Of a DNA stretch of 64,000 nucleotides, positions 1 through 64,000 are shown one piece after another. Source of the DNA: Candidatus Heimdallarchaeota archaeon (GTDB lineage: Archaea > Asgardarchaeota > Heimdallarchaeia > Heimdallarchaeales > Heimdallarchaeaceae); contig DXJF01000011.1 of assembly GCA_019057375.1 (NCBI GenBank), positions 1 to 64,000 on the forward strand. Reading direction: 5' to 3'. The notes under the pieces were generated by a model. That model had not been told where the DNA came from, made no database searches, and saw only the letters and a list, made by a program, of their open reading frames with translations. The position numbers were made by a program, and so were the translations under genes. How positions within the stretch are numbered: the stretch's first letter is position 1; each line of letters begins with the position of its first letter.

Positions 1-86
1 AGGACAAAATATTGATTTTAGCTACTCATGATGAAAAAATCGCTGAGAAATCAGAAATAGTTGTTTCATTACAGAAAAGGTTTTGA
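1..86 (+). CDS. ABC transporter ATP-binding protein, C-terminal fragment (5' end outside window)
   Basis: Frame 3 reads DKILILATHDEKIAEKSEIVVSLQKRF*, containing the H-loop motif (ATHD) of LolD-like ABC ATPases. TGA is at 84-86; the frame stays open for 21 more codons to TAA at 150-152. Confidence 0.6.
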   Translation, partial: DKILILATHDEKIAEKSEIVVSLQKRF

Positions 87-194
87 AAAAAAGATAAAGC
101 TCAAGAAACTGAGAAATATATGACAGATCATGCATCCTATTTTCTTCAGTAAAATACCAAAATTCAAGCAGTTATAAGTGCTTAATTAATTCTA

Positions 195-218
195 GTTCGA
201 ATCCGCCGTGCCCCACCA
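195..218 (+). mobile_element. Isolated tRNA 3'-end copy, putative attachment (att) site
   Basis: GTTCGAAT-CCGCC-GTGCCCC-A-CCA has exact tRNA 3' geometry (T-loop, 5 nt T-stem strand, 7 nt acceptor strand, discriminator, CCA). The upstream sequence (TTAATTCTA) cannot form the 5' T-stem or any other tRNA arm. Confidence 0.65.
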
Positions 219-278
219 CTTTTGTTCAATGCTAAAGGTTAAAACTATTTTTCGTAAAATTAGCTATTAAGTGGTCTT

Positions 279-794
279 ATGAGTAAAGTTTTGGTTTCAT
301 ATCAAACATTATATGGGGCAACAAGAGAAGCTGCTTCTTTAATTGCAGATACTCTTGAGAAGGATTATGGATTTCAAGTTGATATATATCAGTTGGAAGA
401 GAATAAAATTACTCCTGATTCTTCTGATTACGAAAACATAATTATTGGAAGTTGCATTTTCCATGGAAAGTGGGGAAAAAGCGCTGAGGAATTTCTTAGA
501 AATGATTTTACAAACAAAAATGTTGCTGTTTTCGTATGTGCAGGTTTCGCTGGAGAAGAAAAACTCTACAATCAAGCACATCGAGTTTTCATTGAAGAGG
601 TCTTAGAGAAACATCCAAAAGTAAAACCAGTTTCAATGAAAGCCTTTGGAGGGAGAGTGCCAAGAGCAAAAATCCCTCATATTTGGTATATGCAAACAAC
701 GAAAAAAATGCCAAGTTTTGGTTATGACACTAGAAATTTGGAAAAAGTCAAGGAATGGGCTCATGAACTAGGAAACTTATTTCGCAAAACCTAG
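279..794 (+). CDS. Flavodoxin-domain protein (HemG/flavodoxin_5-like)
   Basis: N-terminal FMN-binding loop YQTLYGATR, IIIGSCIFHGKW, VAVFVCAG and AFGG motifs. Confidence 0.8.
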   Translation: MSKVLVSYQTLYGATREAASLIADTLEKDYGFQVDIYQLEENKITPDSSDYENIIIGSCIFHGKWGKSAEEFLRNDFTNKNVAVFVCAGFAGEEKLYNQAHRVFIEEVLEKHPKVKPVSMKAFGGRVPRAKIPHIWYMQTTKKMPSFGYDTRNLEKVKEWAHELGNLFRKT

Positions 795-889
795 TTGAAA
801 AGTTGTTCTAACCACAAGTCTTTATAAACGGGTTTTATATTGATGTTATTATCTTTAAGATATATAAAATACCTAATAGGTGAATTACA

Positions 890-1825
890 TTGGATTCAGC
901 ATTTCAACAAGTTGTTGAGGATATACGAACCTTACGAATTCAAGGAGCTACAAATATCGCAATTGAGGGAGTAAAAGCCTTTGCTTCATTAGCTACTCGT
1001 CTTGAAGTTTCCTCATTAGATAATCTCTTTGAGGAACTGGAAAAAGCTAGATACATTTTAGCTACAGCCAGAGCTACTGAACCTGCTCTTCGAAACGGTT
1101 TGAGATATGTTGTTTATAATCTACATGAAAAAGCAAATTCTGTTCAAGAAGCCAAAGAAATCGCTAACTCTTTTACTCAAGAGTATGTTAACCTACTCAA
1201 AGAATCGAAAAGTAAGGTTATTTCCTATGGTTCCCACAGAATTAAACCAGGAAGTACTATCATGACCCATTGTCATTCTTCTTTATCTACTGGGGTCATT
1301 CTAGAAGCACATAATCAAGGCAAAGACATACGAGTTTTCTGTACTGAAACTCGCCCCCTATATCAAGGACGAATTACTGCTAAAGAATTAGTTGAAGCAG
1401 GGATTACAACTACTCAAGTTGTTGATAGTGCAATGAGATGGGTTTTGAATAGGCATGATGTTGACATCATAATTACAGGGGCAGATGCAATTACAAGTCA
1501 AGGTACAGTCATTAATAAAATTGGGACACGTTTATTAGCTCTTGCTGCTAAAGAAATGGATATACCATTTTATACAGCGATTAATCTCCTAAAATATGAT
1601 CCTGAAACAAGTATTGGCAAACTATCAGAAATAGAAATGAGAGCAGGAACAGAGATTTGGGAAAATCCTCCAGAGGGATTAAATTTTCTAAACCCTGCGT
1701 TCGAAACTGTTTCTTCCGACTTGATTGATGGCATAATAACAGAATCAGGTGTTTTTTCACCTTCAATAGTTTATATGATAATTAAAGAGAAGTATCCTTT
1801 TATGATAATCAGTGAGGATACATAG
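890..1825 (+). CDS. e2b2: Ribose-1,5-bisphosphate isomerase (eIF-2B alpha-like family)
   Basis: IQGATNIA, RATEPALRN, MTHCHSS, ETRP, GADAI, NKIGT and NPAFE motifs; directly upstream of RuBisCO; TTG start. Confidence 0.9.
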   Translation: MDSAFQQVVEDIRTLRIQGATNIAIEGVKAFASLATRLEVSSLDNLFEELEKARYILATARATEPALRNGLRYVVYNLHEKANSVQEAKEIANSFTQEYVNLLKESKSKVISYGSHRIKPGSTIMTHCHSSLSTGVILEAHNQGKDIRVFCTETRPLYQGRITAKELVEAGITTTQVVDSAMRWVLNRHDVDIIITGADAITSQGTVINKIGTRLLALAAKEMDIPFYTAINLLKYDPETSIGKLSEIEMRAGTEIWENPPEGLNFLNPAFETVSSDLIDGIITESGVFSPSIVYMIIKEKYPFMIISEDT

Positions 1826-1854
1826 AACATTTATGATTAATTTTGGTGACAAAT

Positions 1855-3111
1855 ATGAAAGATAAATATAAAGAATTACTAGTTGCTCGTTATTATGTAG
1901 AGCATGTAAAGTCCGTGGAACAAGCAGGAGAGGATATCGCGGACGAAGAAAGCGTTGGTACATGGACCAAACTTACTACAATTGAAAACACAGAGATAGA
2001 TATTATTCCCAGATTAAGAGCTGAGATTCTAGATACCAAGGTTATTGGCGACCACGAAGGGTATCAAAGTGGAGAAGTATTAATTGGATTTAAGACAGAG
2101 ACATTTGATACAGAAGCAGGGATTACTAGCATCCTGTCCATGCTAGCAGGTAATCTTTTTGGTTTAGGAGCACTTCGCAATATACGATGGGTTGATGTAG
2201 AATTTCCCAGAAGTGTTACAGAAAACTTCCCAGGACCAAAATTTGGAGTACAAGGAGTACGTAAAATCTTAGGTACTGACAAAGGTGAATTTCCAAATCG
2301 TCCTCATTTAGGAACAATAGTTAAACCAAAGATGGGATTAACAGCAAAAGAATGGGCTCAAGTAGCTTATGAAGCGGCTATTGGTGGTGTAGATTTTATC
2401 AAAGATGATGAAAATCTAAGTAACCAACCTTTCTGCCCAATAGCAGATAGAACCGTTGCAGTATTAGAAAAGATGGATCAAGTGAAGGAAGAAACAGGAA
2501 GAACTGTAATCCACGCTGTGAATGTAACTGCAAAGCATGATGTCATGTGGAGAAGGATAGAGGAAGCTGTTGATAATGGGGCAAAATGCTTGATGATAGA
2601 TGTTATCCTTACTGGATTTCAAGAACTAGCCCAAATGGCAGCTGATCCAAGTGTGAAGTTGCCCATTCATGTTCATAGAACTATGCATGCAGCTTTTACT
2701 CGCAACCAGAGACACGGTATATCTATGTTACCTGTTGCAAAAATAATCCGTATGGTAGGTGGTGATCAACTTCACATAGGATCGTATGGTCAAGGTAAAA
2801 TGGCAGAAATTGAAGCAGAAGCTCCCCACTTAAAGGGTGCTTTGTTAAATCAGTTCTATGAATTTAAGCAAACCTTCCCTGTTGCATCAGGGGGTTTGTA
2901 CCCTGCTAAAATACCCAATCTAGTTAAACACGGTGGTAACAACTTGATAATCCAAGCTGGTGGTGGCATCCACGGCCACCCTGACGGTACAAGAAAGGGT
3001 GCAATGGCAATGAGGCAAGCTCTAGATGCTACACTTAAAGGTATTTCTTTAGAAGAATATTCTAAAGAGCATGTTGAATTAGCAAGAGCTCTTGAAAAAT
3101 GGGGAAATTAA
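1855..3111 (+). CDS. rbcL: RuBisCO large subunit, form III-like
   Basis: Catalytic motifs are present: EESVGTWT (E60/T65), GNLFG (N123), KPK (K175/K177), KDDE (K201/D203/E204), HVHR (H294/R295), DQLH...GKM (H327/K334), SGG and GGG. ATG at 1855 preferred over the upstream alternative start. Confidence 0.92.
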   Translation: MKDKYKELLVARYYVEHVKSVEQAGEDIADEESVGTWTKLTTIENTEIDIIPRLRAEILDTKVIGDHEGYQSGEVLIGFKTETFDTEAGITSILSMLAGNLFGLGALRNIRWVDVEFPRSVTENFPGPKFGVQGVRKILGTDKGEFPNRPHLGTIVKPKMGLTAKEWAQVAYEAAIGGVDFIKDDENLSNQPFCPIADRTVAVLEKMDQVKEETGRTVIHAVNVTAKHDVMWRRIEEAVDNGAKCLMIDVILTGFQELAQMAADPSVKLPIHVHRTMHAAFTRNQRHGISMLPVAKIIRMVGGDQLHIGSYGQGKMAEIEAEAPHLKGALLNQFYEFKQTFPVASGGLYPAKIPNLVKHGGNNLIIQAGGGIHGHPDGTRKGAMAMRQALDATLKGISLEEYSKEHVELARALEKWGN

Positions 3112-3249
3112 GATCCCCTAGTTTTTCTCTATCTTCTATTATGAAATCATATCTCAATGAATTAGTATAATTGATTTCTTGAAGTAGTTACAGATGGTTT
3201 TAATCTTCTCATTTAATAAAATCGAATAATATTAACTAAGAAAATTATC

Positions 3250-3404
3250 ATGGATTATCAAAAAATACATTTTTCTCACTATTATTATGTCTCTGTATTA
3301 TCACGCTAGTGTTTATGTGGTTATCAGCTTGGTTTCGATATAACTATAAAAGAAAAAGGATAGAAAAACGAAATAAAGACAAGATTATTGAAGTTATAAA
3401 TTGA
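3250..3404 (+). pseudogene. Small single-pass membrane protein, frameshifted
   Basis: ATG at 3250 (MDYQKIHF) joins FSLLLCLCIITLVFMWLSAWFRYNYKRKRIEKRNKDKIIEVIN* (TM helix plus basic tail) if one T is added to the T-run at 3270-3274. Confidence 0.4.
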
Positions 3405-3428
3405 TAATTAACTGTAGTTTATTACCAT

Positions 3429-4076
3429 TTATCGTTTTCTCTTTCTATTCTTATGGATTACTAAGAGTGTTAGCATAAGTATTGATAGAGGTAAGATAAT
3501 AGTGAAATCTGTTTGTTCTGTAGGATAGTAGTCAAACAGAGTATAAGTGATATTCACAATTCCAGAAGTAACTTGAATCAAAGTAGGTAATATTTCAGCA
3601 GATTCACCCATTCCAGAGTTAAAAGCAGTATTGATGGGTCTAATGATTGTATAGTTGCCGTCTGGGAGACAAGACAAATCTGATTGATTAATAAAGAATT
3701 TAATGCTTTCATATTCCTTAGTAATAGCTGGTGGATAAGTATACTCAGTTCCAGCATTAGAACAAATAATTATGGGTTCTAATCCTAACGTTTGATTAAC
3801 AAAGGAAGCATTAATTAGAATCTTTGGATCATAATCTGCGTTCTCATATACGGTAAAATTCTCACTATTTCTATTCAAAATTTCTACTGAAACATTGATT
3901 CTAAAAAGTGTATTATTGGGTTTATCATAACTAGAATCAGTAATTACTGAAATTTCTGTGATTTGAGAGATTCTAGAAGCAATTACAGGTTGATCTGTTA
4001 AAACTAAACCAACGGGAAATAGGAGTATAAAAGAAAGTAGAACAAAAACCATTAAATTACTTAATTTTTTGATCAT
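3429..4076 (-). CDS. Secreted/surface protein with C-terminal TM anchor and basic tail
   Basis: N-terminal hydrophobic signal segment, many N-x-S/T sequons, C-terminus TEQTDFTIILPLSILMLTLLVIHKNRKRKR. Confidence 0.7.
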   Translation of the reverse strand: MIKKLSNLMVFVLLSFILLFPVGLVLTDQPVIASRISQITEISVITDSSYDKPNNTLFRINVSVEILNRNSENFTVYENADYDPKILINASFVNQTLGLEPIIICSNAGTEYTYPPAITKEYESIKFFINQSDLSCLPDGNYTIIRPINTAFNSGMGESAEILPTLIQVTSGIVNITYTLFDYYPTEQTDFTIILPLSILMLTLLVIHKNRKRKR

Positions 4077-4149
4077 AATCTTCTTCTCCTTCTTATTGTT
4101 TTTTAGTTTGGAATCTTAAATAATAGATATGTATTGACACATATAACTA

Positions 4150-5319
4150 TTACCTTGCTAGTCTCCCCTCCGTATATGCTCTGCCATATGCTAAGTAAGC
4201 ATCAACATACCCATATCCCAATTTCACGTGAAAAGTACTTCTAGAACTAGCATACATTAAGATATCAATAACCTTTTGAACAGATGGATCTGTTGAAGAT
4301 CCAATACCACTGTGATATCCTGTTATAACTAAAGCTATGATGGCTGCTAAATAAGGAGTACTAAAACTCGTTCCCCATGCATAGTACCATTTTAAGGTGT
4401 ATGTTACAGGGTCAGTTTTAAGAATAGGAATGCCGTTACCTGGATCTAACCAATTTACAATGTGATTATCTGTTTCATCATCTTCATACCATGATGAAAA
4501 ACTTGATAATTCGTCTTTATTACCTGGTTTTTGACCAGATTCTCGAGTTTCATGGTTTATTGAGCCTACACAATACCATTCTGAATAATACTGTGGGTAC
4601 ATCATATAACTATAGATATAGTAATTTTTATAGTTTCCATTATTTCCAGCTGCTGAAAGCATTATTACTCCATTACTAATCAAATTATCCCAGATCTGTT
4701 CAATAGCTGTTGTTTTGAAATTACTTGAAGTAGATATAGATGTTGTTACAATATCAATATCATATGTAGACTGATGATCATCAATCCATTCCCAAAGTTT
4801 GTAATCAGCATACTCAAATCCATATGGATCATAACTTTTTTCCAAATCTATGAAGATTACTTCAACATCCCTTGCTATTGAAGCAATTACAGAACAAACA
4901 TGCAATCCATGATTAGTGTAAAACTGATCATCTAAATAGGGATCGTTTCGATTCGTAATCCATTTTACTGTAGATTCATCATAATCTTCAGTAAGAAAGC
5001 CTATAATATCAATATTTGCAATAGAATTATCTTCTAAAAACTCCCAATAATCACTACTGAGACCGTAATCAATCACAACTATTGTAACATCATCATCAAT
5101 GTGAATACCATAGTAATCTACTACACAGTCTGCTCCTGTATGTGTATAGGCTGTATCTTGAAGATCTCCTACTTTCGAGGAGGGATTTGGCACTTTTGTA
5201 GTTGGATAACCATTAAAGGAGAGGATTTGAGAAATATCAGGACAAATTGGGATAGGAGATAAACATATCACAAAAAATAGAAATATTGCTGAAATCTTTA
5301 CATATTTGATAAACATCAC
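4150..5319 (-). CDS. Secreted subtilisin-like serine peptidase (S8)
   Basis: Signal peptide; catalytic triad motifs VIDYG (Asp), HGLHVCS (His), GTSFSTP (Ser); oxyanion-hole AAGN. Confidence 0.88.
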   Translation of the reverse strand: MMFIKYVKISAIFLFFVICLSPIPICPDISQILSFNGYPTTKVPNPSSKVGDLQDTAYTHTGADCVVDYYGIHIDDDVTIVVIDYGLSSDYWEFLEDNSIANIDIIGFLTEDYDESTVKWITNRNDPYLDDQFYTNHGLHVCSVIASIARDVEVIFIDLEKSYDPYGFEYADYKLWEWIDDHQSTYDIDIVTTSISTSSNFKTTAIEQIWDNLISNGVIMLSAAGNNGNYKNYYIYSYMMYPQYYSEWYCVGSINHETRESGQKPGNKDELSSFSSWYEDDETDNHIVNWLDPGNGIPILKTDPVTYTLKWYYAWGTSFSTPYLAAIIALVITGYHSGIGSSTDPSVQKVIDILMYASSRSTFHVKLGYGYVDAYLAYGRAYTEGRLAR

Positions 5320-5545
5320 CTTCCTTCTGAATTTTGAAATTGCTATATTTAATAGAAAGAAGATATAAAAAGATTTCTGCCATTCTCTAAAGTTTCAAGT
5401 CCAAGATTATTATTGATAACAGTTGTGCTGTTTTTCTTAGGCTGGGTACTTATAGGAATAATTAGAACAGTCAAACTCAACAAATCGTAGCTATTGATGT
5501 TTTTTCTCACCTTTATAAATCAAATTAAAAATATACGTTATAGAC

Positions 5546-7197
5546 ATGGTAAAAAGCAGAGAAAGACTCTATCTGATAGTTATAATTACTAGCTTAATGC
5601 TCTTAACTTACATAAGTTCATTTTCTCAAACAGACATCTCGATTCAGAGTACTCTTTCTCCATCTTCTTTTCCCGAAATTGTCTATAACTATAATTACAC
5701 ATTCACAAAACAATATTTTACTGCTGAACTTGATTTAGAGTTAGATACTTTCAATGTCTTAACCATGTTTTTCTTTACCTCAGGTGAAAAAACTAATTCT
5801 TATGGAATAGATGTAATATTCAAAATTGAACAAACAGAGATTAGGTTCACAATAGAAAAGCTGTTCCAAGATACTCTAAATTACAATTTTTCTCAAATCT
5901 TTTCTTTTCCTGAAGCTTTTACTGGTAAAAAGAAGATTACCATTACTTGTGAAGCACAAACCTCTCATTTCTATCAATCTGGATCATTACACATCACTTC
6001 TCAAACAACAATAGAGAAAATTTTACCTCAACAACTAACCGCAACTCCTTCTTCTCTCCCCCTATTTCCTAACTGGATTAAATTTATGGGATATAGCATA
6101 GCTACAAGAACAAGAAGTGTTTCTGCTATTTTCAATAATTCTTTGAATTATGATAAACTTAATCTATCCTTGTCTTTTTTAGCAAATGATTTCTCAGCTC
6201 TTGAACAATATTTTAACGTTGAAATCAACAATCAGATAGTATGCACGCAAGAGTTTCAAGAAAATGAGTATACATCAACAAGTTTCTTATCTAAACTCAA
6301 TTCTGGAATGAATTTATTGGAAATCCATTTTTCTGTTGCAATGTGTGTTGATGAGATAATTTTGTCCAACATTCATTTAACTATTAATGGTCTAAATAAT
6401 CAAGATATTCTTCCACATAATGCATATGATTGGTACGAATGGAACAACAAAGAATTTGACCACTCATTTGATTTATCAGTATTGAAATCCCAAGTTAGTA
6501 ATCCAGAACAGATTGTGGAAGTTCAGGTGAATTATGGGTGTATAGGATCAGTAATTCATCCTGCAATTCGATATAACATTTATGTTGGGATTAATACTGT
6601 AGAATCAGGAGAGATTGGAGAAGGAAACCAGAAAAATAGCTCTCAGACAATTACAACCAAGTTTCCAACTACGGATAACAGTGAACCTATTACTTTCAGA
6701 ATTCAGGGGGCAGCAACAGGATTAGGTTACTTCTACATCCTTAATACTAGTTTTATTACTTCTGAAGAATTACCAAAACTTCATGAAAATGATACTCTAG
6801 AAAGAACAGTAATAGAGACTGAGAGTCATGTTACTCCCTCTTTTTTCTCTCTAGACTTAACTTATACGGATTTTTTTAATTCTACACTAGATAGTTATCA
6901 CCATCTCTTTAACATTTCTATGTCTTTTTCCCTAACTAATGAGTTTGGGGTTGCAATAAGAGAGATACGCGTTCTTATGAAATTTGATTTGATAGTCGTA
7001 TTTGATAAGCAATTCTCATACGATAAACTAATCGTCCTTCAAAAGCAACAGATACTCTATTCTCAAGTCTACAGAGTGAAGCTTATTTAAACAATTTTTG
7101 GAGATGAGGAGGAAATAACTCTTACCAACCTTAAATACTCGCTTTTTAGTTCTTTAAATAACAATGAAACTCCTTCTACTGAAAAAACTTCTTCTGA
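5546..7197 (+). pseudogene. Large secreted beta-rich protein, interrupted by TAA at 7088-7090 and truncated at ~7197
   Basis: 514-aa ORF with N-terminal signal/TM. The same frame continues after the stop as TIFGDEEEITLTNLKYSLFSSLNNNETPSTEKTSSDP, then runs into the antisense of the SDR gene; no C-terminal anchor is seen. Confidence 0.6.
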
Positions 7198-7911
7198 TCC
7201 TGTTACTCCTTCCAATTCGGATGAAGTAACTAATCGCATAGTGCTAATTATGCCCTTTTTAACAGGTAAAGCTCGATCTACAATATGTTGCGCTCTTTGA
7301 GGATTGAGGTTGGTATTTATAAGTCCTGGATGAAGACAATTTACCGTAATACCGCTATTCTTCAGCAATCGTGAAAGCTTATATCCAAACATTACATTTG
7401 CAAGTTTTGAATGAGCGTAATTTTTATACAAATCATAGTCTGTTTTTCCTTGAAGAGTATCAAAATCCATCTTGTCTACTCGAAAGTGCATACCTGAACT
7501 TACAATCACAATCCGTTTATACTCAGATTTTGCTACCAAATCCAACAAAAGAGAAGTAGTAAGGAAATAGGCTAAATGATTGACTGCAAAAGTCAACTCA
7601 TAGCCATTTTCTGAACAATTGAGCCCGTGAATTTGTGCTCCAGCATTGTTTACTAAAACATCAATTTTGTCATAACGCTTGTGAAGGACTTCTGACATTG
7701 ATCTTATTTGCTGAAAAGAAGACATATTTGCGAGTACAAAATCAATTTTCTCATTTTTTGACTCTGATTTGGTGAAATTAACTGTATCTATGGTTTTATC
7801 CTTGTTCCTACCATGAATTATGATATAAGCACCTTGTTTTGCTAATTCAAGAGCTGCTTGTTTTCCAATCCCATCTGTGGATCCAGAAATAAATATGATT
7901 CTTCCTTTCAT
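7087..7911 (-). pseudogene. Short-chain dehydrogenase/reductase (retinol dehydrogenase-like), 3'-truncated
   Basis: SGSTDGIG cofactor motif, NNAG, YAHSK catalytic motif and LHPG. Family-like sequence stops at ELEGVTG (codon 7198-7200); the rest of the ORF is antisense of the neighbouring gene. Confidence 0.75.
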
Positions 7912-8043
7912 GAGATTTTCGTGAATGACAAAACTAAATAGTTTTTGTTAAATTACGACTCTTGAATATTACCATCATCCAAATCTAACCTTTTTTCTTT
8001 TTCAGATAATCTTTAAAAAGTAGAAAATACCATAGTTGAGTCT

Positions 8044-8826
8044 ATGTTGAGTAACTATGTTGAAGCTAATGGCATAAATATGTTCTATATTGAAAAAGGA
8101 AAAGGTCATCCGTTAATTCTTCTTCATGGAGGTATTACCATTGCAGAAGATAATTGGGAGAATCAACTAGACTTTTTTTCTAAACACTTCAGAGTTATTG
8201 CTCCAGATAGTCGAGGTCACGGCAGAACAGATAACCCCACAGAAGAGTTTAGCTATAAGCTTATGGCAAATGATGTAGCAGCGTTAATTCAAGCATTGGA
8301 ATTAGAAAAACCCTTTGTATGTGGTTGGAGTGATGGTGGTCAAATAGCCCTGGAAATTGGTATAAACTATCCTAACTTAACAAAAGCTTTGATTGCGGGT
8401 GGAGTGTTGAGTGAAATCACTGATTATTATACCTCTATAATGAAAGTTTGGGGAGTAGAAGGACCAGGACAGATTGATTTTGAGAAACTCAGAAAAGTAA
8501 TTCCGCAGTTTACTAGAAAGTTACCAAAAATTCATACAGCAGGTTATGGAGATAAGTACTGGAAAAAACTTCTACAAAATATCTCAAAAATGTGGTTGGA
8601 TTCTGAAGAATTTCCTAAGAAAAGAATTGAACAAATTAGTGAACCAACATTAATTCTTGCTGGAGATAGTGATGCTGCCATTTCAATTGATGAATGTGTT
8701 AAAATGTATAAGTTAATTCCAAATGCTGAGCTTGCAATCATTCCAAAAGCTGATCATAATGTCTATGAAACAAAACCTGATTTATTTAATAGTATAGTAT
8801 TGGAATTCTTAATGAGGCATAAATGA
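8044..8826 (+). CDS. Alpha/beta hydrolase
   Basis: LLHGG, DSRGHGRT, nucleophile elbow GWSDGG, Asp in AGDSD, His in ADH. Confidence 0.9.
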   Translation: MLSNYVEANGINMFYIEKGKGHPLILLHGGITIAEDNWENQLDFFSKHFRVIAPDSRGHGRTDNPTEEFSYKLMANDVAALIQALELEKPFVCGWSDGGQIALEIGINYPNLTKALIAGGVLSEITDYYTSIMKVWGVEGPGQIDFEKLRKVIPQFTRKLPKIHTAGYGDKYWKKLLQNISKMWLDSEEFPKKRIEQISEPTLILAGDSDAAISIDECVKMYKLIPNAELAIIPKADHNVYETKPDLFNSIVLEFLMRHK

Positions 8827-8836
8827 TGAATGGGAT

Positions 8837-9397
8837 TCAAATTATGTATTCTATAATTGGAGGATCAATATTTAACAATCTAAAATACACACTGAGTTGT
8901 CCTCTATGATGTATGCTATGCTCAATCATTTCCAGCAGTAATTCTGCTTTAGTTGCGGGGCGACTAAAATTGGTTATAACCTCATTGAGTTTATCCGCGG
9001 AAAGTTTTTCTAAATATACTCTAAACTTCTTCGTTATACTTTGGTAAAGATTAACAATTTCAGGAATTGTATTCAGTTCCCTAAGGTTGTATGGAAGTGC
9101 TTCCCAATGATTATCCATTATCCCTCGCACATAATATTCTAAAGAACGAATGATGTGTAAAATTACTTCTCCTAAAGGTCTTATGCCTTCAGTAGGGGTT
9201 TTGAACAGAATACCATCTGTTTTTATTTCGTCTTTATCCACTAAATTTTCAAAAGATCCCCCTCTGAATTCCTGCAAAGCCTTCAAATATAGTTCTGTCT
9301 CTTTTAGATGTCTAAGAATTGCGGTTTTAAGAAAAGTTTCCAACATGTCATAAACCTCATAGAAATTGTGGCAATTATCCATTAATAAATCTGACAA
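8837..9397 (-). CDS. DinB/YfiT-family protein
   Basis: GEVILHI and EHSIHHRGQLSVYFRLL metal-binding His motifs. Confidence 0.85.
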   Translation of the reverse strand: MSDLLMDNCHNFYEVYDMLETFLKTAILRHLKETELYLKALQEFRGGSFENLVDKDEIKTDGILFKTPTEGIRPLGEVILHIIRSLEYYVRGIMDNHWEALPYNLRELNTIPEIVNLYQSITKKFRVYLEKLSADKLNEVITNFSRPATKAELLLEMIEHSIHHRGQLSVYFRLLNIDPPIIEYII

Positions 9398-9495
9398 TTT
9401 AAAACAATTTTTGATTTACCAAAAGAACACAAAAAAATCAAATCATGAACAGAAAGATTAAAAATATAAATAGAACAGATGAAAGTAGCGAAAAT

Positions 9496-9569
9496 ACGCT
9501 AATAGTCTAGTGGCAGGACTTCGCCCTTCCAAGGCGGGAACCCGGGTTCAAATCCCGGTTAGCGTACCA
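9496..9569 (+). tRNA. tRNA-Gly(TCC)
   Basis: Full cloverleaf: acceptor ACGCTAA/TTAGCGT, anticodon loop CTTCCAA, T-loop TTCAAAT, encoded CCA. Confidence 0.95.
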
Positions 9570-9662
9570 AATCTTTTTCATATTACTCATTTTGATATAT
9601 GATTTTTAATCATCACCAAACAGAAAAGATAAATATTGCTTCTAAAATACAACCTTACTCGT

Positions 9663-9737
9663 GCTCGTGTAGTCTAGTTGGTAGGACTCAGCCCTGCCAC
9701 GGCTGGAACCCGGGTTCGAATCCCGGCGCGTGCACCA
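9663..9737 (+). tRNA. tRNA-Gly(GCC)
   Basis: Cloverleaf with anticodon stem CAGCC/GGCTG, loop CTGCCAC, T-arm CCGGG-TTCGAAT-CCCGG, encoded CCA; U3:U70 mismatch. Confidence 0.93.
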
Positions 9738-9846
9738 TTTAATTTTCTCTTATAACCCTTATAAACAAAAAAAATGTAATACTGACGAGTCTTCTCGGTC
9801 ATATTTGTGTTGTTATGTTAGTTATCGAAAGCTTCTCTGAGAATAT

Positions 9847-11010
9847 ATGGATGAACATTATATTATCAATATTGATGAAGAAGAGGATAATGTTTCTAAC
9901 CGTAATGAGCCAAACACATTCGATAGTGACGATATGGATAAAGAACTTGAAAAATTATTGGTGAATAAATCAGGCTCTTCTGATCGCTTTTCAAGTAGTT
10001 CTGTCGATTCATACATTCAACAAGTTCTCAAAACAAATCGAATTCTAGCTATTGGTGTAGGCGGTGCAGGTTCTAATGCTATTAACAATATTGTAACACG
10101 TGGAGGGATTATTGGAGCAACTGCTGTAGCTGTTAATACAGATGCTAGACATCTTCTAAGTACTCAAGCTGAACGAAAATTGCTTTTAGGCAGAGAATTA
10201 ACTAATGGAACTGGTGCAGGTAATGATCCGAACATAGGTCGAGCCGCAGCTGAAGAAAATGAGGAAGACATGAGAGAGTTAGTTAGAGGAAATGATCTTG
10301 TTTTTGTTGCTTGTGGTCTAGGAAAAGGTACAGGAACTGGAGCAGCACCATATATTGCAAAAATTGCTCAAGATGAAGGATGTTTAGTTGTTAGTGTTTG
10401 TACTTTACCTTTTGCATCAGAAGGACAATCAAAAATGGATGCAGCTTTGCAAGGTTTAGATGAATTAAATGAACACTCTAATACTATTATTGTGGTTCCA
10501 AACGAAAAACTACTGATGTATGCACCAGATTTTACACTTTGGGACGCATTTAAACTGGCTGATGATGTTCTGATTAATGCTGTTGTTGGACTAACTGAAT
10601 TAATAGTACTTCCTGCAAGAGTTAATGTCGATTTTGCTGATACCAAGAAGATATTGAGACGTAGTGGCCCTGCAGTCATTGGTGTTGGACATGGAAAAGG
10701 TGAAAATCGAGCTATACAAGCAATAACTAATGCATTATCAAACCCCTTACTTGATATAGATATTACTTCATCAACAGGCGCGCTTGTTAATATTAAGGCT
10801 AATAAGAATATATCAATGACTGAAGTTGATACCATTACGACTATGATTACAGATCAAATCAATCCAAAAGCAGAATTTGTTTGGGGTTGTAATATTGATG
10901 AAGTCATTCCAGATGATGAACTAGCAGTAACTGTAGTAATTGCTGAGGTAAAATCCTCGTACTTAACTAAAACCGACGATATATCTATTGAAGCATTATG
11001 GAGAGATTAA
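9847..11010 (+). CDS. ftsZ: Cell division protein FtsZ
   Basis: IGVGGAGSN, AVNTD, GAGNDP, signature variant GLGKGTGTGAAP, PNEKL, T7 loop NVDFAD. Confidence 0.93.
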   Translation: MDEHYIINIDEEEDNVSNRNEPNTFDSDDMDKELEKLLVNKSGSSDRFSSSSVDSYIQQVLKTNRILAIGVGGAGSNAINNIVTRGGIIGATAVAVNTDARHLLSTQAERKLLLGRELTNGTGAGNDPNIGRAAAEENEEDMRELVRGNDLVFVACGLGKGTGTGAAPYIAKIAQDEGCLVVSVCTLPFASEGQSKMDAALQGLDELNEHSNTIIVVPNEKLLMYAPDFTLWDAFKLADDVLINAVVGLTELIVLPARVNVDFADTKKILRRSGPAVIGVGHGKGENRAIQAITNALSNPLLDIDITSSTGALVNIKANKNISMTEVDTITTMITDQINPKAEFVWGCNIDEVIPDDELAVTVVIAEVKSSYLTKTDDISIEALWRD

Positions 11011-11077
11011 GTAAACTCTTCTCCCCAAAATTATTTTTAGGTTTTTATGCTCTTTTCTATATATATTATTAGATACT

Positions 11078-12199
11078 ATGTCAAAATTTCAAATTCACCA
11101 CACTGAGGATTTTATTACATTAGAATCTGATAATCAAGCAATTTCAGTTATTGGTTTTGCATTATCTAAGATGGAAGAAGGAGTTCTCATACAACTTTCG
11201 AGAAGAATAACAAATTATTTTGATTCTTTTGGTTATTCTTACGTTATTCAAATGACTGAAAGATCAATGAAACTCTACTTGATTATTTCCGCACAGAATG
11301 CAGGTGAAGTAATAGGCGAAGTATCAAATCTTCTAGATAAAATGCAAAAAATTACCCCAGTAAGTCCATTTCTGGTCATATCACAAATAAACCACCACAA
11401 TATTGCTGAAAGCTTGCAAGAAAGCTATTTATCTCCTATTCGGAAAACGTCAGAACCCCGAATTATCAAAATGGGAAAGAAATTCATGGTTTTCTCTTCT
11501 ATAGTTTTTTCAGGAGAAGAATCTAATCAACTTACAAGATATTTTCAAGATTTGCTTACATTTAAACAGTGTAATCTAAATCTAAGTTCAAGAATTCTCA
11601 AGAAAGGAAAGAATAAAGCTGGGAAAAACAAAAAAGGGATTTTATTAACATACAGTTCTTCAGAATTTGATAATTGTATAGAATATTTACAGCAATTGAA
11701 AATAATATCTCTACAATATAAAGAAAAGATGGTGTTTTCGATACGATTTCATTCCTTAAATGAAATAAAACGCAGCAAAATCCTCTTTCTTTTGGGATTA
11801 CCTAATAAGTCAGAGATGCAGCTTTCTTGGGATTCATATTTCAAAATTGAGAAATTTATACCCTGTATAAAATCAGATTTAAAGAAAAGAACGAAACCAA
11901 TGAGATCCATACGCAAAAAGGAAATCCCCCACCATAATAGAAATAGATTATTCCCTCTTTTTAAGAGTGTAAGATTACCGATCTTTATGAGAAGGAAAAC
12001 AAATCCCGATCAAGAAATTAGGAAGGAACCAACAATTGTCCTAGCAATGGAACAAAAAAAAATAGAGAATGAAGGGAAATCTATACTTGATTCTAAAAAA
12101 AACACAAAGGAACAAGGTACAATATTCCCCTATGGTCAAGTTGTTTCTGAAAGGGAAATGAAAAAACTAATCAAGAATATACCTCCACCACCTCCTTAG
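11078..12199 (+). CDS. Hypothetical protein with basic low-complexity C-terminal region ending in PPPPP
   Basis: 373-aa ORF 67 nt downstream of ftsZ on the same strand; no family motif recognised. Confidence 0.65.
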   Translation: MSKFQIHHTEDFITLESDNQAISVIGFALSKMEEGVLIQLSRRITNYFDSFGYSYVIQMTERSMKLYLIISAQNAGEVIGEVSNLLDKMQKITPVSPFLVISQINHHNIAESLQESYLSPIRKTSEPRIIKMGKKFMVFSSIVFSGEESNQLTRYFQDLLTFKQCNLNLSSRILKKGKNKAGKNKKGILLTYSSSEFDNCIEYLQQLKIISLQYKEKMVFSIRFHSLNEIKRSKILFLLGLPNKSEMQLSWDSYFKIEKFIPCIKSDLKKRTKPMRSIRKKEIPHHNRNRLFPLFKSVRLPIFMRRKTNPDQEIRKEPTIVLAMEQKKIENEGKSILDSKKNTKEQGTIFPYGQVVSEREMKKLIKNIPPPPP

Positions 12200-12300
12200 A
12201 GATTAGTCCTTTTTCTTCAAATTAACATTTAGTTCTTAAAATAAAAAGAAAAGAAATGTTGATAAGGTAATTTTTTCTCATCCAATAAGGAAGAAACAAC

Positions 12301-12690
12301 ATGTCTAATGAAAAAAAGCCTCATTTACGTACAAGGAAGAGAAAAAATCGAAAAAAAAAGTTTCAGGTTTTGTCTCAAGAGGATTTCAAAGCACAAGTTG
12401 TTTCTTTACTCATAAAAGCAGATAAAATTATTTCAGAGGATATGGATAAAGCCCAGCAATTTGCTAAACAAGCACGTAAGATTCAAATGAAAACTAGAAT
12501 AAAATTCCCCCCAGAATGGAAAAAACGATTCTGTAAACATTGTAAAGCATTCCTCTATCCAGGAATTAATAGTCGAGTTAGACTTTCATCAACAAACAGA
12601 GTGATAGCCATAAAATGTAACCACTGCAACAAGTATACTAGAATACCCTATTATAGAAGTAAGGAGGTTAAGAATGAACAACACTATTGA
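12301..12690 (+). CDS. rnp4: Ribonuclease P protein component 4 (Rpp21)
   Basis: KRFCKHCK...PG...RVRL...CNHC zinc ribbon and RIPY end. Confidence 0.9.
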   Translation: MSNEKKPHLRTRKRKNRKKKFQVLSQEDFKAQVVSLLIKADKIISEDMDKAQQFAKQARKIQMKTRIKFPPEWKKRFCKHCKAFLYPGINSRVRLSSTNRVIAIKCNHCNKYTRIPYYRSKEVKNEQHY

Positions 12691-12928
12691 CCAGATACGT
12701 CATGAACCATCAAAAATGCGTATAGGAAAGAAGGGAATTACTGAAAACATCATTCATGAAATAGAGAATGTACTGAAAAAGGATATGGTAATAAAGATAA
12801 AATGCTTACAGGTTGTTCCTTCAGAATCTGTAAAAGATATAGCTAAAAACATATCTAAATTGACAAATAGTAGAATTGTGGAAATTCGAGGAAAAACAAT
12901 AATTTTAGCTCTGCAAGGTGTGAAATGA
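12674..12928 (+). CDS. YhbY/CRM-domain RNA-binding protein
   Basis: MRIGKKGITE, VIKIK, IRGKTIIL; usual neighbour of rnp4. Confidence 0.88.
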   Translation: MNNTIDQIRHEPSKMRIGKKGITENIIHEIENVLKKDMVIKIKCLQVVPSESVKDIAKNISKLTNSRIVEIRGKTIILALQGVK

Positions 12929-12938
12929 AAATAGAGAG

Positions 12939-13832
12939 TTGTGGTACTTGGTTTATATTTTTGTATGTATTGACTTTGATAGGGATTATGCAATACCGAT
13001 TAAAAATAGTAAACATGCTATCAGCAATCCGCTTAAAGAACAACCAAATGAAATTCTCAAAGACCCAAAATTATCAGCTTCTCTTAAGGGAACACTTGAT
13101 TGCTTTGAACCCTTCATCAATTGTTTAACTGATTTCAACCTCCCTTCAACCTTTTATTTTGAAGCAAGAAGCTTGAAGCTATTAAAAGAAACTAATTCAA
13201 AATATGTATCTCTTCTTAAAAAGCAAATATTTGAACATGGAGTACACGGTTTTGATCACGAGGATTTGACAGGGGAAGAAACTGGGATAAGTTTGAACAG
13301 AGATGAGGAATTACAAATTATCAAGAGGTCACAAGCGGAAATTGAATCTATTCTAGATACAAAAGTATATGGATTTAGAGCCCCTTATATGAAAAACACT
13401 GCTAATACATTCAATATATTAAACGAACTAAACATTCGGTATGATAGTTCTTTGTATGTAGAAGCTGAGAGTGCTATAAAACCATATAAAATAAATGGAA
13501 ACCTTATGGAATTCCCTGTAATCAAAACACCAAAACAAAGTATAATGGAAGGGATGTATACTTATCTTTGGCCTTTGTTCGAAGGCAAAAGAAAAGAAGA
13601 AGATGTCATAAATAACTATCTTCAACTTGTTAAGAACTCTCAACAGGATGATTCATATATTTCGATTAATCTACACTCATGGCATTTTTCATATAATATC
13701 TCTCAAGGAAGATATCTTTCGAAAATGGAAATTCGAGAAAATGTTCAAATCTTTGAGAATCTTATAAGTAAACTACAAGAAACTGGAAAAATAACCTTAT
13801 CAACACCAAAGAAGTGGCTAAAAGAAAGGTAA
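12939..13832 (+). CDS. Polysaccharide deacetylase (NodB-like)
   Basis: IDFD, HGVHGFDH, GFRAPY, YDSS and LHSW motifs; start codon uncertain (TTG 12939 or 12948). Confidence 0.82.
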   Translation: MWYLVYIFVCIDFDRDYAIPIKNSKHAISNPLKEQPNEILKDPKLSASLKGTLDCFEPFINCLTDFNLPSTFYFEARSLKLLKETNSKYVSLLKKQIFEHGVHGFDHEDLTGEETGISLNRDEELQIIKRSQAEIESILDTKVYGFRAPYMKNTANTFNILNELNIRYDSSLYVEAESAIKPYKINGNLMEFPVIKTPKQSIMEGMYTYLWPLFEGKRKEEDVINNYLQLVKNSQQDDSYISINLHSWHFSYNISQGRYLSKMEIRENVQIFENLISKLQETGKITLSTPKKWLKER

Positions 13833-16136
13833 TTTGTTCGAATCCATCCCTAAAGTTTTTCTTATCTGTTTAACATCTTCGAAAGCAGCAATTTGCTGGA
13901 TTTCATCTAAAATCCTTTTTTCTGTTAACATTTTTTTCCAACAATGTATTAAATCCTTAAAATTGTCTTTTGTCTCTTCCTTAACTTGGAATAAAACTAA
14001 ATTCTCTTTGATAGTATCATGAAATTGCGTTGAAAGAGATTCTCTAAAATATGTCTCATACACAAGAAAATCGAGAATGTTTTTCATGATAAGAACCAAA
14101 CTTTTGATTTGTTTAGAATTTAAAGAAAATTTCAACAAATTAATTAAATCAGTACCAATTTCAAGAAAAACTGAATTGTCTTCACACTTCATAATAGGAA
14201 AATTCGATATTTGGTTTGTTCTAAAATCGTAAAGGTTGTATACTTTTTTGTTCATTATTCTACTATAATAGGAAAGTAGTTCTGAATTTAGAACTGACAA
14301 GAGATAAAACCACCCTATTTCGTTAGTAAAAGTTTCTTGAATAACCAAACTAATGACATCGGTTTCATTAATCGTAGGGGGAGATTCTGAACCAAGTAAA
14401 GCAAATTTATTACTATCTGCTTGATATGGACAAACAATTTTGGGTATGTTTTTAATTAATTTCAAAGATCTATACGCAGCATAGTCATAGAAACTCTTTA
14501 GACCATACTTCTTCTGTGTTTTTTCAAGAGTTCCTTTGAAATTAAGCAGATAGTTCTCAATGTTCGGATAATCCTTTAAATCCTTGTCTTTTAGAAATAT
14601 CCAGAATTCATCTCTTGCTCTCCAATGATAAGGAGAGATGTCACTATTCTTGATCAGATGTTTTAAACAGTTCTTTTCTTCTTCATCCAATTTTACTGTT
14701 AGATTATTTGCTCCCACATATGCTAAATCCGATATCTGTTTTAATTTGAAAATCCTATTATTTCCAGTTGAACATCCTTTACCAATTTTACAAATACCTG
14801 AAAAATCTCCGTATTTCTTATCATCTCCTAAATGATAATCAGCTCTTTTACTAATCTGGGTTATAATAGGGTTAATTTCAAAAACCCATTTTTTCTCTGA
14901 AAGGTTTGACTGACGTATTTTTGTGTGTTTTAATCTGGTTTTGTCTATAGATTGTATGGAATAATCATCTTGAGCAAAATAAACATCAAATGGCAAATTT
15001 CTTGGTTTAGATTTTTGTAAGATAACAATAACGGTATCTACTCCCAATTTAGTTTCAGTTGATGAAAAAAGAGTTCTATTACTTCTAAAGTCAATAATTT
15101 CAAGTATTTCAGAATTTAATAATATATGATTCCTCAACTTATCGCTGTCATTACCCTCAAGCCAGTATCTAGGGGTAATGAAGGAAACTATGCCCTTGGA
15201 ATTACACAGATCTAAACCTCTTTCCCAAAAAACATTAGATATATCCCCATTAGGATTATATGTATCATAAAGTCTGGAATATGTCTTTCTTCCAGAAAGA
15301 TTCATACGTTTTACATTGATATAAGGGGGATTTCCAATTACTACATCAAAACCACCCATCTTGGATACTTCTGGAAAGATGTGATTCCAATTTAATGGTG
15401 TTTCATTTCTCAACCATGTATTTACTCCTTCCCTGCTACTAGAGGTTATTCCATTAAGAATTGATTTTCTATAATTTGAAAAACTAGAACTGCTCTTTGT
15501 ATTTTGCTCAAAAGAAAAACCAATTAAGCTGTTTCCTACTTTGAAATTAAAAGTGGGTAGAATAACTTGCTTCTTTTTTAGAAGCTTAAGAGCTTTTTCA
15601 GCGAATTTTAGCTTTGCCAATTCAGTTGAAACTGAAGACAAATCTGTCCCATAAAGATTATTAGAAATAATTGAATTTATTATGAATTTCTCAATATTTC
15701 TTTCTGTGAAATCTTCTAAAGAAGATGTTCTTTGAATTTCATCTTCCAGAATTGAAACAGTGGTTTTGTATAATGAAAAAAGATAATCGAAGCTGTGTAA
15801 AAGAAAAACACCCCAACCCATAGCAATATCACAAATTGTGAAATTGGGTAAAATTTTGTTAAACAGAATAGAAAATATTGCAGGATTTTGATTACGTTCT
15901 AAATCATTAAAATCTTTGAATTGTCTTTTAGTCACCAATTTGTCTAGTTTACTATGGAGAGATTGAGAAATGGTTTTTTCAACTATGTATTGTGCAATAA
16001 AATCTGGAGTATAATAACTACCTGTCTTTTTTCTACCACCGGATACTAAGGATTTGTCTAATTTCTCTTGTATCTTTTGTATATCTGTTTCAACTTGATG
16101 TAGAAAATACTCGTTTACGAAATTCAAACAAATCAT
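13818..16136 (-). CDS. N6-adenine DNA methyltransferase (Eco57I/TaqI-C-like) with target-recognition region, no nuclease domain
   Basis: GSYYTP, motif I variant DIAMGWGVFL, NLYGTD, FDVVIGNPPYI, FITPRYW. Confidence 0.88.
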   Translation of the reverse strand: MICLNFVNEYFLHQVETDIQKIQEKLDKSLVSGGRKKTGSYYTPDFIAQYIVEKTISQSLHSKLDKLVTKRQFKDFNDLERNQNPAIFSILFNKILPNFTICDIAMGWGVFLLHSFDYLFSLYKTTVSILEDEIQRTSSLEDFTERNIEKFIINSIISNNLYGTDLSSVSTELAKLKFAEKALKLLKKKQVILPTFNFKVGNSLIGFSFEQNTKSSSSFSNYRKSILNGITSSSREGVNTWLRNETPLNWNHIFPEVSKMGGFDVVIGNPPYINVKRMNLSGRKTYSRLYDTYNPNGDISNVFWERGLDLCNSKGIVSFITPRYWLEGNDSDKLRNHILLNSEILEIIDFRSNRTLFSSTETKLGVDTVIVILQKSKPRNLPFDVYFAQDDYSIQSIDKTRLKHTKIRQSNLSEKKWVFEINPIITQISKRADYHLGDDKKYGDFSGICKIGKGCSTGNNRIFKLKQISDLAYVGANNLTVKLDEEEKNCLKHLIKNSDISPYHWRARDEFWIFLKDKDLKDYPNIENYLLNFKGTLEKTQKKYGLKSFYDYAAYRSLKLIKNIPKIVCPYQADSNKFALLGSESPPTINETDVISLVIQETFTNEIGWFYLLSVLNSELLSYYSRIMNKKVYNLYDFRTNQISNFPIMKCEDNSVFLEIGTDLINLLKFSLNSKQIKSLVLIMKNILDFLVYETYFRESLSTQFHDTIKENLVLFQVKEETKDNFKDLIHCWKKMLTEKRILDEIQQIAAFEDVKQIRKTLGMDSNKLPFF

Positions 16137-16227
16137 TTCTACATTTAATTAACCCTTTTTCTCTTTTTCGTATGGTTTTTTGTCTTAAGATTAAGTTTTT
16201 TTAATCAGAAATATATGTCGGAATAGA

Positions 16228-16779
16228 ATGTCTTTGGACTATTATATATCAAAAAGCTGTTCTTATCAAAAATTCATAGAAAGAACACCAAAAAATAGAG
16301 AACGATTAGATAATGTGTACTCTAGTGCTACTATACCTGAGAAGTATAAGAAACAGATTAAAGAAATAAAATCTACTATTAGACTTCTTGTTTTTGCAGA
16401 AAATTGGTGTTCAGATACAGTATTAACAATCCCAGTTTTAGCTAAGCTTGCAGAATTAAATGACAATATTAATCTTCTTATTGTTCCAAGAGATGATATA
16501 ATAGAGGAATTTAAGCAAGAATTTCTAACTGAAGGTAAAGCAAAAATTCCTTTAGTTCTATTCCTTCTAGATAAAACGAAAGAAGTAAAACGATGGGTAG
16601 AACGCACAAAGCAAACGAACGAACGTATTAAAGAAATTAAAGCACAACATGTTAAGAAATCTGAGATTTACAGAAGTGTTGTAGAACTTTATCTTAAGAA
16701 AGGTACGATTGATGAAACGGCTATGGTTCTTGCATGTGAGTTAATAAAAGTTGAACTGATTGCCAGTTCATCAAACTGA
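16228..16779 (+). CDS. Thioredoxin-fold protein (WCxD type)
   Basis: LVFAENWCSD and cis-Pro motif KIPLV. Confidence 0.8.
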   Translation: MSLDYYISKSCSYQKFIERTPKNRERLDNVYSSATIPEKYKKQIKEIKSTIRLLVFAENWCSDTVLTIPVLAKLAELNDNINLLIVPRDDIIEEFKQEFLTEGKAKIPLVLFLLDKTKEVKRWVERTKQTNERIKEIKAQHVKKSEIYRSVVELYLKKGTIDETAMVLACELIKVELIASSSN

Positions 16780-16801
16780 AGTCAATTAATTGTTCTCAAA
16801 A

Positions 16802-17206
16802 TTAACGATATGTAAGAATTTTAGATATCTTTGCTGAAGCACGTTCCATATCTAAGAACAACAGACCAAGCTTTGTATCAGTGGTTGCACTTACTGTTAG
16901 AACAGCATTCTCTCCTGCTTGCATGGAAATTATGTAGCCATTCTCTCCCTCTACAAAAATTTTCTTTAATAAACCTTTGTTAAGTTCTGTAGATACTCTT
17001 TCTCCTAAGGAAAGCATAGCCGCAGTCATTGCAGCAAATCTAGTTTCTTCTACTCTCTCCAAAACTAAAGATACCAATGGAAGTCCCTCTAGAGATACTA
17101 CAGCTACATCTACTATCCCTATTGATCTAAAACGTAATTCATTGATACATTCCATAAGCTCTGCATTGATTGATTCCATTCCATATTGTGAACTATAAAT
17201 TGACAA
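16802..17206 (-). CDS. Roadblock/LC7 domain protein
   Basis: AVVSLEGLPL, AAMTAAMLSLGERVSTEL, VEGENGYII pattern. Confidence 0.9.
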   Translation of the reverse strand: MSIYSSQYGMESINAELMECINELRFRSIGIVDVAVVSLEGLPLVSLVLERVEETRFAAMTAAMLSLGERVSTELNKGLLKKIFVEGENGYIISMQAGENAVLTVSATTDTKLGLLFLDMERASAKISKILTYR

Positions 17207-17283
17207 AATCTATCACTGATCTACTAATAAAATCGCACTCACACATAAAAGGGCAACAAAAAAAAGAGGAAACCAAGTATCAT

Positions 17284-18174
17284 TTACTTCTTTTTCTGAA
17301 TTTCTTTTGATAGTTTGTTAGTCAAATCACTAATTATTTTCTTTCTTTTACCAAGGTCAACTGGGAATGGCAAGGCCTCAGTTGGTGTTGCTAGCTTAAG
17401 AATGTCATCTGTTGTGGTGACTTTATTACGATTGATTGAACGGTAGTTGTCAATAGCTCTGAAATATGCATCTGGTTCATAGATGAAAAGAGAACCAGGA
17501 CCTACAATAATTACAGCATTTGATTCCCTGATACACCATGCTGGATGAGCTGAATTGTTAAAGCTTTCAACTACAGTGATTTCTGAATGTTCTTTTACAT
17601 AATCAAACGAAGTCTTAGTAGCAGCTGCGTAAAACTTATCGTTCAAAGAGTAGAATTCTTGATCATTTTTAAAATACTTGATCTCTTTTGCTTCTTCTAG
17701 AATTGAATCTGTAAGAGTTTGATCATTCCAAAACTTCTGGTTCTTATAGATTGGCTCGTTCACTAAAAAGCAAGATTCAATTTCAGATTCTGATTTATAA
17801 ATTGTAAAACGTTGCATTAAAGAAACACTACTAGAGTAACGCGAAAAAAGTGTGTTAATTGAACCCTCTTTATAGAAATTGTACGGTAGTGCTTGAGTAT
17901 TAAGTTTGTGAACAGGGTTTGCCAAAATCGCAGGTGTTTCAACAGACGAAGGTTCCATTAATTTTACAATATCTAAAGAAACCAAATTTCCATGGTTCTT
18001 GACATTTTCCTTTATCTCTTCATAGTGAAAGAACAAATTGTTTCCACTTAAAGGCTTAAAAGGTGCTGTTTTCATCGAAAGATCGTTTTCAAAAGAAGAG
18101 ATAATTTCTTTTGCAAAAGTAGTTTTTCCTGAATTATATTCAAATAGGCCTCCAATGAAAATTATGAATGTCAT
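17284..18174 (-). CDS. Predicted P-loop ATPase/GTPase (COG4028-like)
   Basis: N-terminal GLFEYNSGKTT, FKPLSG, NPVH and VESFNN motifs. Confidence 0.7.
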   Translation of the reverse strand: MTFIIFIGGLFEYNSGKTTFAKEIISSFENDLSMKTAPFKPLSGNNLFFHYEEIKENVKNHGNLVSLDIVKLMEPSSVETPAILANPVHKLNTQALPYNFYKEGSINTLFSRYSSSVSLMQRFTIYKSESEIESCFLVNEPIYKNQKFWNDQTLTDSILEEAKEIKYFKNDQEFYSLNDKFYAAATKTSFDYVKEHSEITVVESFNNSAHPAWCIRESNAVIIVGPGSLFIYEPDAYFRAIDNYRSINRNKVTTTDDILKLATPTEALPFPVDLGKRKKIISDLTNKLSKEIQKKK

Positions 18175-18294
18175 TGTAATTACCTACAACAATAGGATAT
18201 GTATTGTTGATATATGTTTCGAAAGCGTAAACCTAGAATATTGACCCAGAAAAGCTGACAAATGAGGGATGTTGAGAATATGTATAAGTTCAGA

Positions 18295-18597
18295 CTAAAT
18301 TTTTATTCCAATCTCATTGCTCTTATAGAAAATTATCAATCGTTCTTTGAAGTATTCTCTCAACTTTTCTATAACATCATCAATTTCTTCTAGCATGTCT
18401 TGGTCTTTTGATTCTTTCCACTCTTTGTAGTGTTCATAAGCAATAGAACTTTTAGATGCAGTTTCTTTTACTAATTTTTCCCTGTATAGCAATATTGTGT
18501 CTCCCTTAATTTTGATAGACTTATAGAATGGCTCAGATTCCATCTTTTCTTTCTGGCAGATTTTAGTAATCATATCATAAACCATCAGTATCACCAT
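18295..18597 (-). CDS. Hypothetical protein, possibly the 3' part of a frameshifted gene
   Basis: 100-aa ORF; an overlapping upstream frame (to 18575) carries a hydrophobic segment and could join it by removing one T near 18577. Confidence 0.45.
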   Translation of the reverse strand: MVILMVYDMITKICQKEKMESEPFYKSIKIKGDTILLYREKLVKETASKSSIAYEHYKEWKESKDQDMLEEIDDVIEKLREYFKERLIIFYKSNEIGIKI

Positions 18598-18730
18598 TTT
18601 CAGACATTTTATTCAACCATTGTCTGCTTTTTTCTCTTCTTTGAGCATATAAATCGCTATAATACCTAAAGAATATATACAACAGAAATTCTATGAAGTA
18701 AGTTTCCAAGTATAAAATAATAAAAGAGTT

Positions 18731-18804
18731 TGGAGCGGAGTGGGTGATTTGAACACCCGTCAAGAGTTTTGCAGACTCACGCATGGCCGCTTTGCTAACT
18801 CCGC
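18731..18804 (-). tRNA. tRNA-Cys(GCA)
   Basis: Acceptor GCGGAGT/ACTCCGC, U73, anticodon loop CTGCAAA, encoded CCA. Confidence 0.95.
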
Positions 18805-18955
18805 TTACCTAGCTTGTTCCTAGCTTTGTTTCTTGCTTGTTTTTTTCAGTTATTTTTTTCCTTCTTTCCTTTAATCAAAAAGTTTTCTATCTTTTAGATG
18901 TTAATTTTCTTTAGCTTGAGCTTTTTTTCCTATTTTGTTAATGTTTTTGCTCTCT

Positions 18956-19384
18956 TCATTCTTCTTTTTTTGGTATCGCTGCTTCTGTTTCGTGTATTAC
19001 TTTCCATTCTCCTTCTATTAACGATAGTATCTGTGTCACAATTACTACAAAGTCCATTCTTTCTCCTTCTTTTGGTATTTGGCATCCTGTTCCTGTTGTG
19101 TTGTACATAACTTTTGTTTCTGATAGAACATTGAAAAATTCTGTTTCTCTAATCATTTTTTGTTCTTTCATAGTCTCATATGTCCCTTTCATAGCCATAG
19201 AAAATTCTTCATAGGTTAGGTTGAATATTTGCCCAAATATAAGTGCAACAAATCTAAAATCAGCATGATTGTGGTAATTTTCTAAAAGAGTATCGGCGTC
19301 AAGTTTTTCCAATGCTTCGAAGATTCTATTAACTGGCTTCCTTACATCTTCTATAATTGCGTCTCGATTAATTTTTGACATCAC
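18956..19384 (-). CDS. SnoaL/NTF2-like (DUF4440-type) protein
   Basis: N-terminal helix, D-A-D-x-L-L-x-x-Y pattern, C-terminal GEWKVIHETE. Confidence 0.75.
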   Translation of the reverse strand: MMSKINRDAIIEDVRKPVNRIFEALEKLDADTLLENYHNHADFRFVALIFGQIFNLTYEEFSMAMKGTYETMKEQKMIRETEFFNVLSETKVMYNTTGTGCQIPKEGERMDFVVIVTQILSLIEGEWKVIHETEAAIPKKEE

Positions 19385-19442
19385 TTATGTGTTTCTCGAC
19401 AAGTTATTTAAGAATTCTGAATTTTTGATTAGGTAATCCTTA

Positions 19443-20462
19443 CTACTTCCTTGGATAAACTATGTGTTTGAATTCTTCTAACTTCCTTATCATTGCAAAA
19501 TTGTCATCTTTCTTTGCTTCTTTTCTTAGTTCGGAATCTAATTCTAATGCCTTTTGTAAAGATTTGATGGCTCTCTTTGATTCATTCTTGCTTGAAGAAA
19601 CAATCGCTTTCATATACCAATATTCCGCATTTTGATCTTTTCTCTTAATTTGCTCTAACAACTTCTCCAATTCTTCGTATTCTTTCTTATCTAGTACTTC
19701 TTTCAACCGCAGAGATAGAACTATGTACCAATCTTCTTCAGAATCTAGCTTCGAAATTATCTCTGGAATTTTGTTATATTTTTGCTTCTTAATATAGTAA
19801 GCTCCAAGCGCAAATAGCACTTCAGGGGAGTCTGGGAAGTTTTCTAGAGCCTCTAATAACACTTTTTCTGCTGCAGCGAGATTTGCTGTATTTATGTAAC
19901 AAAACGATAAGTTAATCCAATCTTTAGCTGATCCTTCTCTTAGAGATAAGCCATCCAGATACAGATTAACAGCTAAATCATATTTCTTATCTCGTCTATA
20001 GAGCCTTGCTAGGCGAAAATAAGCTTTTGCAAAAGAACGGTCTACTTCAATACATTTTGCATAATATCGTTTAGCTGTTTTTGTTTTTCCTGCCCTTTCA
20101 TGATCTAAGCCTAAGGTATAAAGTATATCTGATTCTTCCTCTCCTTTTTTTAAACACTTGAGGTGTGTTTTGATAGCTTTTGCATAATCCTTATTCCGCC
20201 TATAAGCGATTCCAAGAAGAAGTAAAGCTTTTTTTGATTCAGGATTAAGTTCTAGATATTCTTCAAGATATCTAATGGTTAGATTATACTTCTCTGCTTT
20301 CATTTCTAGAGCCGCAATTCGTAGCAATCCCTCGGGATTTTCTTTGCCTATCTTGTAGCTAAAATAAGCTGATCTTGCTGCTAGATGTAGTTTCTTTTTA
20401 CCTTCCCATCTATCTGACATTTTTGTCAAAGGGCGAGTGAAGAATCTACGCAAAGATATCAT
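19443..20462 (-). CDS. Tetratricopeptide repeat protein
   Basis: About seven 34-aa repeats with LG/A-x-x-Y...A signature, and a C-terminal AIKSLQKALELD motif. Confidence 0.88.
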   Translation of the reverse strand: MISLRRFFTRPLTKMSDRWEGKKKLHLAARSAYFSYKIGKENPEGLLRIAALEMKAEKYNLTIRYLEEYLELNPESKKALLLLGIAYRRNKDYAKAIKTHLKCLKKGEEESDILYTLGLDHERAGKTKTAKRYYAKCIEVDRSFAKAYFRLARLYRRDKKYDLAVNLYLDGLSLREGSAKDWINLSFCYINTANLAAAEKVLLEALENFPDSPEVLFALGAYYIKKQKYNKIPEIISKLDSEEDWYIVLSLRLKEVLDKKEYEELEKLLEQIKRKDQNAEYWYMKAIVSSSKNESKRAIKSLQKALELDSELRKEAKKDDNFAMIRKLEEFKHIVYPRK

Positions 20463-20545
20463 TAGGTATCTAATTACATTTTCAAGTAAAAATTTATCGG
20501 AAAAGGAAACGAAAGAAATATTTGCTGCTATTCTCTATTCTATCT

Positions 20546-21268
20546 ATGGAAGTTTCCAAAGAAGTTTCATGGGATTGGATTGGTAACCATCTACGAGTTA
20601 AAATTCTATTCTCTTCTGCAGGTTTAGCAACTCAAATACTGGTAAATGACATTGAGAAAGATTCAAATTTTTTGATAGATGTGGGTGATGGAATATTACG
20701 CGATTTGGTTTCTTTACCTAGCAAATATTACGAAAACATAGATACCATACTAATCACTCATGGCCATTTTGATCATGTGGGAGGTATATTTTCACTTTTA
20801 GCTTTTTTCAGATTGATAAATAGAAGTAAAAAACTTCTTTTGATTGCACCCTCAAATGTTGTTGAGTTAGAAGGACTAGTAAAAACGTTTTATGATAGTT
20901 ATAGAGAATCAATTCCTTATCAACTTGAAATTGTTAATATGGAAAAGGAATTCAAATTAGAGAATACGCTAATCTCTGCTTTTGCTGTTCAACATCGAGG
21001 ATCAATAATAGGTGGGGGAAAACTTCCCAATATTCCCTCTGTAGGATATATAATAAGCAAGAATGCAGAAAAAGTCCTTTACACTGGAGATACAGGTTAT
21101 TTTGATCAATTAAAGGAACATGTAAGAGGTGTAGATTATGCTCTAATTGAGGGGACATATAAAGATAAGAAGACGCCTTTTCATCTTACATATAGTGAAG
21201 CAGAAGAAATCGGGAAATTAGCCAAAAACTATCAAATTATTCATCAAATTATGTCTAGAGGAACTTGA
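20546..21268 (+). CDS. Metallo-beta-lactamase fold protein (RNase Z-like)
   Basis: LIDVGDG, THGHFDH, VQH, YTGDT, EGTY and HLT motifs; ATG at 20546. Confidence 0.82.
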   Translation: MEVSKEVSWDWIGNHLRVKILFSSAGLATQILVNDIEKDSNFLIDVGDGILRDLVSLPSKYYENIDTILITHGHFDHVGGIFSLLAFFRLINRSKKLLLIAPSNVVELEGLVKTFYDSYRESIPYQLEIVNMEKEFKLENTLISAFAVQHRGSIIGGGKLPNIPSVGYIISKNAEKVLYTGDTGYFDQLKEHVRGVDYALIEGTYKDKKTPFHLTYSEAEEIGKLAKNYQIIHQIMSRGT

Positions 21269-21357
21269 ACTGGAACATATTATTCTTCTTTTACAGTATT
21301 TCACAAAATGCTACCACATATTTTTATATAGTTGAAATTCATTATTTAACAGATAAC

Positions 21358-22059
21358 ATGGCTGATAAGAAACGACCTCCCAAGAGCAAGGACGAAAAAT
21401 CAGATAAGGGTCCCATTATGTTTGAAGAAAATATCAAAAAGCATAAAGAAAGTATAGATGACGAATATTTTTCAGATGAAGATCCTCAGCCTAAATCAAC
21501 GAGTGCATATATGATTAAGTTAGTTTTAATTGGTGATGCTGCTGTTGGTAAAACATCTATAAGGAAAAGATATCTTGGTGAGGGGTTTCAGAAAGAGCAT
21601 TTAGCTACTCTTGGAGCTGATTTTGCTGCCACTACAAGAATTGTTGATGATTATAAGATAAAGTATCAAATCTGGGATTTAGCTGGGCAACCCATGTTTA
21701 AAAATGTTAGACCAAGGTTTTTCAAAGGATGTTTTGGGGCCTTAGCAGTATTGGATATAACACGAAGAGAAACATTTCTTAACTTAGGTAGTTGGATAGA
21801 GGAGTTATACCAATTTAGCGGTAAAGGAGTTGTTCCTGTCATAATACTTGCGAATAAAATGGATCTTGTCGATGAACAAGAAGTAACAATTGAAGAAGTA
21901 AAGTCGTTTGTAAAAAAGCTAAATAAGAAAACAAAAGAGCATTCAATGGAAAATTTCCTCTTAGAAACCTCAGCTAAAACAGGATTGAACATAGATAAAT
22001 CGTTTGAAATTCTTAGTGAGCACATTATTGAAAGATTCTCTACACCGAATGAAGAATAA
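21358..22059 (+). CDS. Rab-like small GTPase with charged N-terminal extension
   Basis: G1 GDAAVGKT, G2 TLGADF, G3 WDLAGQ, G4 NKMD, G5 ETSAK; start MADKKRPP at 21358. Confidence 0.92.
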   Translation: MADKKRPPKSKDEKSDKGPIMFEENIKKHKESIDDEYFSDEDPQPKSTSAYMIKLVLIGDAAVGKTSIRKRYLGEGFQKEHLATLGADFAATTRIVDDYKIKYQIWDLAGQPMFKNVRPRFFKGCFGALAVLDITRRETFLNLGSWIEELYQFSGKGVVPVIILANKMDLVDEQEVTIEEVKSFVKKLNKKTKEHSMENFLLETSAKTGLNIDKSFEILSEHIIERFSTPNEE

Positions 22060-22065
22060 TTTTTG

Positions 22066-22311
22066 TCATATTAGTTTAAAAAGATAGACCCCTATCAAGA
22101 GTACTTCACACGCTACAAGAATGATTCCTGCTATAACGTGACCATAAATAAAGCTCATAGTTAAACTAAAACCAGTTAAAATAATACCTATAAAAATAAA
22201 CCAGTTATCAAAGGAACCAAGATATTGATGGTAACTTTTCTTCAGAAAATTGTTTATGGTCACCAATAAATTCTTCGAATCGTTTGTTTTCTCTGATTTT
22301 TCTATACTCAT
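22066..22311 (-). CDS. Small two-TM membrane protein
   Basis: 81-aa ORF with two hydrophobic helices. Confidence 0.55.
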   Translation of the reverse strand: MSIEKSEKTNDSKNLLVTINNFLKKSYHQYLGSFDNWFIFIGIILTGFSLTMSFIYGHVIAGIILVACEVLLIGVYLFKLI

Positions 22312-22491
22312 TCAATAACTTCCTTTGCTAGATTTCTTGTTTGAATCAATCCTAATTTACCTTCTATATTTATATTTTTATTCTTTCCATATAACTAGCA
22401 AAGTAATCTTTTTAAACGTGGTTTGTTCCCCAGAGATTGAAAAATACATAAGAGTTCTCTCTTTCAAAACTCAAGAGGACGAGTGAAAATT

Positions 22492-22956
22492 ATGCCAACA
22501 GCTTACGATGTTCCATCTGATTTACTTATTAAAAAAATAACTGAAGAATTGAAAAAGGAAGCAGAAATCAAACCACCTGAATGGGCCGTATATGCCAAAA
22601 CTGGAGTTCATAAAGAAAATTCTCCTGTTCAAGAAGACTGGTGGTATATTAGAGCTGCCTCTATGTTAAGAAAAATTTACTTTTATGGTCCAATAGGTGT
22701 ATCAAGATTACGAATTGCTTATGGTGGTCGTCATAGAAGAGGTGTAAAACCTGAGCACTTTGCTAGAGGTAGCGGAGCTGTAATTAGAAAGATACTTCAA
22801 CAGTTAGAAAAAGCAAACTATATCCAGAAGAAGAGTGGTAAGGGGAGCAAAGGACGTGTAATCGTAGGACGTGTTTTAACTCCAAAAGGTTATTCTTTTG
22901 TGGATAAATTATCAGCTGATTTAAAGAGAGAAATTCCCGCTTTAGAAAAATATTAA
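22492..22956 (+). CDS. rps19e: 30S ribosomal protein eS19
   Basis: PPEWA...KTG...[26 protein letters not shown]. Confidence 0.97.
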
Positions 22957-23024
22957 GATTATTGAGAAGAATTCGGTTACAGAAATTAAACTTTGAACAG
23001 TTCAATAAGCAAGGGTGCGAAGAA

Positions 23025-23360
23025 ATGTATGATGAAGACGAATTGGAAGTAATAAGACAAAGGAAAAGAGCACAATTACAGGAGCAACAAGGAGCTCAAG
23101 CACAAGAGGAGCAACAAGCAACTCTTGAAGCTCAAAAACAAGTAATCCTTCGTCAAATTCTTACTGAGGAAGCTAGACAACGTCTTACTAACGTTAAACT
23201 TGTTCGTTCTCAACTCGCAGAAGCTGTTGAAGTAAGACTGATACAATTAGCTCAAGAAGGAGCAATCAGTGGTAAATTGACTGATGATCAACTAAAAGAA
23301 ATTCTTCGTCAAATTCAAGGGCAAAAAAGAGAATCAAAAATCGATATAAGGCGATTATAA
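23025..23360 (+). CDS. PDCD5-family DNA-binding protein
   Basis: [29 protein letters not shown]; conserved position after rps19e. Confidence 0.92.
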
Positions 23361-23515
23361 TGGCAAGAAATAAACAACTACCAAGAAAACTCAGGTATGC
23401 AAATGAGATGAAATCTAATAAACCTGTTCCAAGTTGGTGTGTTATACGAACTAACAGACGCTTTCGAACCCATCCAAAACGTAGAAGATGGAGATCTACT
23501 CGCATTAAAAGATAA
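23360..23515 (+). CDS. rpl39e: 50S ribosomal protein eL39 (not in ORF track, 51 aa)
   Basis: [51 protein letters not shown]; TAATG overlap with the upstream gene. Confidence 0.95.
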   Translation: MARNKQLPRKLRYANEMKSNKPVPSWCVIRTNRRFRTHPKRRRWRSTRIKR

Positions 23516-23529
23516 GGAGAAGAAGAATC

Positions 23530-23970
23530 ATGTCTCAAGAATCTATAGAGAACATTTACACCATTCCATTCTATCCTCAACTGAATAAGACAGCACCTTA
23601 TAAAAGGACACCAAGAGCTATTAGACTCCTCAAAGAATACATCTACAAACACACAAAAGCTGATGATGTTATAATAGACGAGGAATTAAATGAATTCATG
23701 TGGAAAAGAGGAATTCAAAAACCACCAAGAAAAATTAAGGTTCGTGCAGTAGTTGAAACAATTGAAGAGGAAAAAATAGCTACAGTTGAACTAATCCATG
23801 AAGAAGTGGATGCTGCGGCACGCCCACAACTTGATGGTATCGCAATTCCTGGGGAATTAGAAGAGGAAGAGGAGGAGGAAGAAGAGGAAGAAGACGGAGA
23901 AGAAGTAGATATAGCCCCCGTCGAAACTTCTGAATCTGAAGAAACTCCAGAAGAGGAACAGTCTAAATAA
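23530..23970 (+). CDS. rpl31e: 50S ribosomal protein eL31 with acidic C-terminal extension
   Basis: IYTIP, RTPRAIR, NEFMWKRGIQKPPRKIKVR; Glu-rich tail. Confidence 0.95.
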   Translation: MSQESIENIYTIPFYPQLNKTAPYKRTPRAIRLLKEYIYKHTKADDVIIDEELNEFMWKRGIQKPPRKIKVRAVVETIEEEKIATVELIHEEVDAAARPQLDGIAIPGELEEEEEEEEEEEDGEEVDIAPVETSESEETPEEEQSK

Positions 23971-24008
23971 AACTGATCCTTTATTTTCATTTTTTGAGGT
24001 AGATAATT

Positions 24009-24683
24009 TTGGATATTGCAAAGACTACTATATTAGGTAATTCGGGATTAGGTGTTTTTGCATTATCTACCGAAGGTTTTTCCATTGTTCCTTATAGTGT
24101 TAAAGAATCCTCTCTCAAAGTGATTGCAGATACGTTGAGTGTAAATGTAATTCAAACCACTATTGCAAATTCAGTTCTTGTTGGAACTATGGTTGTAGGT
24201 AATTCAAAGGCTATTTTTGTCCCTCAAAACATTAAAGAAAAGGAATACAAAATACTTGAAGAAAACCTTTCTGATCAGACTAAACTCGTGGAACTAAACA
24301 GTAAATATACTGCTCTTGGAAACCTAATCGTTATGAACGATAAAGGAGCAATTGTAAGTGATATGCTTGAAAAGAATGCTCAAAAACAGATTCAAGATGA
24401 ATTAAACATAGAGATAACTGTAGGGAATCTACTTGGTTCTCCACTAGTTGGTAGTCTTGCAATGTCTACTAATCGAGGAGCACTTGTTCATCCTCTTCTT
24501 TCTGAGGAAGAAATCAAGGAAATTGCATCCATTCTCCGTGTTAAAGTTGATGTTTGCACTATAAATAGAGGAATTCCTTATCCAAGAGTTGGTATAATCG
24601 CTAATTCCAAAGGAGCAGTAATTGGTACTGATAGTACAGGTCCAGAGAGTATGCGAATCTTTGAAGTTTTATTAACTCCTTAA
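24009..24683 (+). CDS. eif6: Translation initiation factor 6 (aIF6)
   Basis: GNSGLGVF, ALGNLI.ND.GA, LVHP, TINRG.PY, ANSKG, TGPE repeats of the pentein fold. Confidence 0.95.
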   Translation: MDIAKTTILGNSGLGVFALSTEGFSIVPYSVKESSLKVIADTLSVNVIQTTIANSVLVGTMVVGNSKAIFVPQNIKEKEYKILEENLSDQTKLVELNSKYTALGNLIVMNDKGAIVSDMLEKNAQKQIQDELNIEITVGNLLGSPLVGSLAMSTNRGALVHPLLSEEEIKEIASILRVKVDVCTINRGIPYPRVGIIANSKGAVIGTDSTGPESMRIFEVLLTP

Positions 24684-24753
24684 AGACTTTAGATTCAAAA
24701 ACTTGAAAAACCCTTTTGCAATCGGGAAATAACTAAGATAAGGTGAACGCTAG

Positions 24754-25023
24754 ATGAGCTCTGTTAAAACATTCCATATCCGTGGCGAATATAAGAGAAA
24801 AAAAGATAAGATACCTTTTGGTAAATACGTTAGAGCATTAAATCAAGAAGATGCTTTGGAACAAATCTATAACGTTCTTGGAAGCAAACATAAAGTAAAA
24901 CGAAATTTGATTTTTATTGATCCTAAAGATATCAAAGAAATCACCAATCCTGATGATATTAAAGATCCTGTTATCAAAGCATTTGCTACAGAAGACGATT
25001 TAGCTATTCCAAAAAGGAAGTGA
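24754..25023 (+). CDS. rplX: 50S ribosomal protein eL20 (L18Ae/LX)
   Basis: ALEQIYNVLGSKHKVKR motif; conserved position between eIF6 and prefoldin. Confidence 0.92.
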   Translation: MSSVKTFHIRGEYKRKKDKIPFGKYVRALNQEDALEQIYNVLGSKHKVKRNLIFIDPKDIKEITNPDDIKDPVIKAFATEDDLAIPKRK

Positions 25024-25457
25024 AAAGACTGTCAAAAGATTCTTCCCCTCAACAAGTTTCTCAAGAGGAACTAAATAATCTATTAATGGCAGCTCAACAA
25101 TTGGAGCAACAAGCAACTAGATATAACCAACAAATAGAAATTTTGAATGGTTATTACAACGAAATTCATAGTGCTGAACAAACATTGAGAGATCTTGACA
25201 AAGCAGAGGAAAATAACAAAATTCTAGTTCCTATAGGAGCGGGTAATTTCATATATGCATCCGTTGAAAATGGTGAGAACGTTATTGTTACAATAGGGGC
25301 AGGAGTTCACAGTGAAAAATCACTTCAAGATGCTACTGAAGGTATCAAGAAGAAGAAGACAGATGTCGAAAATCAACTCACTCAAATAAAAGCTAGTTAC
25401 AATGAAGTATTAGAACGTTTGAGAGAAATTGATAGAGTGGTCAAATCTGTTATGTAA
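25020..25457 (+). CDS. pfdA: Prefoldin alpha subunit
   Basis: Coiled coils flanking LVPIGAGNF...VIVTIGAGVHSEK hairpins. Confidence 0.93.
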   Translation: MKRLSKDSSPQQVSQEELNNLLMAAQQLEQQATRYNQQIEILNGYYNEIHSAEQTLRDLDKAEENNKILVPIGAGNFIYASVENGENVIVTIGAGVHSEKSLQDATEGIKKKKTDVENQLTQIKASYNEVLERLREIDRVVKSVM

Positions 25458-25476
25458 GAGGAGATGGGAGATTCTC

Positions 25477-26388
25477 TTGTTTGATCAACTTCGAAAAAGC
25501 GTTTCAAAAACTTTCAAAAAGATTACAATTACTGATTTTTCTGCAAAATCAATTGCAAAAGTAAACAAAGAATTAAAGGATATTCTCATCAAAAACGAAG
25601 TTGCTGTAAAAACAACCGATGAAATTTGTAAAAGATTTGCGAAGAAAATGTCAGAGATCGAGTATACAAGATTTTCTAACACTAGGTCAATTGTATTGGC
25701 ATCCTTAAGAGAAGTATTATTAGAAATATTGACTCCATCACAATCTATAGATCTCATTGAGCATGTAAAAATTGCAAGAGAAAGAAAAAGTCCTCTAGTT
25801 ATAGCTTTTTTTGGAGTTAATGGTGTAGGAAAAACGCTTTCTATTGCAAAAATTGGAAAATATCTAATGGATAATGGGTATTCAAGCGTCTTTGCCGCAG
25901 GAGACACATTTAGAGCAGGAAGTATTCAACAATTGCAGAAGCATGGAGATAATCTAAATATAAGAGTAATTGCTCAAAACTACGGTTCTGACGCTGCTGC
26001 AGTTGCTTATGATGCGATAAATCATGCAACTTCAAAAGGGATAGATGTTGTTTTAATTGACACAGCAGGAAGAATGGAAACTAATTCAAATCTAATGGCT
26101 GAACTGCAAAAAATATGTAAGGTTTCAGAACCAGATCTAAAATTCTTTGTGGGTGATGCCCTTACAGGTAATGCCCTAATTTCTCAAGCAAAGCTGTTCA
26201 ACCAAAAAATTGGAATCGATGCTTCTATATTGAATAAAATTGATGCCGATGTCAAAGGTGGAGCTGCAGTTTCAGTTACCCATATAAGCGAAAAACCTAT
26301 AATTTTCTTAGGTGTTGGACAAAATTATGAGGATCTTGAATCCTTCTCTGCAGAAATGATTTTAGACAATATACTACCAACTAAATAG
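25477..26388 (+). CDS. ftsY: Signal recognition particle receptor FtsY (NG domain)
   Basis: GVNGVGKT, DTFRAG, DTAGR, KID.D.KGG; probable TTG start at 25477 after GGGAG. Confidence 0.95.
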   Translation: MFDQLRKSVSKTFKKITITDFSAKSIAKVNKELKDILIKNEVAVKTTDEICKRFAKKMSEIEYTRFSNTRSIVLASLREVLLEILTPSQSIDLIEHVKIARERKSPLVIAFFGVNGVGKTLSIAKIGKYLMDNGYSSVFAAGDTFRAGSIQQLQKHGDNLNIRVIAQNYGSDAAAVAYDAINHATSKGIDVVLIDTAGRMETNSNLMAELQKICKVSEPDLKFFVGDALTGNALISQAKLFNQKIGIDASILNKIDADVKGGAAVSVTHISEKPIIFLGVGQNYEDLESFSAEMILDNILPTK

Positions 26389-26464
26389 CGAATTGTTCTC
26401 GTTTTTATTCTATTTTCATTATACCTAAACTATAAAATAAGGAAAAAAAGAAAATAAAAAAGAA

Positions 26465-27748
26465 TTATTTTGGTGTTACGTCTTTTATAATACCAACAGC
26501 TACGGTTTGACCCATGTCTCTGATTGCGAAACGTCCTAATTGTGGGAAGTCTTCATATTTTTCCGCAACCATATCACGAGTTGGAATCATCACTACTTCA
26601 GCTGTATCTCCATTCTTCAAGAAGTCTGGATTATCTGTTTTAACTCCTTTTGTAACTTTTGTCTTAAGCTCAGCAAAACGAGTAGCAACTTGAGCAGTTC
26701 CACAGTGAATAACTGGTGAATATCCTACAGCTATTGCAGAAGGATGTCTGATTACTTGCACTGTTGCTATGAAGTCTTTTACAATGGTTGGAGGTTTGTC
26801 TGCATGGCCAACAACATCTCCACGACGAACATCTTTCTTTTCTAAACCTTTACAACTAAAACCAATGTTATCTCCAGGTATAGCTTCAGGAATTGTTTCG
26901 TGATGCATCTCAATAGACATTACATTTGATTTTTTGCCTGTAGGTTGGAAGATTATGTTGTCCTTTGGTTTAAGAACACCAGTTTCAACACGACCAACTG
27001 GTACTGTACCAATTCCTGTAATTGTATAAACATCCTGAAGAGGTAGTCTTAAGGGTTTATCAACTGGCTTAGGTGGCACTTCAAAAGTGTCTAAAGCATC
27101 AAGAACTGTGAGACCTGTATACCATGGCATAGATTCTGGTTTTTCATTAAGATTATCTCCTTTCATACCACTTGTTGGAACGAAGGATACTTTCTTCATG
27201 TCAAAACCAAATAGTTTGAGGTTTCTTGCCATTTCATCCTTAACTTCATCAAAACGTTCTTGTTTGTAGTTTGCAAGATCCATTTTATTGACAGCTACTA
27301 TTAGTTGATCAACACCTAGTGTTTTTGCTAGTAAAGCATGTTCTCTAGTTTGCCCTGTTGTACTAATTCCTGCCTCGAATTCACCTGTACCAGCACTGAT
27401 TACGAGAATTGCTGCATCAGCTTGAGAAGTACCTGTTATCATGTTTTTGACAAAATCACGATGTCCGGGTGCATCGATAATTGTAAAATAATACTTCTTT
27501 GTTTGGAATTTATAAAATGCAAGATCGATGGTTACCCCTCTTTCTCTCTCTTCTTTTAATTTGTCTAAAGCCCAGGCAAATTTAAAGCTGCCTCGTCCTA
27601 TTAATTCAGCTTCTTTTTCAAATTTTTGGATATCTCTTTCTGAAATGCTTCCGCACACATAGAGTAAATGTCCAGTCATAGTAGATTTACCATGATCAAC
27701 GTGACCAATGATTACCAAATTCAAATGAGGTTTCCCTTTTGAGCTCAT
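26465..27748 (-). CDS. tuf: Elongation factor 1-alpha
   Basis: GHVDHGKST, RGVTI, DAPGHRDF, NKMD, GRFAIRDMG. Confidence 0.98.
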   Translation of the reverse strand: MSSKGKPHLNLVIIGHVDHGKSTMTGHLLYVCGSISERDIQKFEKEAELIGRGSFKFAWALDKLKEERERGVTIDLAFYKFQTKKYYFTIIDAPGHRDFVKNMITGTSQADAAILVISAGTGEFEAGISTTGQTREHALLAKTLGVDQLIVAVNKMDLANYKQERFDEVKDEMARNLKLFGFDMKKVSFVPTSGMKGDNLNEKPESMPWYTGLTVLDALDTFEVPPKPVDKPLRLPLQDVYTITGIGTVPVGRVETGVLKPKDNIIFQPTGKKSNVMSIEMHHETIPEAIPGDNIGFSCKGLEKKDVRRGDVVGHADKPPTIVKDFIATVQVIRHPSAIAVGYSPVIHCGTAQVATRFAELKTKVTKGVKTDNPDFLKNGDTAEVVMIPTRDMVAEKYEDFPQLGRFAIRDMGQTVAVGIIKDVTPK

Positions 27749-27987
27749 TTCATATACACCTTTTTGATTAGCAGTACTAACATTATTTATTTGATGTACT
27801 ATTAGTATTATCCCCCCGTTGAATTTTTAAAAGCATTTTGGTTGCGTTGTTTTTGTCTAATTCTCTTCTTCAGTAGTTTGAGCATTACCATTTGTAGTAC
27901 TACCCTCTTCAAATACAAGATATTTGACTAGATGAAATTGATTCAAAATGAAAAATGAAAAAAGGAAAAATAGTTGAAGATTATTAA

Positions 27988-30264
27988 TTAATCTTCAGTT
28001 TTTTCAGGTACAGGATAGTTGTTGTTAACTTCAGCAGAAAGTTGTTCAATATCTTCTGGATAAATTACTTCATAAATCCTAACTAGTGGAAAATATCTGG
28101 AATCTGCTGGGCCTCTAGCTAGACCATAGCTTCTGAACACTTCACTGAAGTATGTTATACCATCTGGACCTTTAAGGTCATAAACAGGATTTTGTGCTGC
28201 ATCAACTAACAATCCAGGATAATCACTTATAGGAGATCCAGTTCCAGGTGTGTCTGGAAATGCAAAACCAGTAGCTTGGTCATAAGCTGATAGTCTATAA
28301 AGAACTGAAGAGTAGAATGGTTCTAGATATTGGAATTGTGTTTTTGCTTCATTTAAACCATAGAAAGCTTCTTCAGTCATCCCATATCTTGGTACTGTAG
28401 ATTCAGCGATTTTTATACACCATAGTGCCTTTCCTAAGTCTGAACCAAGACCTGGAATTCCAGCTTGAGTATTAACTAGGACATATTTTACATTGTATTT
28501 ATACATCAGTTTAACTGACTCGGTAAAGTTCCACATTAACATGGTTCCTACCATACCGATTTGAGTTTTATTCGTAGTTGCATTATCTACAAGCGACGTT
28601 GCATTACCGTAATTCGTAATCCAATAACCATAATCCCACCAACTCATAACGACAGGGGCACTATTTGCAACTATACCTTGTCCTTGAGCATTGTTTCTTA
28701 ACCACAATAAGGCTTCTTGCCAGTCTGAAGATGGAGTACCAATCTCCCCGTAAATTACTGGGGCCATCTCGGACATAGAATATTGTTCGGCTAATTTTAC
28801 GCTTTGGAAAGTAAATGTAATAAGTAAACCGAATATTACCGAATAAGCTACAATAGCTTCATCTCTACCTATCGATTTCGTGATTCTTAATTTTCTTTTA
28901 GTCAGAGCAATTTTACCATGAGCACTTAAAGAGTAAGTATAAAGTAATTTATCAATAGCAAGTGCGCTTAATAATGAAGCAGCTGGAGATAACAATAATA
29001 CCAACCTTACCATTGATCCTGAGAAGTAAATTGTAGTTACTCCAAGAGTAAGGATGATTATATTTACATCTGTTGGTTTTTTAATACAGTAATATAATCC
29101 TAAGGGAATCAGGAACATCATAATATGAATACTATTGAAGAGCTCAGCCCAAGTCATGGGTTGATGTTCGCTTACCGAGGAAATAATCGGAATTCCTGAC
29201 CGATTTCCTGGCAGAATAACTGCCCAGAATTTAGCAGCAATATTTGTGAACATACCTAAGGACAGAAATACTGTGATTAGAATAGCTAACAAAAACAGTA
29301 CCGTTATTGAACCTATAATTATAACTTGTTTAAACGTTTTTTCACTTAGACTTCGGGAAAGGTTCTGTACTATTCCTACCAAAACTAGAAAGCCAATCAT
29401 CAAAATAGGAATCATGACTTCAATATTGTAGAACTTGTTAATCATTACTCTAGGCACCAAGAATCCTATCATTAATGCCGTGACAATCGTAATAGTATAA
29501 GCTTTAATCAGTTTGAATGTAAGTTTCCTTGTTAAAACTAGGAAGAAAGCTGCTAAAGGCAATAGATCTAAGACATATCTATAAGCACCCCAACTTCCAA
29601 TCAATAAAGCTAAACTTACACCTGCTAAAAATGATGAAATGGTACCACCACGTTTTATTGCTCGTATAAAGAAATACAAGGTTAAAACTGTAAATAGAAT
29701 CCCTACTGATTCATTGTCAAAGAACCCAGCCGTGCTTCTTGATACAAAAGCAGGGACAAAAGCCATGAAGAAAGCCGTGAATAATCCGGTTCTATTGCTA
29801 ACTGCTTCTTTTCCTAGGAAATAAGAGGCAAGAATTGTAAAGAACCCATAAAATACTGGACTAAAGTATGCTACTTGTATAATTGTTACATCGATGGAAA
29901 ATATGCCTAATAGTCCTTTAATGATAACTGCACTTACAGGAACTCCCCAATATAATTCTCTTCCTGTATGGAAACCGTAAGGATACCAAGAATTATTTTT
30001 GAACCAATGTATGAATGCTATAAAACCATTTTCACTAATATATTCCGCACTTACTAACTGAACATATGGATCAAATGCTTTGATTAGTGGATCATATCCT
30101 TTCATCAAAGAAAATAATCTAATCATAATACCTGCCGCGAGAATAATCAATAGACTTAGTCTATTAAGAAGAGCTTCTCTATTTATTTCATAATCTTCGA
30201 AATGATTAACGATTTTTTTCCAAAAGCGTCCTAGCATTCCGGATATACCTGTATCGCTTGACAT
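27988..30264 (-). CDS. aglB: Oligosaccharyltransferase catalytic subunit STT3/AglB
   Basis: AFDPY, FDNES, SVSEH, WWDYG and DLGKALWCI motifs; about 13 TM segments. Confidence 0.95.
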   Translation of the reverse strand: MSSDTGISGMLGRFWKKIVNHFEDYEINREALLNRLSLLIILAAGIMIRLFSLMKGYDPLIKAFDPYVQLVSAEYISENGFIAFIHWFKNNSWYPYGFHTGRELYWGVPVSAVIIKGLLGIFSIDVTIIQVAYFSPVFYGFFTILASYFLGKEAVSNRTGLFTAFFMAFVPAFVSRSTAGFFDNESVGILFTVLTLYFFIRAIKRGGTISSFLAGVSLALLIGSWGAYRYVLDLLPLAAFFLVLTRKLTFKLIKAYTITIVTALMIGFLVPRVMINKFYNIEVMIPILMIGFLVLVGIVQNLSRSLSEKTFKQVIIIGSITVLFLLAILITVFLSLGMFTNIAAKFWAVILPGNRSGIPIISSVSEHQPMTWAELFNSIHIMMFLIPLGLYYCIKKPTDVNIIILTLGVTTIYFSGSMVRLVLLLSPAASLLSALAIDKLLYTYSLSAHGKIALTKRKLRITKSIGRDEAIVAYSVIFGLLITFTFQSVKLAEQYSMSEMAPVIYGEIGTPSSDWQEALLWLRNNAQGQGIVANSAPVVMSWWDYGYWITNYGNATSLVDNATTNKTQIGMVGTMLMWNFTESVKLMYKYNVKYVLVNTQAGIPGLGSDLGKALWCIKIAESTVPRYGMTEEAFYGLNEAKTQFQYLEPFYSSVLYRLSAYDQATGFAFPDTPGTGSPISDYPGLLVDAAQNPVYDLKGPDGITYFSEVFRSYGLARGPADSRYFPLVRIYEVIYPEDIEQLSAEVNNNYPVPEKTED

Positions 30265-30525
30265 TGAATCTCACCTATAACTTGTTGCATAAGCTTGGTA
30301 ATCTCTTATTGAAGTTGAATAAAGAAAAGCGTTTAAAAATATTACTTATGGAAAGTCTTTTCCACTTTAATTTCTCGACAAAAATTCTGGTAATGTGAAA
30401 AAAAATAGTAAAAACGCTTAAAGTGGAGGAATTAGCAGCTTTCCTTATCTTTAATTTTCTTATTCCGATTAATAGCATAGTAACATTAATTAACTTAATT
30501 TATAGTTAAAGTGATTTAGATATTA

Positions 30526-30939
30526 ATGAGACTTGAAAGAAAAATCGCATATGCACTGGCCAAAGAGTTAAAAGATATTACACAAGAAGCAAAATTAGAA
30601 GCTCTCGCTATCTTGACAGCAACAGGAGATAGGGTGGCTTTTTACGCTGGAGATAAAACTGCAAATTCAACAGAACTTTCAGCAATTGGAGCAGCACTTG
30701 TGGCAGCTGCAAGATTAGCACTTGAAAGACTCGCTTATGCCCCAATCAATGATGTGATGGTTCGTGGAAAGAACGGTTTTCTAATTCTCAAATCCATAGG
30801 AGATTTCCATCTAGTTGGGGGAACTAGTGATATTGAAGAATTCAAAAATGCAATCGCAGTATTATCAAATCATGCACCTACAATAGCAGATATATTATCG
30901 TATGTTCAGATTGATGAAGACGAACTACACATGGAATAA
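30526..30939 (+). CDS. Roadblock/LC7 domain protein
   Basis: AILTATG, LSAIGAAL..AA..ALERL, VMVRGKNGFLIL pattern. Confidence 0.85.
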   Translation: MRLERKIAYALAKELKDITQEAKLEALAILTATGDRVAFYAGDKTANSTELSAIGAALVAAARLALERLAYAPINDVMVRGKNGFLILKSIGDFHLVGGTSDIEEFKNAIAVLSNHAPTIADILSYVQIDEDELHME

Positions 30940-30959
30940 GGAAACAACATCTTTTACAT

Positions 30960-32537
30960 TTATTTCATTTCTTGAAAATTTATTGGGGTTCTTTGTAATA
31001 ATTTTAAATTAACAATGTATGTTAAACCAACTGTTGGATTAATATTCATACTTTTTTGATAACTAGTTTGATACTGAAAAGTTCCTGAATTTATCAGAGT
31101 GACACCTTTGTATGTATCATCTCCCGCAATATGGGTATGACCTGTTTGAAAGATATCTGGTACTCTTGAAATAACTAACCGATCCTCTGATTCTGGTACA
31201 ATTGGTGTTCTTTTTCCATAAATAGGGACTAAATGACGATTTTCTAACATTCTAACCATTGCCGGTATTGAAGTTTCATGTGATATTGCTGGAATTGCTG
31301 CATTTATATCTAATATAGAATTTCCATGGTGCATCATAATTTCCACATTGTGTGCTTTTATATAACAAGGACTTCCTAAAAGATGAATATTATCTATTCC
31401 ATAAAAATCAGGGGCGAATTCTCTTTGAATTGGAGTTTGTGGTTCAGCAGCTCGTGTACCATCATGATTTCCAGGTATGATGATGATTTCTACATCTTCA
31501 CGTACCTGTTTAAAGTAATATGCTGCAGTCTTATATTGCAAACGAATATTTTCTTGCGCTAAATCTTCTATTTGTCCCGGATAAACACCAACTCCATCAA
31601 CAACATCACCACCAACTAAAATATACTTAATTTTCTTACCAATCTCGTTATATTTTTCATTTTCAAGTTTTCCATTAACTAATTTAATAGCACGCTGAAA
31701 TAGTTTTTCAGCAAAATTTTTTGACCCCACATGAATGTCAGAGATGAATAAAGCATAGACGTCATCATAAGCAAAATTTGATTTGTGAAAAGGAATATCT
31801 GGCCAAAGGACATCATCTACACTTAGTCTATCCTTCCACCAATTACCAGTAAAACAAAGTACAGAATCTTCGAGTATAAATTCTGATTTAGTTATCAAGT
31901 CTTGTTTTGAAGCATAAATGATTCCTGTTATAATACCTGATGGATCTTCCAAATCAAGAATAACTGTTCCCTTTCTCGTTTTTTGTACTTTTGTTACCAT
32001 TGCAATTAGTGAAATCTTATCTCGATTGCGGTTGGGAATTAAGTCGTTTGTGGTAACTCTGTTAGTTATATCTCTTCGTTTTAAAAATAACGCATTAATT
32101 AATTGAAACCGGCTTTTAAAGTAGTTTCGAAAATTTGCAGATGACGCAACAGATCTTTGTATTTCTGGAGAAAAAATGGTTTCCAAATCTGAAGATATCT
32201 TTTCTTTTCTTGATTTAGTTTCTACCTTAATTTCTGATTTCACTTCTTCTTCCTTTGTTTCTTTCTTTTCTTGAATTGGTTGTATTTCTTGTTCTAGTTT
32301 TTTAGTTTCTTCTTTTTTCGGGAGAGACTGTTCCAAAATTTCCTCCTTTTTAATTATGTCTTCATTGAGAAATTCATCAATGTCTGCAATAGAGAGAATA
32401 GCATTGTTTAGGTTTGAATCGAGAATCTTGTCGATAATATTCTCTACTTCTTGCAAACTATTTAGATAATCATAGGCCTCTGGAGTCAGTTGGTAACCTT
32501 CAGCATATAATTCTCTAATTCTTCTAGATGGAGTCAT
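30960..32537 (-). CDS. polB: DNA polymerase II (PolD) small subunit DP1
   Basis: OB fold followed by phosphoesterase motifs SDIHVGS, GDVVDG, PGNHD, HHG and GHTH. ATG at 32537; the ORF-track start overlaps the tRNA. Confidence 0.95.
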   Translation of the reverse strand: MTPSRRIRELYAEGYQLTPEAYDYLNSLQEVENIIDKILDSNLNNAILSIADIDEFLNEDIIKKEEILEQSLPKKEETKKLEQEIQPIQEKKETKEEEVKSEIKVETKSRKEKISSDLETIFSPEIQRSVASSANFRNYFKSRFQLINALFLKRRDITNRVTTNDLIPNRNRDKISLIAMVTKVQKTRKGTVILDLEDPSGIITGIIYASKQDLITKSEFILEDSVLCFTGNWWKDRLSVDDVLWPDIPFHKSNFAYDDVYALFISDIHVGSKNFAEKLFQRAIKLVNGKLENEKYNEIGKKIKYILVGGDVVDGVGVYPGQIEDLAQENIRLQYKTAAYYFKQVREDVEIIIIPGNHDGTRAAEPQTPIQREFAPDFYGIDNIHLLGSPCYIKAHNVEIMMHHGNSILDINAAIPAISHETSIPAMVRMLENRHLVPIYGKRTPIVPESEDRLVISRVPDIFQTGHTHIAGDDTYKGVTLINSGTFQYQTSYQKSMNINPTVGLTYIVNLKLLQRTPINFQEMK

Positions 32538-32590
32538 GAACAAACACTTTAGATTTAATGAAAACATAAATGTTTTGTAGAGGAAATAGA

Positions 32591-32667
32591 TGGCGACCCC
32601 GACGCGATTCGAACGCGCGACCCCCAACTTAGAAGGCTGGTGCTCTATCCAGCTGAGCTACGGGGTC
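32591..32667 (-). tRNA. tRNA-Arg(TCT)
   Basis: Acceptor GACCCCG/CGGGGTC, anticodon loop CTTCTAA, encoded CCA. Confidence 0.95.
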
Positions 32668-32837
32668 AACAATATTATCTTTCTTTGAAATTAATGATAT
32701 CTTAAATTTTTTGTTGGTTGGTTTCCTTTGTAAAATACTGATGTTGATTTAAATTCTTTTACATTGTTAACGATTTGGAGAAGAAGTATTGGATAAAAAA
32801 TAATATATATCTCTATCTTAAATTGCATTTGATTATT

Positions 32838-33020
32838 ATGAGTAGAAGTTCTCGAGGACAGAAGAAAAAGAGAGACACAAGCCCAATGCCTGCAACTGGT
32901 GCAGGTTTAATGAGATATTACGATGAAGATTTACCAGGTGTAAAAATTGGTCCTTGGTATGTTGTTGCTTTCTGTATTATCTTGATCATCGCTGTACTTG
33001 TTGGTAATATCGTCTATTGA
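32838..33020 (+). CDS. secG: Protein translocase subunit Sec61beta
   Basis: PATGAGLMRYYDED..GVKIGP followed by a single TM; ATG at 32838. Confidence 0.9.
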   Translation: MSRSSRGQKKKRDTSPMPATGAGLMRYYDEDLPGVKIGPWYVVAFCIILIIAVLVGNIVY

Positions 33021-33077
33021 TTATCTTGGTTTAGTCAGAAAAGGAGTGTGAACATCATTCTCTATTTTCAAGAATTA

Positions 33078-33341
33078 ATGAAAAAACTATATTTTGATAA
33101 AGATCTCAAGCGAGGTTTGGAAAAAACTGTTTTGAAACTTGTAGAAGAAGTAGGTGAGCTCGCGGAAGCTATACTACTACAAGATAAGGAAAAAATAACT
33201 GAAGAAATTGTTGATGTTATAGCATGGACTTTGAGTGTAGCAAACATCGCAGGAATAGACGTTGAGGAAGGTTTTATACATAAATATTCCAACTCATGTC
33301 CCAAATGTAAAAATAACCCTTGTAGTTGTGATTCAATATAA
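33078..33341 (+). CDS. MazG-like nucleotide pyrophosphohydrolase
   Basis: LVEEVGELAE and EEIVDV motifs, C-terminal CPKC..PCSC. Confidence 0.88.
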   Translation: MKKLYFDKDLKRGLEKTVLKLVEEVGELAEAILLQDKEKITEEIVDVIAWTLSVANIAGIDVEEGFIHKYSNSCPKCKNNPCSCDSI

Positions 33342-33446
33342 CGACTTTTTCACTAAGTTAAACAACAGGACATTGGTGTAATATTCGCATAACATCTGAG
33401 CTAGTCCCAAAATTTTTGTTGTTTTTTTAATATAGAAACAAAGAAA

Positions 33447-33686
33447 ATGTATGAAATGAAGGAGATAGTACTCTACACCACTGAAGATTGTCCATACTGC
33501 AATATTGCAGAGAATATATTAAAGAATGTTCTAAAAGAGTATGGAGGGTTATTCAACTACAAAAGCGTAGAAATAAAGACAGAAAATCGATTTAATGTAT
33601 CTTCAATTCCTACAATAATTGTGGGAAAAACTAAAATTGAGGGATTACCAGAAAGGGAGCAAATTCATACAGCGCTTTTTTCTTGA
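33447..33686 (+). CDS. Glutaredoxin/thioredoxin-like protein
   Basis: CPYC active site, SIPT cis-Pro. Confidence 0.88.
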   Translation: MYEMKEIVLYTTEDCPYCNIAENILKNVLKEYGGLFNYKSVEIKTENRFNVSSIPTIIVGKTKIEGLPEREQIHTALFS

Positions 33687-33743
33687 AAACAAATCATATG
33701 CAAATAATTCATATGTATTAGAAAAATAAATTGAAATTTCTAA

Positions 33744-33983
33744 TTATTCGTTGGAAAAATAGAATTCATGTTGAGCTATTTCTCTCACAAAAACACCAGT
33801 CAAACCTTCCAGATTTAAGATTTTTTGAAGAAAGTCATCCCAAGAAAGGGATCCATAAGCCTTAAGCCAAGCTTCATATCCTTTTTTTAGCTCCCTTTTA
33901 GCTTTGGAATGATTCTTGCAATATTGTGTTTGTAAGTTTTCTATGTCTTTTTTACAAATCGGACATTGTTTATTTGCTTTCAT
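33744..33983 (-). CDS. Small zinc-binding protein downstream of topA
   Basis: CPIC...C..H motif; ATG at 33983 overlaps the topA stop. Confidence 0.7.
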   Translation of the reverse strand: MKANKQCPICKKDIENLQTQYCKNHSKAKRELKKGYEAWLKAYGSLSWDDFLQKILNLEGLTGVFVREIAQHEFYFSNE

Positions 33984-36066
33984 TTTTCTCACCTTCTTTC
34001 TTAGAAGGACAATCGGGGGATATACACATTGAAACTTTTCTTCTTCCCTTTTGCCATTCAATTATTGGCAGACCATCATGAATACAAGTTTTTTTTGTAG
34101 ATTTAATGGTTCCCGTATTTGGAACTGGATAAGTAACATTACAAATGATGTCTTTATCAAAATAAGATGAACAAGCTACAAAACGTTTTCTTGTTTTCCT
34201 TGATCTAATAATTCTTAATTCTCCCTTTTTGCATTGTTTACACTCACCTAGTACAATTATATCCGATTTTTCAGAAAGTTGAAGATTTTTGTACAAAGCA
34301 AGACCTATTTCTGTTTCTTTTTGATGAAAAAGCTCTAGAAGGTCTTTCAGTTCTCTTTTTATAAATAGAATTGTGCCTTGAATATCTTTATTTTCAGTTT
34401 GAACATCTTCCATAATTTGTTCTAGATTACGTGTCATTTCCGATTTAACTAGTATAGGATATTGTTCTTGTAAAACGTTAACAACAGATATTCCTAGAGG
34501 TGTAGGCATTATTTCCTTACCTCCTATATACCCTCTGTCGAATAAGGTTTGGATTATTCCTGCTCTTGTCGCTTTTGTACCTATTTTTTCATCTTCCATA
34601 TATTTGAGAAGTGTTGATTCATTAAACCGACGTGGAGGAGAGGTAAGGTGTTCTTGTGACTCAATATAATTGAATATAACTTCTGTACCTATTTCAACAT
34701 CTGGAAGAATGTACTCAGAAATTGAGTAATAAGGTCTGTAATATCTAATCCACCCCTCATTTAATATTTTACTACCTCTTACCTCAAATTTGTGTTTGTT
34801 TACAAGTATTTGTATAGCTCTTTTCAGAAATTCCGCTCGTTTACCAAAGAGTGAAAGGTAACGTTTTACAATTAGATCATAGAGTTTTTTCTCATCAGGA
34901 GGAAGCACTTCATTTAGTTCTTTACCTGTTGGGTGTATTGCTGGATGAGCTGCATCTGTTTGTTTCCCTTCCTTTGGTTTATATTTCTTTGCTGCAATTA
35001 TTTCATTTGCAAAAACATTATAGTTGTGTTGTTTACTTAGCTTTGCAAGAATTGATTTATGTCCTAGCGTCATTGGGAGTTTCTGACTATCTGTTCGTGG
35101 ATATGAAATTAGAGCTTTTAAATAGAGTTTTTCTGCAATTTCAAGTGTTTTTGTTGGAGAAAATTTAAAATGTTTATAGGCATCCCTCTGAAGGTTTCCT
35201 AGATTAAATGGAGGAAAGGGATAAAGAAAACTTGGTTCTTCGGACACATTAGATATTTTACCAGTTAGACCGCTACAATCTTTCACTACTTGTATGGCTT
35301 CCTTCTGGGTTTTCAATTCGGCTTTTTCATAAACTGCTGTGAAGTTTTCATTATTTAGTATAACCTCACTTTTAATGGTCCAATAAGGAATAGGTACAAA
35401 GAATTTAATGCTATTTTCGTGTTCAACAACAGAGCCCAAAGTTGGCCCTTGAACACGACCTATTGATATTGTTTTGAAACGTCCAGATACTCTTTTGAAC
35501 GCAAGACTTAACGCTCGTGAATAATTGATCCCATATAACCAGTCAATATAATGTCGTATTAAACCTGAATTCAGAAAACCCATATCCAGGGATTTTTCTC
35601 TTTGGTCAAATGCATTAATAACATCTCTTCTAGTCAAAGTAGAAAATTTCATTCTTTCTGCATTGCTCTTACCTACTAAATATTTTAAAATTAGATAACC
35701 TATTACCTCACCTTCTCTATCAAAATCAGTCATTATTATGACATCTTCTGCTCCTTTTGCAAGAGATTTGAAAACATCAGTGAAATTTTTTGTTTTTGCG
35801 TTTTTGTTTACAAAATGGCTCGGAACCCATTCATAATCAAGAACAGGATAATTCCAAGTCTTTCCTATTGAAGATAATGTAAATAAATGACCTACTGTAG
35901 GTGCAATTACTATGTTTTTTCCATCTCTTTTACATATGTAAATGGGTATATTTTTCAGACGTTTATTTTGTGGTTTATTATTTTCATCTAAAGCATAAGC
36001 TATTCTTCTAGCTGCTTGCGGTTTTTCAGCAATACCTAAAATATATGGCGTTTCTATAGATGACAC
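33970..36066 (-). CDS. topA: DNA topoisomerase IA
   Basis: AEKP, TOPRIM DFDREGE, GRVQGPTL, catalytic ISYPRTDS, AHPAIHPT, GIGTKATR-like motif, C-terminal zinc ribbons. Confidence 0.96.
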   Translation of the reverse strand: MSSIETPYILGIAEKPQAARRIAYALDENNKPQNKRLKNIPIYICKRDGKNIVIAPTVGHLFTLSSIGKTWNYPVLDYEWVPSHFVNKNAKTKNFTDVFKSLAKGAEDVIIMTDFDREGEVIGYLILKYLVGKSNAERMKFSTLTRRDVINAFDQREKSLDMGFLNSGLIRHYIDWLYGINYSRALSLAFKRVSGRFKTISIGRVQGPTLGSVVEHENSIKFFVPIPYWTIKSEVILNNENFTAVYEKAELKTQKEAIQVVKDCSGLTGKISNVSEEPSFLYPFPPFNLGNLQRDAYKHFKFSPTKTLEIAEKLYLKALISYPRTDSQKLPMTLGHKSILAKLSKQHNYNVFANEIIAAKKYKPKEGKQTDAAHPAIHPTGKELNEVLPPDEKKLYDLIVKRYLSLFGKRAEFLKRAIQILVNKHKFEVRGSKILNEGWIRYYRPYYSISEYILPDVEIGTEVIFNYIESQEHLTSPPRRFNESTLLKYMEDEKIGTKATRAGIIQTLFDRGYIGGKEIMPTPLGISVVNVLQEQYPILVKSEMTRNLEQIMEDVQTENKDIQGTILFIKRELKDLLELFHQKETEIGLALYKNLQLSEKSDIIVLGECKQCKKGELRIIRSRKTRKRFVACSSYFDKDIICNVTYPVPNTGTIKSTKKTCIHDGLPIIEWQKGRRKVSMCISPDCPSKKEGEKNESK

Positions 36067-36118
36067 TAATTTACACCTGTTTCTGTTAAATCCCTCAGAT
36101 TTAACTTCTTTGAGGAAA

Positions 36119-36204
36119 TGGAGCCAGGACGGGGATTTGAACCCCGGATCCTATAAGGAACTGATTTTCAAGACCAGCGCCGTTGTCCGCTTGGCTATCC
36201 TGGC
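36119..36204 (-). tRNA. tRNA-Ser(TGA)
   Basis: Acceptor GCCAGGA/TCCTGGC, anticodon loop CTTGAAA, long variable arm, encoded CCA; discriminator U. Confidence 0.92.
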
Positions 36205-36298
36205 AATCAACAAGCAACATGTTAGAGGGTAAAGTGATTAAAAATATATCTAAAGAAGTTATATATTCTACTCAGATACCTATAAAATTCAATATTTT

Positions 36299-36589
36299 TT
36301 AACCTCCATGTGATATAGGTATAATCCTAATTTCCATATCTGATTCAACTGGAGAGTATAATTTTCCTGTGCTTTTTAGTTCAACTTTATTGGATAATAA
36401 GAGATAACCTGGGCGTATATCTGAATCACTTATCAATATATTTACGACTCTTTCATGTTTAGATAGGAGGAAAATTAAGCCATCTAGCAAATTCGTTTCC
36501 GCATCAATCTTACCTTCTATCAATCGTTGATTAGAAGGAATTGATGGATGGAGCAGGATTGTAATTGAGTAATATTTCAGAAAAATCAC
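36299..36589 (-). CDS. Ubiquitin-like modifier/sulfur carrier, Urm1/SAMP-like
   Basis: Beta-grasp size, IRPGYLLL, C-terminal IIPISHGG (di-glycine). Confidence 0.85.
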   Translation of the reverse strand: MIFLKYYSITILLHPSIPSNQRLIEGKIDAETNLLDGLIFLLSKHERVVNILISDSDIRPGYLLLSNKVELKSTGKLYSPVESDMEIRIIPISHGG

Positions 36590-36616
36590 CTAAAATAAGA
36601 TAAAGAGTAGGTACTA

Positions 36617-37561
36617 TTACCCTACTTCAATTTCAAACATACCTAGCAAATCTTCTATATCTTGAGCAATTGCTTCGTCTTCTTCACTTAACTCGGCCCC
36701 TTCCTCTGGTTTAAGAAATTCTATTGCTCTTACAACACCATTTTCACAAATCATTCTTGGAACATGAGAACTTGAGAAAAATATTCCTTCTGGTGGTTCA
36801 TCCAATTCTTCGAATCCGCCTGTATATGTTTCTGTATATACTTTGTTCCCAATTATTACTAAATCTCTGTAGAATCCTTTAGGGGCTCCTAAATCTTTCA
36901 GAACTTTAAATGATTGATCAAGCATTATGTCACTTTTAACTACTGCTTTTTCTTCAGATGCAACACTTGCTGTATCTTTAGGTATCAATGCTTCTTCAGG
37001 TTTCTTAATTTCTATAGATTCAGACTCTAGTGCTGAGAGTATTGTTGGCATAGGTCTATTTCCTGGTGCCCCCATCTTTGCAAGATGTGTTGGTAATTCA
37101 GAAGCAGGCACTTGTGCTGGACGATCTTTTAGTCTTTCATCACCTCCTTCTTCTGAATCTGGAATAGGAGCTGGTGTAGAAGCTGGTATGCTTTCTTGTT
37201 CGGCTCCTTCCTCAAAAACATTAATTCTACTTTGTCTATCAATTATTTTTTGAGCTCTGTTTATAACAGTATCAGGTACAATATCTGTTTTACCAATTTT
37301 TTGCAGCATGGAAACAAATTCTGCAGTTTCATCATTTTGATCGCAAGATTGTGGAACATACGCAAAGCCATATTCCTTTTTCCTTATATCAGATAAAGCC
37401 CTACTTCCAATAAACTTCTTTCTTATTGGACAATTAGAACCTTTCCACAACCACATTTTTTTATCTTCTTCATCCACAACAATGAGGACTTTTTCTGGAC
37501 CTAGTTGTAATTCATTCAATTCAACTAAATTACCATCCTCTTGCACTTCTAAATATCTCAT
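36617..37561 (-). CDS. Gelsolin-domain protein (one gelsolin domain, Pro/Glu-rich linker, C-terminal domain)
   Basis: Residues 1-90 match the gelsolin repeat pattern (VLIVVD...MWLWKGSNC...Q.DET.EF). Confidence 0.8.
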   Translation of the reverse strand: MRYLEVQEDGNLVELNELQLGPEKVLIVVDEEDKKMWLWKGSNCPIRKKFIGSRALSDIRKKEYGFAYVPQSCDQNDETAEFVSMLQKIGKTDIVPDTVINRAQKIIDRQSRINVFEEGAEQESIPASTPAPIPDSEEGGDERLKDRPAQVPASELPTHLAKMGAPGNRPMPTILSALESESIEIKKPEEALIPKDTASVASEEKAVVKSDIMLDQSFKVLKDLGAPKGFYRDLVIIGNKVYTETYTGGFEELDEPPEGIFFSSSHVPRMICENGVVRAIEFLKPEEGAELSEEDEAIAQDIEDLLGMFEIEVG

Positions 37562-37731
37562 TGTAGTTTCACACTCAAATTATCTACAAACTACATATGT
37601 AAATTCGTTTAATAAAACTTATCGAAAGCTACCAGTGAATTAAAATCAAAGTTTTTTCATGTAAAGGTTAGAAATTTGAAAAGAAATAAGATTAGGGAAA
37701 GCCAATCAAAACATTGTTTTCATGAGATCTT

Positions 37732-38460
37732 TTAACCTAAAATACTAGCTACTTTGTTATATATGAACTTCAAAAGATCTATGAAAGAATCTATCCATAA
37801 GCTCACTGTATTTAATATAGGTACACCTTGTCTTTCAATAATAATAGCAAAAAATATTGTACCAAAGAATCCAATGGGTTTTCCTAAAACATCATGTGCC
37901 CAGAACCACGCCGCATTGTATGTAGCCCCATATGAAACATCAATGGTTATTGTCATGGCTATTACAAGAGCAATTCTCAGAAAGTTTCCTACAATTAGAG
38001 CTAAAAGAGAATATATTGAAGCTTTAATCTTTTTACTTGCTTCTGCTGGTGTAACTATTATTAGAGCCATCAATAACGCTCCAGCTTGCATTCCAGTACA
38101 GGCTCTCACAATAGCAAATTGACGACTAGCTGATATTGATTTTATTACAGGGGTATTTCCACCATGACCATCCAAGTTACTTAGAAAATTTGAAATAATT
38201 ATGAAGAGAGAATTTCCATATTCTATTTCATTGTATAAGGGGGCAACTTCTATATTGAATTGGTATAACTCTAACATTCCAAAAACGGTTTCATTTGTGA
38301 TTTTTTCTAGAAAATAGTAATCAGGAACCAGATAAAGTACTAAAGTTAAAACCACTACAACTAAGAATGATAACAAGGAGTAGATATGTTTCTTCCTTCC
38401 TTCTAATTCAGTTAAATTTCTCAATTGAAGAAAAGATTTTTGCTCCACCGCATTTGCCAT
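37732..38460 (-). CDS. Archaeosortase/exosortase family membrane protein
   Basis: Multi-TM protein with Cys (ACTG), Arg (NFLR) and His (WAHD) catalytic motifs. Confidence 0.85.
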   Translation of the reverse strand: MANAVEQKSFLQLRNLTELEGRKKHIYSLLSFLVVVVLTLVLYLVPDYYFLEKITNETVFGMLELYQFNIEVAPLYNEIEYGNSLFIIISNFLSNLDGHGGNTPVIKSISASRQFAIVRACTGMQAGALLMALIIVTPAEASKKIKASIYSLLALIVGNFLRIALVIAMTITIDVSYGATYNAAWFWAHDVLGKPIGFFGTIFFAIIIERQGVPILNTVSLWIDSFIDLLKFIYNKVASILG

Positions 38461-38543
38461 TACTCTTCATCCTCAAAACATTTCAGATAGTTAAAAACTA
38501 TTCGTTTGTTAAAAAAAACAATTATCTTAAATAATTTATCTAA

Positions 38544-41500
38544 TCATTTTTTGTTCTCAACTTCTGGTTTGATGAAGTAATCAGAAAGTGTCACAGTTCC
38601 ATCAATTTTCTTTGATGTACCCTTCTTTGTTGTTGAAGAGGGGTCTTCAACAAATAGTGATTCAACATTATGCTTGATTACATCTAATCTGTTTCTTAGA
38701 TATTCAGAAAGGCCATATTTGTTAATTAATGATTCAGTCATATCAAAATATTTTGTAATAGATTTTTCAAATACAGTAAGATTCAGATTTGGTTGTTTGC
38801 AGTTTGGACATGTTTCAGATAGAGGTATTCTTCTATACGTCCTATTACATTTGGTACATCGAAATTTTTGTGACCCAAATCTTCTCAAATTTCCAATAAG
38901 ATCAGGGATAAAGTGGTTTACAATAATTCTTGTAGCTACATCAGTAACATCAACAGCTCGAATTAGTTCTGCCACTTTTAGTTGAGCATTCACTTTGTCT
39001 ACCATTGTTGTAAGATTTTTGTAAGCTGTTGAACTAGGGCCATCAAATATGTGTGAAGTTTCATGTGAGTAGTGAAAACCCTCATATGCTGTCTCGTTAT
39101 CTAATCTATTCTGAATTAAGTCAATTAATGGTAATACTAATTTTGGAGAAGAGCCTTTTAAACTAGCTTCGTAGAAGGAAAGAGGATACCTCAAACATGT
39201 ATCAACATTATGGGATTCATCATCAACTTCATGGGGATTGAGATTGGCAACCAAGATTAAAGGAGCGTCCATTTTACCTCCTCTAATCTCGGGAAGGTAA
39301 AATTTAGAGAAGTTGAGAAAAGCGTCAAGAGCTAAAAGGATAGAATCTTCATCACCATCCGCATTGCGTCGCTTCGCTGCATGCCAATATGGATGTGCGA
39401 AATTCACTTTTGCTTTAGTAAATCCAACTATTCTGCCTACAATACCTGCAGAGGTATGGGGTGCAAGTCCAATTATTATTTTTCCAATTATATCTGTCCG
39501 ATTTGTTGCTTTATAAAATCTAGGAAGACCATAAACTTTCTCAAGTAATTCATCGATATAGTTTGCAACTCCTAGAAGATGTTTTCCCCCATCATCGTTT
39601 ATTATAACATCCTGTATTTTTAGTTCAACGGTTTGATCTACTTTTTCCAAAGGCTTACCTTTAACATCTACTGAATAGCCTAATTCATGTAATTTTTGAA
39701 CTGTTACTCCCACTTCTTTAGGTTTAAAGTGTGTTAAGATTGCGTCTGTTGAATCAAACCTTATAGTACCATCTCTGTAGACAAAAATGTTGTGTTTGGC
39801 TCTAAGAATTCCTTTTTCTATTAATTCAGGTATTTTATCCTTATTCATAAGCTTCTTTACAGCTTTAACATTTTTAGGAAAAGGAGCTCCAATTATTTTT
39901 TTAGCTTCCTTTACACGATCACTTATTGGATAAGAAGTTCTCGAGTAATTAACTGCTTTTCTACCGCATTTTGGGCAGGTTTCATCTTTCAAGTTAATTC
40001 CACAAAGTGCACATTTTTTATCAAATTCAGCTTCAACATTACATGAAGAACAGATTGATTTATTGATTAATTCACCACATTGAGGGCATTTTCGTCGAGC
40101 AAGATCAATAGATATTTTGTTATTTTCTGCAGCTTTGTAAAGATCACGAAGTCTTCCTCCTTTTTCTTCGATAGGAAAGAGAAGATGTACTGGTGGTTTC
40201 ATTCTTCTGTCTTTAGCTTTTTCAGGACGTCCCATTCTCGCCCCTGTATACACTGAGCATTTCTCTCTTATTTCGAAGCTACTTACAGAATTAATTGCTG
40301 CTAAGACTTTTTCCTTTGAATTAGTGAGTTTTTCAAGTTTTCCGTTATTTATCCCGAGTGAAATTAAAAGAGGAGAACCGTGCAAACCAAATTTTATATT
40401 GTTATCTACAACGTTATGAGGTATGAATATTTTTTCTAAAATTTCTTTAATTTTCTCATCATAAGTTATAACTAGGTTTTGTTCTTCTTCAGAACTATTA
40501 TCTGCCACATACTTGCGCAATAAAACATATTCATCTATAGAAATGTTTGACCAATGATAGGTATACTCAGGATGAAGGGGGATGTTAAATATCTTTGAAA
40601 TAGCTAAAGTTTCTTCTGACGTTGGAATTTTAAAAAAGGGATCTTTTATAAAACTTCGAACTTTCTTAGCTAAACTTTGAGACAGAATTTCTTTGTCTTT
40701 CAAAGAAACTCCCCTGTATTTTGACTCTAACTCTTGAATCCACCACTCCTCGCAATAACCAGAAGGTACCAAATCATGACTATTTTGGTTAAATTCCCCT
40801 ACACCATATAGCATATCTCCTAAAAACAATATTTCATGAATTTGATTTGCTAGAGACTTGGCCTCTTTGTAACTATTAACTTTTATAACATCACCGTTTT
40901 TCAGTTTAACAATTGGAGGGTGAATAGAATCTACAGGCATAACAATTGCACCTTTACCAGGACGTTCAGTTCGTACATGGGTTCCACAAGCTAGAAAATC
41001 ATCTGTTAATCCCATTAAAGCTGGATGAATTCCCATTCCAGCAAGTCCTGTGGTTCTAGATCTTCCATATCTAATCCTAAAGCCGCCAATTTCAGAGGGA
41101 TGTGCAAAAACAGGACGACCTGCAATTACATCCTTGATATAACCTTCATCAGAATGAATTTCTAGTTCCTCTTCATTTTCAGAATCATCTTTAACGTCAT
41201 ATTCATCTGAAACATCTTCGTCTATATGAGTTCCAGTACCTTCATGAATTTTTATTAATTCTTGAAACCATTCCCAGCCATCCAATTTACTCTCTAAAAT
41301 CCTTCTTTGAAGTTTCTTTGAACGACCAACTAATCCATCATTAAAGACTAAACAAGCACCCCCCCGTAAACGATTTGTTTCAATTCTTTTCAAATCACGA
41401 TTTCCAGTAACTTCGATCTTATCTGTTGGTTCTCCTGTAATTTCAATTGGTAAGTTTTGAGCAGCAAACCTTTGTTCCTCTTTTGTTGTTGGAAGTTGTA

Positions 41501-42107
41501 AATGACTCACTCGATTATATAATTCGAGCTCCTCAATATAGCGTTCCACTTCCCTTTGATTTGGTCTATATCTTGAGATTCCTAATGTTTTCCTTACATA
41601 ATCAGCTAATAGAACACTCATTCCTGCAGCAGTTCCTCCTGCTGAACGAATTGGACCCGCATAATACACAGCCAAATATTCTGAACCATCATCATTTTGT
41701 TTAATCTTTACTTTAGCTATTCCCTCTATTGGAGCAGCTGTTATACTCTCGGTTATAACTGCTAAAGAGCTTCTTATAGCCAGTTCAGCTAATTCCTCTT
41801 TTGTCCCTTGAACCAATTTTCCTAGACATATATCTTCAGCAATCTTAAAAGCTACATGCTCCCTAGACATGTTCTTTCTTTCATACTCGCGAATCTTTTT
41901 CCCAACACCGTCAGGACCTATAAGTCCTTCAACTCTATCAGCAATATCTTTAGCAATAGGAATCTCTACCTCGGGAACTGGATCCAAACCTTTTTTTCTC
42001 GCTTTTGATGCAACAGAGTATATTTTTTTGAGCTGCTTATTTAAATCATCAAAATATGCTTGAATGCTGATAGATAGATGGTTATTTTGACTGATTTTAT
42101 TCACCAT
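38544..42107 (-). CDS. polC: DNA polymerase II (PolD) large subunit DP2
   Basis: AGPIRSAGGT, GFRIRYGRSR, zinc fingers, KRRNADGDED catalytic motif, C-terminal CTKC/CPNC; no intein seen. Confidence 0.97.
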   Translation of the reverse strand: MVNKISQNNHLSISIQAYFDDLNKQLKKIYSVASKARKKGLDPVPEVEIPIAKDIADRVEGLIGPDGVGKKIREYERKNMSREHVAFKIAEDICLGKLVQGTKEELAELAIRSSLAVITESITAAPIEGIAKVKIKQNDDGSEYLAVYYAGPIRSAGGTAAGMSVLLADYVRKTLGISRYRPNQREVERYIEELELYNRVSHLQLPTTKEEQRFAAQNLPIEITGEPTDKIEVTGNRDLKRIETNRLRGGACLVFNDGLVGRSKKLQRRILESKLDGWEWFQELIKIHEGTGTHIDEDVSDEYDVKDDSENEEELEIHSDEGYIKDVIAGRPVFAHPSEIGGFRIRYGRSRTTGLAGMGIHPALMGLTDDFLACGTHVRTERPGKGAIVMPVDSIHPPIVKLKNGDVIKVNSYKEAKSLANQIHEILFLGDMLYGVGEFNQNSHDLVPSGYCEEWWIQELESKYRGVSLKDKEILSQSLAKKVRSFIKDPFFKIPTSEETLAISKIFNIPLHPEYTYHWSNISIDEYVLLRKYVADNSSEEEQNLVITYDEKIKEILEKIFIPHNVVDNNIKFGLHGSPLLISLGINNGKLEKLTNSKEKVLAAINSVSSFEIREKCSVYTGARMGRPEKAKDRRMKPPVHLLFPIEEKGGRLRDLYKAAENNKISIDLARRKCPQCGELINKSICSSCNVEAEFDKKCALCGINLKDETCPKCGRKAVNYSRTSYPISDRVKEAKKIIGAPFPKNVKAVKKLMNKDKIPELIEKGILRAKHNIFVYRDGTIRFDSTDAILTHFKPKEVGVTVQKLHELGYSVDVKGKPLEKVDQTVELKIQDVIINDDGGKHLLGVANYIDELLEKVYGLPRFYKATNRTDIIGKIIIGLAPHTSAGIVGRIVGFTKAKVNFAHPYWHAAKRRNADGDEDSILLALDAFLNFSKFYLPEIRGGKMDAPLILVANLNPHEVDDESHNVDTCLRYPLSFYEASLKGSSPKLVLPLIDLIQNRLDNETAYEGFHYSHETSHIFDGPSSTAYKNLTTMVDKVNAQLKVAELIRAVDVTDVATRIIVNHFIPDLIGNLRRFGSQKFRCTKCNRTYRRIPLSETCPNCKQPNLNLTVFEKSITKYFDMTESLINKYGLSEYLRNRLDVIKHNVESLFVEDPSSTTKKGTSKKIDGTVTLSDYFIKPEVENKK

Positions 42108-42249
42108 TTCTGTTATGTTTGCGATTTAATTATTCAAATAAATTAAGCTAAGGGGTTCTCGGAGATATTATTAATTACACTTGTTTAAACGTTTCCTTTT
42201 CTGTAAACAAAGTGATAAAGCTTAATTAATATGAGGAGTTTGTTTATTT

Positions 42250-42861
42250 GTGATTAACGTTACAATAGCAACTAAGAATTTTAGGTTTTTGTATAGACTT
42301 AATGAAATCTTAGGCGGTATTAAAGAAATAAAAACAAATCACATTTTACCTAACGAATTTATTCCTGAAAATACAGATGTAGTTATAACAACTGAGATTG
42401 AAAAAAAATCTGTTGACTGGAAAAAAAAATTCATACCAAAAGCATTCAATCGTTATTATTTGTATTCCAATATTTGTTTAATGTATATTGGAAAAGAGAG
42501 TTTTTCTGAAGTAATCATAGGAATAGATCCAGGAAAAACCATTGGATATGCTGTTGTTGCTGATGGGGAAACTATCATAAGCGTATCCGAAATTTACACA
42601 GCTGTTGACGCCGTCAAAGAAGTAATATCCACCTTTTTCAATATTGAAACAAATAAGCTAATCATCAAAATAGGGGTTGGGGGCGGGAAAATTAAGGAAG
42701 AGATAGTTCAAAGACTGAATGAGATTTTTCATGATAAAGTTCCCATACATATAGTTAGAGAAGATTTTACATCAAAAACAAAACTAACTTCAACAGAAGA
42801 AAAATTTAGCAAAAACATAACAGCAGCTTTATTGATTGCAGCTAGAGAGAGCTATGTTTAA
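42250..42861 (+). CDS. RNase H-like (YqgF/resolvase-like) domain protein
   Basis: IGIDPGKTIGYAV, IGVGGG, VREDFTS and terminal AALLIA helix. Confidence 0.7.
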   Translation: MINVTIATKNFRFLYRLNEILGGIKEIKTNHILPNEFIPENTDVVITTEIEKKSVDWKKKFIPKAFNRYYLYSNICLMYIGKESFSEVIIGIDPGKTIGYAVVADGETIISVSEIYTAVDAVKEVISTFFNIETNKLIIKIGVGGGKIKEEIVQRLNEIFHDKVPIHIVREDFTSKTKLTSTEEKFSKNITAALLIAARESYV

Positions 42862-42986
42862 TATTCTTTATTGGATTCTCAAGAAATAGAGTTTTTGCAT
42901 TACCCAAATATCTAAAAGTATTTAAAAGTTCATAGTATAAAACTACCGTTCGAAATTTATAACAAAATTGTAAAGAGGAAAGAGAA

Positions 42987-43871
42987 TTGATGGAAGGCGT
43001 TGTAATGCAAGATAAGACAATTGAAGAAATGATTGAGGAAATACAAAAACAGTATAACATCGTTGGAAGAATAGGTGAGCTCCGAAAATGTTTAGCTGCT
43101 AAACTAGCGAACCGCCACATTTTGCTTGAGGGTGATGTTGGTGTGGGAAAGACAACACTTGCAAATGCAATGGCATCATATTTTTCACAAAATCTAGAAA
43201 GAGTTGACGGTGATGAAAGATATAGTTCTGCTAAACTTGTAGGTCATTTTGATCCTCCAATGGTAATTGAACAAGGTTATTCATGGGATTCTTTTGTTAC
43301 AGGTCCATTGACAAAAGCTATGAAACAAGGTGCTATCCTCTTTCTTAATGAATTAAACAGAATGCCAGAAGGCACTCAAAATGTTCTCCTTTCAGCTATG
43401 GATGAGGGAATTATTATTATTCCAAAACTTGGAGAAGTTAAAGCACAAGAAGGTTTTTTCATTATTAGTGCAATGAATCCTGCTGAACTTGTTGCAACAA
43501 CCCCACTAAGTGAAGCTTTGAGAGACAGATTTGTCTGGATAAGGTTGCAATATCAATCAGAGGAAGAAGAGGAAAATATAGTTAGAGTGCGAACAGGCAT
43601 AAAGGATGATAAAATCATAAAAATAGCTGTAAAAATTGTTAGGCAGACAAGAGATTGGCCTGATTTAAGAAGAGGGGCATCTATCAGAGGAGCACTTGAT
43701 TTAGCGTCTATAATACGTTTTCTTGAATCTAATGATATCGAATCATGGATTGATGGTTCTATTATGGCTCTTGCAACCAAAATAGAATTGGAAGATGGGG
43801 TAGAAAGCCAAATTGAAGATGTGGTTAAAGACATTGTTCAAAGTGCCTTTAAAGATTTGGATTTTTTCTAG
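42987..43871 (+). CDS. MoxR-family AAA+ ATPase
   Basis: Walker A GDVGVGKT, LFLNELNR, AMNP, ALRDRF. Confidence 0.92.
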   Translation: MMEGVVMQDKTIEEMIEEIQKQYNIVGRIGELRKCLAAKLANRHILLEGDVGVGKTTLANAMASYFSQNLERVDGDERYSSAKLVGHFDPPMVIEQGYSWDSFVTGPLTKAMKQGAILFLNELNRMPEGTQNVLLSAMDEGIIIIPKLGEVKAQEGFFIISAMNPAELVATTPLSEALRDRFVWIRLQYQSEEEEENIVRVRTGIKDDKIIKIAVKIVRQTRDWPDLRRGASIRGALDLASIIRFLESNDIESWIDGSIMALATKIELEDGVESQIEDVVKDIVQSAFKDLDFF

Positions 43872-43885
43872 AAGAGGGAGGAGAT

Positions 43886-44950
43886 TTGTATAAAGAGGAC
43901 GTACAGCGTCCTTTTGTCTTTAGAGGAAAGATGGACAAAAACAGATTACTAGAAGCCGAAATTGTTTCAGGAAAGAGGAATCCTTCAGTATACTCCAGTC
44001 TTTCGGAAGGAATGAGTTACTACGAAATCAAAAAACAAACTGAATTAGCAATTGATGTTGATAACATGCCCGCTATTCAAGGCTTAGCAGTTTCGAATAA
44101 ATTTGCTGTCGCTGAAGCACTCAATTCTAAGAAAGGATATACCATGGTTGCTAGACGTGCAGCTAAGGGAGATAATAGTGCTCCAGAATTATTTTTCATG
44201 CTAAGATCTGCATTGGATGAAAGGACTAGACCTGTTTTTCGTAGACTAGCAAGACAAGTTATTTTGAAATCTGCATTTGGAATCACCAGTCAAGGTATCA
44301 GGGGAGAAGTTTACGAACAAACAGAGTATGAAATAGGGTTAGATGAGTTTGATATTGATGAAACACTTGAACGTTTTCTACAAAACAGAAGTAGGATTCT
44401 TCAAACAGAAGATATTGTTAGTTTAGAAAGAAAGGAAAGGATGAAAACAGCTGTTTTAATGTTTGATACTTCAGGTTCATTGTATGGTGAGAGGTTTACA
44501 ACAGCAGCTTTGACTGTTGCTGTAATGTCTTATAATCTTTCTAGGGATAATTTCAGTGTAGTCCTCTTCAATACTCAAGCTTATACAATTAAACGAATTA
44601 AAGAAAAGGTGAAATCTGAGGAACTCATTAATAGAATTCTGGAAAGCGAAAGTGCTGGTTATACCAATATAGCTGAAGGATTAAGATTTGGTGGACTAGA
44701 GCTTGATAAAATTAAGAAGAGAAATAAATTTGGTGTCCTTGTAACAGATGGTGCATTCAATAGAGGGGGCGATCCGCGTCCATTGCTGAAATATTTTCCC
44801 CGTTTGCATGTAATCTCACTTCCAAGTAAACATGATTGGGGTAGAAGGGTTTGCAAAGATCTAGCCAGACTTGGTGGAGGTAAATATGCAGAAGTTTCAA
44901 GTCACCACCAAATACCAAGAATTCTGATGAAGTTACTTAGAGAAGCATAG
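43886..44950 (+). CDS. VWA-domain protein (MoxR partner)
   Basis: MIDAS DTSGS, TNIAEGL, LVTDG; immediately downstream of the MoxR gene. Confidence 0.9.
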   Translation: MYKEDVQRPFVFRGKMDKNRLLEAEIVSGKRNPSVYSSLSEGMSYYEIKKQTELAIDVDNMPAIQGLAVSNKFAVAEALNSKKGYTMVARRAAKGDNSAPELFFMLRSALDERTRPVFRRLARQVILKSAFGITSQGIRGEVYEQTEYEIGLDEFDIDETLERFLQNRSRILQTEDIVSLERKERMKTAVLMFDTSGSLYGERFTTAALTVAVMSYNLSRDNFSVVLFNTQAYTIKRIKEKVKSEELINRILESESAGYTNIAEGLRFGGLELDKIKKRNKFGVLVTDGAFNRGGDPRPLLKYFPRLHVISLPSKHDWGRRVCKDLARLGGGKYAEVSSHHQIPRILMKLLREA

Positions 44951-44954
44951 GTGG

Positions 44955-46979
44955 GTGGAAAAAATCCAACCTAGTAAGAAGAGAAAAAAGAAAAACATTC
45001 CTTATTTAGGCCCGAATCTTTTGTTCTATTGTTACGATTGTTCTTTGCCAATAATTGGCTCTCATACATGTCCCATTTGTAGTAACAAAGTAAATTTAGT
45101 TCCTTTAACCCCTCCTTATGATGTAAGACCTTCAACCCCGTATGAGACCTCAGAAGTTATAGATTTAATAAAATCCACCTTTGGCAATAATACAAAAATA
45201 ATACATGTGGATGACATTTTACTACTCAACCATATTGGGTCTGAAGATCACATGGACGAAATTATTTTCTATGGAAAGAGTATTGGAACAAGAAGATATG
45301 ATTTAACTTCCAATGGCTGGATTCTCAAACTTAATGGTTATGGATTATCTTTATTGAGTGAAAGTAAAATCAACAAATGGGTTATGATTGATGATGGTGC
45401 AATAGAATATATCATCAAAGGAGCTAGTGTTTTGATTCCTGGTATCATTGATGCTGATGAAAATATCAAAGTTGGAGACTATATTGCCATTATAGATAAA
45501 AAGCACAAAGTTATTGCTGGGGGAATTGCAAGGTTAGACGATACAGAAAGGAAAGAGAAAAAGAAAGGGGTATATGCTAAAACCTACCAAGCTGCGGAGG
45601 AATATGTTCAAGTTCATTATACAAAACGATCGTGGAAGGACATAGTAAAATGGAATGAACAAGAACTAATGCGTTTAGAGAAGAAGGCATTATTCTTCAT
45701 ACAAAAAATAATAGATGACTTAGAACTGCCTGTAATGGTTTCTTATAGTGGGGGGAAAGATAGTTTAGTAACATTATCTCTAGTTAAGCAAGCTTTACCT
45801 GACGGCAATTATGATGTTCTATTTGTTGACACTGGAATTGAATTTCCTGAAACGGTAAACTATGTAAAAGAAAGCAGTAGGAAATTAGGATTCGAAAATA
45901 AATTAATTATAGAACAAGTATCTTCCAAAGTTTTTTGGGATGCTTTTGAAAAATTCGGACCACCAGGAAGAGATTTTCGTCACTGTTGTAAATTTGCAAA
46001 ACTAGCTCCCATTCAACGAGTAATAGACAAGCTCTATCAAGGAGGACAGTGTGTTAGTTTTGTAGGACAAAGGAGATATGAGTCGTTTCGACGAGCTATT
46101 ACTGATATTTGGCAGAATCAATATGTTCCAAACCAAATCAATGTATCTCCAATTCAGAATTGGAATGCTCTTATGATTTGGCTATATATTTACTGGAAAG
46201 ATTTACCGTACAATCCACTTTATAACACAGGATATGAGAGAATAGGATGTTGGGTTTGTCCATCCTCAGACATGGCACAGTTTAAGATTCTAGAGAAGAA
46301 TCATCCAAAACTTTATACAAAACTCCATTCAGCAGTTGAAAAATGGAGAGAAGAAAAAAGTCTACCAAACGGTTTCTGGGAATATGGATTATGGAGATTC
46401 AAGCAAATTCCAACGAAGATTTCAAACATTTTTTCTTTGGATCTTAATGACTTTAGAATCACATCTAAACAGAATGAATTATCATTTATAGAAATAGAAG
46501 CTAGTGACTGCATCACTAATCCAGTTACAGTTATTGGTGGTTTTTCGAATAAAATAAACCTAGACATCGTATCAAGTGCACTAATTATGGTAGGAAAAGT
46601 TCAATTCAATCACAAACTTAACTTTATTCGTGTGTCCAGTAAGAAGTTTTCAGTTATTCTGTACCATGATGGCTCCTTCAAAATTATTTTCAGAAAGCAG
46701 GATAATCTCACAAAGTATGGTATTCAAAATGTAATTGAAAATTTCATTTACACAGTTTTAAGAGCAGTGGAATGTATAAATTGTGAGCTTTGTGTTGGAA
46801 AATGTAAGCTTAAAGCCATATCAATCAACAATAATATTATTTTTGTTGACAAAAAGAGATGCACTAAATGTAATTTGTGTGCAGAAGCTTGCCCAATTGT
46901 CACAATTGTTCATAAGAAGGTCAAAGAAACTATAAAACAAACATTAAAAGAAAATAAACTTCAACAAATTTTAGCATAA
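44955..46979 (+). CDS. PAPS-reductase family protein with N-terminal zinc ribbon, PUA domain and C-terminal 4Fe-4S ferredoxin
   Basis: PUA (GASVLIPGI), SYSGGKDS, DTG.EFPET, RHCC, RIGCWVCP, two CxxCxxCxxxC motifs. Confidence 0.88.
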   Translation: MEKIQPSKKRKKKNIPYLGPNLLFYCYDCSLPIIGSHTCPICSNKVNLVPLTPPYDVRPSTPYETSEVIDLIKSTFGNNTKIIHVDDILLLNHIGSEDHMDEIIFYGKSIGTRRYDLTSNGWILKLNGYGLSLLSESKINKWVMIDDGAIEYIIKGASVLIPGIIDADENIKVGDYIAIIDKKHKVIAGGIARLDDTERKEKKKGVYAKTYQAAEEYVQVHYTKRSWKDIVKWNEQELMRLEKKALFFIQKIIDDLELPVMVSYSGGKDSLVTLSLVKQALPDGNYDVLFVDTGIEFPETVNYVKESSRKLGFENKLIIEQVSSKVFWDAFEKFGPPGRDFRHCCKFAKLAPIQRVIDKLYQGGQCVSFVGQRRYESFRRAITDIWQNQYVPNQINVSPIQNWNALMIWLYIYWKDLPYNPLYNTGYERIGCWVCPSSDMAQFKILEKNHPKLYTKLHSAVEKWREEKSLPNGFWEYGLWRFKQIPTKISNIFSLDLNDFRITSKQNELSFIEIEASDCITNPVTVIGGFSNKINLDIVSSALIMVGKVQFNHKLNFIRVSSKKFSVILYHDGSFKIIFRKQDNLTKYGIQNVIENFIYTVLRAVECINCELCVGKCKLKAISINNNIIFVDKKRCTKCNLCAEACPIVTIVHKKVKETIKQTLKENKLQQILA

Positions 46980-47040
46980 ATAATCATTAACGCTAATCAT
47001 AACATTTTTTTATAAATAGATTGAGCTTGCATTGATAATT

Positions 47041-47460
47041 ATGCCAGCAAACCCTAATCGTGAGTTTTTACTAGAACTTAGTGGTCTTGTTAACAAGAGA
47101 GTAAAAATCTCTCTGAATAATGAGACAATATATACAGGAGTATTACGTGGAATACAGGATAATTCTCTTAACGTTGTTTTAGCAGACGCAAATTGTGGAG
47201 ATGAAAGTTACTTTAGAGTTTTTATCACTGGTTCTAATATTGTTGAAATAACTTTAGCTGAAGAGCCATTTGATTTATCAGGATTAGCAGGTGAGCTTTC
47301 TCAAATGTTTCAACCACAAAACGTTAAAATTATTGAAGAAGCAGCCATCATTCAAGTTTTTGACAGATTTACTGTTAGTGAAGATGGTGTGAAAGGAACT
47401 GGACCTATTTCAGAGAGAATCCAAAAAATCTACGATAAATACAAAGCAGAAAAAGGATAG
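47041..47460 (+). CDS. Sm/Lsm protein with C-terminal extension (SmAP3-like)
   Basis: Sm1 (YTGVLRG...NVVLAD) and Sm2 (FITGSNI) motifs plus a ~65-aa C-terminal domain. Confidence 0.85.
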   Translation: MPANPNREFLLELSGLVNKRVKISLNNETIYTGVLRGIQDNSLNVVLADANCGDESYFRVFITGSNIVEITLAEEPFDLSGLAGELSQMFQPQNVKIIEEAAIIQVFDRFTVSEDGVKGTGPISERIQKIYDKYKAEKG

Positions 47461-47487
47461 AGCGAGACTTACAATCGCTTTTTTTTT
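47461..47487 (+). terminator. Hairpin plus T-tract terminator after the Lsm gene
   Basis: AGCGA-N9-TCGCT stem immediately after the stop codon, followed by a run of Ts. Confidence 0.55.
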
Positions 47488-47515
47488 CTTTTTTAGAAGG
47501 CGGAAGGAATGACAA

Positions 47516-49090
47516 ATGGATGAGATAATTTCCTCGGACTTGCATGGGAGACTAGGTAAAATCTCTTTACCGAAAGGAGATGTAATTACTCCCACTCTTC
47601 TACCTGTCATAGACCCAAGAAAAAATTTAATCTCTGCACAAGAGATGAAGAAAAAATTTGATTTCAATTTTGTAATAACTAGTGCATATTTGTATTATAA
47701 AAGGTATGGAATGCCAAATGATTCAAAAACTATTCATGAAACATTGGGTTTTGATGGCAATATTATGATGGATAGCGGAGCATACCAAGTTCTTGTTTAT
47801 GGTGATGTAGACATAGATCCAATTCAATCTCTTCAAATACAATCCAATCTAAAAACTGATGTTGGTGTCATTTTAGATGTACCTACTTCTCCAGTAGACA
47901 CATTCACACAAGCCAAGCAGAAAGTCGAAGAAACCGTTAGAAGAATTGGTATATCTCTGGCTCATATAGAAGAACATCCCGAAACTATTTGGACTCTTCC
48001 TATACAAGGAGGAAAAAATACCAAGTTGATTGAATATTACTTGAATGAATTGAAACAAAAGGAATATTTGTCTCATTTTAAATTTCATGCACTTGGAAGT
48101 GTTGCACCTATTATGTCACAGTATGATTTTCTATCATTATTTTCTATGATTAAAAAGTCCAGAGAATTGCTTCCACACAATATTCCTTTCCATTTGTTTG
48201 GAGCTGGTCACCCAATGATCTTTCCATTTGTTGTTGCATTAGGAAGTGACACATTTGACAGTGCAGCTTATATTTTGTACGCAAAAGAGAATCGATATAT
48301 GACAAATACAGGAACATATCATTTGCACGAATTATATGAACTACCATGTAACTGTGAAATTTGCTCAAACTGGACTCCAAAAGAGCTCTTAGATACTGAT
48401 GAGGATACTAGAATAAGAAATATAGCTTTACATAATCTTTATGTCTCTCATGCTGAACTGAAAAGAATTAGAGTCAGTCTAAAGGATGGGAACTTATGGG
48501 AATTGTTAGTTAGAAGATCTAAAGCTCATCCGTCTCTCTATAAAGCATTCAAGCATCTAGCAAATGGTTCTGATATTGGATATCTTGAATATGGCACACC
48601 AATCACAAAACAAACTGGTCTTAAAATTTCTGGGGAAGACTCATTTTATCGTCCTGAATATTCTAAAGGCAGAAAACGGATATATGCTAGATACACTCCC
48701 AATAATTCCAAAATAATCTTTCTTATCTCCTCTGGAAGAAACAATCCTGTAGAATTATTAAACCTTAGAAGTGAATTAGAGGACCTAATAAAATCAAAAA
48801 CAGACGAAATGGATTTCGCTTTTCTTATACCTTTCTTCGGTCTTTTACCATTAGAATTAATTGAAACTTACCCATTCAGTCAATATGTTTTTTCGGCAGT
48901 TCTTTCTGAAGGTTTATTAGAAAATCTAAAACCCGAGATAGAGAAATTCTTAGAAATATTCCAATATAAAGAAATTGTACTATGTCCTCTGGATACTTGG
49001 GAAAACTCAGAAATTCTAATCAAACATATCAAAGAAATACTGATAAGGAAGAACACTTCGTTCAAAGAAAAGAATTTTCGCGAGTTATGA
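47516..49090 (+). CDS. tgtA: Archaeosine tRNA-guanine transglycosylase
   Basis: TPTLLPV, DSGAYQ, LDVPT, PIQGG, HLFGAGHP, DSAAY, zinc site CNCEIC...H; no C-terminal PUA domain evident. Confidence 0.92.
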   Translation: MDEIISSDLHGRLGKISLPKGDVITPTLLPVIDPRKNLISAQEMKKKFDFNFVITSAYLYYKRYGMPNDSKTIHETLGFDGNIMMDSGAYQVLVYGDVDIDPIQSLQIQSNLKTDVGVILDVPTSPVDTFTQAKQKVEETVRRIGISLAHIEEHPETIWTLPIQGGKNTKLIEYYLNELKQKEYLSHFKFHALGSVAPIMSQYDFLSLFSMIKKSRELLPHNIPFHLFGAGHPMIFPFVVALGSDTFDSAAYILYAKENRYMTNTGTYHLHELYELPCNCEICSNWTPKELLDTDEDTRIRNIALHNLYVSHAELKRIRVSLKDGNLWELLVRRSKAHPSLYKAFKHLANGSDIGYLEYGTPITKQTGLKISGEDSFYRPEYSKGRKRIYARYTPNNSKIIFLISSGRNNPVELLNLRSELEDLIKSKTDEMDFAFLIPFFGLLPLELIETYPFSQYVFSAVLSEGLLENLKPEIEKFLEIFQYKEIVLCPLDTWENSEILIKHIKEILIRKNTSFKEKNFREL

Positions 49091-49127
49091 ACACAACTAA
49101 AGACTAATTGACTTTTTATAGTATATT

Positions 49128-50084
49128 TTGGATATTTTTATGATGAATAGTGCTAAAAGTCAGGACTTGAATGACCCTCCTCAACCTGGAAAGACTATTA
49201 CTCACTTAGAAGGAGAGATACTTTCCGTTAAAATAAGTAAATGGGGCACACATGGTAAATTAAGCACAAAATTCGGAACCTATGATTATAAATTAAAAGA
49301 TTCCAGCTCTTTAGCAAACAATGTATTAGTTGGGTTAAAATTAACAATAAATAACGGGTATTGTTTTAAGAACAAACAAGATGAATTAGTAGTATCTGAT
49401 GGTAAATTCGGTGATATAAAAACAGAGATAGATATGGATCAATTTTACAGTTTTACTGAAAAAGACATTATCATTACAGGAAAAATTACAATGATTGATC
49501 AACAAGATGAGATATCTATTCTCAAACTAGAATTATTATTTCCTCCACATAAATATCAAGAAATCAGAATTTCCTCTAATGTTAGTAATTTTGATATCAA
49601 TTCAATAAAAATTCAAGACTTAACTGCTGGAAAAATAATAAAGATAAAAGGGGTAGGTTCATATAAAGAACTGGAAATTGAAGATATAGAACTTTTACCA
49701 AAGAATCACTTCCTAAACATGGTTGCTGAAATTGAAAGTGGTAATCTCGAAACATTTACAGCATTTAATCATATAATCCTTAATCAAATACAGCATGTGA
49801 AAAATTTTCATGATTCGTTCAAAAATATTCTCATAAATATGGGGAAAGAAGTTTCTAAGTCGTTGCTCACTGAACTAAAAGAGGTTTTACAGAATAAGAT
49901 TTTTGATGGAAATGTTAAATTTCCATATAATACACTCATTCCACATGCTGACATTGGAGATTATTTTAGCTCAATGCTTACGTTTCTTCGCAATATAATC
50001 AACAGTGATGAAGCTTCAAGCAACCCGGAAGATCTGGTTACTATTCTGAAGTTTTATTATCCTGAATATTCTTGTAAAACATAA
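49128..50084 (+). CDS. Hypothetical protein, probable tandem OB folds
   Basis: The segment GLKLTINNGY...LVVSDGKFGDIK resembles the SSB/RPA OB-fold end; a second beta-rich repeat follows. Confidence 0.5.
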   Translation: MDIFMMNSAKSQDLNDPPQPGKTITHLEGEILSVKISKWGTHGKLSTKFGTYDYKLKDSSSLANNVLVGLKLTINNGYCFKNKQDELVVSDGKFGDIKTEIDMDQFYSFTEKDIIITGKITMIDQQDEISILKLELLFPPHKYQEIRISSNVSNFDINSIKIQDLTAGKIIKIKGVGSYKELEIEDIELLPKNHFLNMVAEIESGNLETFTAFNHIILNQIQHVKNFHDSFKNILINMGKEVSKSLLTELKEVLQNKIFDGNVKFPYNTLIPHADIGDYFSSMLTFLRNIINSDEASSNPEDLVTILKFYYPEYSCKT

Positions 50085-50130
50085 TTAGTAATAAAGAAAA
50101 CTACTATTTTTGAAATTGAAAGATAAAAGA

Positions 50131-50445
50131 TTATTTTCTTTCAATTGCTATTTCAATATGAACATCTTCAGGTACATGGATTCTCATTAGCAATCTCATG
50201 CTCTTTTCTTCTGCATCCATGTCAATAATTCTTTTGTGAAGTTTCATCTCTAGATGATCAAATGTAGCAGTACCATTACCACAAGGAGACTTTCTAACAG
50301 GTAATACTATTCTTTTGGAAGGTAAAGGAATTGGTCCCTTAATACGTACTCCTGTTCTCTCAGCAATCTTTCCAATTTGATTGCAGATTTTTTGTAATGA
50401 TTGCGGGTCATTGCTGATTAATTTGATTCTAGCTCTTTGAGCCAT
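50131..50445 (-). CDS. rpsJ: 30S ribosomal protein uS10
   Basis: GPIPLP, RKSPCGNG..TFDHLEMKLHKRIID. Confidence 0.97.
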   Translation of the reverse strand: MAQRARIKLISNDPQSLQKICNQIGKIAERTGVRIKGPIPLPSKRIVLPVRKSPCGNGTATFDHLEMKLHKRIIDMDAEEKSMRLLMRIHVPEDVHIEIAIERK

Positions 50446-50550
50446 TGTTTCACCTTTTGTTAAAAAGTTTAGGTGGTTTTAAGAAGATTTCGTTTTTAGT
50501 AAGAAAATAAAAAAGAAAATTGTGAGAGGTTCAATCCTCTATGAATCTAC

Positions 50551-50949
50551 CTAAACACGATGTTCAAGTGTGTTTTCCAAGCGTTGAATCCTTTCCTCTA
50601 AGGTTTCAATTCTTTTAACAATTTGAATCAATGTCTCTTCAATAGCTGACATTTCTGAACTTGTAGTATGTTGAGAAACAGTTGCAGCTGTCGCAGCTAC
50701 TTCTTTTAGTAATATCTCTGCTTCTGAAGTAATTTCTTTTGTAATTTGGTCAATTATAAAATCATTCAAGTAGAGATTTACTTCAGATACAACAGCTTTG
50801 ATATTTTCAAGAACACCAATTTCGCTGAGTTCTTTGACTATTACCTCTGATTCAACAATTCCATCTAGTTTTATCTGGATATACCACTGACCTTTAACGT
50901 TTGTTAAAGCAATAGCATATCTTGTTCCAGGAACTTTAGTTTCATACAT
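50551..50949 (-). CDS. Hypothetical protein with C-terminal coiled coil
   Basis: 132-aa ORF with heptad end IETLEERIQRLENTL. Confidence 0.7.
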   Translation of the reverse strand: MYETKVPGTRYAIALTNVKGQWYIQIKLDGIVESEVIVKELSEIGVLENIKAVVSEVNLYLNDFIIDQITKEITSEAEILLKEVAATAATVSQHTTSSEMSAIEETLIQIVKRIETLEERIQRLENTLEHRV

Positions 50950-51085
50950 CTGTTTAACCTCGTAAATGCAGATATTTTTATTTGATATACAAACTATATC
51001 TTTTAAATTTAAAACATTAACGGAAGTAGAATTTTGATTACTTAAGATAAATCTTTAAACCTACAAGCGTATAACACACTCGAAT

Positions 51086-53071
51086 ATGAGTTCATACGTC
51101 AAGAAAGTGTCCTCTTCAATGGGTAACAAACAAAATATTAGAAATGTTAGTGTAGTTAGCCATGTAGATCATGGGAAAACTACTCTTTCGGATCATTTGC
51201 TTCAAGCAGGAGGTTTAATATCTAAAACAATGGCTGGAAGTGCTAGAGCTTTAGATTATCTAGAAGAGGAACAAAAAAGAGGCATTACTATAAAAACAGC
51301 AAATATCTCATTTATTTTTGAACAAGAAAATGAACCTTATTTAGTAAACTTAGTAGATACTCCTGGGCACGTAGATTTCTCAGGAATGGTTTCACAAGCA
51401 TTGAGATTGGTTGACGGAGTGATAATTGTTGTTGATGCTGTTGAACAGATAATGGCTCAAACTGAATCAGTAATTAGACAATCAATGAAAGAATATCTAA
51501 GACCAATTCTTTTCATAAATAAAGTTGACAGGTTGGTAAATGAACTTAAATTACCAAAAGAGGAAATCGAAACAAGGATCAACAACATCATTGAAATGGT
51601 AAACGAACTTATTGACCAATATAGCATTAATTCTGACAACAAAGAGTGGAAAGTAAGATTTGATAAAGGTACAGTAATCATAGGATCGGCATTGAATGGT
51701 TGGGCTATCTCATCCTACTCCAAAATGATTCCGCATTTTGATATGATTATTAAACATCATAAAGAAGATAATGTTGAGCAACTAAGAAGCAATTTTCCAA
51801 TTATGGATGCTTTCCTAACATCAATAATAGAAAATGTTCCTAGTCCTAAAGAAGCTCAATTTAAACGAATTCAATATATTACTCAATTTATGGATGAGGG
51901 CTCAAAAAAAGCAATACAGGAATGCAGTGATGCAGGTCCTTTGATTTCATGCCTTGGGAAGCTGCTTTATGAAGATAATAGGGGTATTATTTCAGTTATA
52001 AGAATATTTTCAGGATCAGTAAAATCAGGTTCTACAATACGAAATCGAAGAACTGGAGAAACAACTAGAATTCAACAGGTTTGTATCTATAAAGGTCAAT
52101 CCTTAGTAACAATTGATTCAGTTGGAGCAGGTAATATCGCGGTTATTATTGGTTTAAAGAATGTACAAATTGGAGATACACTTGTAGTTGAAAGTGAAAA
52201 CCCTCCAAATGTACTTTTTAGTCAAATTTTCTATCTACAAGAATCTGTTATTTCCCAAAGAATAGAGCCAAAAAGAGTTTCAGATATTCCAAAACTACAA
52301 AAGAATCTAGAAATTTTGTCTTTAATTAAACCTAATTTTCATAACTCAACAGATGAAAATACTGGTGAAATGAAAATATATGGGATTGGTGAGCTTCAAC
52401 TTGAAATTATCATTGGAGAGATAGAAAAAACTGGTATAGCTGTTGAAGTTTCAAATCCTGAAGTAACTTTAATAGAGCAAATTGAAGAAGAAGTAAGGCT
52501 ACAAAAGAAAGATTATTTGGATTTGCTCAAAATAGAGTTAACTTGTATGTCTTCACAAGAGGATACTAAGGATTGTATATACAGTGATTACAGAGATAAC
52601 TGTTTGAAAGTAGATACTAAAATTACAACAGAAGAGATTCAAGATTTACTTAGAATTGGTTTTCGAAATGCTATTCTACGTGGTCCCCTGAAAGGATATC
52701 CAGTTCGGAAACTTACTTTAATAATTCATGATATTCAAGAATTATCTCCAGATTCGCTTAGATATGAGATAATTGTTCCATTAGTAAGAAACGCTGTTCA
52801 CGAAGCATTACAAAAGGGGAAAATTGGAATTTTTGAACCAATTTATCGCTTCTCAATAAACACTCCTCTTCATTATCTAGGACCTGTTTTGATTGTTATG
52901 CAGAAATTTGGTAGTACTATTGAAGATACAGAACACATCGCATCAAGATCAACTATAGAAGGTGTAATTAGTGTCGAATCTTCTCTTCAAATAGCTTCGG
53001 AGTTAAGAGCAGCTTCCGATGGTTATGCTTTCTGGCAATTTGAGTTTCTTGGATTCAAAAGAAAAAACTAA
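51086..53071 (+). CDS. Elongation factor 2 paralogue lacking the diphthamide histidine (aEF-2p type)
   Basis: SHVDHGKTT, RGITI, DTPGHVDF and NKVD are present. The domain IV loop reads ELSPDSLRYEIIVP in place of the HEDxIHRGPAQ-type motif. Confidence 0.88.
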   Translation: MSSYVKKVSSSMGNKQNIRNVSVVSHVDHGKTTLSDHLLQAGGLISKTMAGSARALDYLEEEQKRGITIKTANISFIFEQENEPYLVNLVDTPGHVDFSGMVSQALRLVDGVIIVVDAVEQIMAQTESVIRQSMKEYLRPILFINKVDRLVNELKLPKEEIETRINNIIEMVNELIDQYSINSDNKEWKVRFDKGTVIIGSALNGWAISSYSKMIPHFDMIIKHHKEDNVEQLRSNFPIMDAFLTSIIENVPSPKEAQFKRIQYITQFMDEGSKKAIQECSDAGPLISCLGKLLYEDNRGIISVIRIFSGSVKSGSTIRNRRTGETTRIQQVCIYKGQSLVTIDSVGAGNIAVIIGLKNVQIGDTLVVESENPPNVLFSQIFYLQESVISQRIEPKRVSDIPKLQKNLEILSLIKPNFHNSTDENTGEMKIYGIGELQLEIIIGEIEKTGIAVEVSNPEVTLIEQIEEEVRLQKKDYLDLLKIELTCMSSQEDTKDCIYSDYRDNCLKVDTKITTEEIQDLLRIGFRNAILRGPLKGYPVRKLTLIIHDIQELSPDSLRYEIIVPLVRNAVHEALQKGKIGIFEPIYRFSINTPLHYLGPVLIVMQKFGSTIEDTEHIASRSTIEGVISVESSLQIASELRAASDGYAFWQFEFLGFKRKN

Positions 53072-53085
53072 CCATGAAGATTTGA

Positions 53086-53146
53086 TGGCTCAGTACTCAA
53101 GATCCTCAACATCTAGTTCAGTCAAGGGCTAGATTCTTCATTGCCA
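53086..53146 (-). ncRNA. Box C/D guide sRNA; predicted target tRNA-Leu(CAA) C34
   Basis: TGGC-A-ATGAAGA(C)-ATCTAGCCCTTGA-CTGA(D')-ACTAGATGT-TGAGGA(C')-TCTTGAGTA-CTGA(D)-GCCA, with a 4-bp terminal stem; 61 nt in an intergenic gap. Confidence 0.8.
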
Positions 53147-53171
53147 GATAAAGATTAACTATCTTATTCTT

Positions 53172-54485
53172 TTATTTTCCCATTTCAGTAAGTATTCTTT
53201 CAGAGATTTTTGAACATTTTTCTATTATTTTATTTTTGTCTAATGTTTTGTGTTTTCTATTTTCATAAATAAAGTTACCATTTACGAAAAGATCTGTAAC
53301 ATCAGAACTTAATGACGAATATATTACATTTGACAAGGGATCATTCTGTGGCCAAGAATGGCTTCTCTCAAATGATAAAAGTGTGATATCTGCAACAGAA
53401 CCTTTTGATATTCCAGATGAAGGTTCTCCTAAAGCTTTCATCCCTTGTATAGTTCCTACAGTAAGAATTTCGGAGTTTCTTATTACTTTAGGGTCATTTG
53501 CCAAATATTTTTGCAACATTGCAGCTGTTGATATTTCCTCTAGCATTCCTAAATCATTGTTGGAAGCATTTCCATCGGTTCCTATTGCTACATCAATTCC
53601 TGAATCTAGATATTTGTAGATTGGAGCAATTCCAGTTGACATCTTTAAATTAGATTGTGGATTATGAAGTACAGTAAAATCATTTTCCTTCATAATACTC
53701 ATGTCTTGTTCATTTGTGTGAACACAGTGTGCACCTAGAATTTTCAAATCTGTTAATCCAATGCTTTGCACATATTGAATTGGAGACATTTGAAACTGAT
53801 CATTGGCATCTTCTACTTCCTTCCTTGTTTCATTTAGATGGATATGAACTGGAATATTATATTCAGATGCTAAATCTGCTATCTGAAGTAAATATTCTTC
53901 AGGTACAGAATATGGTGCATGAGGACCAATTCCATACTTTACAAGTTGATGCTCACCAGAAGCTTTTCTTCTCACAAGATTGGAAACATGCTTCCAAGTA
54001 TTTTCTAGACTCCCAGATTCTGGAGTATTATCAAAAACAGATGGACAAAGAAGAGCTCTGATATTAGCTTCTTTAGCAGCTTTTTCAATGCTTTCAGCGT
54101 AAAAATACTGATCAATGAATCCACTTATTCCTGATTCAATTAGCTCTAAGCATCCTAGAAGTGCCCCATAATACGCATCTTCTGAACTCATTCTCATTTC
54201 AAATGGCCAAATATAATCATTTAACCAAGTAAGGAGTTTTTCATTATCACATATTCCTCTTAGAAGTGTTTCAGGAAGATGGGTATGTGCATTGATGAAA
54301 GAAGGTATTGCAATATGATTATTGCGTTCAATCTTGTCATGCCCTGAAATTAAGCTTTTAACTTCTGCAGATTTTCCTACAGCGATTATTTCACTGTTTT
54401 CAATTAAAATTGCTCCATTTCTAATCAGTTTATTGCAATCGGGACCAGCGATGATATACTTGAGTTCTAGATAATACTCGTTCAT
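53172..54485 (-). CDS. Amidohydrolase (MTA/SAH deaminase-like)
   Basis: NAHTH, GPHAPY, HIHLNET, AHCVH, HNPQSN, GTDG..SNN, G.VADI. Confidence 0.88.
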   Translation of the reverse strand: MNEYYLELKYIIAGPDCNKLIRNGAILIENSEIIAVGKSAEVKSLISGHDKIERNNHIAIPSFINAHTHLPETLLRGICDNEKLLTWLNDYIWPFEMRMSSEDAYYGALLGCLELIESGISGFIDQYFYAESIEKAAKEANIRALLCPSVFDNTPESGSLENTWKHVSNLVRRKASGEHQLVKYGIGPHAPYSVPEEYLLQIADLASEYNIPVHIHLNETRKEVEDANDQFQMSPIQYVQSIGLTDLKILGAHCVHTNEQDMSIMKENDFTVLHNPQSNLKMSTGIAPIYKYLDSGIDVAIGTDGNASNNDLGMLEEISTAAMLQKYLANDPKVIRNSEILTVGTIQGMKALGEPSSGISKGSVADITLLSFERSHSWPQNDPLSNVIYSSLSSDVTDLFVNGNFIYENRKHKTLDKNKIIEKCSKISERILTEMGK

Positions 54486-54546
54486 TAATAATCAGTTAAA
54501 CTTTCGTTAAACCTAAAAGAAAAATGTTTCCCTTCCCTTGAGCTAT

Positions 54547-55779
54547 TCAAATATCTTCCATTTCGAATATCTTAGTGAGTCGAAACTCTTTTTCTAGAAC
54601 TTCTCTTACTTGTCTGTGAGGAACAGTAAGATGAATTCTCTTTGATCTACCATAACGTCCTTTACTTATTACTTGAGCAGTAACAATTCCTAACATATCT
54701 AACTCATTAATTAGATCACCTACTCGTCTAGCAGTCAATATATCTAGACGAATAAGTTTGCATATCCTAGAATATAGTTCGTAAACATCACCAGTGGTAA
54801 TTTCTTCGGATTTTCCTTCTCCTATAAAAATTGCTTGTAAAACAGCTTTAGTTTGTATCGGTAGAGTGTCAAGTACCTCAATTACTGTGTTCCTTTCAAT
54901 CACTTGTTGTGCTTTTCTAACATGTAATTCTGTAACAGTTTCATCGCCATTCCTCTCCGCCAACTCAGCTGCTACACGAAGTAAATCTAATGATCTTCTT
55001 GCATCTCCATGTTGTTGTGCTCCTACAGCTGAGCAGAGATTAATTACACCAAATTCTAGAACTCCCTTATGAAATGCTATATCAGTTCTTTGTGTAAGGA
55101 TATCTCGAAGTTGTTCAGCAGAATAAGGGGAAAAAACAATTTCTTCTTCACTTAAACTACTTCTAATACGAGGATCAAGAGTTTCTTTGAAGTTCACATC
55201 ATTAGTTATCCCTATAATACTAATCCTAGATGACTCTAAATTACTATTCATGCGTGTTAAAATATACAATGACTCGGAACTTTTACTATATAACATATCC
55301 ACTTCATCTAGAACTGTAACATGAAGTGTGTTGAGTTCATCTAATGCTTCTTTGAATTTCTGATAAACAACATCAAAATGTAAACCTGTAATCGGAACAT
55401 CTATTCCAATATCCTCACATAATTGTGTTAATACTCTATATTTGGTATCAACATGCTGACAATTCATATAACTATATTTAAAAGATAAATTTCTCGTTTC
55501 AGCCCTTTCCCTTAGTTTAGACAGAACTTGTTTTGTTACAGCTGTTTTACCAGTTCCTGTTGTTCCATAAATAAAAACGTTTGAAGGTGCCCCACCTCTT
55601 AAAGAAGGTGCCAAAATTTTTACTAGTTCCTCAAATTTATCGTCTCTATGGGGGAGAACATCTGGTACATGGTTTGGAGTTAATACTTCACGATTACTGA
55701 ATATCTTTGTTTGTGCATCAAGAACTCTATCAAATATTTCATCAATATTGGATTTGTTTTTCTCACCCATTATTGCCAT
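54547..55779 (-). CDS. cdc6: Orc1/Cdc6 replication initiator
   Basis: Walker A GTTGTGKT, Walker B LDEVD, GDARRSLDLLR, winged helix TARRVGDLINELDMLG...SKGRYGR typical of ORB-binding Orc1-1. Confidence 0.96.
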   Translation of the reverse strand: MAIMGEKNKSNIDEIFDRVLDAQTKIFSNREVLTPNHVPDVLPHRDDKFEELVKILAPSLRGGAPSNVFIYGTTGTGKTAVTKQVLSKLRERAETRNLSFKYSYMNCQHVDTKYRVLTQLCEDIGIDVPITGLHFDVVYQKFKEALDELNTLHVTVLDEVDMLYSKSSESLYILTRMNSNLESSRISIIGITNDVNFKETLDPRIRSSLSEEEIVFSPYSAEQLRDILTQRTDIAFHKGVLEFGVINLCSAVGAQQHGDARRSLDLLRVAAELAERNGDETVTELHVRKAQQVIERNTVIEVLDTLPIQTKAVLQAIFIGEGKSEEITTGDVYELYSRICKLIRLDILTARRVGDLINELDMLGIVTAQVISKGRYGRSKRIHLTVPHRQVREVLEKEFRLTKIFEMEDI

Positions 55780-55890
55780 CTCTTAGCTACTATGACTGTA
55801 CTTTTGTGACTATTGTTTAACTTTGTCGATAGATGTTGACTAAAACAATTATCAGATTTATGAATTGAATCAAGAAAAAGCTAAACTATT

Positions 55891-56205
55891 TCATGCTAGC
55901 TTGAATAGAACCTTTGGTCTTCCTCTAGTACTTCGTGGAACTGATTCTTTCGCGATAACTCCATTAGATATCATTTTAGTCAAGTTGTCATATAGGGTTG
56001 AACGTGGAATATGAGTTAATGAAACTAGTTCATTTCTGGTAAGTGGTCCATGATCTCTAAGTAAGTTAATCAAAAGATTCTCTAATTCTATTTCTTGATC
56101 GGTTTCGTCTGAGTAAACATACACACGACGACTACTGATAACAACCCCTTGTATAGGAGATTTTTCCTTTATCTTCTTTGTTAGCATATTTTTGCTCTGC
56201 TGCAT
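55891..56205 (-). CDS. Winged-helix DNA-binding protein (TrmB/ArsR-like)
   Basis: GPLTRNELVSLTHIPRSTLYDNLTKM...RGRPKVLF. Confidence 0.82.
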   Translation of the reverse strand: MQQSKNMLTKKIKEKSPIQGVVISSRRVYVYSDETDQEIELENLLINLLRDHGPLTRNELVSLTHIPRSTLYDNLTKMISNGVIAKESVPRSTRGRPKVLFKLA

Positions 56206-56296
56206 TTTATCACTTTGTCGGATTTTCTACATGGTTAGAGGATTAATGTCGAATAAATAATTCAATATAATCTGGAGAATATCAGAGTAATATCTA

Positions 56297-56683
56297 ATGT
56301 TTTTTTATGATGAAAGTATAAATACATGTCTCAAGATGACAGTTGATAAAATAAGTGATGTTAAAATCAATTTGCAGGATGCCATAAAGGATTTAGATTA
56401 TCAAATACAATCTCTCTCACAACAAGATCCTTTATTTGGTTTCATTAGCTCAAAGTATATCAGATGTGGTAGAGAAAACTGTAGATGTAATAAAAGTCCT
56501 AAATCTCAACACGGACCGTATTTCTATCTGAGACTAGAGCCTGAATATAAGTTCACCAAATATCTTGGTAAAAGAATACCAGATGCAGTTGAAGAAAGAA
56601 TTATTATAGGATCTACAATTAAAGAACTAGAAAGGAAAAGAAAAAAACTGAACTTAACTCTAGAAAAAATTGACAACCTTTAA
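56297..56683 (+). CDS. Small Cys/His protein (DUF6788-like)
   Basis: CGRENCRC...HGPYFYL...YLGK motif between two coiled-coil helices. Confidence 0.65.
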   Translation: MFFYDESINTCLKMTVDKISDVKINLQDAIKDLDYQIQSLSQQDPLFGFISSKYIRCGRENCRCNKSPKSQHGPYFYLRLEPEYKFTKYLGKRIPDAVEERIIIGSTIKELERKRKKLNLTLEKIDNL

Positions 56684-56753
56684 ATCCTATTCATTTGCTT
56701 ATCAGTTACCCACTTAAGCCCTTTTTACGTATTTATTTAAACTTGAAAATAGT

Positions 56754-56806
56754 GTAATACTCAAGTATTACGTTTTCTGATGTTTTTCACAAAATAAATG
56801 TAATAC
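56754..56806. repeat. GTAATAC-N4-GTATTAC palindrome plus an extra half-site
   Basis: Perfect inverted repeat at 56754-56771; GTAATAC recurs at 56800-56806. Confidence 0.6.
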
Positions 56807-57038
56807 GTAATGAATACAATATACACACTAAACACAAGCGCTTCACTTTTGCTGTAAATGGTCTCTAATTTTGTTATTCTTTGATTATGCTGTCTTCATA
56901 GATCATGTGAAACTTGTTATTATACAGTTCACTGTATTTCCAAAACTTTGTGAACAGAGCTTTTCTTACGACAAAAATTCTAATACTGAACATTGTTAAT
57001 CTAAGAAGAATTTTCACTTTTGTGAATGAAAAAAGTAG

Positions 57039-57061
57039 ACCCCTTTATTTCCACTGGAAAA
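57039..57061 (-). promoter_or_regulatory. Origin recognition box (ORB) with G-string
   Basis: Minus strand TTTTCCAGTGGAAATAAAGGGGT matches the archaeal ORB consensus TTCCAGTGGAAAC-AAAGGGG. Confidence 0.88.
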
Positions 57062-57146
57062 CTTCAATATCTTCTGTTTTGAACCGTTCACAAGGTGTGA
57101 ATGCGTTATTAGGCCAAAACAATGATGGAATCCTAACTTTGAAAGA

Positions 57147-57160
57147 TTTTCCAATAGAAC
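57147..57160 (+). promoter_or_regulatory. Mini-ORB (no G-string)
   Basis: TTTTCCAATAGAAC; its first 13 nt are identical to the ORB at 59428. Confidence 0.55.
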
Positions 57161-57336
57161 ACTTCACAAAACTTTGTGAATTCATTTGTATAAAATAGTT
57201 TTACAGTTATAATAAGTGATAATAACTCACTACAAAGATAGTTTTTATTTGTTAATGTTTTTGGAAAAATCAAAGAGGAATAGTTAAATAAGAACCGTTG
57301 TTGTAGTATTCAATCAAAGTATAGTAATTCATTTTT

Positions 57337-58482
57337 ATGGTGAATATAATGACTGATTTCAATATCAAAATTTTAGAAGAATTATCAAATGAGTTTGGAC
57401 CTTCTGGTTTTGAATGGGAAGTTCAAACTATTTTAAAGAAATATGTTAAAGCATTTGCTGATGAAATACTTCAAGATAAAACAGGAACACTTGTTTTCAC
57501 ATCCAAAGGAAAAGAAGATGGTCCAAAAATCATGATTGCCGGGCACATGGATGAAATAGGCTTTCAAGTATCAGCCATTACTAAAGATGGTTTTCTCAAA
57601 TTCCATCAGCTTGGTGGATGGTGGGATCAGACCCTTCTATCTCAAAGAGTTAAAATCAGAACAGTAGAAGGTAAACTCTACCCAGGTATCATAGCTGCCA
57701 AACCTCCTCATGTTGTTGACCCTGAAGAACGCAATAAAGTTGTTACGAAGGCTAAAATGTTCATAGATATTGGTTGTACTTCAATCGACGAAGCAAAAGA
57801 ACTAGGTATTCGTATAGGTGATCCTATTATGCCTGATGCCAAATTTGAAATCTGGGAGCGACCTCGTATCAAGAAAGAAGACAAAGATACAGAAGAGAAG
57901 AGTTCGGTTACTCTTGCAGTTGGTAAAGCCTTCGATGACCGTATTGGGGCCTTAATCATCGCTGAAGTTATCCGCAAACTCAAAGAGGCAAATATTACTC
58001 ATCCTAACATTGTATATGGAGCTGCTACTGTCCAAGAAGAGGTTGGTTTAAGGGGGGCACGCACAGCTGCTCAGATGATCAAACCTGACATAGGTATAGC
58101 TCTAGAAGTAGATATAGCTGGAGATGTTCCAGGTATTGACGATACAAAAGCCCCAGCAAAGATGGGTAAAGGACCTAGTATTTTAACCTATGATGGATCA
58201 ATGATACCTAACCCCCGATTCAGAGATTTCGTTATCAAGACAGCTGAAGAACTAGACATTCCACACCAACTTTCTCTAGTACCAGGAGGAGGAACAGATG
58301 CAGGAGTAATCCATTTAACAGATATGGGGTGCCCAAGTATAGTCATAGGAATACCAACAAGACATATTCATGCACATAATGGGATATTAGATCTAAACGA
58401 CGTAACCAATGCAATTAAGCTCATAATCAAGTTGGTTGAAAGGCTGGATAAAGAGACAGTAGAAGGATTTACAAGAATTTAA
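57337..58482 (+). CDS. M42-family aminopeptidase (TET-like)
   Basis: GPSGFE, AGHMDEIG, AFDDRIG, VQEEVGLRGA, GGTDAG, RHIH. Confidence 0.93.
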   Translation: MVNIMTDFNIKILEELSNEFGPSGFEWEVQTILKKYVKAFADEILQDKTGTLVFTSKGKEDGPKIMIAGHMDEIGFQVSAITKDGFLKFHQLGGWWDQTLLSQRVKIRTVEGKLYPGIIAAKPPHVVDPEERNKVVTKAKMFIDIGCTSIDEAKELGIRIGDPIMPDAKFEIWERPRIKKEDKDTEEKSSVTLAVGKAFDDRIGALIIAEVIRKLKEANITHPNIVYGAATVQEEVGLRGARTAAQMIKPDIGIALEVDIAGDVPGIDDTKAPAKMGKGPSILTYDGSMIPNPRFRDFVIKTAEELDIPHQLSLVPGGGTDAGVIHLTDMGCPSIVIGIPTRHIHAHNGILDLNDVTNAIKLIIKLVERLDKETVEGFTRI

Positions 58483-58541
58483 CAAGAAGAGGGGGAGGAG
58501 AAAGGATTTTTTTATAAAAAAAGAACAGTAAAAGAGACCAA

Positions 58542-58651
58542 GAAAATCTTACCACAAAGTAATAAAATTGTGTTGTAAGAAGAATAAAAAAGTAGGAGAA
58601 AGGAAAAAATGAAAATCTTACCACAAGAAAAATAATTTGCGTGGTAAGATT
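58542..58651. repeat. Duplicated palindromic element (GAAAATCTTACCACAA ... GTGGTAAGA)
   Basis: 16-bp direct repeat at 58542-58557 and 58611-58626, each followed by an inverted half-site (imperfect at 58569-58580, perfect at 58641-58651). Confidence 0.75.
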
Positions 58652-58691
58652 CTTGCAGCTTTAATTTCGCTGCAGTGGATGTTAAAAATAG

Positions 58692-59153
58692 TTATTTCAA
58701 GAGATCTGCTGGTATTTCAAGAACCTTTAGTTCTCCGTAGTTTTCTAAGAGTTTCTTTGTAACTGAATACAATCTTTGTGATACACTTCCCTTTCTATTT
58801 AACATTTTTTCATCTGCTAATCTCGATAAGTAAGTGCTAACTGTACTCATTTTTACCCCTTCCCTGAATATTATTTCGTATAATTCACATACTTCATTTG
58901 AAATAAACCAATCACCTTCAGGATAATGGTTTCGAATTATACTTGCAATTCTTTCTATCTTTGAAGCCCCTAAAAGATCATTAATGCTTGTAACCTTTTG
59001 CTGTTCTCTTTCTTCTTCAGCTGGATCTGTTCCCTCAGATTTTCCTGTAACTAGAGCAAGTGTTGTCTTAAGACTCTCTGTATCTCCAGAAGGTATTCGT
59101 ATGATCGTTCCATCAGGTAGTTTGATTGTAACCTCTTTAGGCATATTACTCAC
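58692..59153 (-). CDS. Winged-helix protein with short N-terminal module
   Basis: C-terminal FISNEV...KMSTVSTYLSRLADEKMLNRKG...RLYSV wHTH pattern. Confidence 0.75.
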   Translation of the reverse strand: MSNMPKEVTIKLPDGTIIRIPSGDTESLKTTLALVTGKSEGTDPAEEEREQQKVTSINDLLGASKIERIASIIRNHYPEGDWFISNEVCELYEIIFREGVKMSTVSTYLSRLADEKMLNRKGSVSQRLYSVTKKLLENYGELKVLEIPADLLK

Positions 59154-59272
59154 TTTATTACTTACAATACTTTTTCAATCTAAGTTTATAAGGATAGATA
59201 TCATGTTAGACTATTTATAAACCATTAAAAACTTTAGTAATATCTTAGATTTGTAAGGCAAATATATCTCCC

Positions 59273-59294
59273 ACCCCATTTCTTCCAGTAGAAC
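59273..59294 (-). promoter_or_regulatory. Origin recognition box (degenerate) with G-string
   Basis: Minus strand GTTCTACTGGAAGAAATGGGGT. Confidence 0.7.
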
Positions 59295-59376
59295 TGTTTA
59301 TATTAAAAAATAGATATTTTCCTAATTGAAAAACGAAACATTTATATAATTAGACATTTATTTTCATCTAGGACTA

Positions 59377-59463
59377 TGTACAAATAATATATGTACACAT
59401 ATCTCCATAATATGTACAAATATACCTTTTTCCAATAGAAACAAAGGGGGGCGAGTGTGTACA
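59377..59463. repeat. Four TGTACA palindromes (TGTACAAAT in three)
   Basis: At 59377, 59392, 59413 and 59458, around the right-hand ORB. Confidence 0.65.
59428..59451 (+). promoter_or_regulatory. Origin recognition box with G-string
   Basis: TTTTCCAATAGAAACAAAGGGGGG; inverted relative to the ORB at 59273, with ~130 bp of AT-rich DNA between them. Confidence 0.85.
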
Positions 59464-59525
59464 AATTTTTCACATTCTAGCAGTTCCACAAGTTTAAAAT
59501 ATTTCAATTGTGAATTTTCGATATC

Positions 59526-59807
59526 ATGGTTACACGAGTGCGTTTTTGTGCGAAGTGTGGAAGACCTGTTCCAAATAAAGCTAGTTACTGCGCAGATTGT
59601 ACTGCTGATCTAACAGCAGGTATTCAAGATAGATGTGATATTTGTGGTAAAAGTAAACATATGTCTCCACTAACATACAATACTAGAATTAAGAAAGTTT
59701 ATTGCAAAGATTGTCTTAACGTCTTTGTTGCTGGACTTAGGAGTAAAGAAATACCTCAGAGAGAAATTAATAAGATGCTAACCAAGGATTTTGTCCCAAT
59801 TACCTAA
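59526..59807 (+). CDS. Small multi-zinc-ribbon protein
   Basis: CAKC, CADC, CDIC and CKDC motifs. Confidence 0.75.
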   Translation: MVTRVRFCAKCGRPVPNKASYCADCTADLTAGIQDRCDICGKSKHMSPLTYNTRIKKVYCKDCLNVFVAGLRSKEIPQREINKMLTKDFVPIT

Positions 59808-59833
59808 TAAACCATAAAATAGCATATTTTTAG

Positions 59834-61693
59834 TTATGTTCTTTTATTTTTGTAAAGTGAGTTATAAATTTGTTTTAATCCTTTTTTGCTTGCCATTGTT
59901 GACCCTATATACCCTGAAAGTATAAACCAAACAATTATTCCAAAGAGAAATGCTAGATAATAACCCAATTTTGTGTATGGTACAAGGAAATATCTTGTTA
60001 TTATTGATCCAAAATAGCTTCCAAACAATATTCCAGGGACTAGTTGCAGTAGTATTGAATTAACATTTATCTTTGAGATCTTCTTTTTCTCGATACCTAG
60101 CTTATACAAAAGTTCATAGTCTTTCTTATAAGTTAAATAATACAAGAATGCAAACACAATAATTTGAAAGGTAAAAATGCAAAATAGAATTATTCCCAGT
60201 ATGTCAAACATATATGAAAAGTTGTCATATTCTTTGATGTTTTCTTCTCTTATTTCGGAAATTTCTCTCATCACGTATCCGTTTGTTTCTACTAAACTTA
60301 CTATTGTTGAATAAGTAGTTGAATTAAGATCTTCTAGCAAGATCAGATTTGGACCATTTGATATGGATTCTGTATTCAATTTGCTTATTGGTACATAGAC
60401 TGTAAAACCTGATGCAAATACATCTAAAGCAACCCCACTTATACCGTACTTACTCGAATTTTCAGTTAGTTCTATTTTCTGCATAGTACTGTTCTCAAAG
60501 ATTAAGTTATCCAGAGAGTCACCTATAACCACTTCACTTGAACCTGGTAAAGAACCCCAGAGCAGCAACTCATCAAAAATACTTGTTTCTTTATATCCTA
60601 TAATTGTGGCATGAAAAGTTCTATTGGATCCTACTTGTACATATCCTTCCGGTGTAACATCTAGGGAAGCAACTTCTTGAACATCCAGTTTCGTAAGGAA
60701 TAGTTTCTTCGCATCAATACCTGTGCCATCTACATCATTAAGAAAACTTATGTCAAATGAATTATTCTTAAAGAAATTAATATCCTCTAGTTCGCTTATG
60801 TATGATTCATTAACATACTCTTGAGCACCAAAATTTGAACTATAAAAATCTATTATTCCTTTTTGACCTATCACATAGGTACTGTCGTAAAATCTATTGT
60901 CTAGATAGTGATTGTACGTTTCTGCTATTGCAACAGGTCCCAGTGCGAAAGATATTGAGGAAAAAGCCAGAAAAAAACTGAATAGAAAACTTGCCAGGAT
61001 CTTTCCTGATCTAAGATAATTCTTACTAGCCAGCTTTTTTACTACTTTAAATTTGCTTAATAACCCGTTAAATTCGAAGATACTCTTATAAGAACTCAGT
61101 CTGCTGGAGGAAACTTCGAAATTTTTCTCTTCAATGAATTTAATTATTGTGTAATGAGATTTCAGATAAGAAATAATAATTATGGCTATATTTGCTCCTA
61201 AGACTGGTATGAACCTAATATGATTAAAGAAGAAACTGAATTTGAATGAATAGAAAATTACCGCTAGTAAGATGAGAGCTAGGATTATACCTAATATTAG
61301 CATAATAATTGAGGTTAAAATTTGATTAAAGATGAAATAACTATATATCCACTTGTTCTTCCCCCCTACGTTTTTCATTATAGCAATATCATCCTTTTGA
61401 CTCATAAACTTCAAATCGATTGATCTTGCTGTGACAACTGCTCCGATAACAATACTTACTACAATAAACAGAATTCCCATTATAGTATAGGATTTGTAAA
61501 AAACACTGTTCACGGACCAATTTAGATAAGGTTTCACTATTGAGAATATGGCAATACTTATCGTTATTGCTGAATATGTTACAATTTGGCTAATGAAAGA
61601 AAACATTGATGCAAGAAATGATCTCTTAAAACCAATCCACGCAAATTTCATTTGACCTATCATAACATCAACTTCTGATACTTTCTTATTCAA
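59834..61693 (-). CDS. ABC transporter permease (FtsX/MacB-like)
   Basis: Two FtsX-type TM blocks (DIAIMKNVGG; YELLYKLG) with one large extracellular domain. Confidence 0.82.
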   Translation of the reverse strand: MNKKVSEVDVMIGQMKFAWIGFKRSFLASMFSFISQIVTYSAITISIAIFSIVKPYLNWSVNSVFYKSYTIMGILFIVVSIVIGAVVTARSIDLKFMSQKDDIAIMKNVGGKNKWIYSYFIFNQILTSIIMLILGIILALILLAVIFYSFKFSFFFNHIRFIPVLGANIAIIIISYLKSHYTIIKFIEEKNFEVSSSRLSSYKSIFEFNGLLSKFKVVKKLASKNYLRSGKILASFLFSFFLAFSSISFALGPVAIAETYNHYLDNRFYDSTYVIGQKGIIDFYSSNFGAQEYVNESYISELEDINFFKNNSFDISFLNDVDGTGIDAKKLFLTKLDVQEVASLDVTPEGYVQVGSNRTFHATIIGYKETSIFDELLLWGSLPGSSEVVIGDSLDNLIFENSTMQKIELTENSSKYGISGVALDVFASGFTVYVPISKLNTESISNGPNLILLEDLNSTTYSTIVSLVETNGYVMREISEIREENIKEYDNFSYMFDILGIILFCIFTFQIIVFAFLYYLTYKKDYELLYKLGIEKKKISKINVNSILLQLVPGILFGSYFGSIITRYFLVPYTKLGYYLAFLFGIIVWFILSGYIGSTMASKKGLKQIYNSLYKNKRT

Positions 61694-62486
61694 TTGGATC
61701 CAGTAATGCTTCTTCTATGAATATGTCCTCTTTCCCTCTTTCTAGAGAATCTATTGGACGGTATTCAATTTCTTCACCTTTTCTTCTTTCTTCATGTTCT
61801 TCTTCTAGTTCAACTTGTTTCGATCCTACTCTATACACTAACGTTGCAATTTCATTCATCTTTTGATCATGAGAAGAAACAATAACTGTAATGTCTGTTG
61901 TTAAAAAGAGTTCCTCAATTAAATTACAGAGTTCATCTGCAGACTCTCTATCAAGATTTCCTGTTGGTTCATCTAAAATCAGTATATATGGATCATTTGA
62001 TAATGCTCTAGCAATAGCGACTCTCTTCTTTTCCCCCCCACTAAGTTGTACTGGAAAACTATCTTTTCTGTGGTCTATTCCAAGTTTTTTTAATAGTAAG
62101 TCAATTTTTTCCTCTTTACCCTCTACCTCATAACCACACAGTTCTTGAAAGAGTATAATATTCTCTTTTACTGTTAGAGTTGATACCAAGTTATTTTCTT
62201 GAAAAACTATTCCTAGGTAGTTTGATCTAAAGTCTGACTTCTCTTTTTCCGGTATTAAATCAACATACAATCCTGCTACTTGAATTTCTCCTTCATCAGG
62301 GTTCAGTAATCCGGTTAGCAAGTTGATTAGAGTAGTCTTTCCGCTTCCACTTGGACCATAGAAAAGCACTAATTCATTTCTTTCAATATCCAAATTTATC
62401 TTTTCGAAGATCACTATTTCTTCCCAGAACAATTGAAATTTCTTTGAAACATTACTGAATTTCACAATTAAATCCATATGAAGCAA
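61686..62486 (-). CDS. ABC transporter ATP-binding protein (LolD-like)
   Basis: GPSGSGKTT, LSGGEKKRVAIARAL, LDEPTGNLD, SSHD. Confidence 0.95.
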   Translation of the reverse strand: MLHMDLIVKFSNVSKKFQLFWEEIVIFEKINLDIERNELVLFYGPSGSGKTTLINLLTGLLNPDEGEIQVAGLYVDLIPEKEKSDFRSNYLGIVFQENNLVSTLTVKENIILFQELCGYEVEGKEEKIDLLLKKLGIDHRKDSFPVQLSGGEKKRVAIARALSNDPYILILDEPTGNLDRESADELCNLIEELFLTTDITVIVSSHDQKMNEIATLVYRVGSKQVELEEEHEERRKGEEIEYRPIDSLERGKEDIFIEEALLDPIE

Positions 62487-62553
62487 CCACTACTAAATCA
62501 TCGTTAAACCTTTATGAAGATATTTATTTTGAGTAATAAGGCTAAGGAATAAA

Positions 62554-62634
62554 ATGATAGCGAAGTTTCGAAGTGAGACTTTCATCCAAGGCTATATGCC
62601 ATAAGTCTAGTCCCACACGAGAAAACTTCGCTGA
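62554..62634. ncRNA. Unassigned structured intergenic element (multi-stem hairpin)
   Basis: 10-bp outer stem AGCGAAGTTT/AAACTTCGCT (62559-68/62623-32), inner 8-bp stem, apical GGC/GCC hairpin; GC-richer than its surroundings. Confidence 0.5.
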
Positions 62635-62708
62635 TATACTGTAGCTGTTATTCAATATAAATACATCTTTGAGATATACAAAAAGAAGTTTGTATATTGT
62701 TTTTACAA

Positions 62709-63521
62709 TCATACTGTGCTGAAATCTATGTTGATATGGATAACATTCAGAGTTAGATGAAATGTTTCAGGAGCAATAGGATAAACAATATTTTGAGAAA
62801 AATCACTCGTTAATGCAGTCATACTCAAGTCGTCATTCCTATCTCCTAAATCATAAGTTTCTGTTATTTGGCTCTCTTTGGTAATCATAATTTTACTTGC
62901 TGTGTTAATTATGGGGAAATATTCTCCTTGCCCCTCAGCTGTTCTAGTAGTTCTCAAATTAACAATCATGAAATTAATCTCAACTTTGGTATCTGATACC
63001 TTTTCAATATTTAAGTAAGCACTATAGAATAATTTCAAAACCTTATACCCATCGAATGATTGATGGGCAATATTTGTGATTTGTGTGGTTCTATTAATAG
63101 AATAAACAAGTAAGATGGGACTTCCAAAATCATAAATTAAACCGCCAGATCCTTTGAAATTTCCTTCAATTCTGTAAAGAACTTCTCCTGAAGAGTATGA
63201 ATAATTTAGTAGATTATCCCCACCTGAAGTAATTATTAGAAAATTTTCTCGTTCTTCTGTCAAATCTAAGACTCCACTATCTAAATTGTATCTAACCACA
63301 CTTGATGAGTTATCAGGAGCTGAAATTAACCTTTTAATTTCAGAATCAAATGAGAGGAAAGAATTTGTTGCTGTAATCATATCGCTTTCTGTTTGAAATC
63401 TTTCTAGAGACGGAACTATTTGTGAAAAGGCTAGTCCCAAAGCACTTACCATTACAGTGAAAATAACCAGCGTAGATATAATGTTTGATACTCCTCGCTT
63501 TGATCTGATAAGTTTTTTCAT
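62709..63521 (-). CDS. Type IV pilin-like protein with class III signal peptide
   Basis: N-terminus MKKLIRSKRG|VSNIISTLVIFTVMVSALGLAF: basic leader, Gly at -1, hydrophobic helix. Confidence 0.75.
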   Translation of the reverse strand: MKKLIRSKRGVSNIISTLVIFTVMVSALGLAFSQIVPSLERFQTESDMITATNSFLSFDSEIKRLISAPDNSSSVVRYNLDSGVLDLTEERENFLIITSGGDNLLNYSYSSGEVLYRIEGNFKGSGGLIYDFGSPILLVYSINRTTQITNIAHQSFDGYKVLKLFYSAYLNIEKVSDTKVEINFMIVNLRTTRTAEGQGEYFPIINTASKIMITKESQITETYDLGDRNDDLSMTALTSDFSQNIVYPIAPETFHLTLNVIHINIDFSTV

Positions 63522-63584
63522 GTAAGAATAGTTTATTTCTTAGTCTTATTTAATTTTATGGAACTTCTCACTGAAATAATTTCT

Positions 63585-64000
63585 TCATTCTTCTAGTTCA
63601 GATATGGTTAGTGTTACCTTATCCCCTTCTATCTTAACGAGTGAGTTATCAGCTAGAATTGGTAAAATCCTGTTTTTTAAAGTAACTGCTGGAATTGTAG
63701 TTTCCTTATGAAGCTTCTTGAAAGTTGATTCGTGATTTGGTGATGAAGCTAATGCAACAAGAACATCAATATTTTCTTTTTGACTTGGAATCCATTTTAA
63801 TATTACTTTAATTGTGAATATATACCCTTCCCGTTCAAATTCTGATTTTTTGATTTGATCCTTTAATGAGTCACACTAATCTTCTAGTGGTTTGAGTTCA
63901 TCATTTCTCTCTTGTAACTTTCCGCTTCTTTCCTTGAATAAGTATAACTCATTAGTTAGTTCTTTGACTTTCGAATGAATAGATGACAAATTCTCTTCTG
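63585..64000 (-). pseudogene. Coiled-coil plus winged-helix protein with in-frame TAG (5' end outside window)
   Basis: Single frame ...ELKPLED*CDSLKDQIKK...STFKKLHKETTIPAVTLKNRILPILADNSLVKIEGDKVTL..*; TAG at 63876-63878, and no Met in the 97 downstream codons. Confidence 0.65.

Follow-up and report, generated by a model that had tools for sequence, protein, structure and literature searches.

Genomic context and organization of the sRNA

The window, a stretch of 64,000 nucleotides, belongs to contig C12 of an archaeal MAG (G000; 3.47 Mb, 33% G+C, 89% complete). On its minus strand, a predicted box C/D sRNA follows a same-strand amidohydrolase gene, whose stop codon lies 25 nt before it, and is faced by a convergent gene for an EF-2-like GTPase, whose stop codon is 14 nt away; a Cdc6/Orc1 gene adjoins the region. 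The GTPase (51086-53071, plus strand) is an EF-2/EF-G-like protein of 661 aa with all five EF-G domains (Pfam). Typical archaeal EF-2 is longer, and this protein may be an Asgard EF-2 paralogue.

Read directly from 53146 to 53086, the minus strand gives UGGC-A-AUGAAGA-AUCUAGCCCUUGA-CUGA-ACUAGAUGU-UGAGGA-UCUUGAGUA-CUGA-GCCA. All of the boxes and the UGGC/GCCA stem that the sequence-only reading had described are present where it had placed them (Table 1), although its choice of box C' is revised below.

Table 1. Positions of the sRNA and its parts in the window
Feature	Position	Strand	Remarks
Whole box C/D sRNA, 61 nt	53086..53146	-	Direct read; full-length RF00095 match; conservation ends match
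Terminal stem, 5' strand UGGC	53143..53146	-	Pairs with GCCA at 53086-53089
Terminal stem, 3' strand GCCA	53086..53089	-	Stem 100% paired in 15 distinct sequences
Box C, AUGAAGA	53135..53141	-	RUGAUGA variant; position 5 is A/C within the genus, U elsewhere
D' guide, AUCUAGCCCUUGA, 13 nt	53122..53134	-	Bases 3-12 from box D' complement the tag AAGGG(C/U)UAGA
Box D', CUGA	53118..53121	-	Invariant across the genus
Box C', AUGUUGA, homologous frame	53106..53112	-	Degenerate: U for the first A of UGAUGA
Alternative box C', UGAGGA (sequence-only reading)	53103..53108	-	Overlaps the guide; UGAAGA in four genus members
D guide, GGAUCUUGAGUA, 12 nt	53094..53105	-	G53098 is the fifth base 5' of box D, opposite C34
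Box D, CUGA	53090..53093	-	CGGA in two relatives

The Rfam model snoPyro_CD (RF00095) aligned end to end with 53145-53087 at 36.1 bits (E = 4e-6, 351 nt searched), which is below its gathering score of 45; the model was built from Pyrococcus sequences. A default Rfam scan of the window at gathering thresholds returned five tRNAs only. Elsewhere in the same genome, the genes for fibrillarin (C82:24334-24996) and Nop5 (C82:23474-24151) are adjacent. The RF00095 match, the confinement of conservation to the element within the genus, and the recurrence across Archaea of its D-guide/box-D pattern (both described below) together put the sRNA beyond chance. On the strength of its sequence, then, 53146-53086 is a genuine archaeal box C/D sRNA, predicted to yield an RNA of about 61 nt.

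A second element of this kind was observed on another contig (G000:C11:7679-7733, L002). It is a fully canonical box C/D sRNA, with a UUGCC stem, AUGAUGU, CUGA, UGAUGA and CUGA boxes, guides of 11-12 nt, and an RF00095 score of 28.3 bits.

Conservation within the genus and across Archaea

With 121 nt around the element as query, BLAST recovered the sRNA from 21 of 24 congeneric genomes (82-98% identity) and also from one genome of another family; the three congeneric genomes that gave no match are 81-84% complete. The flanks diverge in the alignment while the sRNA is kept, and conservation ends at UGGC...GCCA. Similarly, the matches in G004, G019 and G040 span the sRNA (together with the upstream flank in G019) and little or nothing downstream. 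The terminal stem varies with compensation, as UGGU/ACCA in G040 and in other compensated forms across Archaea among the matches listed.

We also scanned a single genome for each GTDB species with a pattern that joins a loosely defined box C to AUCUUGAGU-N-CUGA-N-CC. There were at least 80 matches; of the 80 listed, about 75 are archaeal and about 5 bacterial, the latter attributed to chance. Among the matches listed are Heimdall-, Thor- and Hermodarchaeota, Bathyarchaeia, Nitrososphaerota and Korarchaeota, as well as Nezha- and Methanomethylicia, Micrarchaeota, DHVE2 and Thermoplasmata. This wide archaeal spread points to an ancient and widespread sRNA family, which, judging by these pattern matches, is far older and wider than the Thermococcales. 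Retention of the boxes in the relatives of G000, in the genus and in homologues across Archaea among the matches listed, bears out the sequence-only reading of the element as a box C/D sRNA. All of the genomes compared are MAGs, and the relatives are statistically non-independent.

These homologues also bear on the register of box C', which had been placed at UGAGGA. In almost all homologues among the matches listed, the distance from a canonical UGAUGA to box D downstream of it is exactly 12 nt, and the spacer between them reads (G/A)GAUCUUGAGUN; G023, G040 and G041 have a canonical (A)UGAUGA, likewise 12 nt upstream of box D. By this homology, box C' of G000 is AUGUUGA (53112-53106), reached by a single A-to-U change, whereas UGAGGA covers the first three guide bases (GGA) and would leave a spacer of 9 nt. 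UGAGGA may nevertheless serve as a shifted C'. The two overlapping candidates, AUGUUGA and UGAGGA (window 53103-53112, minus strand), are offset by 4 nt, and in the genus the canonical A of UGAUGA has disappeared, a GA-containing hexamer downstream being retained; the overlap may represent a box that is shifting register. In the homologous frame the D guide spacer is 12 nt long, and the D' spacer is 13 nt in G000 and 11 nt in G040 and G048.

The D guide is predicted to target the wobble base of tRNA-Leu(CAA)

The sequence-only reading had predicted that the D guide aims at C34 of tRNA-Leu(CAA). The corresponding gene (G000:C47:14590-14701, minus strand), which has a 30-nt intron after position 37, was located through Rfam tRNA matches followed by intron-aware ARAGORN, and was missed when intron mode was off; a search for UACUCAAGA gave 72 matches, all irrelevant to the location of this gene. 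The gene carries ACUCAAGA, and positions 31-41 of the mature tRNA (ACUCAAGAUCC) are the full complement of D-guide bases 2-12 (GGAUCUUGAGU), placing C34 opposite G53098. The predicted target is thereby upheld with the genome's own tRNA, the pairing being extended to 11 bp. The unspliced precursor, ACUCAAG|AUCU, pairs equally well with the D guide except for one G-U, the guide in this case also pairing with intron bases 1-4 (AUCU) that follow G37.

Among the 41 tRNA genes of the genome, tRNA-Leu(CAA) forms both the best D-guide duplex and the strongest combined duplex. The next-best D-guide partners are Leu(UAG) and Leu(UAA), through G-U pairs; with Leu(UAA) the G-U falls at the target base, and with Met there are two mismatches at positions 36-37. 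The segment UCUUGAGU of the D guide is invariant in 23/23 Heimdall homologues, and (A/G)CUCAAGA is kept in all tRNA-Leu(CAA) genes recovered from relatives. Dedicated guides for tRNA-Met or tRNA-Leu(UAA) were found neither in this genome nor in 28 Heimdall genomes. A conserved match to GAUUAUAAGU-CUGA on contig C94 was considered as a separate guide and rejected, being within a coding frame and having no box C; rRNA targets for the D and D' guides were likewise rejected after comparison with the rRNA of the genome.

Cm34 guides for tRNA-Leu(CAA) are textbook archaeal biology. The precedent in Thermococcales to which the sequence-only reading appealed is real: P. abyssi sR47 methylates C34 of tRNA-Leu(CAA) in vitro (PMC3413156, PMC5558902, citing Bortolin 2003 and Nolivos 2005). 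The two sRNAs are alike in having the guide 5' of box D, C34 at position 5 and a 12-nt spacer, and the substrate oligonucleotide for P. abyssi tRNA-Leu contains the same ACUCAAGAUCC as the tRNA of G000 (PMC3413156; PMC5558902). They differ in that sR47 is from Pyrococcus, whereas the present sRNA comes from another phylum (Asgard, Heimdall group) and a mesophile-like genome of 33% G+C, and in that here boxes C and C' are degenerate and the target gene has an intron. From this comparison of guide and target, we identify the sRNA as the Heimdall-group counterpart of Pyrococcus sR47 and as a predicted Cm34 guide for tRNA-Leu(CAA), which would extend a known family to the prokaryotes most closely related to eukaryotes.

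The D' guide is conserved and is not explained by an internal hairpin

The core UCUA.CCCUU of the D' guide is invariant in 19 sequences, making this guide as conserved as the D guide and more conserved than the D'-C' linker. The sequence-only reading had noted that the D' guide can pair internally (AUCUAG/CUAGAU), and had taken this to suggest a single-guide, snoRNA-like sRNA, in which a D' guide folded into a hairpin would have no target. The six-base complementarity does exist, and one pair is doubly changed, from G-C to A-U, in a few genomes. However, the helix is only 84% paired over 19 aligned sequences (15 distinct), two of its six pairs are broken in 6/15 distinct sequences, and no measure exceeded shuffles. 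The helix is also absent from the predicted minimum-free-energy fold (z = -0.36), the GAU of the linker belongs to box C', and the linkers of 3-5 nt in G040, G041 and most other archaea listed make the helix impossible. A conserved guide that, as described below, co-evolves with external partners fits poorly with such sequestration. Thus the complementarity stands as an observation, the hairpin finds no support in the fold, the shuffles or the relatives, and we regard the single-guide architecture as very improbable.

The D' guide complements a tag shared by tRNA introns

The introns of two precursors, pre-tRNA-Met(CAU) and pre-tRNA-Leu(UAA), contain a short tag, AAGGG(C/U)UAGA, whose sequence is complementary to the D' guide. 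The 10-mer AAGGGYTAGA occurs 11 times in the 6.9 Mb represented by both strands of the genome, one occurrence being the sRNA gene itself; three fall within about 500 nt of tRNA intron, against about 0.001 expected. These three intron tags are in Leu(UAA), in a second, truncated copy of Leu(UAA), and in elongator Met(CAU). The Leu(CAA) intron of G000 (UCAUUGGCUAGAU) matches the D' guide at 11/13 positions and carries a tag variant, UUGGCUAGAU, with two mismatches, at guide bases 4-5.

Across the genus, the Met intron was recovered from 21 genomes, and every intron recovered whole has the tag (one was assembled short of it), while the intron outside the tag varies. The Met intron of G041 (Ca. 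Heimdallarchaeum endolithica) also carries it. The Leu(UAA) introns, obtained from 21 genomes of the genus, carry the tag as well, as do many Leu(CAA) introns; among the latter, those of G008, G015 and G022 contain the exact 13-mer UCAAGGGCUAGAU. The tag lies 8-17 nt downstream of the anticodon loop, with intron boundaries taken from ARAGORN and inspection by eye. Only the Met, Leu(UAA) and Leu(CAA) intron families start with AUCU, the sequence that extends the D-guide duplex.

Guide and tag change together

If a single guide must pair with all of the tags in a genome, its sequence should follow theirs, and the pattern at guide base 8 (counted from box D') is the one expected. This base is A in G002, G005, G017, G020 and G023 only; these five genomes lack a tag in Leu(CAA), and all of their tags are GGGUUAG. 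Wherever at least one tag is GGGCUAG (15/15 genomes), the base is G. Two further genomes in which all tags have U keep G at base 8, which still wobble-pairs. The association is significant (Fisher p = 8e-4), in a test made without correction for phylogeny, such that related genomes overstate its independence.

Multi-base compensatory changes were found outside the genus: the guide and tag are AUCUAGCCAAU and AUUGGCUGGAU in G040, CUCUGGCCUUC and AAGGCCAGAG in G048, and ACAGGGCCUUU and AAGGCCCU in G025, and in G041 guide and intron pair over 11 bp. We compared five guides with five Met introns in a 5 x 5 matrix, in which every guide had its highest score with the intron of the lineage it came from; one guide is shared by G000 and G041, and for both of these genomes the G041 intron is best. 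Shuffled guides reached the observed Met-intron score with p <= 0.0065. Covariation in relatives, a check that the sequence-only reading had proposed, was found between the D' guide and the intron tag, among members of the genus and also in four further Heimdall lineages.

The same comparisons weigh against two other accounts of the D' guide. The first is that it targets 23S rRNA at CCAAGGGUUAGUC, where 10 bp including one G-U can form, the best rRNA match in this genome. The site is nearly unchanged in G048, G025 and G040, yet their altered D' guides no longer pair with it and instead match the tRNA-Met introns of their own lineages; we consider an rRNA target scarcely credible. The second account is that the likeness of guide and tag is a functionless relic, either of shared descent or of sequence copied between sRNA and intron, and the middle of the sRNA (CCUUGACUGAACUAGAUGUUGAGGA) does resemble one type of Leu(CAA) intron (CCUUGACUCAAGGGCUAGAUGAGGA). 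A relic would be expected to decay, whereas guide and tag co-change across four families/lineages while the surrounding intron varies, so that this origin, too, seems most improbable.

Taken together, we think it likely that the sRNA is an sR47 counterpart whose D' guide is neither directed at rRNA nor sequestered in a hairpin, and instead pairs with the tag in pre-tRNA introns.

As a separate observation on the rRNA, the 23S match of this genome (G000:C12:79333-82910, outside the window) spans 3578 nt against a model of 2987 positions, an excess that suggests large insertions or expansion segments.

Candidate pairings beyond the Heimdall group

The intron-pairing arrangement was also sought in other archaea. 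In TACK and Euryarchaeota, the pattern CTYAAG..GGGCYAGA returned only the antisense strands of sRNAs and chance matches. When each genome's own D' guide was compared with shuffled guides on 27 pre-tRNA-Leu(UAA) genes, the result was clear for G060, G042 and G052 only. The candidate D' matches, to D-arm introns of pre-tRNA-Leu(UAA), are in one Thermoprotei, one Nitrososphaeria and two Bathyarchaeia genomes, and are suggestive. As the shuffle test is clear in few lineages outside Asgard, we claim docking for the tested Heimdall lineages only.

The pre-tRNA-Leu(UAA) genes L271 (G042, Thermoprotei), L299 (G060), L290 (G052) and L272 (G043) contain non-canonical introns in or beside the D arm or the anticodon stem. 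The D' guide matches in these TACK introns are of 8-9 nt, at or inside the intron: GGGGCUAGA in L271, UGGCUAGAG in L299, GGGCUAAA in L290 and CUGGGCCG in L272.

A model for docking on unspliced precursors

Both arms of the sRNA have conserved complementary partners on the same precursors, with the D partner upstream and the D' partner 8-17 nt downstream, an order that corresponds to a simple antiparallel arrangement for one sRNA. We propose that the sRNP would clamp the unspliced precursor with both arms in this single antiparallel arrangement. The central and outer helices of the bulge-helix-bulge are built, in the precursors of Leu(CAA) and Met, from the D-guide target (positions 32-35) and from the bases adjoining the tag. 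As these bases are shared, sRNP binding and the splice-competent fold should be mutually exclusive, and binding that competes with the bulge-helix-bulge must precede splicing. The sRNP would accordingly be expected to act prior to splicing, provided that the sRNA is expressed and the tRNA methylated, as its boxes and D guide predict.

Would the D' guide itself then direct methylation? It might 2'-O-methylate a G in the intron tag, for example timing splicing or stabilising the intron once it is excised and circularised, and box D' is invariant, with perfect Watson-Crick pairing around the fifth base from it in most members of the genus. On the other hand, guide position 5 does not face the homologous base in different lineages: with the 13-nt spacer of G000 it faces the first G of GGGC, while the 11-nt spacers of G040 and G048 place it opposite a G two positions nearer the C. 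In addition, the Leu(CAA) tag of G000 has its two mismatches at just this point (guide positions 4-5), and box C' is degenerate. Methylation of the tag is consequently unlikely in our judgment, and these three features argue that the D' guide would serve for docking on unspliced precursors and not for directing methylation.

A broader version of the docking model is that one sRNP docks its D' arm on the introns of Met, Leu(UAA) and Leu(CAA) and modifies all three wobble bases before splicing, tolerating G-U pairs and mismatches in the D duplex. We put this forward tentatively, as a possibility somewhat short of an even chance. That the same particle might also modify U34 of Leu(UAA) or C34 of Met is speculative, given the G-U at the target base of the former and the two mismatches at positions 36-37 of the latter. 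If it were true, these archaeal tRNA introns would have a selectable function, as a shared landing pad, and one guide would serve three of the four tRNAs for each of which Pyrococcus requires its own wobble guide.

Comparison with known guide systems

The sRNA itself appears to belong to a known family of Cm34 guides, and intron docking would be the new element. In Haloferax volcanii, guides are reportedly known for Cm34 of elongator pre-tRNA-Met and, within an intron, for pre-tRNA-Trp (work credited to Joardar in 2011 and Clouet-d'Orval in 2001). According to one account, a portion of the intron in pre-tRNA-Met and pre-tRNA-Trp of this organism base-pairs with the guide RNA, the Trp guide being the intron itself, and methylation before splicing is accepted for both precursors (PMC2584109). 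The present sRNA resembles the guides so described in that its pairing includes intron bases, so that its action would precede splicing. Beyond what that account describes (PMC2584109), here a separate D' arm pairs with an internal tag 8-17 nt from the anticodon loop, the tag is common to three pre-tRNAs, and the D guide is perfect only for Leu(CAA).

In Pyrococcus, the wobble bases of Leu(CAA), Leu(UAA), Met and Trp each have their own guide, and the review describing them sums up the second guide of tRNA-directed sRNAs as being without a target (PMC7994747). In the portion of the literature covered, no partner is described for the D' guide of sR47, in contrast to the co-evolving intron partner found here. 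According to a survey of Pyrobaculum, which covered mature tRNAs only, it is rare for a dual-guide sRNA to have two sites on the same tRNA (PMC6009581). The arrangement proposed here is like that of dual-guide archaeal sRNAs with nearby rRNA targets, whose two arms contact one substrate at sites separated by less than 100 nt (PMC6009581, PMC7994747); it differs in involving a pre-tRNA, from which splicing removes the second site. Within the literature searched, which for H. volcanii comprised one account, we found no precedent for a separate D' arm that co-evolves with a shared internal intron tag.

A further parallel comes from eukaryotes. Extra base-pairing outside the methylation duplex is said to raise the efficiency of eukaryotic snoRNPs (a finding credited to van Nues et al. 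in 2011). That accessory pairing adjoins the guide and acts on rRNA, whereas the pairing described here fills the whole D' position and involves tRNA introns. The D' arm co-evolves with a tag that lies in introns, sequence that is lost at splicing, and this hints that the introns are of some use. A functional pairing would be relevant to the question of why introns persist in archaeal tRNA genes, and to the order in which modification and splicing take place.

Variation among the tRNA-Leu genes

Two observations were made on the tRNA-Leu genes themselves. Outside the window, at G000:C47:51690-51850 (L301), is the 5'-truncated copy of tRNA-Leu(UAA), 2.4 kb from the intact gene and on the same strand. 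It spans the anticodon stem, the intron (with the tag AAGGGUUAGA) and the 3' CCA end, with no acceptor or D arm upstream, and could be the remnant of an integration site or a split tRNA half.

Within the genus, the tRNA-Leu(CAA) gene is either intronless, interrupted by a short intron that has no tag, or interrupted by a tag-bearing intron (compare L060-L063, from G012, G002, G005 and G017, with L038-L059). There are also at least two types of anticodon stem, such as ACGGA/UCCGU and UCCGG/CCGGA. This variety points to rapid intron gain, intron loss or gene replacement.
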